Part shown: positions 1 to 64,000 of the stretch, one piece after another
How the letters are laid out: each line of letters begins with the position of its first letter
How positions within the stretch are numbered: position 1 is the stretch's first letter
Origin: Octopus vulgaris
Lineage: Eukaryota
Length of the DNA stretch: 64,000 bases
Direction of reading: 5' to 3'
Assembly: GCA_951406725.2 (NCBI GenBank)
Contig: OX597814.1
Coordinates: 76,570,001 to 76,634,000 of the forward strand
Translations under genes and position numbers: made by a program
The notes under the pieces: generated by a model
What the model was told of the DNA's origin: nothing
The model's database searches: none
Seen by the model: the letters and a program-made list of their open reading frames with translations, nothing else

Positions 1-1
1 T

Positions 2-2
2 A

Positions 3-85
<83 letters not shown>

Positions 86-88
86 TAG
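2..88. repeat. (TAGA)n microsatellite
   Basis: Directly visible tetranucleotide array. Confidence 0.98.
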
Positions 89-899
89 CTTCCCTCAGAT
101 GCGTCGCCACTGCAATTCGCGCATGAAAACGTAAACACGTCGACTGCAATACCGCTGTACGAAAACTGCAAACCTGTGAGTCAAATTCTAATCGCATATG
201 CTTCCATATTTATACAAATCCTCTCTGTATATGTACATTGCTGTTTCCTCTCGGTCTCTTGCTTATACGTCAATAATAATTATAAATACGAAAGAAACAT
301 TAACACATGTCCATGACGGTATTCTGTCAAAAAGTAAACGCAATAAAGACGGACCCATAACAAAACGAAAACAAAAACGATTGACAAGTAACCGTGAATA
401 CAATGAAATGGTTGATTTATGATTTACACACACTACTGTGCATCACTTGTCCCGAAATACACAGGAATAAACTCATACAGTAAATACCCAACAAAATGAA
501 CAAATCCCACAAGTGCCATAGAAGTCCGATACCCAAAAGAAGAACACAACCTGTACTGCACAAACAACGCACAATACAAAAACTAATACAACAGAAGACA
601 CAAACCAAACCCCATAACATACTGATGCAATACAATATTCCCCAAAGGGGGAAAAATAGTGCACACACCAGTACAAAAGTGCAGCAAGTGATGCAATAGA
701 AGGTTACTTGAAGCTATAAGATGTCGAATAATAATATTGGTGATGACGATGGTGACGAATGTTATCATACCTCAGTTTATGAGAGACAAGATTTTACGTA
801 GAAACTCTGATTGTAACAGGAAATGAGGTTAGAACATTAAGGGAAGGCCTCTCGTTCAGCAGTAGTTCAATAAATATGCAGGCGGATCACAGCTGTTAC

Positions 900-3295
900 C
901 CTAAGACAGCATCAGCAGATAATACAGTAAGGAGGAGGAAGTGGGCCAGGATAGTGATGCAGTGTTACTTAAAAAATGAACCTAAAAGAATGGGGTTTAG
1001 AAAAGGGTGTTAAAACTTTGGGTAACGAAGGGTATGTTTAATGTGACTGAGAAGAGCTAATGCTTTTAGAAGAAAGTAGATGACAGAATTGGAGGTAGAA
1101 AAGATCACAAGAGAACTGGGAAAGAAAGACCAGGCAGTAGGAAAGACAAACAACAGCGTAAGTGATGTAGTTCAAATAAAGAAGAACCTAAAGGAAAAAA
1201 ATAATAATTGCACTATCAATAAGGAAAGGACAACTGGCACCAGCAATTTAAGTGAGGAAGATGTGAAGATATTAGATGAGTTGCAGGAAGTAATGAGTAA
1301 ATAAATAAGAAAAAGATTTCCAGCATTAAAAGGTACAAACATAGGGAAGCTGCCAGATATGACTAAGAAACTAAATTCTGTTATTAGTAGGATAGATAAT
1401 AAAAATATAGTTGACACTAACTTATTGATCTATGCAGTTGCGGTAGTAGTTCCTTGAAGATTAAATATTCTACAAGGAAAGATTAGAAAAGAGCAAATGT
1501 GGAAAAGGAGACTACAAAATAAAGGGAAGATTTAAAACAAGATCTGAGTAGAATAGTAGCCTGGAAACTGAACAAGTTAGGAAACATTAGATTTAAATCT
1601 TCTCTTTAGAAATAATACTTTAATCAAAGAGATAGGATTGGGGACAGTCAAAGAAGAGTTGAAACAGTAGCAGGTAAGCTTTCCAGATATCAGAAAAGAA
1701 TAGATCAGTATCAACAGAATAGATTATTTGAAACAGACCAGAGGGGATTTTATAACCAAATAAATAGTGGGAAGACAGTATTGAAGATAAGAAATCTAAT
1801 GCAAAAGAAGCTAGAAAATTCTGGTGTAACATTTGGGATAAACCAGTTAATCATAATGAAGATGCAGTATGGTTAAAGAAAGTGAGGGAAGAAGTAGTGA
1901 GTTAAAAGCAGCCAAATCTAAGACTAACATTAATGAGTAAAGTGTTAGGAAAAATGCTGGAATGGAAAGGTTCAGAACGAGACTTAGAACTAGGGTACTG
2001 GTTAAAGAAATTTAGTAGTTTACATGGGAGGCTGGGGGAACAACTTCATAACACCAATTTACCGGTGGTTAGCTTATTGTTCTCTATACTGTAGCACCGC
2101 TCTGCTGATGGTGTGCATCAGAAAGCCAGGTATTTGGTCAAATAAGGTTCAGGAGGTCAGGACTCAAAGGGTTAATGGAGTAGTAATGCCAGATTGGATG
2201 ATTAGAGGGAGAACAATACTCCTTATGAAAGACAAAAGCAAGAGTAATACAGCTAGCAATTATAGACCAATGACTTGCTTACCATTAGTAAAGAAGCTTT
2301 CAGATAGCATTTACGAGCACCTTGACGACCAGAATTTACTGCCAGAATAGAAAGGTTGCAAGAAAAAAGGCTAGAGGAACGCATGATCTATTATGTATAA
2401 ACAAAGTAGTTCTAAATTAAGTAAAATATAGAAAGGAAAAATCTAACAATAGCATGGATAGATTATAAGAAAGCCTATGACATGATCCTACACCCATTTT
2501 GAGTATATTCAGTACAGCAGGAAGCATAAGATAACTTAGATATTCAGCAGCTTTTGTAGACAAAAACTGAATTAACAAAACCATACAGAAGAACTAGGAA
2601 GGAATACAATATGAATGGAGGACTCCACCAAAGAGCAGGAGTAGCAAGATTATACTTACCTAGAAAGGAAGGTGGAAGAGGGTTGATATCAGTAGAAGAC
2701 TGCTAGAGTAGATATAGCTATGTGGGTAATAGTGAAGTTTATTAAAAGCTGCTAGAGTCACAGTAAGACATAGGGAAATCAAAACCCCAAACGAAGTTAA
2801 AAACCAGAAAAAGGGACAAAAGTTATCTGTCAAACAGGAGAAGGATTAGCATGGCAGAATCTCAAAGATAGTTGCAGCAAATAGTAGTGAGAAAGGTTAT
2901 GGTTGCAGAAAGGAAAGCTGAAGAGGGAGACAGAAAGTTAGTTAGTAGCAGCACAAGATAAAGCATTAAGAACTAAGTGGATTAAAGCCAAAGTAGATAC
3001 CCAATGCAGATTATGCAAATCAAAAGAGGAAAGTGTTACTTATGTAGTAAGTGAATGTAACATGATGGTACAGAAAGAATACAAGAAAACAATAATCCAC
3101 TGGGAGTTGTGTAGAAAGCTAGGATTTGAAAATACTTATAAATGGTACGAACATGAACTTAGTATGAACATGAACTAGAAAGTAAGAAATATACAATGTT
3201 ATTGGACTTTAACATTATGACTGACAGAGTAATAGAAGCTAGAAAGTTTGATTTAGTAGTAGTAGATAAAGAGAATAGGAAATGCTAGATAATTG
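900..3295 (+). mobile_element. Decayed R4/Dong-type non-LTR retrotransposon
   Basis: Frame-broken Myb-like N-terminus (RRRKWARIVMQCY), RT (PDWMIRGRTILLMK..SNYRPMTCLP; AWIDYKKAYDMI), CCHC remnant and start of the restriction-like endonuclease; 3' end lost at the Gypsy junction. Confidence 0.85.
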
Positions 3296-6200
3296 TAGAG
3301 TTACCTCTTCCGTGACTTCCTTATTCGACTTTCTTAGGGCTCTCTTGAACGTATCGGCAAAGTGCTCTGCTTGTCCATTAAATTTGGGATGGTATGGCGC
3401 AGTAGTTACATGTTGTACAGCGGACATTTTACAAAACTTTTTAAACTCAAAAGACACAGATTGCGTTCCATTGTCAGACACTATTGCGTCTGGGACGCCG
3501 AATCTTGCAAACTGCTCCTGTAGAAATTTTCTCGCAGTTGAGGAGATTGGCTTTTTACACTAACAAATTTCTGGTCATTTAGAGAAACTATCTACTACAA
3601 CTAAGTAGTATGAACCGCCTAAGGAACCAGCGGTTCTTGACCACGGAACATCTACTTTTGGCCAAGGTTCACTTTTTATCATAGGTAATTTTGCTGCTAG
3701 GGTTAGGGCACATCCTCTACAGCCTTTCACTAAATTTTCGATTTCTCTATCCATTTTTGGCCAGTACACATAACTACGCATTATAGCTTTCATCCTCGAA
3801 ATACCAGGGTGCCTAACATGGAATAGCCTCAACATTTTCTTTTGTAATGTTTCAGGAATTACTAATCTCTGTGCATACATCAATACGTCATCACAAATTG
3901 AGTATAGGTTCACATCTTGGTTTCGCTTCGCACTAATCCTGTTCCTATTTACTTTTCCTGTCCACAGTATTCTTTTCATTTCTTTTATGACTTTATCCTT
4001 GTCTACATTTCGTTTTATGTCTTCTAAGGTTACTGATAATTCGCGTATCACATTCCCCATTACTTTACTTTATTTCTCCTTCTGATATTAATGTTGCGAT
4101 TACCGTATCTTCAAATGGCTTGTAGTGTTTCGGTATCAGTCTGGACAAACCATCTGCATGCCCTAGTTTTTTTACGGTAAATATTCCATCTTGTAATCAT
4201 AATTCAATAATGTAGTGCCCCATCACTGTAGTCTATTTGCTGTGTGTTGATATTCCTTTTTTATAACTGTATATTGAAAGTAGTGGGCGAATAAATCTAT
4301 GGAATTTTTTCACACAGAATATGATTGCTAACGCTTCCTTTTCTATATGGCTGTAGTTCCTTTCAGCTAGTAATAACGATCGTGACGCATGGGCTATAAC
4401 CTTTTTACTTCCATCGTCATATTTGTGCAGGAGCACTGTTCTTACGCCGTAATCGCTCGCATCTTTAACCAATAAAATATTCAACTTCGGATCAAAATGC
4501 GTTAACAATAAGTTCGATGTGAAAATGTTTTCTTAATTTGTCAAATACCTTCTAGTACTCATCAGTCCAGCACCATTTTGTATTTTTCTTTAACAAATCA
4601 TTTAGCGGGGCAATTGTGTATATTAGAAATGTAAATTTGATAGTAATTTACTCAACCCAAGAATGCTTGTGGCATAGTCACATTATTCAGCATAGACATA
4701 TTTTTTGTCGCAGCTGCTTTGGCTGGATCCAGTTTCCGTCCATTTTTATCTACTATCTGGCCCAAGTATTTAATTTTTTTCAGATAGAGTTCACATTTTT
4801 CTTCACTTAACTTAAAACTGTATTCTCATTTTTTTTAATATTCTCTTTACGTGTTCTACATGTTGTTCATGTGATTTGTTTTCTATTAGGATATCGTCTA
4901 AATAGGCAATAGCAAAATCACAGTCAATAGCATTGCATCCATTACGTACTGAAATATGGAAGGAAAGCCGTTTAAGTTTAAATTAAGCCACGGTGTGTAT
5001 TAATGATTAATAAGTGTGAGCATTCTTCTTCTGCTTGGATTTATAGCTATGCCCCTGAGAAGTCTAATTTTGAGAAGACTTTACCTCCGTTCAATTTTGC
5101 TAATACTTCATCAGGACTCGGCAATGGGTAGTTATATGAAATTAAGCAATCATTCAACCCCGTTGAAAAATCTACCCAAACTCTTATCTTATTATTTTTC
5201 TTTTTTGCGTAGACCGTAGATATTGCCCAATCTGAGTGGTCCGTCTTCTCGACTACTCCTAGGTTTTCAAGTCTTTCAAATCCTTTATTTACTTGTTCTA
5301 GTGCCGCGGACGGTACATTCCGTTTTGACTTAAATACAGGTGTTGCACTTTCTTTTACTATAATTGCCTTTGTTTTCGTGCAGCAGCCCAGTTCATCCGA
5401 GAAAATATCTGGAAATAAATGTTTTATTTTTCGTTTCAACCCCTCAGCCGCATTCCAACCTTCGACTGAACCAACTATATTCCCATACAAGACACTTTTG
5501 GGCGTATTTCACAAAATGAACAGTTCCATCCAATTTGAGCTGAATAAATTTACTGAATTTTTTAACACGTATACTTTTGCCGTTTTCATTTGGTCACGAA
5601 ATGTCACATTACACAGAAATTCTATAAAATATAATCTTTTACACGTAACACTGTGTGTTACTGTTTTAGATTTACTTAATTTTGGCTTACTTCCAAGTTT
5701 CTTCATTCACAATGGTAATATCTAGTGTCTAACTGCATTTTTACTCTTATATTTTCAATTTTCACATTTACGAATTTCCTCTTTGTCACATTACAATTTT
5801 CTTTCAACGACATCTAGTTTATTCTTTTTTCTTTGTTCCAACGTTTGTCATGGTTTTTCAGTGTGCTTTTACACATCCAATTTTTCCATAACGGAAACAT
5901 TCTGCTTCCTTAAATGGGCAATTTTTTCTTAGTTGTGGACTTCCACATGCAAAACACAAGTTTGTTTCCTAATTTTTGTCCTGTTTGTACAGTATTTTAG
6001 TACACACTTGATTTCTATTCTGCCTGTTTCGCACTTGTTTCACTTGGGAGCAATCTTTATGTTCAATTTTCTCTGTCATGTCTTAAATTTACTATTCTAT
6101 CACTCTTCTGACAATTGTTGTAAGGTTACAGCTTGGTTTTGTTCCAGCTTAGCTAGAATTCTTGTTCTTATTTCTGCATCTTTTTCTGCAGTTTGTTCAT

Positions 6201-6997
6201 GAGTAAATATCAGGCACTTAAACATATCTGAACTTATTACATTCTCTGTTAACTCTACCAGCATATGTAACGTGGTCCTCCTCGTTGTTCTTTCTTTGGT
6301 TCCAACTCTTCCAGTGTGTATTGAGCAACGAGCTTTTCTTGCTATAACTTTTACTCAATAAGCCTATTGTATTTTTAAAGTTTATGTCAGAAGGTCTTTT
6401 CGAGAGTACGTAATTTCTGTAACGCTCATGTTCTCCTGCTGCCATATTCCTTAGAATTAGACGCGTTTTCATATCGTTGTCCCAATTTTTGCACTCTTTA
6501 TTGAAGATCTGTTCGTATCTTCTATAGTACGCCTCGAGGATAACTCCTTCATCTGGTTCATAGTTAAATTCTATTACTGAGTTGGCAACATAATCTGACG
6601 AGAACGTCTTTTCAGCATTTTTGACGACTTGTTATTGCAGCATATGTTGCTGTAAAAGTATTTGTTGTTGTTCTCTCAGTTGTTGTTGTTGCTGTTTTTG
6701 CAACTCGATCAAACCGGTCAGCAGTTCTTCCATAATTTTACAATTTTGTACTACATAAAATTCGCACAAAATGCTCTTGTGAGTTTCGTAATTCCTTGTG
6801 AGTTTATTTAATCATCGTGAGTTTGTTAATTTCTTGTGAGTTTGTTAATTCTTCGTCGCCACTGTTGTAATCTTCTTTTGGACTATTATAACGTCCACTC
6901 AGGTATAGCCGTATAGTTAGACAATTCACTATCTAATGACTATCTACCCAACTGAGTGTCTCTCAATATCTTACGTCACAGTATTTGTACTATCACA
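3296..6997 (-). mobile_element. Gypsy LTR retrotransposon (Mag/K02A2.6-like), decayed, 3' LTR missing
   Basis: Order gag (ATG 6733; EFNYEPDEG..YYRRYE), protease, RT (KVFSKLDFS, YLDDI), RNase H (DASDYG..YSHIEKEALAI), integrase (HPGISRMK..YVYWP, VVDSFSK, SDNGTQ, APYHPKFNGQAE). Confidence 0.92.
6851..6997 (-). mobile_element. 5' LTR (about 6863-6997, TG...CA) and primer-binding site of the Gypsy element
   Basis: Minus strand reads TGTGATAG...TTACAACA, then G, then TGGCGACGAAG (PBS, 6851-6861). Outer LTR boundary uncertain because there is no second LTR to compare. Confidence 0.65.
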
Positions 6998-7034
6998 TAC
7001 TACTCACTATGTGGGAGAGGTGCCCCATTATTAC

Positions 7035-7190
7035 TATCATTTCCATAACAAACTGGTACTTATTTTATCGACCCCGAAAGGATGAAAGGCAAAGTCGGCC
7101 TCAGCGGAATTTGAACTCAGAACGTAGTGGCAGACGAAATACCGCTAAGCATTTCGCCCGGTGTGCTAACGATTCTACCAGCTCGCTACC
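7035..7190 (-). mobile_element. tRNA-derived SINE with Meta-type core
   Basis: B box GAGTTCAAATTCC and core GCCTTTCATCCTTTCGGGGTCGATAAAATAAGTACCAG; many copies in the window. Confidence 0.85.
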
Positions 7191-7236
<46 letters not shown>

Positions 7237-7245
7237 TAATAATAA

Positions 7246-7609
7246 ATTGATGTATCAATACCGGCTGATGACAACGTGTCTCTAAAAGAAATGGAGAAAC
7301 TCTCAAAATACAAAGACCTGGAAATAGAGGTAACTAGAATGTGGAATCTGAAAACAGAAACAATTCCTATCATAGTAGGTGCATTAGGCATGATAAAAAA
7401 ATATTCAGACAAATACATAACAAAAACACCAGGACTTACAAACACATATAACATACAGAAAATTGCACTACTAGGCACTGCACACATCCTACGCAGAACA
7501 CTTTCCATACAATAACCATCAGAGCATCACAACAAATCACAGCACATACCCAAGGCACACAGAGCTGCGCTCGGTAGTGAAGTGAAAGCACGCTATAAAA
7601 ATAAAACTA

Positions 7610-7612
<3 letters not shown>
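7246..7612 (+). mobile_element. 5'-truncated R4/Dong 3' end inside (AAT)n
   Basis: Uninterrupted IDVSIPAD..EKLSKYKDLEIEV..WNLKTETIPIIVGALG endonuclease C-terminus, 3' UTR with AATAAA, (AAT)n on both sides (7192-7245, 7613-7785). Confidence 0.9.
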
Positions 7613-7689
<77 letters not shown>

Positions 7690-7718
7690 TAATAATAATG
7701 ATGATAATGATAATAATG

Positions 7719-7767
<49 letters not shown>

Positions 7768-8285
7768 TAATAATAATAATAATAACTGGGACTTCTGAAT
7801 TCCCATGCTGTATTCTCCATAAGTATAGCCCTGTTTTTCGAAACGTTTTCTATATTGTAACCTTCTTCTTCCTCGTGATCCGCCTTTTAGTGATAACCTT
7901 TTTCTCTCCTTTCTTTTTCTTTCTCTCACAGTCGTATATTTGTTGTTTGTTTTCTTCAACACATTAGCAGCACACCCATATTTACTCGCGTGCGATGCGC
8001 CCATCCTACCTATCCACCCCTCCACCACAATACTGTGTATACAGTTGCACTGTGAGACACACATTCTCTTCTCTACCCCACCCCTTCCACTCTCTCTCCC
8101 CATGATTTCTTTTTTGGTTACGTGGCATTCACTAACACCTTGACTACACCCGGGAAATGAAGCGGCAACCAAACCACAAAACTCCACAATGCGTATTCCA
8201 TTAAGAGGGTGCCTCCGCTCCCTATTTTATTGTTTCTTTATTAGTAATACAGCCAATAATGCCATTACTGCTTTGATAGCAGCGA

Positions 8286-8336
<51 letters not shown>
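8286..8336. repeat. (GTA)n microsatellite
   Basis: Directly visible. Confidence 0.95.
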
Positions 8337-8349
8337 CTGACATTAGGTA

Positions 8350-10016
8350 GGACAGTGCTGTGCTTGAAAAATATCGGAAAAGGCAATTCGGTAGACAATT
8401 ATAGGCCGATATCCTGTTTGCCACTTATGCGGAAGTTATTGACTGGAATACTCGCAGAGTCAATATACGAACATCTGGAAAAAAAAATGGAGTCCTACCA
8501 CATGAGTAGAAGGTTTGCAAGCATAAGTGCAGAGGTACCAAAAATCAATTCCTGATTGACAAAACTGTACTTAGAGACTGCAAGAGGAGGAAAAAGTAAC
8601 TTAACCATGTCATGGATCGACTATCGTAAGGCGTACGATATGATCCCACATTCTTGGATTATGGAATGTATGAAACTATTTGGTATTGCACCGTCGGGGG
8701 AGGTTATGAAGCAGATAGAAGAGACAGTCCATAAGTACTTGGGGATTTGGGAAATAGATAAATTGATGGAGAAAGAAATGACAGAAAAATTTAAGGTGGA
8801 GTACTTGCGCAGACTGAGACTAATCCTTAAATCAAAATTAAGCGGACGGAATAAGATTGAAGCTATCAACACCTGGGCGGTTTCACTCCTTAGATATGGA
8901 TCAGGGGTAATCGTATGGACAGTACACGAACTAAAGAGCTTTGACAAAAAGACAAGGAAATTGCTAACTAGATATGGGACACTCCACCCAAAAAGTGACA
9001 CAGATAGACTGTATGTACCAAGAAAAAGAAGGGGAGAAGACTTATTGGATGCGAACACAGCATTAGAGTAGACGAAAACAACATAGCATGGTACGTAAAA
9101 AATGCCACACAACCGCTATTAGAAGTAAGAAGGTCAGGCTCGTGTAGGATAAAAAATTGCAAAGATAAGCACTGTACAAGAAATTGAAAACGAATGAAAC
9201 TGAAAATAGGTGGGTAAAGAAAAGAATGCATGGTCAATTTCATAGGGATGACAGAGAAAAAATATGGCTGTGGATGACTAAAATTGATTTAAAATCGGAA
9301 ACGGAGGCTCTAATCTGTGCTGCCCTAAGCACTAAGAACAAACTACATAAAATACAGAATAGTCAACACATCAGAAAGTGATAAGTGCAGAATCTGTGGA
9401 CAAAATGGTGAAACCGTATGGCATATTACCAGCCAATGTACGCCACTAGCCCAGAAGGAATATAAGAGACGCCACGACCATATAGCCGGGCTTGTCCATT
9501 GGACACTTTACAACAAATATGGACTTGACAGAACAAAAAAATTGGTACGACCACAAACCCGAAGGCATCGTCGAAAATAAAAATGCAAAGATCCTGTGGG
9601 ATTTTATGATTCAGTGCGACCATGAGATAGAGGATAGGAAGCCAGATATAGTCTTAATTGAGAAAGAAAACAAACTATTCTGGATCATAGATATAGCATA
9701 TCCAGCTGACAACAAGGTATGCGATAAGGAAGAAAGAAAAGTCGAGAGATATGACAGGTTAGCTTGGGAAGTTAAGCAGTTGTGGTCGATGAAAAAGGTA
9801 GCAGTAGTACCAATAATTATCGGAGCCCTGAGAACAGTGAGCAAAAATCTCGAGAAGTACATGGAACAAATAGGGGATGCAATAAGGGCGGAGCACTTTC
9901 AGAAAACAGCCCGAATACTCTGGAAGGTGCTCGAAAAATAAGTTGTTACCTTAGTTCACTGGTAGTGAACAGCTGATACAGTAATACATCTCCAGCGTTA
10001 GAAGCTGTGCAAAGTC
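8350..10016 (+). mobile_element. R4/Dong LINE, 5'-truncated and internally deleted
   Basis: [24 protein letters not shown], then a jump at about 8690 past the catalytic YMDD; CCHC (CRICGQNGETVWHITSQC), RHD, KPDIV endonuclease; (AAT)n tail. Confidence 0.9.
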
Positions 10017-10066
10017 AATAATAATAATAATGGTAATAATAATAATAATTATTATTATTATTATTA

Positions 10067-10104
<38 letters not shown>

Positions 10105-10105
<1 letters not shown>

Positions 10106-10875
10106 TATGTTTGAGTTTTGCTTTATATTTGTACAAGTTGGCTCCAAGTCTCATCCAGAGACCTCAAGAGACAACAGGTTGGAAGTTCATGTTGTTGTTA
10201 CGCCTAGTGTGCCATATATTTTTGGGGGGAGTTTTTGGTGTTGTACTAATGAATGTCTAAAAAAAAAAAATTTTTTTTTTTTTAAACCGAAAATTATGTT
10301 TGTTTTAAACCTTGAGATTACATAGAAAGTATTTTGCGTAGGATATGAGCAGTTTCCATGAGCACTATCTTTTGAATTTCTGCCATTTTGGGTTTCCTGG
10401 TATCTGAGTTAGGTAGCTATCAGCCCCTTTTGCTATCATTCCCAGGGCACCTATGACAACAGGTATTGTTTTAGTCTTCAGCTTCCACATTTTGCTGATT
10501 TCTATTTCAAGATCTTTATATTTGCTCAGTTTTTGGTAGGTCTTGACAGATACGTTTATATCGATTGGGACAGTCATATCAATGAGGAGGCATGTTCTTT
10601 GTTTGAAGCTTTCAATATGATGTCTGGTCTATTTGCATCTATCTTTCTGTCGGTTTGAATGGTGAAGTTCCAGAGGAGTGAGATGTGGTCATTTTCAAGC
10701 ACTGGGGGTGGTTTGTGTTCCCACCAGTTTTTTTCATGGGGCAAATCCAGGTTTTTGCAGATTACCCAGTGAATATATTGTGCAGCTCTATCGTGTCTGT
10801 TGAGATACTCTGTAGGCGCTAGAAGACTGCACTTGGAGACCACATGGTCAATGGTTTCATTTTGTTGCTGGCATA
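10105..10875 (-). mobile_element. R4/Dong LINE 3' fragment
   Basis: CQQQNETIDHVVSKC..RHD, NRPDII, KLSKYKDLEIEISKMWKLKTKTIPVVIGALG; (AAT)n tail on the minus strand. Confidence 0.9.
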
Positions 10876-12640
10876 TTAATGGTACGCGAAATGTGCTCGA
10901 TTCGAATATCACTCCCCCTGTTTTAAATTCCGTGTTTTGTGTTACGAGGACCATCAGTTCCTCGTTGTCCCTTCTAATGAGTACGAAGTTGGGTGTTTTG
11001 TGTTGGTGTTGTTTAATCTGTTTGCTTGACTGTAGTGGTGATGGTCTTGTTGTTTCTGTTGTGTCGGTGTGCGCTGTGAGTGTGCTTTCTGCAGTTTTAG
11101 ATATTTGTGTGTTTGTTCTTGTGTCTGTTTATGTTGTTTGCGTTTGGGGGATTCTGGTGATGGTGATGGTGTTGGTGGTATTGGGGAGATGTTTGCGTGG
11201 GAGGTGTTTGTATTTTTTATTGTGGGTGCTGTTATGCTTTGTGGAGATTTTCTTTTGCGCTTTCTTGTTGCTTTTTGAGGCCTTTTGGTTTTCCTTTATT
11301 TTCACTACTGGAAGATGAGGGTCTGTTGCTGTGTGTTTATGTATGTTTATATTTTTGTTTATGTGTGTGTTTTTGTTTGGTGTGGGGGTGGGAAACCTTT
11401 CCTCGTTTCCCCCTAGGGTGGTTGATATCTTTGGTGTTGCTGGTGGCCTTGCCGTTGTTTGTGGTCCTCGTCCCAGCGTAGGCAGCAGTGGAGGCCTTTG
11501 ACCCTTTGCACTTTTTACCAGTTGGTGGCAGCAAACTCATAAATGAGTAGTTTTTCCACAAACGAAGCAATGCGGCCTTTTGCCCTCAGTTATTATGTGT
11601 ATCACCGTCCAGTTCTGTAGACATATGTGGTCCGGGATTTTTTTGGTTTTCGGGCCTGATCTGGAGAAGTATCTCCAGGTCAATCCCAAACCAGTCCTCC
11701 ATGGCAGTTCTTGTCACCTTTATTGGGACGGTATCCGTCCCCGCCACAATTATACATCCTAGAATCCACCACATATCAAGTCCTGGTGGGATCCCAGGAA
11801 TGCGGACACGTGATGTGCGTTTTCCCATGTGGGAGGTGTACATAATGACTTTGCTGGTTTTGAAAGGGGTCATTGAATGTTTCATAACAAGGGCTTCTGG
11901 CTTAAACAGAACTGAAATGGTGCCGCATTGTACTCGCTATGTACTCGGTGTCATCCCTGTTGCACCCCAATGCCGCTTCAATATCTACTTGGGCTATTAA
12001 AGCCACTCTTTTCATGTCTGGTGAGATGCATTTGGAAAGTACCATACTTTTCTCAACTGCTTCAATTGCCTCTGACGGAATAATTAGGCTGGGCCAGGTT
12101 TCTTCTTGTTTAATCAGTTCCCATGCCTGGGTCAACATTTCATCTCTATTTGTGAGGTCTACGGTAATACGGTCTTTGCTCTTCGCTGCTGCTGCCGCGA
12201 ACGTGTTTTTGTTGTTGGTAATATTCTCGTTGTTGTTGTTGCTGCAGCTGTCGTTGTTGCTGTTGTCATTTTTGCTATTTTTGTTGCTGTTGTTGCCATT
12301 GTTGCTGCCACTTATGTTGCTGTCTCTTGCGTTGTTGTTGTTGCTACCACGACTACTATTGCTGCTACTGCAGTCACTGTTGCTGCTGTTGCCACAGCTA
12401 CCACTGTTGCTGTTACTGCTACTACTTCTCTTACTAAGAGGTTGACTTTGTACTGTTCCAGTCTCGTTTTTCTTCTCCTCTTCACCTGTATTATTGCCAA
12501 TAACGGGGGGAAGGGGGGGATCTTCAGCAGTCAACAGAATCGTGGGATGGCCAGATTCTTGGGACGGGCAGTTTTCTTCTTTTTTCTCAACTCTTTCGAG
12601 ACGCGCTCCGCCATCTTGTTGAGTTATGTTTGATTAAATT
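10876..12640 (-). mobile_element. Gag-like ORF1 of an L1/Tx1-type LINE, disrupted
   Basis: AAGATGGCGG start at 12614, Asn/Ser-rich linker, TFAAAAAK, RRM-like RVRIPGIPP, zinc knuckle CFVCGKTTHL*VCC (CX2CX4HX4C) near 11530-11570; no ORF2 follows. Confidence 0.6.
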
Positions 12641-12791
12641 AAATGTCCATCGAAAATTAGTAACAGGTTCTTGGTGTTTCTATTGACAACTTGGAATAAA
12701 ATGAATAATGCAAAAAAGCACCAGACCGGTGTAAATGTTTTAAGCTGCGCCAACCTGGAGCGTTTGAAAACACGTTCTATGTATTCCGTTG

Positions 12792-12847
<56 letters not shown>

Positions 12848-12978
12848 TGCCCTGATGCAGTATCAGGCAGTGGTTCTCATGGCTTCTCATCTTAACTGAT
12901 TGGAAGTGTTATCATGTACATATTTTGTCTTAGTATAAAAGATGAGCTACAGCAAATATTCTGCTCAACACCACAAAT
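12848..12978. repeat. Short copy of an unclassified interspersed repeat between (AAT)n tracts
   Basis: Matches 26649-26775 (GCCCTGATGCA.TA.CAGG...AAAGATGAGCTACAGCAAATATTCTGCTCAA). Confidence 0.85.
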
Positions 12979-13032
<54 letters not shown>

Positions 13033-13033
<1 letters not shown>

Positions 13034-16000
13034 GGAGTTATAGTAGTAATCGTGTAATTATAATAGTGAACAAGTAAATAATAAGCTATAAGGATTAACG
13101 TGTAGTGTTGTGCAACCGTTGAGCCGTCGGCAGCTAAACTGACAACTCTACTAAGCTTGCTTAGTGAGGAGGATGGATTTTCGACATCCTGCAGGTTTAA
13201 AAATAGAACCCGACAAAGGGCAAAGGGCAAAGGAACTCAGGAGAGTCAATGGCCATTCCGAAAACAGATAGATAGAACTCGTGAGCCTTGGTTGGCAGTC
13301 TGTCTAGGAGATGGAGCACTCTGATTTAAAAACTGGGATAGATAGGACAACTTAGCCACAGTGATAACAACCTGTCAATGTCCAACGGCTCCATGCCTGG
13401 GATGAAAGCGAATGAACCGTGAATCGAGACGTAACTCCGGAGCAATATTTGGATGAAGATACGGGACCAACCGACGTTCACCTATCTCCTAGTGAGAATT
13501 ATGATCATGGTCCCAACACATAGAAATGCAAAGGGAACAGGCCCAACTTATGGGTAGTAAGGGCTTTGCAGACTTGGTTGACAATCTAACTAGAGATGGT
13601 GTCTCGAAAAAAATACCGGTAGGTGGATAACCTTAAAACACAAACCTCAATGTTGAGTGAAAATATCTAGTACAAATGTATTAAATAATGGTGTTAATGA
13701 GGCTGGAACCAAAGGTGAAAGCCTTTTGCCCAGCAGGTGTCCTGTGGCTGAGCAGCGCACGGCCGGTCATCATCCAGACTGCTTATACACAAAGCCAGAG
13801 GCAGAGAAGAAGGTAGGATAAGGTGGTAAACCGGACGGTAATTGAATGCTGGATCAGAAGCGAACCCAGTTGAAGGGAATTCCAATAACGCATGAAAACA
13901 AAATGGAATGAAATAGGGCTCTTCGAGATAAATGTGCAACGGCTAGCTGACAAGGCAAGAGCAATAAGAGCAAAAGAGTAGTTAACAGATATGGAAATTG
14001 AAGAGATGAAAAGGGAAGTGGAAAACAAAAATAATACTTCACCAGACAACGTGCCCAGCTAAGATAGAGAAATTAATGGCGGCTGTGAAGACGTAGAGCA
14101 AAGAGTAAATGCATTCTCAGCAAATGAAGCAGAAGTAATGGGAAGAGCTATATCGCAAGAATACGATGATGACCAACAAGACATAGTGAGAATGTTGTGC
14201 TGATATATTAGAGAAGACCAAGATCAATCACCACTCCACCCTACCCAGTCTGAGGTACATTGATTGACACAAGCTCGAAGTTGAAACCAAAAAGATAGAT
14301 TCGATCCAGACGAGAAATATAACTGAAACTAACAAAATTATTTGGGCTGCAGCTATGGTTGCTACAGACAGAGTTGGATATAAAGAGAACAAACAGAACG
14401 TGAAGAACCATACTGGCGTAGACGAATTTGTGAGAAACAAAGTTAAAAAGACATTTAGGACAAGTTGATAGGTTGAAAAGGGTAATTGCAGAATGAAAGC
14501 ATAGGAATAATGGTGGAAAGAACATATAGAATAAGAGTTAAAGGGTATGATGTGATATTGGAATAACTGAAACAAAGAGTAGTAGCAATCAAAGCAAAAC
14601 TGAATATGACAATAGAACAAAACAATTCAGGCAAAACATATTGTTTGAAACAAATCAAAAGAAACTGTTTTAGGAACTAGAAAAATAATTTTTAAAAAAA
14701 ACATTTAAGGAAGTTCCCAGATTGGAAGAGCCCAGGACCGGATGGGGTCCAAGGTTATTGGATGAAGAAGCTGAGAGAGCTGTATGAAAGGATAGTACTT
14801 CAGCTAGATGAGTACTCGCAGGAAGGCGCAGTACCCAGCTGGATGACAAAGAGAAAGACATTGATATGTGCCAAGGATCCTGAAAAGGGTAATGTTGCAT
14901 CAAACTTTCTACCAATAACGTGTCTTCCGCTATTGTCAGGTGCTTTGGCCGGTGAACTGTATAGATGCTTAGAAAAAAGTGTACTGCTACCAATTGAACA
15001 GAAGAGGTGCCGAAAGAGGAACTGGGAAACGAAGGATAAGCTCTTAATTGATAATCTATTTATCAGGAACTGCAAGAGAAGACACACGAACCTGAGCATA
15101 GCGTGGATTGACTATCGTAAAGTATACAATATGATACCACACTCCTGGATATCAAGAACAATGGAAATGTATGGAGTTGCAGAAAACATGAGAAATCTTA
15201 TATGGAACAGCATGAAATAACGGAATTGACGGCAGAGAATCAGGTATTAGGAAAGGTAAAAATCAAGAAAGGAATCTTCGAGGAGAAAAGTGTGCCCCCA
15301 TTGATCTTTGTGCTGGGAATGATCCTCTTGAGTGAAAAACTGCAGAAAACAAAGTTGTGACATTATCTGGAAAGAGGTAAGGGAAAACTGAACCACCTGC
15401 TATTCATGGATGACTTGAAGTTGTTAACAAAAAGTGAGGCAGAACTGGACGACTTAGTCCAGTCTGTGGGAATTTTATCCAATGATACTAAGATGGAGTT
15501 TGGACGAGGAAATCTTGTCAGAACAGAAGGCATATGGATGCCAAGTGGTAAAATGATGAAGATAATTCAACCTCAATCCAGTTATAAATACTTGAGAATA
15601 CTTGAGACGGATGGAATTAAACACAACGATATGAAATAAAAGACAAAGAAAGAGTACCTGCGGCAAGTGGGAAAAATATCGGCTTCAAAACTGAATGCCA
15701 GAAACCTAATTTCGGCAATAAATTCGCGCGCAGTCGCAGCAATTCGGTATAGCGCTGGAATCTTGAAGTGGACAGAGGAGGAGCTAAAGGAGTTGGACAG
15801 AAAGTCAAGAAAGCTCCTAATGTGGCATTGAGCCCATTATCCACGTGTAGACACTGATTGACTATATATGAAGAGAGTAAGTGGAGGAAGAGGACTGATA
15901 AGTGTGGAAGACTGCGTACGTATTGAACTCAAGAGCTAAATGAGATACCTAACCCAAAGCAAAGAAACCTTGCTGGTGTCAGTTAGGAATGAGGGAGTAC

Positions 16001-16875
16001 TGAAAGCAGAGAAAAAAAGGAAAAACAAAGGAAGAAGTACTAAAAGAACATGAAGAAGAATTACACAACAAGGGACTTGACAATCACTTCCATGTAGCCA
16101 CAACAGAAGTCACAGGAAAACATGCGAGATTGGCTGAAGAAAAGAACACTAAAAAAGAGAGAGTGAGAGCACTATACTGGCAGCACAAGACCAAGCTTTG
16201 GCCACGAACTGGAGGGTCAACCTTAGGAATGAGCGAGTGTCTCCACTGTGCCGCATCTGTAAACAGAGTGGATGAGATCATTACCCATATCACGAACGAA
16301 TGCCCTAGATTAACCCCAAACCATTACAAGTTGTGGCGACACGATCAGGTAGCGAAAGTACTACATTGGAAACTGTGCGAAAAGTGGGGGCTAGAGAAAG
16401 GGAAGACGTGGTATGAGAACAAAACGCAGAGAATTGCAATGTCGGAGACTAGAAAAATCCTCTGGGATTTCCCAATCCAAACAGGTCAGGTCTTAGGGCA
16501 TAACAGACCTGACCCAGTGGTGGTCGACAAGATGTACCACATGTATTATATGGTTGATGTTGCATGCCCCTTTGACCCAAGAATAGTCAAGAAGGAAGGC
16601 GAAAAAATAATACAACCCTCTTAAGTATGAAATAGTCCGGCTATGGAAAATGAAGAAGGTGAAGATAGTGCCAATTATTGTTGAGTCCTTGGGTACAGTA
16701 TCAGAAGACATCAAGGGGAATATAAAGGAAATTGGAATAGAGTAGTCAGTAGAACTGTTACAAAAGGTTTGCCTCTTTGGCGCAGCCATAATAATTAGTG
16801 AAGTACTAGATAGCTGAAAAGAATGAATAGCATGGTTGTAGGTAGCAAGCCGTTATGCATCTAAGACTCCAGAAA
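13033..16875 (+). mobile_element. Near full-length decayed R4/Dong LINE including 5' leader
   Basis: Follows (AAT)n; Myb-like domain (VIECWIRSEP..QRLAD), RT (PITCLP, AWIDYRKVYNMIPHSW, HLLFMDDLKL), CCHC, RHDQVAK, NRPD endonuclease; many stops and frameshifts. Confidence 0.92.
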
Positions 16876-16884
16876 AATAATAAT

Positions 16885-17692
16885 TTTCCCACAAGGGCAG
16901 CAATTTTGGGGGAGGAGATGAGTCGATTACATCGACCCTAGTATTCAACTGGTACTTATTTTATCGACCCCGAAAGGCTGAAAGGCAAAGTCGACCTCGG
17001 CGGAATTTGAACTCAGAACGGAGCGATGAGCGAAATACCTATTTCTTTACTACCCACAAGGAGCTAAACACAGAGAGGACAGACAAACGGATTAAGTCAA
17101 TTATATCGACCCCAGTGCGTAACTGGTTCTTAATTTATCGACCCCGAAAGGATGAAAGGCAAAGTCGACCTCGGCGGAATTTGAACTCAGAACGTAATGG
17201 CAGACGAAATACGGCTACGATTTCACCCGGCGTGCTAACGTTTCTGACAGCTCACCGCCGTTATAGTAATAGTCTTTCTACTGTAGGCACAAGGTCTGGA
17301 ATTGAGATAGTGGACTAGTCGATTGCAGCGACCCTAGTGTTTCACTGGAATTTAATCTATCGACCCCGAAAAGATGAAAGGCAAAATCGACCTCGGCGGC
17401 ATTTGAACTGATGGGCGAAATACCACTACGCATTTCGTCCAGCATGCTAACGATTCTGCTAGCTTACCGCCTTAATAATAATATTTTCCAATGGAAGCAC
17501 AATGCCTCAAATTTGGGGGAAATGCATAAGTCGATTACATCAACCCCAGTACGCAACAGGTACTTAATTTATCGCCCCCGAAAAAGGAAAAGCAAAGTCG
17601 ACCACGGTGGAATTTGAACTCAGAATGTAGTGACGGGCGAAATACCGATATGCATTTCGTCTAGCGCGCTAATGATTCGCCAGCTTGTCGCC
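16885..17692 (-). mobile_element. Cluster of Meta-type tRNA SINEs (four core units)
   Basis: Repeated ATCGACCCCGAAAGGATGAAAGGCAAAGTCGACCTCGGCGGAATTTGAACTCAG, separated by short AAT tracts. Confidence 0.9.
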
Positions 17693-17724
<32 letters not shown>

Positions 17725-17989
17725 TTTCATTTATTTGCCACCAGAGTGAAGGATGAAGGGGATAATAATAATAATATATGTATTCATTCATTCATCCCTT
17801 TTTGTGCTTCACTAACAATTAAACATACACTGGCTATTACGAGAACCAAATTGCGTCAAATGTTTTTCAGATTTTCGCCATTTTGCAACTTGTATCTCAG
17901 TAATTTGATACAGCATGTTGTCCAATCGATACAGAATTGTTTATTCTTTATTTTCATATAATATACATCAACATAAATTATTTATTCTT

Positions 17990-19029
17990 TGTTTCACAGC
18001 TTTGACAATGAGTGTTGAAAAAACTGCGATTGCAGCTATTTCACGCTGCAAAAGAAATTAATCGTTTGAAAGGCCTCGGAATTGTCAAAGAACGTGTAGC
18101 ATAACAGTGGTTCATCGTTTCAAGAAAGGTGACACCAGCCTCGAAAACAAAGCAAGGTCAGGGTGACGTTCTGTTGTGGAAGATGAAGCCTTGCTTGAAA
18201 TGGTTGAACACCAAAACACAAGCACTAGTACATTGTCGCCAGAACTTGACCCTTTACAAAGCACAATCAATTGACACGCCCATATGCACGGCCTTGTGAA
18301 CAGATACCACTGAGAAGTTCCTCGTGAAGAGACCACCAGCCAGGCTTAATGACATGTGAACATTTGCAAACTGCTGGCAAATCCTCGTCTTACCGGTCTT
18401 TAGTATTGAATTGTAACTGGGGATGAAAAACGGATCTACTTTTGTAATCCTAATAAAAATCAGTGGTTTCGGTCCAGTCAGATTTCAGAACCCGGTGGAC
18501 GGTTTGAACAGAAGGTTGTGTTGTGTGTATGGTGGAATTTCGAGGGCGTGATGCAATTTGAGCTTCTTCTAGCTGGTCATGCATGAACGCTTTTAAACCT
18601 TTATGCTCAACAACTGGAACGAGTAACGATGCTTTAAAAGCCATTGGCCAATCGAAAATGTGCATGTTATAGCATGACAATGTCCCAGCACACACTGCCA
18701 ATGTGACCAAGCGCAAGCTTGAGGGGCTCAACCTGATTACAGTTCAGCCCTTGTACCATCAGATAACCATCATTTCCAAGCCATAGTCCATTTCCTGCAT
18801 GGGCGAAGATTCAACAATATGGGTGAGATTAAAAAACGCTGCAAGGAGCTTTTTGCCTCTAAACCACCCAAATGGTACAAGCGTGGAATTGAGCGTCTTG
18901 TACAACGATGGTAACAGACAATAGAATGTAATGGGATATATTTTGAAGAATAAACGTTTTTCATATGTAATATGTTTGAACAATCAATTAAAACTTGAAA
19001 TACGAGAAAACTTTTCAATCTATCTGGTA
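17990..19029 (+). mobile_element. Mariner (Tc1/mariner DD34D) transposon remnant
   Basis: RFKKGDTSLENKARSG, IVTGDEK, VWWNFEG, HDN, YSSALVPSD (YSPDLAPSD-like), KRGIERLVQRW..NGIYFEE* (stop 18953); mariner-like right end; left TIR not identified. Confidence 0.88.
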
Positions 19030-19209
19030 TTTAATTTCATCATCGTTTCCTCCTCGCCTTATTACCATGACTAATTATCTTCAATATAACTACCACCCAT
19101 CATTTTATTCTGTTCTTACTAAGATTTCGTGCATCTTCTCCAGTAATATTTATTGTTTTGTCATTCATGAAATATACATTAATTAGTATTATTTAATTTT
19201 CTTTTTTAT

Positions 19210-19450
19210 TTCTTATTTGCTAATGACTCCCAAGCAGTAGATTGGCAGAATAGTTGAAGAGCGGAAAAATTGCCTTGCTATATTTCTTCTAACTCTTTAG
19301 ATCCTGAGTTCAAATCCTGCTGTCATCAGCTTTGCTAATTCCTCATTTCGAGTTTGAGAAAATAAAGTAACAGTCAAGTGCTGAGGTCGATGGTATAAGG
19401 CAACAGCACCTCGCCTCAAAGTTGTTGAACCGTTTGTACCTAAATTAGAA
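19210..19450 (+). mobile_element. Old Meta-type SINE
   Basis: TTGGCAGAAT head, GAGTTCAAATCC B box, degenerate core. Confidence 0.65.
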
Positions 19451-20324
19451 TTTGCTTATGACAATCATCATCACCTCCACCACTCCCATCCTTTTATGTT
19501 GATTTGTCCAATTTTGTATAAGTTAGACGTGTCATCTCTAGCACAGCATCCTGCCACTTTTGCACTCATTTGTCTTCTTTGTAAAGAAGAATAGATAAAA
19601 GATATGGTAAAAGCATCCTGAGATCCCCTTTTGCCATATCTTTTAGTGTTTTCTTCTTCTGCACGATTCTTCCACTTGGATCGACTGGCACTTCGTAATC
19701 CAACTGTTACCTTTCATACACATCACATATCCATACCAATGCAATATCCCTCTCTCTCTCTCCCTCTGACACACACACACACATACACATTCTATATACC
19801 TGACTCCTCTCATATCAAGTCCTCTCCATTCATGTTTTCATTTTGACATTACAATTCCGGTGGAATACGCTCACACCATTTCTTTCTCTGCTTCGTTCAA
19901 TCTCCAAATGTTTTGTTGCCTTGCAACATTGTTTTTTGCACATACTTTTCACTGAGCAAGAAAACACCTTTACTGCAAGAAAACACCTTTACATTATAGC
20001 ACCATGAACTTTTTCACTCTGTGTACTTTGCTTTCAGATCAGCCACCTCCACTGCAAACAGGATTACCGAGGTAACTCAAGTTGTCAATTCCTGAGGAGC
20101 TTAACTATGTGCATTTCTTGCATACCGAATCAATTTTGTCAGTCTGCTTTCACCAGTGGGGAAATGGAATCTTTCGAACTTGGCAAAAATGGTGACAGAC
20201 TTAAGAAGTCCTTAAGCAAACGTCTGAAAATTTCAGTTGATCATTCTCCATGACAGTAAAACAGCTACTAGGGGAGAGTGCAAAAGAACTGAAACCTTAT
20301 GCACTACAGAATAAACAACAGTAG

Positions 20325-20345
20325 TATATATATATATATATATAG

Positions 20346-20426
<81 letters not shown>
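20325..20426. repeat. (TA)n-(GA)n compound microsatellite
   Basis: Directly visible. Confidence 0.97.
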
Positions 20427-20429
<3 letters not shown>

Positions 20430-22159
20430 GCACACGAAGGGTTTTTTTTTACTTTGTGTTATTAAGCACATAGAGTTGGGCTGTGAACACGTTATCGGTA
20501 TGCCAAATAGGCTTTTGAAGAGGTTTTACCTCCTCGGTAATAGACACCGTTTCACTCGATCATAGTCCGTTTAACGTATGCAAACTTTTGTTCCTCTATA
20601 AAAGCAGCAAAGAATTGCAGATGAGTAAAAAGGTTTTCAAGCTGTGATTAAAAAGCACGTGAAACAACGATTATCAAAATGACTATGTATTCATTCCTAT
20701 GTAATATAACCCAGTATACTAGAATTTGGAAGACGTTCGCAGCAGTATATGTACCAACGAAAAATATTTCCTCGTAAGCTTAGGTGTGTACAAACATATC
20801 GAGTCGGACTCTGAAGGACGTTGGCCAACTGCCAGGCACGTGTTTTGCTATGATTTTGCCTCCACATTGACATTGTTTCAGTCATTCATAGCCGACCAAT
20901 TTCTGTTCCTATATATTAACAACAAAGAATACATTTGCTGATATGTGTCAAAGCTTATTCAAGTTGTTCTAAGCACACTTAGTAACGATATTCAAAGCAG
21001 CGATGTGTTCATCCCTATATACTAGAATGTGGAAGAAGTTTGCTGCGGTACTCTTGTCTCAAAGAAAATCTCTCTTCATAGACTTTTTCGCAAAAACACA
21101 TTGAGCTCACCAACATTATAGTAAGAAGTGCTCTACATTATTTGATGAAATATATCGAGAAATCTTAATTAACTGAAATTACACAGCCACTGATGAGAAA
21201 GTTATTTTTTGTTTAGCACCACCTGTCTTGCTTCAGCAGACCAATGATCAAAGATATTCAGCCAGAATCAACCTGTCTTCTTTATTCAGCCTTAGCGTTA
21301 TATAGGACATTGTCTAATGTATCCCTCCATGTAGTTGTCTAACTCTAGGTCAGGTCAGAGCCAAATGACGTAGGATCACAGACATTACAGCTGGGATCTT
21401 CTATATAAATATATATATATATATATTCTCAAACATAATATATATGACATCATTTTATGTGTTTTTCCCTTTGCTAAGATGGTAGGGTGTGGTTTGAAGG
21501 AGATTTAGCAGCTATTTCTAGCATATCGACAGACTGCATACAGATTTCCTCATTGGTTCAACAACTATTACTATTTCATCCAGTGGAATGGAATATTGAT
21601 CAGTTGGTATGGATTGTAGGTCAATTGTTGTAGGTTCAGTCAGTGGAAATCTTACTCAGCTGGTTGATCCTTCCTTGATCAGTCACTATATATTCTTGGT
21701 CAGTTAGTGTAGCTCTTTCTCAATAAGTGTGGATCTTTGGTCAGTATGGAACCATATTAGCAGAAGAGAAGGATGTTAGGCAGACAACCTAGGCTTTACC
21801 TCACGCCCATCTATTTCTACTAATGTAGTGAGGCATCATTTGAACCCTCATCCCTGAATCTTAACTGTTGTCTGTTTTTAAGAGCTCAGTATCAGCATCC
21901 ACAAAGAAGCCTTTACATTCTCACCCGACATTAAAAATAGCTCAAGATCCCTAAAAAAAACAAAACAAAAAAAAACATGTTTCTCTCTAAAAAGAGGAAA
22001 CAAATAATTTCCTCCGAGGTACATTAATCCTGAAAAAAATACTGAATGGTTATATCTCAAATGCTTTCAAATCATAGGATGTTTAATCTGAGCTGACTGG
22101 TGGGAAGAGTAAATGATAGCAACCTGCTCGATTTCTCAGTTCTGAGTGTTGACTTTTGA

Positions 22160-22750
22160 GTTTCAGAACCTTCAAACGTCAATGATTTTTGTGCCTTTGT
22201 TAGACATACTATCAAAATCTTTAGAGCATCAGACAAAATGCTGTGCAGTATTTCTTTGGATTGTTCACATTCTAAGTTCAAATCTTGCCATTCATCCTTT
22301 CAAGGTTGATAAAATAAGATGCATCAAGCACTGGGGTCAAAATAGTTGACTTTTACCCTCTCCTCAAAACTGCTGGCCTCATTCCAAAATTAGTAAGTTG
22401 TTTTTGATTGAATGGTAGAGTTGTGGAAAAATGCCTTGCAGTATTTGTTCCAATCTTTGTATTCTGAGTTCAAATTTCACCAACATCAACTTTGCTTTCA
22501 TCTTTTTGGGGTTTATAAAAAAAAAAAAGTACTCAGATCTATATAAACAACTGTTCCCGCCTTGCAGATTTCTGGCCTTACAATTGGTGAAATAAGAATC
22601 ATTAGCATGCCAGACAAAATACTTAGTGTTAATTCATCTGTCTCTATCTTCTGAGTTCAAATTCCACTGAGATTAAATTTTGCTTTCCATCCTTTCAGGG
22701 TTTGATGAAATAAGTACCAGTTATGCACTGAACTCGATAAAATCAACAAG
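22160..22750 (+). mobile_element. Three tandem decayed Meta-type SINEs
   Basis: Three B-box motifs (AGTTCAAAT at about 22275, 22467, 22654), each followed by a degenerate CATCCTTTC.GGGT core. Confidence 0.7.
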
Positions 22751-23049
22751 TGTTTCTGTTTGGTCTCCCTTTAATTTGATTAATTACCTGTCATCAATTG
22801 AATTCCAAGTTTTAGCTAAGACCCATTGGTCTTTGTGAGAGCCTTTTTTCTTTTTCCACTCCCAATAAGTGTTAGCAGTCTCACCAATTGCATTTTTGAA
22901 ATTCAACCACTTTTCATGGGGTTCAACACCATTTTTAAAGTTAAATTAAGTATTTTTCAGCTATTTCTTTAACTTTTACATTTGCAATACCAAAAGGGCT
23001 TCCAGATGACTTTTTGGAAGTTTTTAAAATTTTACAAGTACTTTACAAA

Positions 23050-24650
23050 GTAGTAGAGAATAATCAGAACCACAATCTGTACCTCAAAAGCTATGCACAT
23101 TCTTGACAGAGGATCTCCATTTTCTGTTGATGCAGATGTAATTTAGCTCTTTCTCAGTTTCTTTGTCCAGAGAGTGCCAGACATTTTTGAGGATCTGTTT
23201 ATGTTTGAAATATGTTTTACATATAGAAAACTCATCAAACTATGAAAAGAAGTCAGCCTCTCTCTATTACTGTCAGAGTCTTCAGCAAAAACAAAAGGGC
23301 CAGTAACATTCTTTTGGTCCTTATTCATCTTGGCATTGAAGTCACCAGCCAGCAGTTTGATGTCACATTATTGAGTGTTGTCAAAAATTTGCTGAAGCTG
23401 GTCATAAAAATTTATCATTACCTTCTTCACTTGCTAAATCTGTTGGAGCACAGACTTGAATGATTGACAATTTTGCATACCTGGTCTATAAATGGGCTGT
23501 TATGATGCATTGATTTATAGTGAACCATCCAATGAGTACTTCAGCAGCTTCTTTCCTCACAATCACTGGCATATAGAAACCCAGTAGTAATATATTTTGT
23601 CAACTTCAAAAATGTCCTGAGCAGTGTATACTGTTGGCCATTCTGGAACACCCTTCAGATTTATGGCAATGGCACCTGCTTTAGCAAAATCTTTATCAAG
23701 ACTCAAGTTGCTGTGTAAAAACAGAGTCAGGATTTACTGAGTTCCTTTCAATCTTATCAGGAGAGCAACAAGCATCCTACCACCATTATTTTTCTTGATA
23801 ATCATGGACTATGTTCTAAGAATGTCCTTGGATACCTGTGGACATGGCTTAAAATGGGAAAGAATGAAACTAGCAGATTTAGGCCTTGTTGATGGCTTAG
23901 CTCTTCTTGCCATCATCAACTGCACAAAAATGTGGACCATGACAAATGTCCTAACTGAACAGCTGAAAAGGTTGGCTTGAGAGTAAATATACAAAAACAT
24001 GAAAAAGTTGCCTGCAGTGAAGCACATGAAGCTCCAATCAATGGGAAAAAAGATAGAAGAGGCTCAATGCTTCATATATCTTGGAAGTATTCAGACAGCA
24101 AACAGCAATGCTGAAACTGATGTAAAACAAAGAATAGCTAAGGGTGCGGGAGCATTTAACAAACTCCAACTGTTATGGCAGTGAAAGAGGATTACATCAC
24201 AAATCAAATTAAGGTAATTATGGTCATCTGTTATCTCAATAACAACTTATACTACTGACACATGGAAAACTACAGCCAGAATTGCAAAGTAGATTGATGC
24301 ATTCCAACAAACATGCCTCTGAAAAATCCTGGGCATTAGATGGGAAGACAAGATCACAAACAACGAGGTTCTTTGAAGAGCCAATGCAACACGTCTGAGT
24401 CTTGTCACCAAAGGCAGAAGAATGCAGCTGGCAAGGCATGTTCTACGAATGGAAGGACAACATCCCAGTAAGAACAGCCATGACATGGTTACCAGCTGGT
24501 GGGAAGAGACTAAAGGATAGGCTAAAGGAAATCTGGAGATCCGCTTGACCTGTACAAATGTGGCACAAACTGGTTTCAAGATCCAACCCTTGATAAAAGA
24601 CAGAGAAAGATGAAAGAACATAGATGCCCCATGCCATGAGGCTGAAAGAA
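23050..24650. mobile_element. RTE-clade LINE pieces: APE endonuclease on minus (23050-23570), RT and C-terminus on plus (23570-24650)
   Basis: Minus: LSIIQVCAPTD, LLAGDFNAK, SNRERL. Plus: FVNFK..FWNTLQIYG, IIMDYVLR, FIYLGS..DVKQRIAK. Confidence 0.8.
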
Positions 24651-24833
24651 CCAGATAATCAGATTGTGTTACATAATCTTGAAGGTGACTGTAATGAAAT
24701 AGTTTCTTTCAACTATGTAAATAGCAGCAAAAAATAAATAGAAAAACACATTTTTAAAGAGAATCTTTTGTATAAAATATCACAGCCACTGTATCTATAG
24801 TGACTTAGAAAATTATACTTGGTTTTATTTTTA

Positions 24834-24929
24834 TTATAAAGGTTTATTTTGAAAGAAATTGTTTTCCACAATATAGTGGGTGCATTGCAGAATGATGTTT
24901 CTCTCATGGCGTATCTCTTTAGCCAATAA
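24834..24929 (-). CDS. NUFIP1: NUFIP1 exon 10, terminal (LLAKEIRHERNIILQCTHYIVENNFFQNKPL*)
   Basis: TTTTTTCAG acceptor; LLA..IRHERN.ILQC..YI...FF is the conserved NUFIP1 C-terminal motif; TAA stop overlapped and followed by AATAAA hexamers. Confidence 0.95.
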   Translation of the reverse strand, partial: LLAKEIRHERNIILQCTHYIVENNFFQNKPL

Positions 24930-25029
24930 CTGAAAAAAAGAAATATAAATTCAATTCACTTTATTATCATTGCATTTTCACAGATATGATAAAATAAATG
25001 TACTAATAATAATGATAATAATACTGGCA

Positions 25030-26360
25030 GATGAAATAAGTTAATGGACCAGAATAACATCCTACTGGAAGAGCAAAATGGAAGCAAACACGGATGTATA
25101 GGAACCAAAGATCAACTATTGATAGCTACAACAGTGGGCTCAAAAGCTCAAAATTCACAGGCTGACTGTGAAGGAGTGATCCTAGAGGATGTGAAACATT
25201 GCATGCATTAATTTCAACTCTTCTTAATAACAGAATTGTTTCTTTTCAGGTAAACTGATGTCTCTATGTTCAAGGAAGACTTCAAAAGTAACTAGTAGCA
25301 ACTCTTCTTGTAAATCAACAAAATCTAGCACAGTAATCAAGCATCTACAGAAAAAGATTTTATCCCACCAAAGACAAGAGTGCTACAATGACAAACAATG
25401 AAACTACAATCTTTGGATGAGAAAACAAGGAAACTACTGACAATACATGATGAGTTCCATCCAAAACGTGATGTTGACAGGCTACACCATACAAGAGAGC
25501 AGACCAGGGATTGATAAGTTGTGAGAATTATATCCAGAGAGAGGAAAACAACATTGCTTGGTATACAAAGAACACAATGGAAATATTACTTGTACAAGTG
25601 AGGAAAGTCATCTATTACATATAGAAAGTAGTCAGGACAGTGAATTACAAAATAAAGACATATATGGAGAGGGAAAAAGAACTGTAAGTATAAGAAAATG
25701 CACAGTTAGTGCTTGTAAGAGATTCCAAAGGACACAGACCCAGATAAAAGATGGTTGTGGTTACATCTAAAAAAAAAAAAGAAAACCTGAAACAAAGGCC
25801 TTGATATGTGCAACACAAGAACAAGCACTAAGAACAGACAACATCAAGCAAAAAAATTGACCAATCAGCAGAACCTGACAAATGCAGCAAATTGCCACAG
25901 AGAGAATACAAAGGAAAGCATGACAATGTCTCCAGAATGGTCCACTGGGAACTATGTAACAAGTCTGAAAGAGTGAGAGAATGGTATGGGCATTAGCCAA
26001 AGTCACAGAGTTAAGATCCTTTCAGACTTCATAATCCAATGGGATCACAGAATCAAACATTGGAAGCCAATATTGTACTGGTAGACAAGGAAGAAAAGTC
26101 ATGCTTGATTACAAATATTGCTTGCCTTGGTGACAGTAGAATCATGGAAAAGAAAGAGAAAAACTAATACAAATATGAAGCTCTGAGGAGAGAAATCAAA
26201 AAGCTGCATATTGTTCCAATAATTGTTGGTGCCCTTAATACAGTGAAGAAAGAAATAAAAATTGTTGGAAATGATAGGTATGAAAATGAAAATAGAGCAT
26301 ATCCAGAAAACAGCATTACTTGGCATTGCAAGGAATCTCCAGAAAGTTCTCTAGACTTGG
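25030..26360 (+). mobile_element. Highly decayed R4/Dong LINE in NUFIP1 intron 9
   Basis: EEQNG..GTKDQLLI, HPKRDVDRL, ALICATQEQALRT, IVPIIVGAL; preceded by a short AAT tract. Confidence 0.8.
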
Positions 26361-26412
26361 AAAGAAAGTACTACCTTAGTCCACAGGAAATAAACACCTG
26401 GTACATTAATGA

Positions 26413-26605
26413 TAATAATAATCCTTTCAACTATAGGCCCAAGGCCTGAAATGGGAGGAAGAGACTGGTACTTAATTTATCAACCCCAAAAGGATGAAGG
26501 GCAAAGTTACCCTCAGCAAAACTTGAATTCACAATGTAGCAGCAAACAAAATACTGCTAAGCATTTTGCCTGGCATGCTATCGATTCTGCCAGCTCACTG
26601 TTTTA
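26413..26605 (-). mobile_element. Meta-type SINE with (ATT)n tail
   Basis: Degenerate head, B box and core; ends GGCCTTGGGCCTATAGTTGAAAGGATTATTATT on minus. Confidence 0.75.
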
Positions 26606-26619
26606 ATGATAATAATAAA

Positions 26620-27185
26620 TGCCCAGATGCAATACCAAGCACTGGCTATGCCCTGATGCAATACCAGGAATTGTCTCTCATGGCTTCTGATTTTAACTGA
26701 TTGGAAGTGCCATCATGTATATGTTTTGTCTTGTTATAAAAAGATGAGCTACAGCAAATATTCTGCTCAATACCAGTTGCCTGGCCATAACTAGTTGAGC
26801 ATGTCCCTTAGTGGCTGACAATATGTGTATCTCTGATCATGAGAAGTAGTGGGGGAGCATCATAACCATATGTTGAGATGAATTCTTTGGGGTTTGAATA
26901 ATTCCCCTCTGGAAACATGGGTGTTTCATTCAACATCCTTAAACAATCCTTATTCAATGACCTTTTGAGTGGGATGGGCTATTTGACCTGAAGAAAATTA
27001 TAACTGGGCCCCATTTGCAAGGCCATGTGCTGTTTATCTTGATATGAGATCACCATGTTGTGTACATATGGTTGTGATGCATGTGCCTGGTGTACCCTTA
27101 TCAGACAGGTAGTCATGATCGGTATACTGGGCTTCATATATTTTACCCCAGTGTCACTTTGATGGCATGTACTGCTCTCTCAATC
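26620..27185. repeat. About 560-bp unclassified non-coding repeat flanked by AAT tracts
   Basis: Left part repeated at 12848-12978; no ORF or tRNA head recognised. Confidence 0.7.
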
Positions 27186-27204
27186 AATAATAATAATAAT
27201 AATA

Positions 27205-28465
27205 CCCAACAGTAAGAAAATCAAGGATGTTGAGACTCATGGATAAAAGTATCTGGTTAATTTTGGAATATGATAAAAATCAAGGAAAATGAAATGAAGG
27301 AAAGCTTTAGACAAGAATATCTCAGAAGAACCAACTTAATTATGGGAAATAGAATCAATGGAAAGAACATCAGGGCAAGAACACTTGCGCTATTTCCTTA
27401 ATGCAATATGGCACAGATGTCGTTAAATGGACAAAGAACAAACTTGAGAAAATGGATAGAAAAATCAGGAAAGTGATGACAATTAACAAGGTACTGCACT
27501 CAAAAAGTGATAGTGATAGACTGAAAGTGCCTAGTTTTAAGGGAGGAAAAGACCTCATAGGATGCAATACTGTGTTGCCAATGAGAAGAACAGTCTAGAA
27601 TGGTACACCAAACAGTAAAGTGAGTCCTTGCTTGCAGCTTTTAGAAATCATAACATGATGCCTATACTGAAAATATGATGCACCCAAAAGCATTTAAGAA
27701 ATAAGATGAACAAAAAATAAATTGGAAAATGAAAACAATGCATGGGCAATACTTCAGAGAAATTGAAGGCAAGATCAACAGCTGGAGATGGCTAAGAAAA
27801 AGTTACCTGAAAGGATGCACTAAGGCACTGATATGCAGCACCCTGGAACAAGCCCTAAGAATTAATTACACCAAGTTCCAAATAGCTAAGAGCAGTGAAT
27901 TGCTCCTCTATAGGATATGTGGCAGCAAAACAGAAACAATCTCACATATTGTGAGTGTAGCAAGCTGGCCCAAAAGCACTACAAAAGGAAGCATGATAAC
28001 ATGGTTAAGTTTGTTCACAGTAGACTGTGAAAAGTACAATCTGGGCAGAGTATGGAAAGGGTATAAACATGAACCAGAAGGCATCGCTGAGAACAATGAA
28101 TATAAAATCCTGTGAGATTTTACAATCCAATGTGACTCTCTAATTGATGCTCAGAGAGCAGACATTGTTGTGATAGATTAAAGAAAAAAAAGGAAACCAA
28201 GATCATAGATATTGCCATACCTGGGGATGCATGTGTAGATGACAAAGAAAAGATGGAGAAATATAGACTACTAAGAGACAAAATTGCAAGAATGTGGGCA
28301 ATGAAGGAAGTAACTGTCATCCCGGTAGCTCTAGGGGCACTTGGAGCACTAACAACCAGTCAAGAAATATGTTGGAGAAATTGGAATTGACATAAAGGCA
28401 GAGCAGGCCCCAAAACTGCTTTATTGGAGGCAGCTAGGATTTTTAGATTATTGCTTGAATGTTGA
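27205..28465 (+). mobile_element. 5'-truncated R4/Dong LINE in NUFIP1 intron 9
   Basis: LHSKSDSDRL, MHGQYFRE, EQALRINY, ETISHIVS, IIDIAIPGD, VIPVALGALG; follows (AAT)n. Confidence 0.88.
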
Positions 28466-28839
28466 GCGTGTTCCACCAATAGGTTAACATCCAAGTACGA
28501 AAGCTTATAATTTGCAGAAAGAGATCCTGTGAAACCTTTGACAAGAGGTTGCTGTCTGCTCCCACAGAATCAACCAGAGTATAAGCTGAAGTTGAACTAT
28601 AACCAAAATAGATACATCACAATGTAAAGCAAATGAGAAATATGAAGTTAAGTTACCCATCTTATCCCTTTTAGGTAAAACAAACAACTGACCCACATAA
28701 GCGTAGAAATAAAAATAAGAAAAACCAAAGAAAAAACTCAGCATAGCAAACACTTTATACAAAAATGGTTCATTAAATCCATCTTTTACATATTGACTGT
28801 ATATATATTACAACTTAACAGCAAAATAGCTTAGTTTAC

Positions 28840-28958
28840 CTTTTCTAGCAGAGTTGGCCGAATTCGAAGGAATACTTTACTTTCCCATGGTGGCCTTGGA
28901 AATTCTGGTAATTTTAAAAGTTTAGCATGTTTCTTCTTTAGAGGCACATTATTTTCTG
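28840..28958 (-). CDS. NUFIP1: NUFIP1 exon 9 (AENNVPLKKKHAKLLKLPEFPRPPWESKVFLRIRPTLLEK)
   Basis: TAG(CAG) acceptor, AAG|GTAAAC donor, 119 nt; RPTLLE begins the conserved C-terminal motif. Confidence 0.9.
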
Positions 28959-29090
28959 CTAAAAATAAATTAATGTATAAATAAATAGATAAAAACTGTA
29001 TAAGCAAACAGGAGAAATTTGATACAGAATTAATAGATAAAATCTCAATTTAAAAATGATCCACAAATTATGAAAATTCTATTTTCTTAA

Positions 29091-30301
29091 CCCTTTCGTT
29101 ACTATATTTCTGACCAAAATACGCCCCTCATGAGTTTCAATTAAATTCTAAAATAATCATGAATTTAGGCTTGTTTCATTAAATAACTTTTTTACTTATC
29201 AACATATTAATGTGATATTTGGAACATAATTAAAGAAAGGGTTCTTAATCAATTCTATTGCATAACTTTTGTCTCAAAATGACTTTAATCACAGGTAAAT
29301 CCAGGTAAATTGAACAAAAGATAAAAATACTACAATTTTGTTTAAACATCACCATAGAAAATGAATCAGCTAATATTCAATTGGGCATGCAACAAAATTT
29401 TGATAAAGAAGAATTGTGCACATCACTAGATCATCAGTTGAATTTAATGCACAACAGAACAGGTGTACCATAAAGGTGGAATGAACTGAAATATTGGAAT
29501 CCACCTAAATCCACAGCAAGTTTGATCAAACTAAAGAAATCGGTCAAAAAATAATATACAGCCCTGGTTATGGTATGGAAGTGATAAATTCCAGACCTCA
29601 TCGTTCCCTAGGCCATTATTTTCCCTGTATAAAAACTAAATCCACCGCAGTACCCAGTATTTGCTTCACAAATTTTCCAAACTTTGATCCCCCATTTTGC
29701 GTTTGTTTACATTCTGCGTAACAGTTTTTTTCCGCAGTGATCACTTCAAACAAGCATACTGAAAAAAATAAAAGTCTAACGGTTTCGCTTCCTAAGAAAG
29801 ACTATGGATAGACCCCATCTCCTCAGAAAAATTACAAATAAAAACATTTTTACTTCATTCCGATGTAAAATCATCTTTGCTGTTGCTATCGCCGCTTTCA
29901 GTTTCAGATACCGAAATATCCTATTCATTCTCGTACACCATGTGATTTTGTACGTCATTCATTCTTTTTCTCAATATCTCCCTATTTTCCGTTGAGAAAG
30001 CTTTAAATTCGGAATCAGTGCTTGATAACAGGAAACTCCTATCCATTTTCAAAGGTGAAGAAAAATCGATGCCGAAAAAAATGTGGAAAAAAATCTCCCA
30101 AAATTCACTGAGTTCAGATATCAGGTCAAGCAATGTCGGATACTATAACCCAACTATTTACAAAGTGAAATCACATGTTTTAACGAATGTACCAACAAGA
30201 TTTGGGTTCAAATTTACATTTAAATAGGTTCTCTCGGCCAGGTTGGCATTATGAACCAAAAAATTTTTCGGCCGGGTATGGCCGGGTTAGTAACGAAAGG
30301 G
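29091..30301. mobile_element. Non-autonomous piggyBac-type element (1211 bp)
   Basis: TTAA|CCCTTTCGTTAC ... GTAACGAAAGGG|TTAA; related copy in the opposite orientation at 36224-37297. Confidence 0.92.
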
Positions 30302-32057
30302 TTAAGATAATTTTTTGAGACTACCTCAAATTTAAATATAAAGAAAATTTTAACACATACACTACTTATTGGTTGGTTTGATCTTTGATTTTGGTGTATA
30401 CATAAGAAGCAATAAATAAACTCATGAAATAAAAAAAAAAAATCAACTCACTGAATATAACTCAACTAAATCTCTTCATCACCTTAAATGAACAGAGCAA
30501 TAGAGACTGATAGTATCTCATATACTGTTGCAATATAGTGCATATGAATCATTAATTCTAAGAATGGAAGAAATGAAAAGATGATGTTTGTTGAAGAAAC
30601 AAGGTAAACTAGCTGGTACATTTACCATGAAGCCACAATTGACCCTATTCAAACACAAAATCTCATTATTGCATGTGTGCTATAAATGACACACATTGAC
30701 TTGTATGTCATCAAATGTGTAGCAATTCCTTCATCACAACAGGAAACATTAAAAAAAAATATGCTGTTTCTATAACCTTGTATGATCAGAGTTTTATTTT
30801 GTAATCACTTTGGCTCACTAGATATACAAAAAAAACATTACTAATCTGGTCCACCTCTAAAACAGGTTTGCCAACCCCTAGATAAGAGCATTACCAATTT
30901 TAGGAATAAGATACCTGGTTATGATCAGAGAGCAAAGAGATCTGACTGATGTAAATATTCAAACATCTTTATCCTTAAAGTCTCAAAAATTATAATCTCA
31001 TTAAGAACTTATCTGATAAGAACTCATCTAATTTCTTTTTTAACCTTAGTTTTGAAATCAATATACAAAAAAAAATATTTGATCAGGGATGAGAAAAAAC
31101 ATTTGTGTAGTGATAGGTAACACTAAAACAAATTTCACCATATTAGTGTATATTTTATTGATTGACTGCAGAAGAAAAGAATGACAAAATCAACCTCCGA
31201 AGGACCTGAACTCAGAATGTAGAAGTATGGAGTTGAACACCATTTTTATAAGGTAGCAACCTAAACATATAAAACATGTTACTGAGTAGCTTAGGTCATT
31301 CTTCTTGATAAAATCTTGATATTAGCTAATCTATCTCACAAACAGTTACTTATTAAATTTAAAAACCCGTTGTCGGACTTGTGATTTCAACTTAGTTCAC
31401 AATACAATAAATCTATGTCCCAGATGCAGCCAGTTGTTCACCTAGGAGCAATATCTTAGATAATCAGGGAGGTTCTATCAGCATTTCCCAAATGGGATAT
31501 TCCCAGAATCCTAGCATGCTGTGAGGGGTTTCAAGGGAAATAGTAATGGTGATGATGGGAGTGGATTTTCCAACTGAATTAAAGAATTATATTTCCACTG
31601 ATTTTTGAAATTGCTGATGCTATCTGTTGGTTGCAACTCTTTTCAGTGACAGAGCAGGATTTGAATTCATACTGCACAAAGCTGGAACTCATCCAAATCT
31701 CTAATAATTCCACCAAATCATCGCCTTAGACTGGTACTATTTTTTCATCAACTCTAAAAGGATGAAAAGCAAAGACAACCTCAGCAGGATTTGAATGCGA
31801 AGCACAAAACATTGAAACAGATACCATTAACCATTCTACCCATAACCTAAATGACTTCAGAGGTTAATTATATACAAACGCATTTCTCAATCCTTTTTCT
31901 GCTTAATTTTACATTTTATAATTGTAATTGTATTATAAATACACAGTATATTTTCTAAAGTAGGGAAATCCTATCATCATGAAAAATTACTTCTTAATAA
32001 GTAAATGTAGGGAAATTTAGATTTAAATAAGATCTTGGTTAAGACAAAATTTCTTAA

Positions 32058-32276
32058 TCCTTTTGTTACCATATTTCTGTTGAAATACATTGCCTTTGTT
32101 TCAATTTTGAAAATAATTTTAAAAATTGATTTAAATAACTTTGACAGTATTAAGCTGGGGTTTGGAACATAAATCAGCATGAAATTTTGATGAAAGGTTT
32201 TAATTTAGATTACTTTAAAAGGAAAGTTTGTATCATAGAACCAAGGGCAGTTTCAAATGGGTTGGTATCTAAAGGG
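32058..32276. mobile_element. Short piggyBac-type MITE
   Basis: TTAA|TCCTTTTGTTACC ... GGTATCTAAAGGG|TTAA (degenerate version of the same TIR). Confidence 0.7.
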
Positions 32277-32433
32277 TTAAGTTTTTGTGGCATCTAAAAC
32301 ATTATTAATATTTATTTTTGTGAATATAGATAATTTTTTTTCTTGTATGAATGAAAACCTTTTTATGAGGTTTCTTGAACAAGTAAAAAAGAGATTCTAA
32401 TATCCAACTGTTCAAAATACCACTTCTACTTAC

Positions 32434-32505
32434 CATCCTGTTCTGGATTGTCAGAATTATAGTTGTTCACAAGAAGATCCAAACTAGAGGAATGTTGATC
32501 AGATG
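32434..32505 (-). CDS. NUFIP1: NUFIP1 exon 8 (SDQHSSSLDLLVNNYNSDNPEQD)
   Basis: TTCTTCTAG acceptor, G|GTAAGT donor, 72 nt, phase 1/1; resembles the L..L...Y.SD motif of NUFIP1. Confidence 0.8.
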
Positions 32506-33829
32506 CTAGAAGAAAAAGAATTTTAAAGTCAGAGATTAAATATTGGTAACATTATTAAGACAATTGGTAACATTATTATGACAATAATTTTCTTTCTAAT
32601 CTAGCATATTTAATTTGGCTGGTATTTTTTTTATTTATTTTCATTGAATGCCATGCCTTTTTTCTACCAGTAGAGATAAATGTATTTATTATGATGCCAA
32701 CACTAGAAAGTGTTGGTGCCACAAAAATACACAAGTTAAATATCCTCTCAATCTTCTAACAGTTCTGTCCACAAAAGTAAGCACTCTGAAAGATACCACA
32801 TTCACTACATTCATCTCTCATGTGCACATATAAAAATAAATTGTCTTCATATTATATAGTGTTTTTCCAAAAGAAGTATGAAGAGAAGGAAGCAAAATTG
32901 TGAACAATGCAGAAATCTACATTTCTCTTTTTTAAACTGAAGGATGTGCTACAATAAAAAGTATGTAGTATACAAAGGAGTAGCCAAACATTAGGGAACA
33001 CCTATCAAGTCCTGCATATTACACATCTGAAAGATGGTTTTAGGATCATGCAGCACATTCTTTTGTGTAGAGTTTGTCAGTATGACAGTCCTAGCCTAAG
33101 TAGCAAGTCTTTAATTCAGTCTGTTCGTAGATACCAAAGCAGATCTAAAGTAGAGCCAGCTCTTGTCAGACCATCCAACCCAAGCCAGCATGGAAGGCAG
33201 ACATTAAATTATAATGATCATGATGACAATGAGGGCTGAAAACAATGGATATAGTTACCTCATAGGAGCTTTGATTTCTCATAGATTTCTTGAGCTAATC
33301 TTGCTAAAATCTATATGTTCTTTCATTGATAATGTTCTATGGTGTGAAGTGTGATAAACAGCTAGGAATCTAATGACAAATGTTATTAAATAACTCCCAT
33401 AAGGCAATCTGAGAAATATGAGATGTCTGTTGAATATGATTAAAAAGCCACCTCCAACAGGCTAAAATTGTGCCTCTAGATATCATTGCTATACTGTGCG
33501 TAATATATTTTAAGTTTCCATTATCTAATCAATCTAAAAAGTACTGTTAAACTTTTAAACTTAAAGGTACCTTAGGAATACTTGTGACTCAACTAAGTTC
33601 ACAACAATATAAAATTCTAGACAATTCATTTTTCTACTATATGCAGTATTACTTCTGCAATTTAACAGAACACACCATACAACACAGATCAAGTTCTCTT
33701 ATGTCCCATTTTACATTGACATAGCTTTGTTAGCTCTCATTTTTCTTTAATTTTGCAATAGCAGACTATATAGGAATGGTCTTTACTTTGTTGCTCAAGT
33801 TAAAATATTTGTAATTTGTAATACAGTTG

Positions 33830-36800
33830 AATGCAATGGTGGACTAGGTGGTAATGGCATACTCCTAACTGAGAAATGAGAGGATAAGGTGATTGAGGTA
33901 GTCAGAGTGTGCAATAGGATACTTAAGTTTAGAATAGTTTGGCAAAATAGTACAGCTACAATTTTCTGAACATATGCCCCTCAACCAGGTCTACCAAATG
34001 AGCAAAAGGATTGTTTTTATATTCTTTTGCAGACTATCTCAAAGATAAATGATGGCCGCAAAGTTGGTTTCCATAATGAGGAGGGATAAGCTTAATGGAG
34101 TTCTGTGATGCAAATAACCTAATGATCTACAACACTAACTTCAAGAAGCCTGCAAATCACCTGGTAACTAATCAATCTGGTGACCATGCTAGCCAGATTG
34201 ACTACATTCTCACCAGAAAACAAGATACATAGTTGTTCATAAATGCAAAACCGTTTCCCAGGTGAAGAATGTACCCCTCAATATAGGTTAGTCATTAGTG
34301 ACTTCAGACTACATGCTAGGATTCCAGGAAGGAGACCAATCTGGAAAAGAAGGATTTGAAAGCTTAAGGATCCTTTAAATAGTCCGAGATTTAGTGACAT
34401 CCTTATTGAAGCATTTAATGGGAAGGAGAAGTTTGGAAGTTCCTAAGAGAAAACTTACTGAGAATCATAGACCAAATTTGTGGCTGGTGCCAAGTTCCAA
34501 CTAGACCTAAGATGACATGGTGGTGGAACAGTGTTGATGACAGAGCCATTAGAGCAAAGAAACAGTCCTCTAAGAACTGGAAGGGTGGTGGTAGCAAAGA
34601 ACTATGTCAGGTAGCTAGAAGGGAGGCTAAGAGACACATACTTAGCCAGAAAATAAGCAGAAAGAAAGAAGTTTGCCAATGTTTTGCAGCATGAGATTTT
34701 TCAGTTTGCAAGCGTGTCAAAGAAAATCATGATATTGTAGTAGAGAAGTGCATTCGCATGGATGTGTCAGTGACTCTGCAAAGAGAGAGGCTGGAAGTGC
34801 TACTAAATGTTGAAAACACATGAGAGAAGGGGAGCCTGCTTAATGTGAGCCCAACAGATGGACCAGTTATGTGCATAGACAGTAGCTTGGTAGATAAAAC
34901 AATTAAGGATATGAAGACAGGGAAAGCCCCCAGTCCATCAGGAATCGCTGCTGAGATGCTTAAAATATCTTGCGGAGTGGGATATAGTATAGTCACCCAT
35001 ATAGATAATCAGGTTGTCCATGAAGGAGTCATACCCAATGATTGGTGTAGCAGCGTTATAGTCAACTTCTACAAAGGTAAAGGTGATGCCTTAGACAGAA
35101 ATAATTACAGATGTAACAAATTGCTGGAATGGGTGATGAAAGATACAGAGAGGGTCATAGCTCAATTAATTAGGAAGACATTTAGTTTAGATGAGATGCA
35201 GTTTGGGTTTGTGTCAGGGAGAAGCACTACTGATGCTATTTTCCTAGTGAAGCAGCTGCAGGAGAAGTATCTAGCCAAAAATAAACATCTGTACTTGGCT
35301 TTTGTTGACATGGAGAAAGCTCTTGATAGGGTCTCCTACTCCCTTATTTAGTGGTCAATGCAGAAGCTAGAGATAGATGAGTGGTTGGGAAGAGCTGTAC
35401 AAGCCACAGACAGGAATGCTGTCAGCAAGGTGAAAATCAGCAACAAGTATAGCAATGAATTCAGTGTACAGGTAGGAGGTCACCAAGGATCAGTTCTCAC
35501 CCTCCATTCCTGTTCATCATAGTCCTCCAGGCCATAACAGAGTAATTTAAGACTGGCTACCCTTAGGAGCTCCTCTATGCAGATGACCTTGTTCTTATAG
35601 CTGAATAACTAGAGAAGAAATTTCAGGTGTGGAAGCAAGGTCTGCAATCAAAGATCCTTAGAGTTAATTTAGCAAAGACCAAAGTCCTAGTAAGTAGGAA
35701 AACAGACAAATCACTGATCCCTTCAGGGAGATAGCTCTACTTCATAGGCAGAAAAGATGTAGGTAGAAACTCCAAAAGGTGTACTAAAAGCAACCTAAGG
35801 ACACATAAGAGGTGCAGCAGTATCAAAGGAAGGTATCAGGGAAAGTAATCTTTGCATATGACAGATCTGCAGGCACAATAAACACTAAGAATGTACAGAA
35901 AATACTTAGTCAAATGTCTGTTGGAGTATACTTAGAAGTAGTAGATAGCTGTTACCTAGGTGGCCAAGTCAGCAATGGAGGAGAATTCCCTGAGAGAGTA
36001 GCTGCTAGAATAAGAATGGGTGGGCAAAATTCAGAGATCTTCTACCTTTGAATGAAAGACAAATTGTATGATGGTTGTATGCAAACAGCCATGCTACATG
36101 GCAACAAAACATGGACTATGACTGCAGATGAAAGAAATAAAAGGCTTGAAAGAAATAAAGTTAGCATCCAACACTGGATGCATAATGTTAGTGTACATAT
36201 ATGACAGAGTGTAAGTGTCTTAACCCTTTCGTTACCAAACCGCCCAAAGCCGGCTGAAAAAAATTTTGGTTAATGTGACCAAACCACCCAAACCCGCCCG
36301 AATTTACCTATTCATGTTTAAATGAGAATATCAGAGCAAATCTCTTTAGTACATTTGTGAAAACATGTGATTATACTTCGTAAACAGTTAATCTACAGTT
36401 TTGTACAACAATCGACGTGTAATTTTAATTCCCTGAATTTTGAGAGATTTTTTTCCACATTTTTTTCGGCATCGATTTTTCTTCAACTTTGAAAATGGAT
36501 TGGAGTCTCATGTTATCAAGCATTGATTCCGAATTGGAAAATTTGTGAAGCAAATACTGGGTACTGTTGTGGATTTAGTTTTTATACAGGGAAACTAATG
36601 TTAGCCAGCATGGCTTAGGGTAAGATGTGGTCTGGAAGTTATTGTTTGAAGCGATCAATGCGGAAACAAACTTACGCAAAATGTAAACAAACACAAAATG
36701 GGGGTTCAAGTTTCGGAAAATTTGTGAAGCATATACTGGGTACTGCGTGGATTTAGTTTTTATACAGGGAAAATAATGTTAGTCAGCATGGCCTAGGGAA

Positions 36801-37816
36801 CGATGTGGTCTGGAATTTATCACTTCCATACCATAACCAGGGCCGTATATTATTTTTTTACCGATTTCTTTAGTTCAGTCAAACTTCCGGTGGATTCCAG
36901 TATTTCCCTTTATTCCACCTTTATGGTACACCCATTGTGCATTAAATTCAACTGATGATATAGTGATGTGCACAATTCTTCTTTATCAAAATTTTGTTGC
37001 ATACCCATTTGAATATTAGCTGATGATTCATTTTCTATGGTGATGTCTAAACAAAATTTTAATATTTTTACCTTTTGCTCAATTTACCTGTAATTAAAGT
37101 CACTTTGAGACAAAAGTTATGCAATAGAATTGATTAAGAACTCTTTCTTTAATTATGTTCCAAATATCACATTAATATGTTGATAAATAAAAATGTTACA
37201 GTTATTTAATGAAACAAGCCTAGATTCATGATTATTTTAGAATTTAATTGAAACTCATGAGGGGTGTATATTGGTCAGAAATAAAGTAACGAAAGGGTTA
37301 AGAGAAATATTGGGTATGAAAGGCATCAGATGTGGTGTGCAAGGGAGAAGACTGCACTGGTATGGTCATGTGATGCATAAAGACAAAGACAGCTATGTAA
37401 AGAAGTGTCAATCTCTAATTGTGGAGGGAATGTGTGGAAGAGGGAGACCCAGGAAGATGTGGGACAAGGTAGTGAAACATGATCTTTGGTTGTTGAGTCT
37501 CATGGAAGCAATGACAAGTGACCAAGACTTCTGGTGATTTGCTGCACTTGAGAAGACATGTTAAGCTAAAGGAAATCATGGTTGTGGTTAGTATCAGTGA
37601 CATGTAAAAGGCACCCATGCCAGTGACATATAAAAGTGCACTCATGCCAGTGACCTGTAAAATATGTGCAGTGGCTGGCATTGGGAAGGGTATCCAGCCA
37701 GAGAAACCAAGCCAAAACAGACAACTGGAGCCTAGTGTAGCTCTCCAGTTTACCAGTTCTGGCCAAACTGTCTAACCCATGCCAGCATGGAAAACAGACA
37801 TCAAATGATGATGATG
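33830..37816 (+). mobile_element. Decayed RTE LINE (APE + RT), split by a piggyBac MITE
   Basis: YAPQPGL, SQIDYIL, MQFGFVSGRSTTDAIF, LLYADDL, GRGRPRKMW; 3' UTR ending in (GAT)n. Confidence 0.92.
36224..37297. mobile_element. Non-autonomous piggyBac-type element nested in the RTE
   Basis: TTAA TSD at 36220-36223 and 37298-37301; removal restores RTE QSVSVL-REIL (compare QSVSALREKL in the neighbouring copy). Confidence 0.93.
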
Positions 37817-37984
37817 AAGGCCCTTGAACCAGACAGTGGCAAGCAAACATTACGGATATAAACCCCACTTTTCTTTTATTATCCTGAATATACTAGTCCT
37901 GTATGCTATCTAAACATTTTTAGCCTAATGTGGCTTGTGCTGCTTTTTGAGTTTTATAGTGTCCCCTGTTAATCGGTCCATAGT

Positions 37985-40222
37985 TCATCATCATCATCAT
38001 CGTTTAACGTCCGCTTTCCATGCTAGCATGGGTTGGACGGTTCAACTGGGGTCTGGGAAGCCCGAAGGCTGCACCAGGCCAGTCAGATCTGGCAGTGTTT
38101 CTACAGCTGGATGCCCTTCCTAACGCCAACCACTCCATGAGTATAGTGGGTGCTTTTTATGTGCCACCGACACAGGTGCCAGACGAGGCTGGCAAACGGC
38201 CATGCTCGGATGGGGTTTTTTATGTGCCACTGACACAGGTGCCAGACGAGGCTGGCGAACGGCCACGCTTGGATGGTGTTTTTTATGTGCCACCGACACA
38301 GGTGCCAGACGAGGCTGGCGAACGGCCACGCTCGGATGGTGCTTTTTACGTGCCACCGGCACGGAGGCCAGGCAAGGCTGGCACGGCCACAATCAGATGG
38401 TGTTTGTTACGTGCCCACAGCACGGAGGCCAGTCTATGCGGTACTGGCTACGGCCACGTTCGGATGGTTTTCTTATGTGCCACCAGCACTGGTACCACAA
38501 AAATACAAATTCCATTTATGTTCATCGATTTTGATTTGGTTTGATTTTCACTTGCCTCAACAGGTCTTCACAAGTGTCCCAAGAAGGAAGGTATGCACAG
38601 GTGGACTGACTACGTCCCAGGTAGGGGCCATGGGTTATGGCCTCACATGTCCTGCCGGGTCTTCTTGCGCACAGCATACTTCCAAAGGTCTCGGTCTCTG
38701 GTCATTTCCTCGGTGAGACCTAAAGCGCGAAGGTTGTTCTTCACCACCTCGTCCCAGGTTTTCCTGGATCTACCTCTTCCACAGGTTCCCTAAACTGCTA
38801 GGGTGTGGCACTTTTTCACACAACTATCTTCATCCATTCTTACTACGTGTCCATACCAGCGTAGACGCCTCTCTTGCACACCACATCTGATGCTTCTTAG
38901 ATGCAACTTTTCTCTCAAGGCACTTACACTCTGTCGGGTATGAACACTGACATTACACATCCAACGGAGCATACTGGCTTCATTTCTTGCGAGCTTACGC
39001 ATATCCTCAGCAGTCACGGCCCATGTTTCACTGCCATGTAGCATGGCTGTTCACACATATGCGTCATACAGTCTCTCTTTTACTCTGAGCGAGAGGCCCT
39101 TTGTCACCAGCAGAGGTAAGAGCTCTCTGAATTTTGCCCAGGCTATTCTTACTCTAGCAGTTACACTTTCGGCACACCCACCCCCACTACTGACTTGGTC
39201 ACCTAGGTAACGGAAACTATCAACTATTTCAGGTTTTTCTCCCTGGAATGTGGCGAAAGATGGTCTCTGCGCATCTTCAGTCTTTATTGAACCAGAGCAT
39301 CTGCCACATACAAAACCGATCTTCCTAGTTAGCCTTCCTTTGACATTGCTGCACTTCTTATGTGTCCATAGCTTACACTTGGTGCATCTTATAGAGTTCC
39401 TACCTACGCCTTTTCTACAGATCGAGCAGGGCCATCTACCTGAAGGTGTTTGAGATTTGTCTACCTTCCTACTTATTAGGACTTTGGTTTTAGTTAGATT
39501 GACTCTAAGGCCCTTCAATTCTAATCCTTGCTTCCACGCCTGAAACCTCGAGTTCTGATAGTGATTCAGCAATTAGAGCAAGGTCGTCAGCATAGAGGAG
39601 CTCCCAGGGGCATCCTGTCTTGAATTCTTCCGTTATTGCCTGGAGGACTATGATAAATAGGAGGGGGCTGAGGACTGAGCCTTGATGAACCCCAACCTCC
39701 ACCCGGAATTCTTCACTGAACTCGTTGCCAACCCTCACCTTACTAACAGCGTCCCTGTACATGGCATGCACAGCTCTCACTAACCATTCAGCTATCCCTA
39801 GTTTCCTCATTGACCACCAGATAAGGGATCGGGGGACCCTGTCAAAGGCTTTCTCCAAGTCAACGAAAGCCAGGTACAGAGTTTTATCTTTGGCTAGGTA
39901 TTTCTCCTGCAGCTGTCTCACCAGAAATATGGCATCAGTGGTGCTTTTCCCTGGCACGAAACCAAACTGCATCTCGTCTAGGTTGACTCTCTCTCTAATC
40001 AGTTGGGCTATGACCCTTTCCGTAACCTTCTTTACCTGATCCAACAGCTTAATACCTCTGTAATTACTTGTATCTAGGGCGTCACCTTTACCTTTGTAGC
40101 AGTTGACTATTATGCTACTACACCAGTCATTGGGTATGACTCCTTCGTGTATCACCTGGTTATCTATACGTGTGACTAGGCTATAGCCGACACTGTCAGA
40201 TATTTTGAGCATCTCAGCAGTT
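37985..40222 (-). mobile_element. 5'-truncated RTE LINE with PHD-type insert
   Basis: NYRGIKLL, AFVDLEKAFDRV, GVHQGSVLSPLLF, YADD, FRYLGD; a few frameshifts; 3' UTR with about 60-bp tandem units and (GAT)n tail. Confidence 0.95.
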
Positions 40223-40589
40223 CAAAATCAAGTTCAATTATATATAATTAGAATCCCACTATGTTTTGTACATCTGCTTGTCCCCCCCGCCCACATACAC
40301 ACACACAAAGACAAGAGGGAGATAAAGATTTAAAAGCATGGCATTTATACAGAAGATTCTGAGAAAAGTAAATTAAAGAAAGGAGTGACAGTTATTATTC
40401 CTATGATAACCTAATACAGATTTTTACATAAACAGAATTTTATACTGATATAAACTAATGTAGTTTATCTCCAAGCTAGCTCTGATCAAACAGTTGTGTT
40501 ATTAGGATTATTTTATTCAGAAAAATCCAGATTTTACTTTTTAATCATACTGTATCTAGGATTACATTATCCAACGTGTCCTTTCTTAA

Positions 40590-40748
40590 CCCTTTAAGGC
40601 TCAGTATAAATACGGTTTTTCATGGAGGATGCAAAAAATGGAAAAGCATAGATGATAATAACTTATAAAGCAAATGTTGCTTATATATCACACCTATCTC
40701 CTTCAGAATTTAGCAATGTGTCAATAAGCTACACCTGACCTTAAAGGG
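40590..40748. mobile_element. 159-bp piggyBac-type MITE
   Basis: TTAA|CCCTTTAAGGCTCAG ... CTGACCTTAAAGGG|TTAA. Confidence 0.85.
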
Positions 40749-41068
40749 TTAAAACAATAAGGTATGATTTGAGGGAGAGTTGACTGCAATGTAGGGATTA
40801 TCTCACTACCTTGAGAACATGGAAAATTGAAATGAGGTGATGTTCCTGCTAACCCAAAAAGAAAGAAGAAATTAAGTGGTATTAGGTGAAGTGAATATCT
40901 AGAATAGGAATCAAAACTAGTTCATCACTATCAGCTTATATACTATTCTAAGGCATTTGTCACTTCATGTTTTTATTCAAGATAAAATTATCACTAAAAA
41001 TATCTACCAAATAAATTACAATTTGTTCTTTACAATTAAGAATTAGATTTTACCATCAAGCATCTTAC

Positions 41069-41129
41069 CATTTTTTAAATTCAAGGTATCGTTTTCTACA
41101 GTCCTGTCACTAGAATGATAACTTTGATT
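41069..41129 (-). CDS. NUFIP1: NUFIP1 exon 7 (NQSYHSSDRTVENDTLNLKN)
   Basis: TTTAG acceptor, G|GTAAGA donor, 61 nt; supplies the phase 0 to 1 change needed to reach exon 8. Confidence 0.7.
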
Positions 41130-41837
41130 CTAAATGAACAAAATAAAAAAAATTCATGTTAAATATGATATAATACAAGCATAATTTATATAAACAGATT
41201 TAGCATTTTTCATAAATTTTAGTTTGATTCTCAATGGTATCCTTGCAACTAGATTTATCATAATTCTTTCCGATTTGAAATTACAATTGATAGACTTATT
41301 CACAAAAAAATGTTCAGAATTCAAATCCAGCTGGATTTGATTTTATATTTCATTCTTTGAATTAAGAGCAAATATTTAATAGCTTCCTATTGTTAAAACA
41401 AAATTATATCAAAATGAATTGCTTTATATCACCTTAAAATTTTACTGGGATTTAATCTTTTGACTAGCCATGCTAGGACATTACTTTCTGGGCTTTTAAA
41501 CAATTATACTGCCCCTACTCTAATACATTAACAGCCTCAGACCAGTTTCACTCATGAGGCCTAGGTGAACCCATGGGTATGGTACAAGACACTTGGTTAA
41601 GGTATGCACTCTGATTAAACCTTGATCCATGTGATTGTAAAATCAATTTCTAAATCTAACAGCCATGAATGATTTAAGATATTGTAAATAATTTTAGCAA
41701 GAAGATATGAAAAACCATTTAAAATTTTGTCCAACTATACCACTTCAATAAGTGACACTGTTGTGTAACAAAATTTCAATAAAATCTAAACCAATAAATG
41801 TTCATGCACAGTAGTAACATAATGATAAAATGAAAAC

Positions 41838-41919
41838 CTTTCTAAAACGTCTTTTTAAATGTTTAGTCTGGCTATAACGATGTTTTCCTCTAGGCATACC
41901 AGGTCTATGGTGAAAGGAC
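41838..41919 (-). CDS. NUFIP1: NUFIP1 exon 6 (basic region SFHHRPGMPRGKHRYSQTKHLKRRFRK)
   Basis: TTTTAAG acceptor, AAG|GTTTTC donor (weak), 82 nt, phase 2/0 fits neighbours. Confidence 0.75.
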
Positions 41920-42776
41920 CTTAAAAGAAATTCATTATTGTTAGAATTACAAGCAACAAACAAAATACATTTTTATATTACTAAATTGTTTTATATTAGT
42001 TTAATGAATAGTTAACTAAAAGAAATTCTGTCCAAATGACAGCTACAATACAATGTTTTCTCTCATTTTTACAGGAAACGATGTAAGTAAAAATTTGCCT
42101 ATGTGCAAATTTTGGCTTTCTTTGCAAAGTATGTGCACATCCATTAATTATACATCTTTAATTAAAAACATTCAATTTTGAAGTTCTTATGTGAGCACAT
42201 TTTTCTTTAGTGTACTCATTATAAAATGTGTATACATGTGCAAAGCTAAAAGAGAACACTGCCACAAATACTGTACTAATGAGAGTTGTTTTTGCTTACA
42301 GTCAACAGCTAGCTTTGAGAAGTGGGCTGCATAAACCTACTTTTTCTACAAGATGACATACTCCATGAATATGTGCTGTCATCATTGTTTTTTAGCAGCT
42401 AGTTTTCCATGCTTGAATGGATCAGATGAAATTTGTTGAAGATTTTCTTTCTGTAGCCAAGTAAAGTAATATTTCTTCCAATCCTTTGAGCATAAACAGA
42501 ACAATGGCTGGACATGATTTCATGGAAGATTGCAAACCAACAATACCACTTGTATGATGGTGATACTTTTACAACTAGCACATGACATCAAGACAAAGAG
42601 ACATGAACACATACATGACAGACTCCTGTCAGTTTCGGTTTATGCTTATAAGAACAAAAGGTTTAAATATCTTTCAATAACTATATTAAAAGAACTTCCT
42701 TAATGTTAATTATATAGGTTGCAAAAATGGTAAAATAACTTCAAATATAAAAATGTCATAGGATAGGAATGCTTAC

Positions 42777-42860
42777 TTTGATTCTAGGACCTCTCCACGA
42801 CTAATTTTGTCATCCATTATGAATTTTTTCTTGGCAATATTAGCAGTAGTTGGGAAATTC
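42777..42860 (-). CDS. NUFIP1: NUFIP1 exon 5 (NFPTTANIAKKKFIMDDKISRGEVLES)
   Basis: TTTTCAG acceptor, GTAAGC donor, 84 nt, phase 2/2; completes the ER.RN[YF]PT motif. Confidence 0.95.
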
Positions 42861-43406
42861 CTGAAAACACAAAATTTTGAAAACAATAAATATTAAATTG
42901 AATTTTTTAAATTGTGTCAACTTGCAAAAGCTAATTAAATACAGTCTAATTACTAGCATTCATCTTAACTACAAAAAAATGCTAATATTTTACAGAGTAA
43001 TTAAAAATTTCTCATTTATAAGGAATGGATCATAGTGTTCTATGATCCAATAGTTTTAAATAGATGCTTTGCGGGGCATATAATTATAAATATTCTAATT
43101 GATACAGAAGGCAGCATTGCTTTAATAAAAAAGCAACTGAAAATAATTATAGACAATAGCACACAATATCTAAGTTATTCAATTAATATCAACGATGTGC
43201 TGGGTCTAAACATACAATAACACATAAGAACTCTAGCATTGTAAAGTGCATTTTACTGCACCTTATGATGCTAAAGTTGTGATGTTTCACTGTAGTCAAT
43301 ATGGAATTAACCACTTGATAGGTACATTCAATGCACCTAATTAGTGCTTTAAGTCTGTAGTCTTTAAAGTCTGTCTCCTTTAAAGACAGGCTTAACTGCA
43401 TTTTAC

Positions 43407-43489
43407 CGTTTCCTTTCTGCAATCCATTTCTCAATTTCTTCCTGGGATTCCATGTTCCATATTTTTTTAGCAAGTCCTGTATCATGATG
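43407..43489 (-). CDS. NUFIP1: NUFIP1 exon 4 (HHDTGLAKKIWNMESQEEIEKWIAERKR)
   Basis: TTTCAG acceptor, CG|GTAAAA donor, 83 nt; first half of the conserved NUFIP1/Rsa1 motif (EEI.KW..ER.R). Confidence 0.95.
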
Positions 43490-43877
43490 CTGAAATATAA
43501 AATAAAACAGATTAAATGAGTTTCATGTAAAGTCAAATCTTTATGAGCCAGTATATCGTCAGTAAAAACTGTGACATATGAAATATAAAAAAACCAGCTC
43601 AAGGGAGCCAACTTTGTCTGCAATATTAAGAAGTATATGTAGAAGGAATAAGCAAAAGAAAGCAAAAGGAAAGTGAACCTGTATCAACAAATTTTCGTTG
43701 CCATTTCACTATAACTCTTATTCAGAGCAGGATATACTCATAAACAGAGAGTTCAGGACAAGAAATATAGAATATTAATCAATGATCAACAATGTAGTCA
43801 GTAAAAGATTTTCACAGCTGTACATTTCTGAGACCCATTTCAAATATCAGAAATTATCTACTACTTAAAATCATGAA

Positions 43878-43909
<32 letters not shown>

Positions 43910-43912
<3 letters not shown>

Positions 43913-44208
43913 ACCCCGAAAGGATGAAAGGCAAAGTCGACCTTGGTGGAATTTGAACTCAGAACATAACAGCAGACAAAATACCTATTTCTTTACTACC
44001 CACAAGGGCCTAAACACAGAGAGGACAAACAAGGACAGACAAACGGATTAAGTCGATTATTCGACCTCCAGTGTGTAACTGGTACTTATTTAATCGACCC
44101 GGAAAGGATGAAAGGCAAAGTCGACCTCGGCGGAATTTGAACTCAGAACGTAGCAGCAGGTGAAATACCGCTAAGCATTTCGCCTGGCGTGCTAACGTTT
44201 TTGCCAGC
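43910..44208 (-). mobile_element. Dimeric Meta-type SINE next to (TA)n
   Basis: Same two-unit layout as 16950-17260. Confidence 0.88.
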
Positions 44209-45804
44209 TTATAAAAATATAAGTGTGAATATCAGTGTGTTACACTTTTTCAACTTTACTCCTAGAGGTCATAGCCCAACATATACCATTTCAGAATCAG
44301 GCCGACTCCGTGAGTAAATTATAATCATTCTGGGTCAAATCTGGACCCACACCCTGAAATTTTGGATTCCCAAGTTTTCATTAGTATAATTGTTTACAGC
44401 AATTGTTTTTATACAATAACAATTTTTATAATCTAAAGGCTAAGTAAATTAAAAACCATTCCAGGCCGAATCCAGACCTGCAATCCTGTAATTTTGGGTT
44501 CCTGTTTTCGGTGATTTTTTTTTTTTTTTTTACATGATTGAAAAGCAAAAGAACGAAATATTAAATGGATTTATGAATGAAAGTTTGGTAATTGCGTTTG
44601 CTTCCACCACGCAACACTTATTATTGCAAACAGGTCTTAACTAACCTAAACTACACACACACACAAATACATTCATATATATATGTCTCAAGTTGTATCT
44701 GTAATTCAAAGGGGCCAGCCTTGTCATATTTTGTGAGGCTGAATCTCCCCGAGAACTATCTTAATGTTATCCATGTCTGTGGAGTACTCAGCCATTTGTG
44801 AGTTAATTTTATCCTTGTGTTAATGAAAAGTGAAACCGGCTGTGTGTATGTATCTATGTATGAACTTTTCTTTGGAGTTATGTATCTGCTGTCTCTTTCA
44901 CTTCCTTTGTGTCTCTCTCCTGCTTTTGATTTAACAATATATGTATCTATTTATCTACTTCTCTCGTGATGTGATAAACATTTAAAAACACAAAACGAAT
45001 GCAGTCACCACTCACTGTCTCTTTCACTCTCTCTCTTTCTCTCTAAATTCCTCTCTGCCCTCCTCTCTTGCACTTTGCCACTTCTTTGAAGTAAGTGTGA
45101 CACACAACAGGGACATACAAAAACAAAAAATTAGCGTATAAATATTATTGATAGTCATGAAAGGATTAAAACATTTCAAATCTCTTCTAGTTTTTATATA
45201 GTGTACTATCAAAGGACCTTCGCCTTGCAAGTTATTTGATGACCCCTGCCAGTGTTGATGCATGAAATCCACACTGGACTTCAGTGGTTGGTGTTTGGAA
45301 GGGCATCCAGCTGTAAAAACCAAGTCAAAACAGACAGTGAAGCCTGGTGCTGTCATCTGCCTAGCCAGCTCCTGTCAACCCATCCAATCCATGCCAGCAT
45401 GGCAAACAGGCATTAAATGATAATGACTGTATGATACAGATAGTTTACTCTATTTCTAAGAAACTGATCCCCGATTTTCACTCCTCAGAATTTTGAAAGA
45501 AAAACATCTCCAATACTGTATGTACAACATTCATTTGAGACCTTTATTTCATAGAGAATAACCAAAATACAAAGGGAAAAAAGACAAAAAAAGGGATAGG
45601 AGATAAACATTATTAAAAGGAATTCCTATGAGTTTGACAAGTTCAAATGTTTTTACTTGATTGTGGACGTCATTAACCGTCCACAAACAAGCAAAACACT
45701 ACATACTATTTGTTCTTTGTTCTCAGATGAAACATAAGAACCCAGAACAATAGATTCTTCACTTGGCAATTGAACTTCTTAAATTCTTCTATGGACTAAT
45801 TAAT

Positions 45805-46012
45805 TCTTTCTACTAAAGGTACAAAGCCTGAAATTTGGGGAAGTGGACTAGTCAATTACATCAACCCCAGTGTTTCATTTGTACTTTATTAACCCTGAAA
45901 GGGTGAAAGGTAAAGTCAACCTCGGTGGGTTTTGAACTCAGAATGTAAAGATGGACAAAATGTCACAAAACATTTTGCTTAGTGTGTTAATGATTCTGCC
46001 AGCTCATTGCCT
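45805..46012 (-). mobile_element. Meta-type SINE
   Basis: Degenerate head, B box, core and tail. Confidence 0.75.
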
Positions 46013-46203
46013 TTCTTTTATGGACTAATTAATAACACCACAAATGACAGTTTTCTCACTAATCATATTGACTGAAAGGAAGCAACTATGTAAGATAAAC
46101 ACTTAAGATCACAGACAATATATAATTGGTAAAAAATATAGGGATTTAGAAAATATGATAGAGTAATAATATGAAATACTTAAAATTTCTAAACAATATT
46201 TAC

Positions 46204-46266
46204 CATTTTGATGTGTATTTTAACCAATTTTGGGACAGCAAAATAATTACAATTTTCTTTGGGGCA
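46204..46266 (-). CDS. NUFIP1: NUFIP1 exon 3, zinc finger 2 (CPKENCNYFAVPKLVKIHIKM)
   Basis: Polypyrimidine tract plus CAG acceptor, ATG|GTAAAT donor, 63 nt, phase 0/0. Confidence 0.92.
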
Positions 46267-47310
46267 CTGAAAAAAAGAAAATAAATGAGTCAATATCATA
46301 GTGAGTTCTAGGGAAAAGGGTCTAAAAAGCATTAACATCCATGGAGTAATTGATGAGGGAAAAATTACTTGTATATCTCCATTGATATATGTTATACGTG
46401 GACAAAATAGAAAGACAGACAGACAAACAGAGGAGGCAAATACATTCAAAACACAAGATAAGCACAGGTTACAACTTTGCTTTGCAACTATGTGTTCCAC
46501 TTTGTGGCACACTATGAGCAAGAGCTTCAGAGTGACCTATGCTTTTTGAGTGGAATTAACAGACAGAAACTGAGAGGAAAACTGTTGTGCATGTGTGAGT
46601 GTGAATGTTGTTCCAAATGTCATTAGTGTCTGAGTGAAAAGAAACAGTGCCTTTATTTGTTTCAGTTTTCAATGTGAGGAATGAGAGAAAATACACTTCA
46701 CATGGTAAACAGGTATGGGTTCATGACAAGAAAAGCATCACGTTGTAGCAAAAAAGTGAATGTGAAACTGAACTAACAAACAATAGCAAAATAAAATCCA
46801 CAAAAACTATATCAATGATGATTGTGTGTTGGTGATGTAGTGATCTTAATACTAAAACTCTAGGGATGTTTGTACCTGAAATATCTCAGAAATAGCATAT
46901 TTTATCTTAATTTTTTGGTTTTTCATGTATATTTTCATACTTACCTTCGGTAGTGCAGTACAAATTTTTGTGACATTTGGACCTCTTTTTATTCATGAAA
47001 ATGAGTAAACTCGTGTTTGTTATTTCTTGACGACAAAAAATGACTTCTGTGACAACACACATAATGAATGTCACGACTTGTCAGTCAACACAAACACAAT
47101 CTGCTATCTGTGACATATACACACTCACACAGTTTTCATACCCTCAGAAAAAAGAAACAAAAAATTTTGATTTTTGAGGTACACAATATTTTAATCATTT
47201 AGAAATATTTTTAACTGAATGTGATTTTGAAAATGTAAGTTATTTGTACAGTAAGTATTTATATTCTAGCTTTCTTTAAACAAAGTTTTTTTTTTAAACT
47301 ATATTCAAGT

Positions 47311-47845
47311 CGTTAATTTCTGTAAAATTTTTTATTTAATTTTGTTTTAAAGTGAAAGATGTATGTACGTGTATATGAAATAGATTGTGCATGTGAGAGA
47401 GAAAGAGAAGAGAGAGAGAGAGAGAGAAGTGAGAGAGATAGAAAAGAGAGAGAGAGATAGAGAAGAGAGAGAGAGATAGAGAAGAGAGAGAGAGATAGAG
47501 AAGAGAGAGAGAGATAGAGAAGAGAGAGAGAGATAGAGAAGAGAGAGAGAGATAGAAAAGAGAGAGAGAGATAGAGAAGAGAGAGTGAGTGGGTGAAGGG
47601 GTGTGTTTGTCATGTATACATACATACATCAATACACATGAATACATCTTTTTTGTATGTGCATGTGTGTGCAAGAGACAGAGAGTGAATGAACACATGT
47701 TCTCATGTAAGTGTAAGTGGCAGTCTTTCTCTCTCTCTCTCTCTCACACACACATCCATTTCATATACCATTCATACAGCTTTCACTTTCTCCTCTGTTT
47801 CACTTTAAAACAAAAGTAAATAAAAAATTTTTATGGAAATTAACG
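47311..47845. mobile_element. Foldback/MITE-like element enclosing a GA-rich compound microsatellite
   Basis: CGTTAATTTCTGTAAAATTTTTTATTTAATTTTGTTTTAAAGTGAAA at left is the inverted partner of TTTCACTTTAAAACAAAAGTAAATAAAAAATTTTTATGGAAATTAACG at right; no TSD identified. Confidence 0.65.
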
Positions 47846-48289
47846 AACAAAACCAGCTGATCTGGATGACAGTTCTGAGAGTCAAAGCAAAAGATTGTCC
47901 CTAGGGAATACCATTACAAAAATTATTTTGGGTGCATTCAGCATATCTCAGCACCAAAGGTTTGGCTGCTATTTTTAGCATGCCCTGCTATCCCGTAGCA
48001 GCTATTTGCAATAAAGGACCCAAAATACCCATTACGTGGTAGCAGGGCATGCAAGAAATAGCAGCAAAATCGTTCCATTCCAGGGAAAAGAGCCGTTTAT
48101 GCATGATTTTGATGTCACATTTGTTGAAAGCATGCGAAATAACCCGGAAAAGAAAGAAAAACCAATGACACAAAACTCCATTGCTGGGAAACTCAGACTT
48201 TCCAGGTGAACCAACGAGTCATAGGTAGTCTAGTGGTAGACTATTACCATTACAATACTAACATACAATGGAAGTACATATTCACCAAT

Positions 48290-48535
48290 TGATGGCTTCC
48301 ATGCCGGTGGCACCTAAAAAGCACCAACTGATCGTAGCCGTTGCCAGCCTTCTCTGGCCCCTGTGCTGGTGGTACATAAAAAGCACCCACTACTCTTACG
48401 GAGTGGTTGGCGTTTGGAAGGGCATCCAGCTGTAGAAACACTGCCAGATCAGACTGGAGCCTGGTGCAGCCTCCTGGCTTCCCAGACACCAGTCGAACCA
48501 TCTAACCAATGCTAGCATGTTAAACGATGATGATG
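48290..48535 (+). mobile_element. RTE 3'-end fragment (others at about 33085-33230, 45280-45425, 52290-52430, 56385-56638)
   Basis: GGAAGGGCATCCAGCTGTAGAAAC...GCTAGCATG..AAACGATGATGAT matches the RTE 3' terminus in this window. Confidence 0.8.
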
Positions 48536-48849
48536 GGAATAGCATTTATGGACAGATAGATATATTAGAATAAAATAATACATAAGCACTACTAAAAACC
48601 AGTCCTTAATATAAAAAGAAATTTTTTTATTTTTCTTATTATATATATCATGGTAAATTTCAATCATTGGACAGCAACCATGCTGGAGCACTGCTTTAAA
48701 GGGTTTTAGTCAAATGAATTGCCCAGTCCGCTTTTTATTTTTTAAACCTGATACTTATTCTATCGGTCCCTTATGCTCAACCACTAAACTATGGGGATAT
48801 AAACAAGCTAACATTAAGATGAAGTGGTGGTGGTAAGGCAGGGACAAAG

Positions 48850-48885
<36 letters not shown>

Positions 48886-49179
48886 CATTCTTTAACAAGA
48901 ATAGTATTCACAGTAACATTGAAGTTTCAGCCAGGTAAGCCATCAGCAGATGGACAGGTGGAACTAGATATATTATCTGAATTTTATACTATGAAGTATC
49001 CATCATGGCTGATCTCACCAATTGGTTTCACACAAAAATACAATGGAGTGTTAGGTAACAATCGAATTATATAATTATGTTCATCAGAGGTAGCTGATAT
49101 GGAAGTGAATATGGCGATTGCTCTCTATTGACAGAGGTGGATTAGCACAACCAGTCAGTGGCTGCTGAGAAAAAAAGTA

Positions 49180-49325
49180 GTTTTGTCTGCCATATCCACT
49201 CACAAAGCTTTGGTCAGCCCAGGGTAATAGTTGAAGAGACTTGCCCAAGGTACCATGCAGTGGTACTGAATTAGGAACCATATGGTTGGGAAGCAAACTT
49301 CTTACCATACAGCCATGCCTACACC
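49180..49325 (-). mobile_element. tRNA-derived CORE-type SINE fragment
   Basis: Minus strand AGGCATGGCTGTATGGTAAGAAG...ACCTTGGGCAAGT; related pieces at 41560-41670 and 46470-46600. Confidence 0.65.
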
Positions 49326-49738
49326 TAAGTACCTGGAGAATTTCCTAATAAAAGGGCCACAGTTTTCCCAGTTTAACCAAGTAATAAAGCAAGATAAGCA
49401 ATAGTTAGGTAAGCTAAAATTTACACATTATAAATATGAGCGATTAAAATTTGCAACTGTGGTGCCTTGGCATTCATTGATAACAATGAGATATACTAAT
49501 ATGGTATCTTTCCTTTTCTTGTTTCAGTCATTAAACTGCAGCCACACGGGGGCACTGCTTAGAAGAATTTCAGTCAAATGAATTGACCCCAGTATTCACT
49601 TTCTAAGCCTGTTACTTATTCTATTGATCTCTTTTGCCGAACCACTAAGTTACAGGTACATTAACACACCTACACCTGTTGCCAAGCAATGATGGGGGAC
49701 AAAAACAGACAAAAAAGATGTGCACACACACACACATG

Positions 49739-49773
<35 letters not shown>

Positions 49774-50649
49774 TATTATTACCAGCAAGTCTACCTATCT
49801 ATGATGGAGGCATAAAATGAGGAAGGGAAGTCATAACATCAGTATGTATTGGGATATGTGTAAATGGACTTGATAGATTACTGGGTGATGTCTTAGAGAA
49901 AGCACATTGTTGGTAATACAGCATTCTATTGTAACTATATGACATGTGATGACAATTCACTCCCAAACTGAAATAGGCTCCCAGCCTCTGTGTCATGAAT
50001 GGTTATGTAGACCACTCCTAGTGAAAGCCAGAGCTTCCTTCAACCACTACATAAAAAGAATTAAAAAAATAAAAAATTTTATTTAAATATACTTTTATTT
50101 TAGTTGTTTACACTATTTTACACTTGCTTATACTCTTATACATTCAAAGTTCACAAATTTCCTTATTTAAATTATGGATCATATTCCTTTCAATATCAAT
50201 ATAATTACAAAACTTCTTTGTAGACGTTTTTTTGTGCTTGGTTGACACTTATTTTCAAATTACTGCAGTCCATTGCTCTACTCATAGTGATGTATAACTG
50301 GCCGTGTGTAAAATCGAAGTGGGTAAAAATACACCTACACAATCTAAAGTCTGGTCTTGTACCTTGTTTGCTGTGATTGCGCAAGCGGAATCTTTAGGAT
50401 TGCAAAAAATCAAACTAAGACTTACCTCTCACTGATCTATGCAAATCACGTCTGGATGTTCTGGTACCATAGGTTATTTTGATTGACAAAACTGAGATGT
50501 AACAACAGCTGCTTTGGATCCTGCTCAAGACTAACACACTACAATAACCACTAAATAATCACACACACTATATACTGACACACACTTTTTCCATTTTATT
50601 TTCGCTATTTAACTGTTCTTGAGGCCCCCTTCATATCTATGATGGGGCC

Positions 50650-51190
50650 ACGAGAACTATACAATGAAAATCCAGAGTTACTTGTGGCTGATGAATTTTT
50701 AATAAAAATTTGAAGGTGATTTATAAATTCAAAAATCAATATCCACAAAATAATCATACTTCGATTTTTTTTAATGCTAAAAATCCTGAAAAATATCGTA
50801 ACCACTGGTCCAGCTGTCTGGCCATGAAGAGGGAACAAATAGATGGACAGGCAGACAGACATAACGCCCATTATAGTAAGATAGCAAAATTGCCCATCTA
50901 CAAAGGGAAATAAAGGGATAGTATCACAAATCTAAACCCTCTAAATTCATGAACTATACAAGGAGAAATCCAGAGTTAATCCTCATCACTGGAATTTTAA
51001 CAAAAAAAAATCAAAGGTGATTTATTAATACAAAACTCAATCTCCACTAAATGACTGTATTTTTTCAACATTTTTTTTGTTAAAAAACTTCCTAATTACC
51101 TCCTTTGTAATCCAAAAGAACATCATGACCATTGGTCCAGCTATTTGGGAAGGGGAACAGACAGATGGACATAACACCCATTATTATTAT
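50650..51190 (+). repeat. Two diverged tandem units of about 270 bp resembling non-autonomous Helentron/DINE-like 3' ends
   Basis: Both units run GAACTATACAA..AAATCCAGAGTTA ... TGGTCCAGCT ... ACAGAC.GAC/ATGGAC ATAAC.CCCATTAT; family assignment is inference. Confidence 0.45.
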
Positions 51191-52526
51191 TATTAATAAT
51201 AATAATATAAGTGGCCAGCAAGTATTAAAGCCGAAAAGATAAATTTATAATTATAATTGAGGGTACACAAAGTACCAGCGTTGCTAGAAATAAGAGTCAA
51301 AAAATACTCAAATAAGCCACAATTTCACTGAAAATTCAATAGAGTGACGAAAACTGAGGAATGAGTAAAAAAGTTAACCTACAATTGTGGTTGCATCTCC
51401 ACATATTTTAACTCCTTTGTGCAACTAGTTACCTCACCCTCCTCTCCCTGGAACCAATTTCCATCCTTCAAACTCAATACCATCCCTTCCCACTATTCAC
51501 TGATTACTCTTTTGTGATACCAAGTATCCCTCCTCTTCTGAGCTACATCTTAGGAATACAAAACCTCATCTCTACCTCCCTCATATCTGCTATCACTCTC
51601 AACATCCCCTCATATCTGTTGTCAACAATTCCACCTTCGCTCCACTATGTAACTCAAACCTTCATCTCTGTCCCTATAAATTTCTCTCCCTATTTTCTGA
51701 TAGGCTTATTCTAGTGCTACTCTCCATCCACTTCTAGTATTGCCACTTATCACCTCCTCCTTCTAAGCTATTTCTTTTATGTTCTCTCCCACACTGATAT
51801 TTACTACCAACTACACCACTGCTCTTCTACACCATTCACTATATTAAACTCTGTCCCCCATCTCTAACTGCTTGTCACTTTCCTCTCACACCTCCCAATC
51901 CCAAGTTCATATTCTTTCTTACATTCATCTTATATCTAGACAGTATGCTCTGACACTTCTTCAATATCTGTATTATTTCCATATACCATTTGTCTACAGC
52001 AAAAAATTTTCTCTACAATAAAACACAATGAATGGCTTTCTTACAGGTTCAAATATGCCCCAAGCATATTTGAACCGGTAATAACCTCATATTTATACAC
52101 TTAACTGCTTAGTGCTGCCACCCCACCTTTGCAGTTACTTCCCCCCACTCCTATACAATATAAGGTAGCAATGTATCTCCTTTTAGCAAAACACACGTGC
52201 ATGTCCTCTATGATACTTTAGCTTTTTAACATTAGTTACATGGGGAGGGTTCTTTATGTTGCAAGTTACTTAGTGACCTCACTCAAGTTGATGTCATGTA
52301 AAAGGCACCCAGTACACTCTGTAAAGTGGCTGGCATAAGGAAGGGCTTGGAAACCCTGCCAATCCAGACATCAGAGCTCAACAGTCTTCTGGCCCATTGG
52401 ATCCTGTGAAACTATGCAACCCATGCCAATATCAATTTAAACTATAAAAGTAAAAAGAGTAATGAATTTTAGTTAGACACTCATTCATTTTTGCCATTTC
52501 GGTTAGTTATTAGTGAGTACATTTAC

Positions 52527-52643
52527 CTTTTCATGACAGTCAATATGTTCTTTGTAAATCAGCTCTGTTTTGAAGCCACGGTCACAAATATCACAGTTAA
52601 AAGGGAAATCCTCAATAAGATTTTTCTTCTTTTTATTTTTTTC
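52527..52643 (-). CDS. NUFIP1: NUFIP1 exon 2, C2H2 zinc finger 1 (EKNKKKKNLIEDFPFNCDICDRGFKTELIYKEHIDCHEK)
   Basis: TTTTCAG acceptor, AAG|GTAAAT donor, 117 nt; CDICDRGFK..Y.EH...H matches the NUFIP1 zinc finger. Confidence 0.93.
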
Positions 52644-52675
52644 CTGAAAAGTACAAATATAAAACACATATATAC

Positions 52676-55665
52676 ATCATCATCATCATCATCATTTAAC
52701 GTCCGCTTTCCATGCTAGCATGGGTTGGACGGTTCAACTGGGGTCTGGGGAGCCCGAAAGCTGCACCAGTCCAGTCAGATCTGGCAGTGTTTCTACAGCT
52801 GGATGCCCTTCCTAACGCCAACCACTCCGAGAGTGTAGTGGGTGATTTTATGTGCCACCGACACAGGTGCCAGACGAGGCTGGCAAACGGCCATGCTCGG
52901 ATGGTGTTTTTTTATGTGGCACCGACACAGGTGCCAGACGAGGCTGGCAGACGGCCACGCTCGGATGGTGTTTTTATGTGCCACCGACACAGGTGCCAGA
53001 TGAGGCTGGCAAACGGCCACGATCGGATGGTGTTTGTTACGTGCCCAGAGCACGGAGGCCAGTCGATGAGGTACTGGCTACGGCCACATTCGGATGGTTT
53101 TCTTGTGTGCCACGTGCCACCGGCACTGGTACCACAAAGATACAAATTCCATTGATGTTCATCTATTTTGATTTGTTTTGATTTGATTTGATTTTCACTT
53201 GCCTCAACAGGTCTTCACAAGTGTCACAAGAAGGAAGGTATGCACAGGTGGACTGACTACGTCCCAGGTAGGGGCCACAGGTTATGGCCCGACTAGTCTT
53301 GCCGGGTCTTCGGATGGTGTTTTTATGTGCCACCGACACAGGTGCCAGATGAGGCTGGCGAACGGCCACGATCGGATGGTGTTTGTTACGTGCCCACAGC
53401 ACGGAGGCCAGTCGGTGCGGTACTGGCTACGGCCACGTTCGGATGGTTTTCTTGCGTGCCACTGGCACTGGTACCACAAGATACAATTCCATTAATGTTC
53501 ATCTATTTTGATTTGTTTTGATTTGATTTGATTTGATTTGTTTTGATTTCATTTTGATTTTCACTTGCCTCAACAGGCCTTCACAAGTATCACAAGGAGG
53601 AAGGTATGCACAGGTGGACTGACTACGTCCCAGGTAGGGGCCATGGGATATGGCCTGACTAGTCTTGCCGGGTCTTCGGATGGTGTTTTTATGTGCCACC
53701 GACACAGGTGCTAGATGAGGCTGGCGAACGGCCACGATCGGATGGTGTTTGTTATGTGCCCACAGCACGATGGCCAGTCGATGCGGTACTGACTACGGCC
53801 ACGTTCGGATGGTTTTCTTGTGTGCCACAGGCACTGGCACCACAAAGATACAAATTCCATTGATGTTCATCTATTTTGATTTGATTTGATTTGATTTTCA
53901 CTTGCCTCAACAGGTCTTCACAAGTGTCACAAGAAGGAAGGTATGCACAGGTGGACTGACTAGTCTTGCCGGGTCTTCGGAAGGTGTTTTTATGTGCCAC
54001 CGACACAGGTGCCAGATGAGGCTGGCGAACGGCCATGACCGGATGGTGTTTGTTACGTGCCCACAGCACGGAGGCCGGTCGATGCGGAACTGGCTACGGC
54101 CACATTCGGATGGTTCTCTTGTGTGCCACCGGCACTGGTACCACAAAGATACAGATTCCATTGATGTTCATCTATTTTGATTTATTTTGATTTTGATTTT
54201 CACTTGCCTCAACAGGTCTTCACAAGTGTCACAAGAAGGAAGGTATGCACAGGTGGACTGACTACGTCCCAGGTAGGGGCCATGGGTTATGGCCTGACTA
54301 GTCTTGCCGGGTCTTCGGATGGTGTTTTTATGTGCCACCATGTTCCCACAGCACGGAGGCCAGTCGATGCGGTACTAGCTACGGCCACGTTCGGATGGTT
54401 TTCTTGTGTGCCACAGGCACTGGTACCACAAAGATACAAATTCCATTGATGTTCATCTATTTTGATTGATTTTCACTTGCCTCAGCAGGTCTTCACAAGT
54501 GTCACAAGAAGGGAGGTATGCACAGGTGGATCGACTACGTCCCAGGTAGGGGCCACGGGATATGGCCTGACTAGTCCTGCCGGGTCCTCTCATGCACAGC
54601 ACACTTCCATAGGACTCGGTCTTCAGTCATTTCCTTGGTGAGACCTAAAGTTCGAAGGTCGTGCTTCACCACCTCGTCCCAGGTTTTCCTGGGTCTACCT
54701 CTTCCACAGGTTCCCTCAACTGCTAGGGTGTAGCACTTTTGCACACAACTATCTTCAGCCATTCTCGTCACATGACCATACCAGCGCAGCCGTCTCTCTT
54801 GCACACCACAACTGACACTTCATAGGTTCAACTTTTCTCTCAAAGTACTTACACTCTGACGATTATGAACACTGACATTACACATCCATCGGAGCATACT
54901 GGCTTCATTTCTTGCAAGCTTACGCATATCCTCAGCAGTCACGGCCCATGTTTCACTACCATGTAGCATGGCTGTGCGTACACACGCATCATATAGTCTG
55001 CCTTTTACTCTTAGCGAGAGGCCTTTTGTCACCAGCAGGGGTAAGAGCTCTCTAAACTTTGCCCAGGCTATTCTTACTCTAGCAGTTACACTTTCAGCAC
55101 ACCCACCCCCGCTACTGACTTGGTCTCCTAGGTAGCGGAAGCTATCAACTACTTCTAGTTTGTCTCCCTGGAACGTGGTAGAAGTTGGTCTCTGCACATT
55201 TCCAGTGTTTATTGCTCCTGAGCATCTGCCACAGACAAAAACTATTTTCTTAGTTAGCCTTCCTTTGACATTGCTGCACCTCTTATGTGTCCATAGCTTA
55301 CACTTGGTGCACCTTATAGAGTTTCTACCTACACCTTTTTTACAGATCGAGCAGGGCCATCTACCTGAAGTCGTTTGTGATTGGTCCACCTTCCTACTTA
55401 TTAGGACTTTGGTTTTGGCTAGGTTGATTCTAAGGCCCTTCGATTCTAATCCTTGTTTCCACACCTGAAACTTCTCCTCCAGTTCTGATAGTGACTCAGC
55501 AATTAGAGCAAGGTCATCAGCATAGAGGAGCTCCCAGGGGCATCCTGTCTTGAATTCCTCCGTTATTGCCTGGAGGACTATGATAAATAGGAGGGGACTG
55601 AGGACTGAACCTTGGTGGACCCCAACCTCTACCCGGAATTCTTCACTGTACTCGTTGCCAATCAA
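52676..55665 (-). mobile_element. 5'-truncated RTE LINE with amplified 3' UTR
   Basis: 281-aa open RT/PHD segment (54820-55665), stop at 54571, repeated 3' UTR blocks, (GAT)n tail. Confidence 0.95.
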
Positions 55666-56692
55666 GGATTAAATTTGTTTTGAAGAGATTTATTTCAATT
55701 TATCAATTTTATCACTACAGCATAATTCTGGTTAAAGCACATCATATAACCCCTCATTACTTTTATATTTTTGGAATTTTCAGAAAAATCTTGGAATTTT
55801 GTGTTACACACGAGAATTCATACGATTATGAAAAAAAATCTTTTAAAAAATTTTTTAAATTCTCTTTTTGAAAATTTTTGAGAGAGTCTCTATGTTTTTT
55901 GGTCAAAGTACCTGACCATACTAAACAAACTTTAACTGCGCTGATACAAAGATGGATTTTACCTAGGACTCACATAGTTAGTGATGGCTGGTGAGCATAT
56001 AATAACATCGGTATCCTGAATGATGGTGCCTACACGCACAAGGTGATTATACACCAACAAAATTTGGTAAATTTCGATACTTTCACCCGCACAATTTTCA
56101 CTTAAAAAAAAAAAAAGCTTGGATTTTTTGCATGACCTCCTAATATGCTGCAAACCTCTTATTTTTGTTCGGAAAAAAGATGGGGTTGGAAACCGGACCC
56201 CCTCCCCCATTCCATATTCATTGGAAATTGTTTTGTTTTTTTAATGAATTATAGTGAACTCCTAATATGCCACAAAACCCTTTTTTGGTCTGGAAAATAG
56301 AGTAGGGTGGAAACCTTGGAAATTTCACCCTCACCCCCTTGGGAAGTACACCCACACGATTTTCACTAAGAAAGAAAAAAAACTTGCAAGCACTGGCATC
56401 AGTGATGGCATGTAAAAAGCACCATTTGAGCGTGGTCGATGCCAGTCCCACCTGACTGGCCCCCATGCTGGTGACACTTAAAAAGCACTCTCAGAGTGGT
56501 TGGCATTAGGAAGGGCATCTAGCTGTAGAAACCTTGCCAGAACAGATTGGAGCCTGATGCAGCCTCCTGGCTTGCTAGACCTCAGTCAAACCGTCCAACC
56601 CATGCCAGCATGGAAAGCAGACGTTAAACGATGATGATAATATAATATATTGCTATACCATTGAAAGTTTAGATAAACTTCGTCACTCACTC

Positions 56693-56780
56693 ACTTTTTC
56701 TTTCTGTCCCCACCCAAAAACGAAACGCATTAGTTAACTTTTTCTTTCTGTCCCCACCCAAAAACGAAACGCATTAGTTA
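56693..56780. repeat. Perfect 44-bp tandem duplication
   Basis: ACTTTTTCTTTCTGTCCCCACCCAAAAACGAAACGCATTAGTTA twice. Confidence 0.95.
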
Positions 56781-56885
56781 CCCAATTTCGGCACCAAAAA
56801 CTGCAATGGGAAAGTGCTTTAGTTTTTCAAATCTATTCTGCAATCTAGGATTATTATGTTATATCCAGTGATTTTAAGAGGCATG

Positions 56886-57651
56886 GGATTTTTTCCTTTT
56901 GAACGGCACTTTGTAACATAATTTTTAGGTAACTAAAAAGTTTTAAACTTCGTATACTGGTAGAATGTGTTTATAAAACATCATTTTCTCTTGGCTTTAT
57001 AGAGAAAATTCTATATGTTGTAACATATTTCGTCTTTAATTTTGAGCATTTCAGCAATTTTAACCAATTGCTGACCTCCATTTAGGTAAATAACATTCTG
57101 TGCACAATGAATATGTCCCTCCTTTAAGAAACAGATTGGGTTTATTTACATTTCTGAAGAAAAAAGATACCCTTCCCCAACCCCTAAATCTGAAATAGAT
57201 TGAAATGCAATAGATCGATACTAGGGCCATAATTATAGGTGACATTTTCATTTGACACCGCTAGAAAAAAATCCCATTTTCCATAGCGGTGTCGTATGAA
57301 ATTGTCACCCATAATTATAACCCTAGTATCTATTCAATCTATTTTAGATTTAGGGTTAGGGTGGGGGAAGGGTATCTTTTTTCTTCACAAATGTAAATAA
57401 ACCCAATCTGTTTCTCAAAGGAGTGACATATTCATTATGCACAGAATGTTATTTACCTAAATGGAGGTCAGCAATTGGTTAAAATTGCCGAAATGCTCGA
57501 GATTAAAGACGAAATATGTTACAACATATAGAATTTTCTCAATAAAGCCAAGAAAAAATTATGTTTTATAAACACATTAGTATACGAAGTTTAAAAGTGC
57601 TTAGTTAACTAGAAATTGTGTTGAAAAGTGCCGTTCAAAAGGAAAAGATCC
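56886..57651. mobile_element. 766-bp almost fully palindromic MITE, Merlin-like
   Basis: 8-bp TSD GAGGCATG (56878-56885, 57652-57659); GGAT termini; arms of about 375 bp around a short loop near 57265-57282. GG termini with an 8-bp TSD fit Merlin. Confidence 0.88.
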
Positions 57652-58250
57652 GAGGCATGAAAAAGATATTTTGTTTTAATATTATACTTTTACTCGTTTC
57701 ACACATATACACAAACTCTAAACGTGTGATATTTAGATGAATTTTGTATCAGTCTTTATCTCTCCACAGACTTCGTTACCACTAACTTCTATAACCTCTG
57801 CATTTTCACTTATGTATTTTCAGACTTGTTTAAATTTTCAATCTAATGTAATCCACACTCTGTCAAAAACGTATTTCTGCAAAATGTTATCTAAAGAAAC
57901 AGCAAAAGATATTTGAAAATGGGGGAGGGTGAAATTTCCAAGGGTTCCACTCCACCCCACCCCGTTTTCCGGACCAAAAAAGGGGTTTGTGACATATTAG
58001 GTCACCAGTAATATTGTAAACATTAACCGTTGCTGCTTTTACTACTTATCTCCCCTTAATTTTTGTTTACTTTTTTGATATAACCATACTGAACAATTAC
58101 CATCGTATGAATTCTCTTGTGTAGAGCAAAAAAAAAAATCACAATTTTCTGAAAATTCCAAATAATATCAAAGTTATGAAGGGTTGTATAGGCTGTTCAA
58201 ATCAGAATTCATCGTTTTTTTTTGGGTTTTTTTACATTTGCTTTTGTATT

Positions 58251-58423
58251 CAGGAGATCGTATGCTGAAACAAAAACAATTGCAGCATGGAAGGTGTTTA
58301 TAAGCCATTTAAAACAATTTTGACAAATTAAATTTAAATGTTGAAGTGAATCTTGTGTGTTTTTAAATGGCTTATAAACCTTCCACGCAGCAATTACTTT
58401 TGTATTCAGTTCTGGAATACTTG
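58251..58423. mobile_element. Small hairpin MITE near the exon 1 donor
   Basis: TGGAAGGTGTTTATAAGCCATTTAAAA pairs with TTTTAAATGGCTTATAAACCTTCCA. Confidence 0.7.
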
Positions 58424-58575
58424 ATATAGTAATGACAAGGCGAAAAATACACCTTTCATCACACGAGTATACTTTCAGAAAGTTTATTTTACAATTTGTA
58501 TTAGTTTGAATGAAGAGAAATTTTTAAACAGTACAAATTATATTAGATAACAAATTTTATAAAAATACAACAAAC

Positions 58576-58986
58576 CGGTTTTATTTGATTATTTTTGGTA
58601 TTTCTTTGAGAAGAATTGTTCTTATTTGTTGCTGAATTAGAATTATAATCTCTCTGTCTGTCATTCTTATAAGGCCGCGATTGGTAATGTGGAGAGTTAT
58701 ATGGTCTCTGGCGATGTTTATACCTTCCGTCCTTGATAGCGTAATTAGGATTAGAGAATGACTGTGCTGTGGGGGTGAACTCTCGGTGGCTATATATACC
58801 AGATGAAGCTTCATATGACTGAGGCAATGGTGGTTGTTGATATGGTTGGTGGTAGAATTGCGGCCAAAATTGTGACTCCGGAGGATTGTAATTACTATTT
58901 TGTGTTGCTGGTGTCGTGTTGTGCCAAGGAGTAAAGTTAGGTTGGTAAAATGCCGGCTGTGACCATACATTATAAGGATTCTGCAT
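58576..58986 (-). CDS. NUFIP1: NUFIP1 coding exon 1 (Pro/Gln/Tyr/Asn-rich N-terminus, MQNPYNVWSQP...NNQIKP)
   Basis: ATG at 58986; 411 nt open; phase-0 donor CCG|GTTTGT joins exon 2 in frame; promoter-like motifs just upstream. Low-complexity sequence, so assignment rests on position and phase. Confidence 0.8.
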
Positions 58987-59039
58987 TCTGTTGAATAGAA
59001 CTAGTACTTTATTTCCACGAGCGTCAACGTTACTCTCTG

Positions 59040-59125
59040 TGATGCGCAATAAGCGTGTCAATTAATATCAAATTAATAGCAACATGTGCGTCTTAAAACC
59101 GGAAGTCATGAGTTGCGTCCCTTAC
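59040..59125. promoter_or_regulatory. Probable NUFIP1 proximal promoter with ETS/GABP-type site
   Basis: CCGGAAGT at 59099-59106, TTGCGTCCCTT next to it, local CpG retention, about 115 bp upstream of the ATG. Confidence 0.55.
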
Positions 59126-59294
59126 AATTAAGTTAAAGTTTTCTTTCCTAATTAAAATCTAATTCTAAAATACTTAATTTAAAATGTTAATAATTATTGG
59201 TGCCCCAGCATGGCCGCGGCCTTCGGGCTAAAACATTTTTAAGGATTTCAGGATTATATATATATATTTGAGGATCTTTGGTTTTTTGGTACAT

Positions 59295-59520
59295 GAGCTG
59301 GCAGAAACGTTAGCACGCCGGGCGAAATGCTTAGCGGTATTTCGTCTGCGTTACGTTGTGAGTTCAAATTCCGCCGAGGTCGACTTTGCCTTTCATCCTT
59401 TCGGGGTCGATAAATTAAGTACCAGTTACGCACTGGGGTCGATGTAATCGACTTAGTACCTATGTCTGTCCTTGTTTTTCCCCTCTGTGTTTAGCCCCTA
59501 GTGGGTAATAAAGAAATAGG
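59295..59520 (+). mobile_element. Well-preserved Meta-type SINE upstream of NUFIP1
   Basis: Intact B box and core; flanked by GGTACAT at 59288-59294 and 59519-59525 (candidate TSD). Confidence 0.9.
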
Positions 59521-60189
59521 TACATATATCCGTGGGACTTATAACACCAATATTTTAATATATGTCACTGTAAATAAATACAGTAATTTGAAGGAAAGAA
59601 AATAATCGAGTAAGCGAAATGAATAAGTAAATGCATAAAAGTTACTTATTGGCATTCCTTCGATATAACTCGAAAAAACTAAACATTTGACTTCGGGTAT
59701 TTCCGTGCCAAATGACAGTTGCCGAATTGGGAGAAGAAAGCTAATTGGTTGTGTGTGCGTGCCTGTTCTGTTTTTATGTATTTATAGGTTGTGGAATATA
59801 GATTATGCCAGCAATGTCTCATTTTAAACTTGAAAAAAACCTTGCATATTTGTTATAACTGCTTCATGTGTGTAAGTAAACTCCGCAAATTACCATGCAG
59901 AAAACAGAATCGAAGTTTGCATCGCAAATATCAGAAAACGAGAATGCCATATCAATTATACTAGTCCATGTTTTTTTTTTTTTTTTGTTTTTTTTTAACT
60001 TATAATGAGGAGAAAAAGAGGGACTATACAATGCATTTTATGAATTTCATAAAAAAAACATTCTTGAAGTTTAAATTAGTCAGTATTATACTGCCAAACG
60101 CATTTATGAAATTCATAAAAGCATTGTCTCTGTTGTATCGTTGCCAACTAAACTCGAACAGATACGTTGAGAATACGGCCTCTGATACA

Positions 60190-62090
60190 TAAACTTCGAT
60201 TATAGATACAAAGTGATCCAGACATCCAAGTTTACTAAGTATTTTCCATAGCAAGGCCCTATTCACAGTATCAAAGGCCTTTAAATCAATGAATACCTGG
60301 ACAAGATCCATATTCTGCTCATAGCACTTCTGCATCTGTCTTGCTGTGAAAATCATATCCATTGTCCCTCTACCAAATTGGAAGCCACATTGAGATTCAG
60401 ATAGTACATCATTTACGAGACACCCATTCAGGCAGGTAAGAAGAACATTTGCCAGAAGCTGGTAGCAATACCTCTGTAGTTACCACACATTGTTCTGGCT
60501 CCTTTTCCTTTATAGAGAGAAAGAATAATTGCATCCTTCCAGTCCTTTGGCATTACACCATTCCTCCAGACTGCATTAATAAGTTCATGAAGGGACTGTA
60601 TGATGTAATCACCACCAAATCGCAAGACCTCAGCACAAAGTCCATCCTTTCTAGATGCCCTACCAAGATTCAATTTACTTATTAATGTCATTACCTCATC
60701 TAATGAGGTCATGGAATTTAAGGAACCACTGATAGGTTTTTGTTGCATAGTATCAATCACTGTTTCATCCACAACTGACTCATGGTTTAGGAGTTCGGAG
60801 AAGTGTTCAATCCAGCGCCCTGTGATTTCTGTTGATTTAGTAATTAGAGTAGAAGACTCCTTGGAAAGTAAAGGAGCTGATGTGTAGTTCTTAGGCCCAT
60901 AAACTTGCTTCATAAGATGGTAAAGCTTCTTGCTATTTGCATCAGCAGCAGCCTGAACATTATGAGCAAGATCCTTCCACTAAGTGTTCTGCTTCCCCTT
61001 CCAAAAAAAAGTGTATCCTCAAGTTGACCATCACCTTCTAGACGAGTCTCTGAAAGTGCAGCTATATCACTGTTATAGTGGTTCAGCTCATGAGCAACAA
61101 GTGCAGTGCATCTTTCAGGCCTACAATCAGTCTTGTTATCCAACAGAGTGTGCACATTCCAACATGAAATGTTCAAGTTCCATCCAGATTTTGTAAATAA
61201 AAGTCTTTGTTTTTCGAGCACAGGGTTGACATCCATCAGTCGTGCTAAACTGACCAGATATAGAAAGACAGGCAATTTTTGGGTCACCTTTTCTAGAACC
61301 TCCCCAGCCTCTAGGTGAGCAATGCCCTCTCCAAATGGAGCTGCTCAGACACCCATGCAGCAACCGAATCCTACCACTGTCTTGGGTGACAGGGAGATGA
61401 CTTTATATCTAGCATGGGCCGCCTACATGCAGGTTGCTCACTACATTCTTCCAACCCGTCAGGTCTGCATGCTTCACCACCTTCCCATCACTGCAGGACT
61501 TCCAAATAAAAATAAAATAAATATATACTAAAAATAAAGATAGATGTATACTGAAAATAAAATAAATATATAGAGAGCAGCACATATCGAGCAGAAGTCA
61601 GCAATGCCTGTCCAGAGTTTTAAGTCCAATAAGGCTTGCACAACACCTCATACATACTCTCCACTTTATTGACATTATCCAGAGACAAGCCAGAGCAAGA
61701 TGTCTGGTGCCAATATGTGTCACAGGCTCAGAGATGTTTGAGTGCCATGATCTCTAGCACAAACCAAAGATACCCAAAATGTCCAATGCCATACCCTGCA
61801 TATCAGAGTGACCTTCTCCTAGAGACATGCTTCAACAGAAGCTGAAGGGTGCTTCACTCCCAAGGTCTTTCAGCATGCAGGACACCATCCCAGAATAGCT
61901 GTTGAGCCTGCACTAGGTTCATCCAACCTTTCAACAGGTCTTGTTTTTAATCCTGCTGGGTTTTTAGCAATCCTCCTCACCAGGGTAGCCTGGTGGGGGT
62001 GCTGATTTAGTCGCCAACAACCCGACCATGCAACAGGTTGTACTGGATTCCATGTTACCTGTAGCACTTATGAGAGCCTCATAAGTGACC
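60190..62090 (-). mobile_element. RTE (BovB-like) LINE with long 5' leader, internally deleted and 3'-truncated
   Basis: WNVHTLLD..RPERCTALVAHEL..IAALSETRL (APE N-terminus), PKDWKDAII..YKGKG..CGNYRGI, DMIFTARQMQ..AFDTVNR. Confidence 0.9.
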
Positions 62091-62124
62091 TGACATACAT
62101 ACATACATATATTCATACATACAT

Positions 62125-63070
62125 GGGATTACATCATAGAGCATAGGGAGGTAGTACCATGACAATATTTCAGGACAGCTGCTAACTACATGCATGGCAT
62201 CTTCCACAGAAACATGATGTAGCCTACACGTGTGGCTGCACCTTGGGATTACAAGTGCATCACTGTCTCTCTTGTTCACTAGATACTTTGTGGCTATCTC
62301 CTGTTCCTGGATTGCAAATGCATAGCCTTCAAAGTGTGATGTGATGTAGTGGTCTTGTGTCCAAGAGAGGCTGCACTTTGTGTCAATTCTACTGTCTTCT
62401 TCAAGCTTCCGGGCAACATACCCATGCATAGTTTTTTTTTTCTTTTGTATGTTGTCACAGTACTACATTGTGGCACAATGTTGTTGCTAAAACAATTTAC
62501 AATGCCATCCACAAAAAAGACTGTCCTGAAACAAGCTTAGAAAATCCCTCTGTTATGGAATACATTCATGAACACCAACTTAAGGAATACTGGTGGAATA
62601 TTCCCATCAAAGCTTCTGTCAAATGTAAACATAACAGGCCAGATATTGTTTGGGACAGAGGGGCCAAGGCATGTACCATCATAGAGATCAGCTACTCTGC
62701 AGATATAAATATCTCTTTGAAAATCAAAGGAAAAGAGGATATCTATGGACAACTGCTTCAAAACCTCCAGCTTTTATATCCAGACTATGAATTCATATTC
62801 ATATCAATAATAATTAGAGCACTAGGTTTTGTTAGTAAATGCTTAAAGGAGGATCTAGATAAACTAAGATTTTCAGAAAGAGAAATTGACCGACTGATTC
62901 ATACATCACAAGTGCAACCTGTGAGTGAAACAGTAAAAATATGCAAGACTTTTCTCAAGTTACAAATGTGAATTTGTCTGTGTTAACTACATTCCGAAGA
63001 TGGAGCCTTATATATTTGTTGGAAACTGGCTCCCTCCTCAGTGGAAGATTTATAATAATTTGAAAATAGA
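62125..63070. mobile_element. R4-like LINE 3' part with inverted 5' segment, in (CATA)n
   Basis: Minus 62125-62460: MHGY, AIQEQEI, CCHC remnant. Plus 62461-62971: HNVVAK, HNRPDIV endonuclease; (CATA)n on both sides. Confidence 0.88.
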
Positions 63071-63249
63071 TACATACATACATACATACATAATGACCAA
63101 TTTGTTAATAATAAATAATTGTTATCTTCCTAATCTCAAATTTCTTTTCTCCTTTTAACTGGATATAAACTACATGCTTAATATATATCTATTGTTTTAA
63201 GGGAATTTCATTCCCCACCAATACTAGATTTTTGAACCTGTATGGTGAA

Positions 63250-63580
63250 GGCACATGGCTCAGTGGTTAGAGCGTCAAGCTTACGATCGTGAGGTTGTGG
63301 GTTTGATTCCCTGACCAGGCTGCGTGTTGTGTTCTTGAGCGAGACACTTTATTTCATGTTGCTCCAATTAACTCAGCTGTAGAAATGAGTTGTGATATCA
63401 CTGGTGCCATGCTATATTGGCCTTTGCCGTTCCCTTGGATAACATTGGTGGTGTGGAGAGGGGAGGATGGTATGCATGGGCAACTGCTGGCCTTCCACAA
63501 ACAACTTTGCCCAGACTTGTGCCTCAGAGAGTAACTTTCTAGGTGCAATCCCATGGTCATTCATGACCAAAGTGGGTCTC
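63250..63580 (+). mobile_element. tRNA-derived CORE-type SINE
   Basis: A box TGGCTCAGTGG, B box GGTTTGATTCC, then GTGTTCTTGAGCGAGACACTT core-like segment. Confidence 0.8.
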
Positions 63581-63582
63581 TT

Positions 63583-63765
63583 AGCCAGTGGAGATTTTGG
63601 TCTACCTTGTCATGTCTACACTTGTACTCTTTCTGCGCAAGACTTTCATAAGCACTAACAATGTGAGTCACACTTTCGACCCTCTTCCCACACATTCTGC
63701 AGAGGCCCATTGCACTTGTGTGACACATATTCTTTTTCACTGAGCTGGTATCCAATTACTTGTGT
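63583..63765 (-). mobile_element. R4/Dong zinc-knuckle fragment
   Basis: CRMCGKRVESVTHIVSA..LAQKEYKCRHDKV..LHW. Confidence 0.85.
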
Positions 63766-63767
63766 GG

Positions 63768-63770
<3 letters not shown>

Positions 63771-63820
<50 letters not shown>

Positions 63821-63827
63821 TGTTATA

Positions 63828-63920
<93 letters not shown>

Positions 63921-63958
63921 ATTATTATTATTATTATCATTATTATTATTATTATTAT
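63771..63958. repeat. (AAT)n followed by (ATT)n, a self-complementary microsatellite
   Basis: Directly visible polarity switch near 63820. Confidence 0.95.
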
Positions 63959-64000
63959 CCATCATATACACTCAACAAATTAGATTGTTGGAAAAGAAAA

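Follow-up and report, generated by a model that had tools for sequence, protein, structure and literature searches.

A candidate exoribonuclease-resistant RNA at the 5' end of octopus RTE retrotransposons, and RNA modules shared with a Dong/R4-type LINE

RTE retrotransposons in the octopus genome begin with a short domain, here called M0, which matches the sequence anatomy of the class 1a exoribonuclease-resistant RNA (xrRNA) of flaviviruses. We consider it probable, from sequence comparison, that M0 brings a host 5'-3' exonuclease to a halt, by which read-through RNA is trimmed to the start of the RTE, and that the two modules lying behind it, M1 and M2, were copied into a family of Dong elements.

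The window, that is, the whole stretch of DNA analysed, comprises 64,000 nucleotides of Octopus vulgaris (contig OX597814.1, positions 76570001-76634000) and the genome searched is 2.8 Gb in size. The window carries two degraded LINEs (Table 1). That on the forward strand we take to be a Dong/R4 element, a clade name given presumably correctly on the basis of motifs read by eye and of its (TAA)n flanks. Its broken ORF matches Pfam RVT_1 with E = 0.025, below the cut-off, and the other motifs were read by eye in the translation. A PDB search with the C-terminal piece of the Dong ORF gave no match. In the window copy of M0, a T>A change at 62060 destroys one P3 pair.

Table 1. Features of the two LINEs, by position in the window
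Feature	Position	Strand	Remarks
Degraded Dong/R4-type LINE	from 13034	+	
Leftover of AT-rich Dong-specific 5' UTR	13034-13117	+	window copy 5'-truncated here, beside a (TAA)n run
M1, Dong copy	13118-13254	+	four hairpins after S1/S2; 3' end approximate
M1 pseudoknot, stem S1, Dong copy	13118-13121 with 13131-13134	+	
M1 pseudoknot, stem S2, Dong copy	13126-13130 with 13139-13143	+	
M2, Dong copy	13266-13333	+	RTE 5'-UTR / Ceph-3' domain
Dong/R4-type ORF, broken	13680-16815, ends approximate	+	N-terminal domain, RT, C-terminal zinc knuckle, restriction-like endonuclease motifs
Degraded RTE	from 62094	-	
M0, xrRNA-like domain (class 1a)	62027-62094	-	RTE 5' end; 73.4 bits with model R2
M0, 5' G and U	62094 and 62093	-	
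M0, P1	62092-62088 with 62038-62034	-	
M0, P2	62087-62065	-	
M0, junction C	62064	-	
M0, P3	62063-62058 with 62046-62041	-	
M0, P3 loop CATG	pairs with 62030-62027	-	
M1, RTE copy	61897-62026	-	H-type pseudoknot (S1, S2, UAAA linker), then four hairpins; 3' end approximate
M2, RTE copy	61800-61845	-	diverged RTE 5'-UTR / Ceph-3' domain (PMC5786205, supplement)
RTE ORF pieces, broken	60024-61344	-	APE endonuclease, then RT; Pfam Exo_endo_phos E=0.033 and RVT_1 E=7e-6, both below cut-off

Read in order, M0 consists of a 5' G-U, a stem P1 (CAGG/CCUG), a variable hairpin (P2), a single C and a stem P3 whose second pair is A-U. These are followed by a C and one further base, the 3' strand of P1 and, just 3' of this, a strand pairing with the P3 loop. 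This order of elements and most of the core letters, together with an RNA start about 5 nt before P1 (see below), are common to M0 and the subclass 1a xrRNAs (Rfam RF01415), for which the defining features were taken from PMC8374639 and PMC8632102. M0 differs from the viral RNAs in its position (the 5' end of a genome-encoded retrotransposon rather than a viral 3' UTR), in its 6-bp P3 and loop of 11-13 nt and in an Rfam score of 15-21 bits against a cut-off of 54.5, and its resistance is a prediction.

The features were followed through ten M0 lineages. The three-way junction of P1, P2 and P3 is present; P2 varies in both length and sequence, one P3 pair changes on both sides and P1 is invariant. 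All ten lineages have the single C between P2 and P3 (one exceptional copy, L120, has G) and the A-U second pair of P3, which never varies (17/17 cells). Seven have both the 5' G-U and a 5-bp P1. The pairing of the 5' G with the C after P3 (PK1) is G-C in 14 of 15 cells, with no covariation, and is found in 7/10 lineages, the misses being truncated or decayed 5' ends. The letters of a putative U.A-U triple are also present (the 5' U in the seven intact lineages) and invariant. No covariation is seen in P1, in the triple letters or at the junction C, so that these count as matches and are no proof of pairing. This is different for the pseudoknot between the P3 loop and the strand 3' of P1 (PK2), in which all four pairs change on both sides and 82% of cells pair. 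Over 17 distinct copies of M0, 94.4% of cells pair, and the covariation score was reached by 0/500 shuffles.

A descriptor approach has been applied to viral xrRNAs (PMC8128465). Our class 1a descriptor was written from published features after the motif had been seen. It matches 6/10 M0 lineages, 1/80 phage control loci, 0/2100 shuffles and 0/30 Dong loci, and misses the other 4/10 lineages, the window copy, 25/30 copies of the RTE family of the window (family B) and 20/30 copies found with the pattern for a related family, C. When M0 was cut out and scanned alone, the top Rfam match in two separate families (L108 and L134) was RF01415, Flavivirus_SLIV, over its full length, with scores of 20.9 bits (E=0.051) and 15.2 bits (E=0.92), which do not reach the cut-off. 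Scanned with their flanks, L095 and the window copy gave no RF01415 match; nor did the genome as a whole, in a search too insensitive for matches of 20 bits. M0 is therefore not counted as a member of RF01415.

M0 occupies the same place as the HDV-like and twister ribozymes of R2, R4 and RTE elements, and its job is likely to be the same (release from a co-transcript and shielding of the 5' end; the R2 ribozyme fold has been proposed as such a shield, PMC11331408). The M0 leader is unlike these in that no catalytic core was found in it, and in that a host nuclease would generate its end, leaving a monophosphate there.

The 5' junctions of individual copies bear on how this end arises. The junction lies within 2 nt of the first G in 19/27 copies of family C and 10/12 of family D, all chosen on M1, and at or beside the first G in 28/30 copies of family B, but these were chosen on the full leader. 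Because B and C insert into (TATG)n, the letters upstream of them are ambiguous. Family F is more informative. It is an intact RTE (1046 aa, APE and RT), and 30 of its 36 matches were read. Its inferred donor (L345 = L330) has an intact ORF, and 12 other copies, on several chromosomes, include part of the flank upstream of this donor, from 26 nt up to some 290 nt or more, which indicates that the donor was transcribed from upstream. In one of these 12 copies, L347, the shared sequence amounts to 862 nt and may reflect a duplication.

Short junctions were found at 17 family F loci; five with another common flank were counted once, giving 13 independent copies. These have 3-4 nt in common with the donor flank in eight cases, 2 nt in one, 1 nt in two and none in two, and none of the 13 has 5-25 nt of it. 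The motif CTT would be expected by chance at 0.019 per copy. Three of the five copies sharing 2 nt or fewer have older variant letters. Both ends are available for nine F copies, seven of which show 1-3 letters of the donor type outside the target-site duplication. In two (L356 and L363) there is exactly CTT between the duplication and the first G; L372 has AACTT, L344, L349 and L359 have one T and L348, read by eye, has TT. Of the other two, L355 shows microhomology only and L352 departs from the scheme. Donor letters outside the target-site duplication suggest that the RNA began about 3 nt before the G, that is, 5 nt before P1. The xrRNAs of mosquito-borne flaviviruses stop Xrn1 about 5 nt ahead of P1 (PMC7749634). 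A start at this distance is indicated, indirectly, by the insertion junctions of one family (F), in whose young subfamily the base of P2 carries a C.A mismatch. CTT as an inherited part of the element, with a start site or a cut at -3, could also explain the junctions.

A preliminary description of this DNA had drawn attention to a stretch shared by the leaders of the two LINEs. The collinear match is real: its local score is 67, compared with a mean of 22 and a maximum of 40 in 2000 dinucleotide resamplings, and 54/87 columns of the M1 segment are identical in the two window copies. The xrRNA-like M0, which tells us most, is situated just beyond the stretch then compared and is absent from Dong: apart from chimeras, model R2 found none in 30 loci of the Dong family (family A) or in eight Dong loci selected by their ORF. 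Also overlooked were a hairpin with a 13-nt A-rich loop and a fourth hairpin.

A first look with the window leaders yielded 661 Dong-family and 1825 RTE-family candidates, of which 40 each were scored; 30 loci were then examined for each leader (families A and B). Dong-type coding follows the Dong leader in 21/30 loci and RTE-type coding in 0/30, while RTE-type coding follows the RTE leader in 22/30. Among 30 loci picked by the Dong protein, nine have the family A module upstream, three are RTE-Dong chimeras and the rest stop short of the module. It had been suggested that the leader might be an RTE fragment lying by chance before one R4 copy, in which case other copies would lack it. M1 is present in 8/8 ORF-selected Dong copies that retain family A upstream sequence, and the leader is thus part of the Dong family. 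In Dong the module is internal: the window copy is 5'-truncated and other copies extend 450-800 nt further upstream. None of the sequencing runs listed was of RNA. Contigs of four sequencing runs were found over one Dong locus, two covering it throughout and two covering M1 only, which does not show that the rest is absent from those two.

Some details of the preliminary description did not survive comparison with whole families. The differences read as compensatory changes in the pseudoknot are private decay of the two window copies, both family majorities having GTCG/CGAC and GTCGG/CCGGC; private substitutions number 29 in the Dong copy and 15 in the RTE copy, six of CpG type in each. Similarly, in place of the supposedly invariant GTGAGGAGGAT both majorities have GTGAGGAGGGT. 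In the two hairpins the families do differ by genuine pair changes, and the central idea, that RTE and Dong have exchanged a conserved RNA module, has the support of covariation and of the family-wide occurrence of the module in Dong. A ribozyme role for the shared part finds no support, as it fits none of the known cores and Dong 5' ends show no accumulation at it.

M1, a predicted RNA fold made up of a pseudoknot and four hairpins, is undescribed as such: its GTGAGGAG motif has 0 matches in the text of the PMC5786205 supplement (the alignment in Fig. S4 of that source may bear on M1), and nothing relevant was found in Rfam with the whole window or with either leader. Paired changes across 11 lineages back the fold. 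At the family level, pairing is retained in every doubly changed cell (22/22), and 12 of these cells belong to the two helices anchored on loops only. In an alignment of 20 copies (A2), which includes two M0 stems, 94.5% of cells pair and 16/36 pairs change on both sides. Sliding the partners gives at most five both-side changes, and 0/500 shuffles match the observed score, a control that related sequences can exceed through kinship alone, with no structure. The search patterns fixed S1, parts of S2 and the outer part of the first hairpin, so these columns are uninformative. Single-strand folding is weak (z from -2.3 to +0.1), by a method that cannot show pseudoknots.

By its sequence, M2 is the published RTE 5'-UTR / Ceph-3' domain of Kojima 2018 (PMC5786205), known from RTEs of many animals, from R4-1_ADi and from Ingi-3_AC. 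The Dong family majority is identical to RTE-4_NV 130-197 at 54/68 positions (counted by eye against the supplement of that paper), and the match is placed in the middle of the 5' UTR. The conserved block noticed earlier downstream of the hairpins had already been published as a domain, as had its occurrence in both RTE and R4. Octopus RTE and Dong elements are described in passages of PMC9115989 that do not treat leader structure.

The modules occur in different sets: M0, M1 and M2 in families B and C, M0 and M2 in F, and M1 and M2 in Dong. The shared-core pattern has 1380 exact genome matches, mostly in family C, a 510-bp non-coding element with an RTE 5' end and (TATG)n flanks. Families E and F were found with a pattern for the 5' part. 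A metagenome scan gave 35 loci, of which 28 are homologues in seven lineages; the other seven (L098, L103, L104, L106, L123, L124 and L125) lack flanking similarity and were discarded as chance matches. Of ten metagenome loci translated, five run on into clear APE endonuclease frames (L095 with Pfam support). An M1 pattern with one pair altered had no genome match. In viral contigs, the M1 pattern had 0 matches and the M2 pattern one, judged to be chance; a loose pattern had at least 120 chance-like matches there and was used as a control. Prokaryote genomes gave a single match (L173), which fails the class 1a descriptor.

Dong M1 is 87% identical to that of family C and 74% to that of family B (80/87 and 70/87 in the core). 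In an unrooted tree of M1, which is 140 nt long, Dong groups with family C (support 0.98), nested among RTE versions. Because of this nesting, Dong is likely to have captured M1 from an RTE; template switching is the likely means and RTE to Dong the likely direction. The similarity between Dong and RTE ends just ahead of S1. A C-type M1 is found on an RTE body (L061), and RTE-Dong chimeras in the genome (L055, L056, L166, L168 and L170) indicate that such joins do occur.

Several other explanations can be weighed against exonuclease stalling by M0. One is self-cleavage: M0, by itself or jointly with M1, would be a ribozyme of a class not yet recognised, cutting 3 nt before the first G. Ribozymes of the HDV-like and twister types serve other RTEs at this place (PMC8501958, PMC6765202), and a fixed 5' end within a read-through transcript is the product expected of a ribozyme. 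Nevertheless we hold this to be very improbable: no Rfam ribozyme family matches, the flank letters in which the cut would land are not the same from family to family, the anatomy fits a nuclease-blocking fold and 12/29 non-donor F copies came from untrimmed RNA. Known classes were rejected individually. For twister, in which an L4 with CCC-AAGC pairs to GAGGG and GC, GAGGG occurs in 11/12 lineages and the L4 motif in 0/12 (features from PMC8501958, Table 1). Permuted ribozyme forms (PMC10085705) were considered as well, and no known core fits. The HDV-like fold, a nested double pseudoknot P1-P4 with a catalytic C in J4/2 (PMC11331408), does not fit, on inspection: the covarying stems come in another order, with no P2 strand before P3, and there is no Rfam match. 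Hammerhead, pistol and hatchet were judged by their catalytic core motifs: only 2/12 lineages have CUGANGA, which there lies within a hairpin or further downstream, the linker letters of pistol are variable, and none of the three has an Rfam match. Alternatively, the 5' end might reflect initiation at an internal RNA polymerase II promoter, or a halt of the RT near the knot, with M0 only protecting the RNA or binding an element protein. LINE 5' ends can drive transcription (PMC5786205), many copies start at or beside the first G, and short non-autonomous families retain the whole 5' part. This too appears improbable, given that the F donor was transcribed from at least 280 nt upstream and that the letters beyond the target-site duplication fit the donor flank as far as the published halt distance and no further.

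Two further alternatives concern M1. It may be a second xrRNA of the coremin type, placed in tandem with M0 as a back-up block; this is compatible with the proposed role of M0, and tandem xrRNAs are frequent in flaviviruses (PMC8374639). Like coremin (PMC10520033, PMC6546385, PMC10321173), M1 opens with a GUC/GAC stem. The C of its AAAC linker pairs with the G at the end of the loop, giving a loop-linker pseudoknot of the kind found in a Watson-Crick coremin variant, and a hairpin follows close behind, 1-2 nt downstream. We nonetheless regard it as unlikely. The YGAD-type loop of 4-7 nt and the 10-nt linker of coremin hairpin 1 are absent: the M1 loop has 9-11 nt and is followed by a UAAA linker and then S2, of 5-7 bp, the linker is 2 nt shorter and there are three extra hairpins. 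According to the coremin papers, loss of a single linker base abolishes resistance in the virus motif and ordinary H-type pseudoknots do not stall Xrn1. Moreover, Dong 5' ends are spread, with 2/34 distinct copies ending within 10 nt of M1 (four duplicate rows removed), and M1 lies 450-800 nt inside the Dong 5' UTR; this scatter indicates that M1 does not set the Dong 5' end. Class 3 xrRNAs have stacked P1 and P2 (PMC11702639), and M1 was rejected as a member. It is likewise doubtful that M1 in Dong is a neutral passenger from a single chance template switch, retained through a master copy. RTE-Dong chimeras do arise in the genome, and two positions that are paired in RTE versions are no longer so in the Dong majority. 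Against this, most Dong-specific changes in M1 preserve pairing or fall in loops, and M2 in unrelated R4 and Ingi elements (PMC5786205) suggests repeated capture.

For M1, together with M2, we would put a role in the translation or assembly of uncapped RNA at a little under an even chance. An RNA trimmed by XRN would be uncapped, and a coremin xrRNA can stall ribosomes during scanning (PMC6546385, PMC10520033, PMC10321173), so that a downstream initiation or protein-binding module would be needed. Such a role would account for the retention of both modules by Dong ahead of its ORF. In the RTE, the first M1 stem occupies the place of P4 behind a viral xrRNA.

The course of events that we propose for exonuclease stalling by M0 is as follows. 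The RTE would be read through from an upstream host transcript, which would be decapped or cleaved and then degraded 5' to 3', presumably by XRN1 or XRN2. M0 would form the ring fold and halt the nuclease about 5 nt before P1, and the trimmed RNA would have the exact start of the element, a nuclease and an xrRNA thus taking the place of a self-cutting RNA. M1 and M2 would have passed into the Dong family by template switching. A more ambitious version has, in our judgement, slightly better than even chances. It holds that a working flavivirus-type xrRNA stands at the 5' end of an animal RTE, the first with a job in a cellular genome; that XRN trimming replaces a ribozyme or promoter; that M1 is either a second coremin-type block or a cap-independent translation module moving between LINE clades; and that viral and retrotransposon xrRNAs share ancestry through template switching.

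A review of 2021 (PMC8374639, section 7) notes that xrRNAs have been characterised in viruses only and asks whether eukaryotic genomes contain any. Our literature search, covering titles and the openings of abstracts of openly available papers, found no report of an xrRNA in a retrotransposon. M0 provides a concrete candidate, present in thousands of genomic copies. M1 and M2 suggest that 5'-UTR modules travel between LINE clades with unrelated endonucleases. If the proposed role of M0 is correct, it would represent a third route to a LINE 5' end, besides the internal promoter and the ribozyme, and one would have to ask whether flavi-like viruses and retrotransposons have exchanged RNA.

The leader varies downstream of M1, the predicted pseudoknot and four hairpins found in both RTE and Dong leaders. 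At five loci (L109, L129, L131, L139 and L141) a purine-rich block lies directly 3' of M1, in place of the RTE 5'-UTR domain M2. This block, which we take to be of the type known from BovB-type RTE 5' UTRs, is a fourth leader module. Upstream of M1, the 5' UTR of Dong (the R4-type LINE family) is AT-rich, non-coding and made up of short internal repeats in L021, L024 and L028, as covered up to 800 nt before M1, short of the true 5' end. Some copies (L294, L295, L297, L298, L134, L140, L296 and L316) have the element's first bases duplicated at the 5' junction, either as 5-nt units, of which one or two are added, or as a longer repeat of 10-15 nt.

At L055, L056, L166, L168 and L170, approximately 700 nt of the 5' part of RTE family B, that of the window's RTE leader, is fused straight onto Dong coding sequence. 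The several copies are near-identical, all lie on one chromosome and are probably a single chimera multiplied via local duplication. In the window, a fragment resembling the zinc-knuckle region of a further Dong-type element adjoins the RTE on its upstream side, with (TATG)n between.

About 25 equal-scoring matches to M0, the xrRNA-like domain at the RTE 5' end, are spaced 5-20 kb apart on C29; this cluster is an RTE 5' end within a large array, tandem or segmental.

Positions of repeats and loci in the window and in the same genome (G000; C1, C7 and C29, contigs)
Feature	Location	Position
M0 match cluster	G000:C29	27.63-27.90 Mb and 29.56-29.69 Mb
L330/L345	G000:C7	28.56 Mb
RTE-Dong chimera loci	G000:C1	about 206.1 and 215.9-216.5 Mb
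Zinc-knuckle-like fragment	window	62130-62460 (-)
Abundant SINE-like repeat, one kind	window	7051-7222, 16901-17724, 22595-22747, 26464-26618, 43905-44212, 45805-46013, 59293-59455
Longer repeats	window	34948-40220 and 52672-55661

The RTE copies L330/L345 (the inferred donor of RTE family F), L328 and L329 are full-length and almost the same in sequence, and their 1046-amino-acid ORF is intact. They come with 5' transductions of host flank; three transductions stop at 161-164 nt. This RTE family looks to have been active recently.
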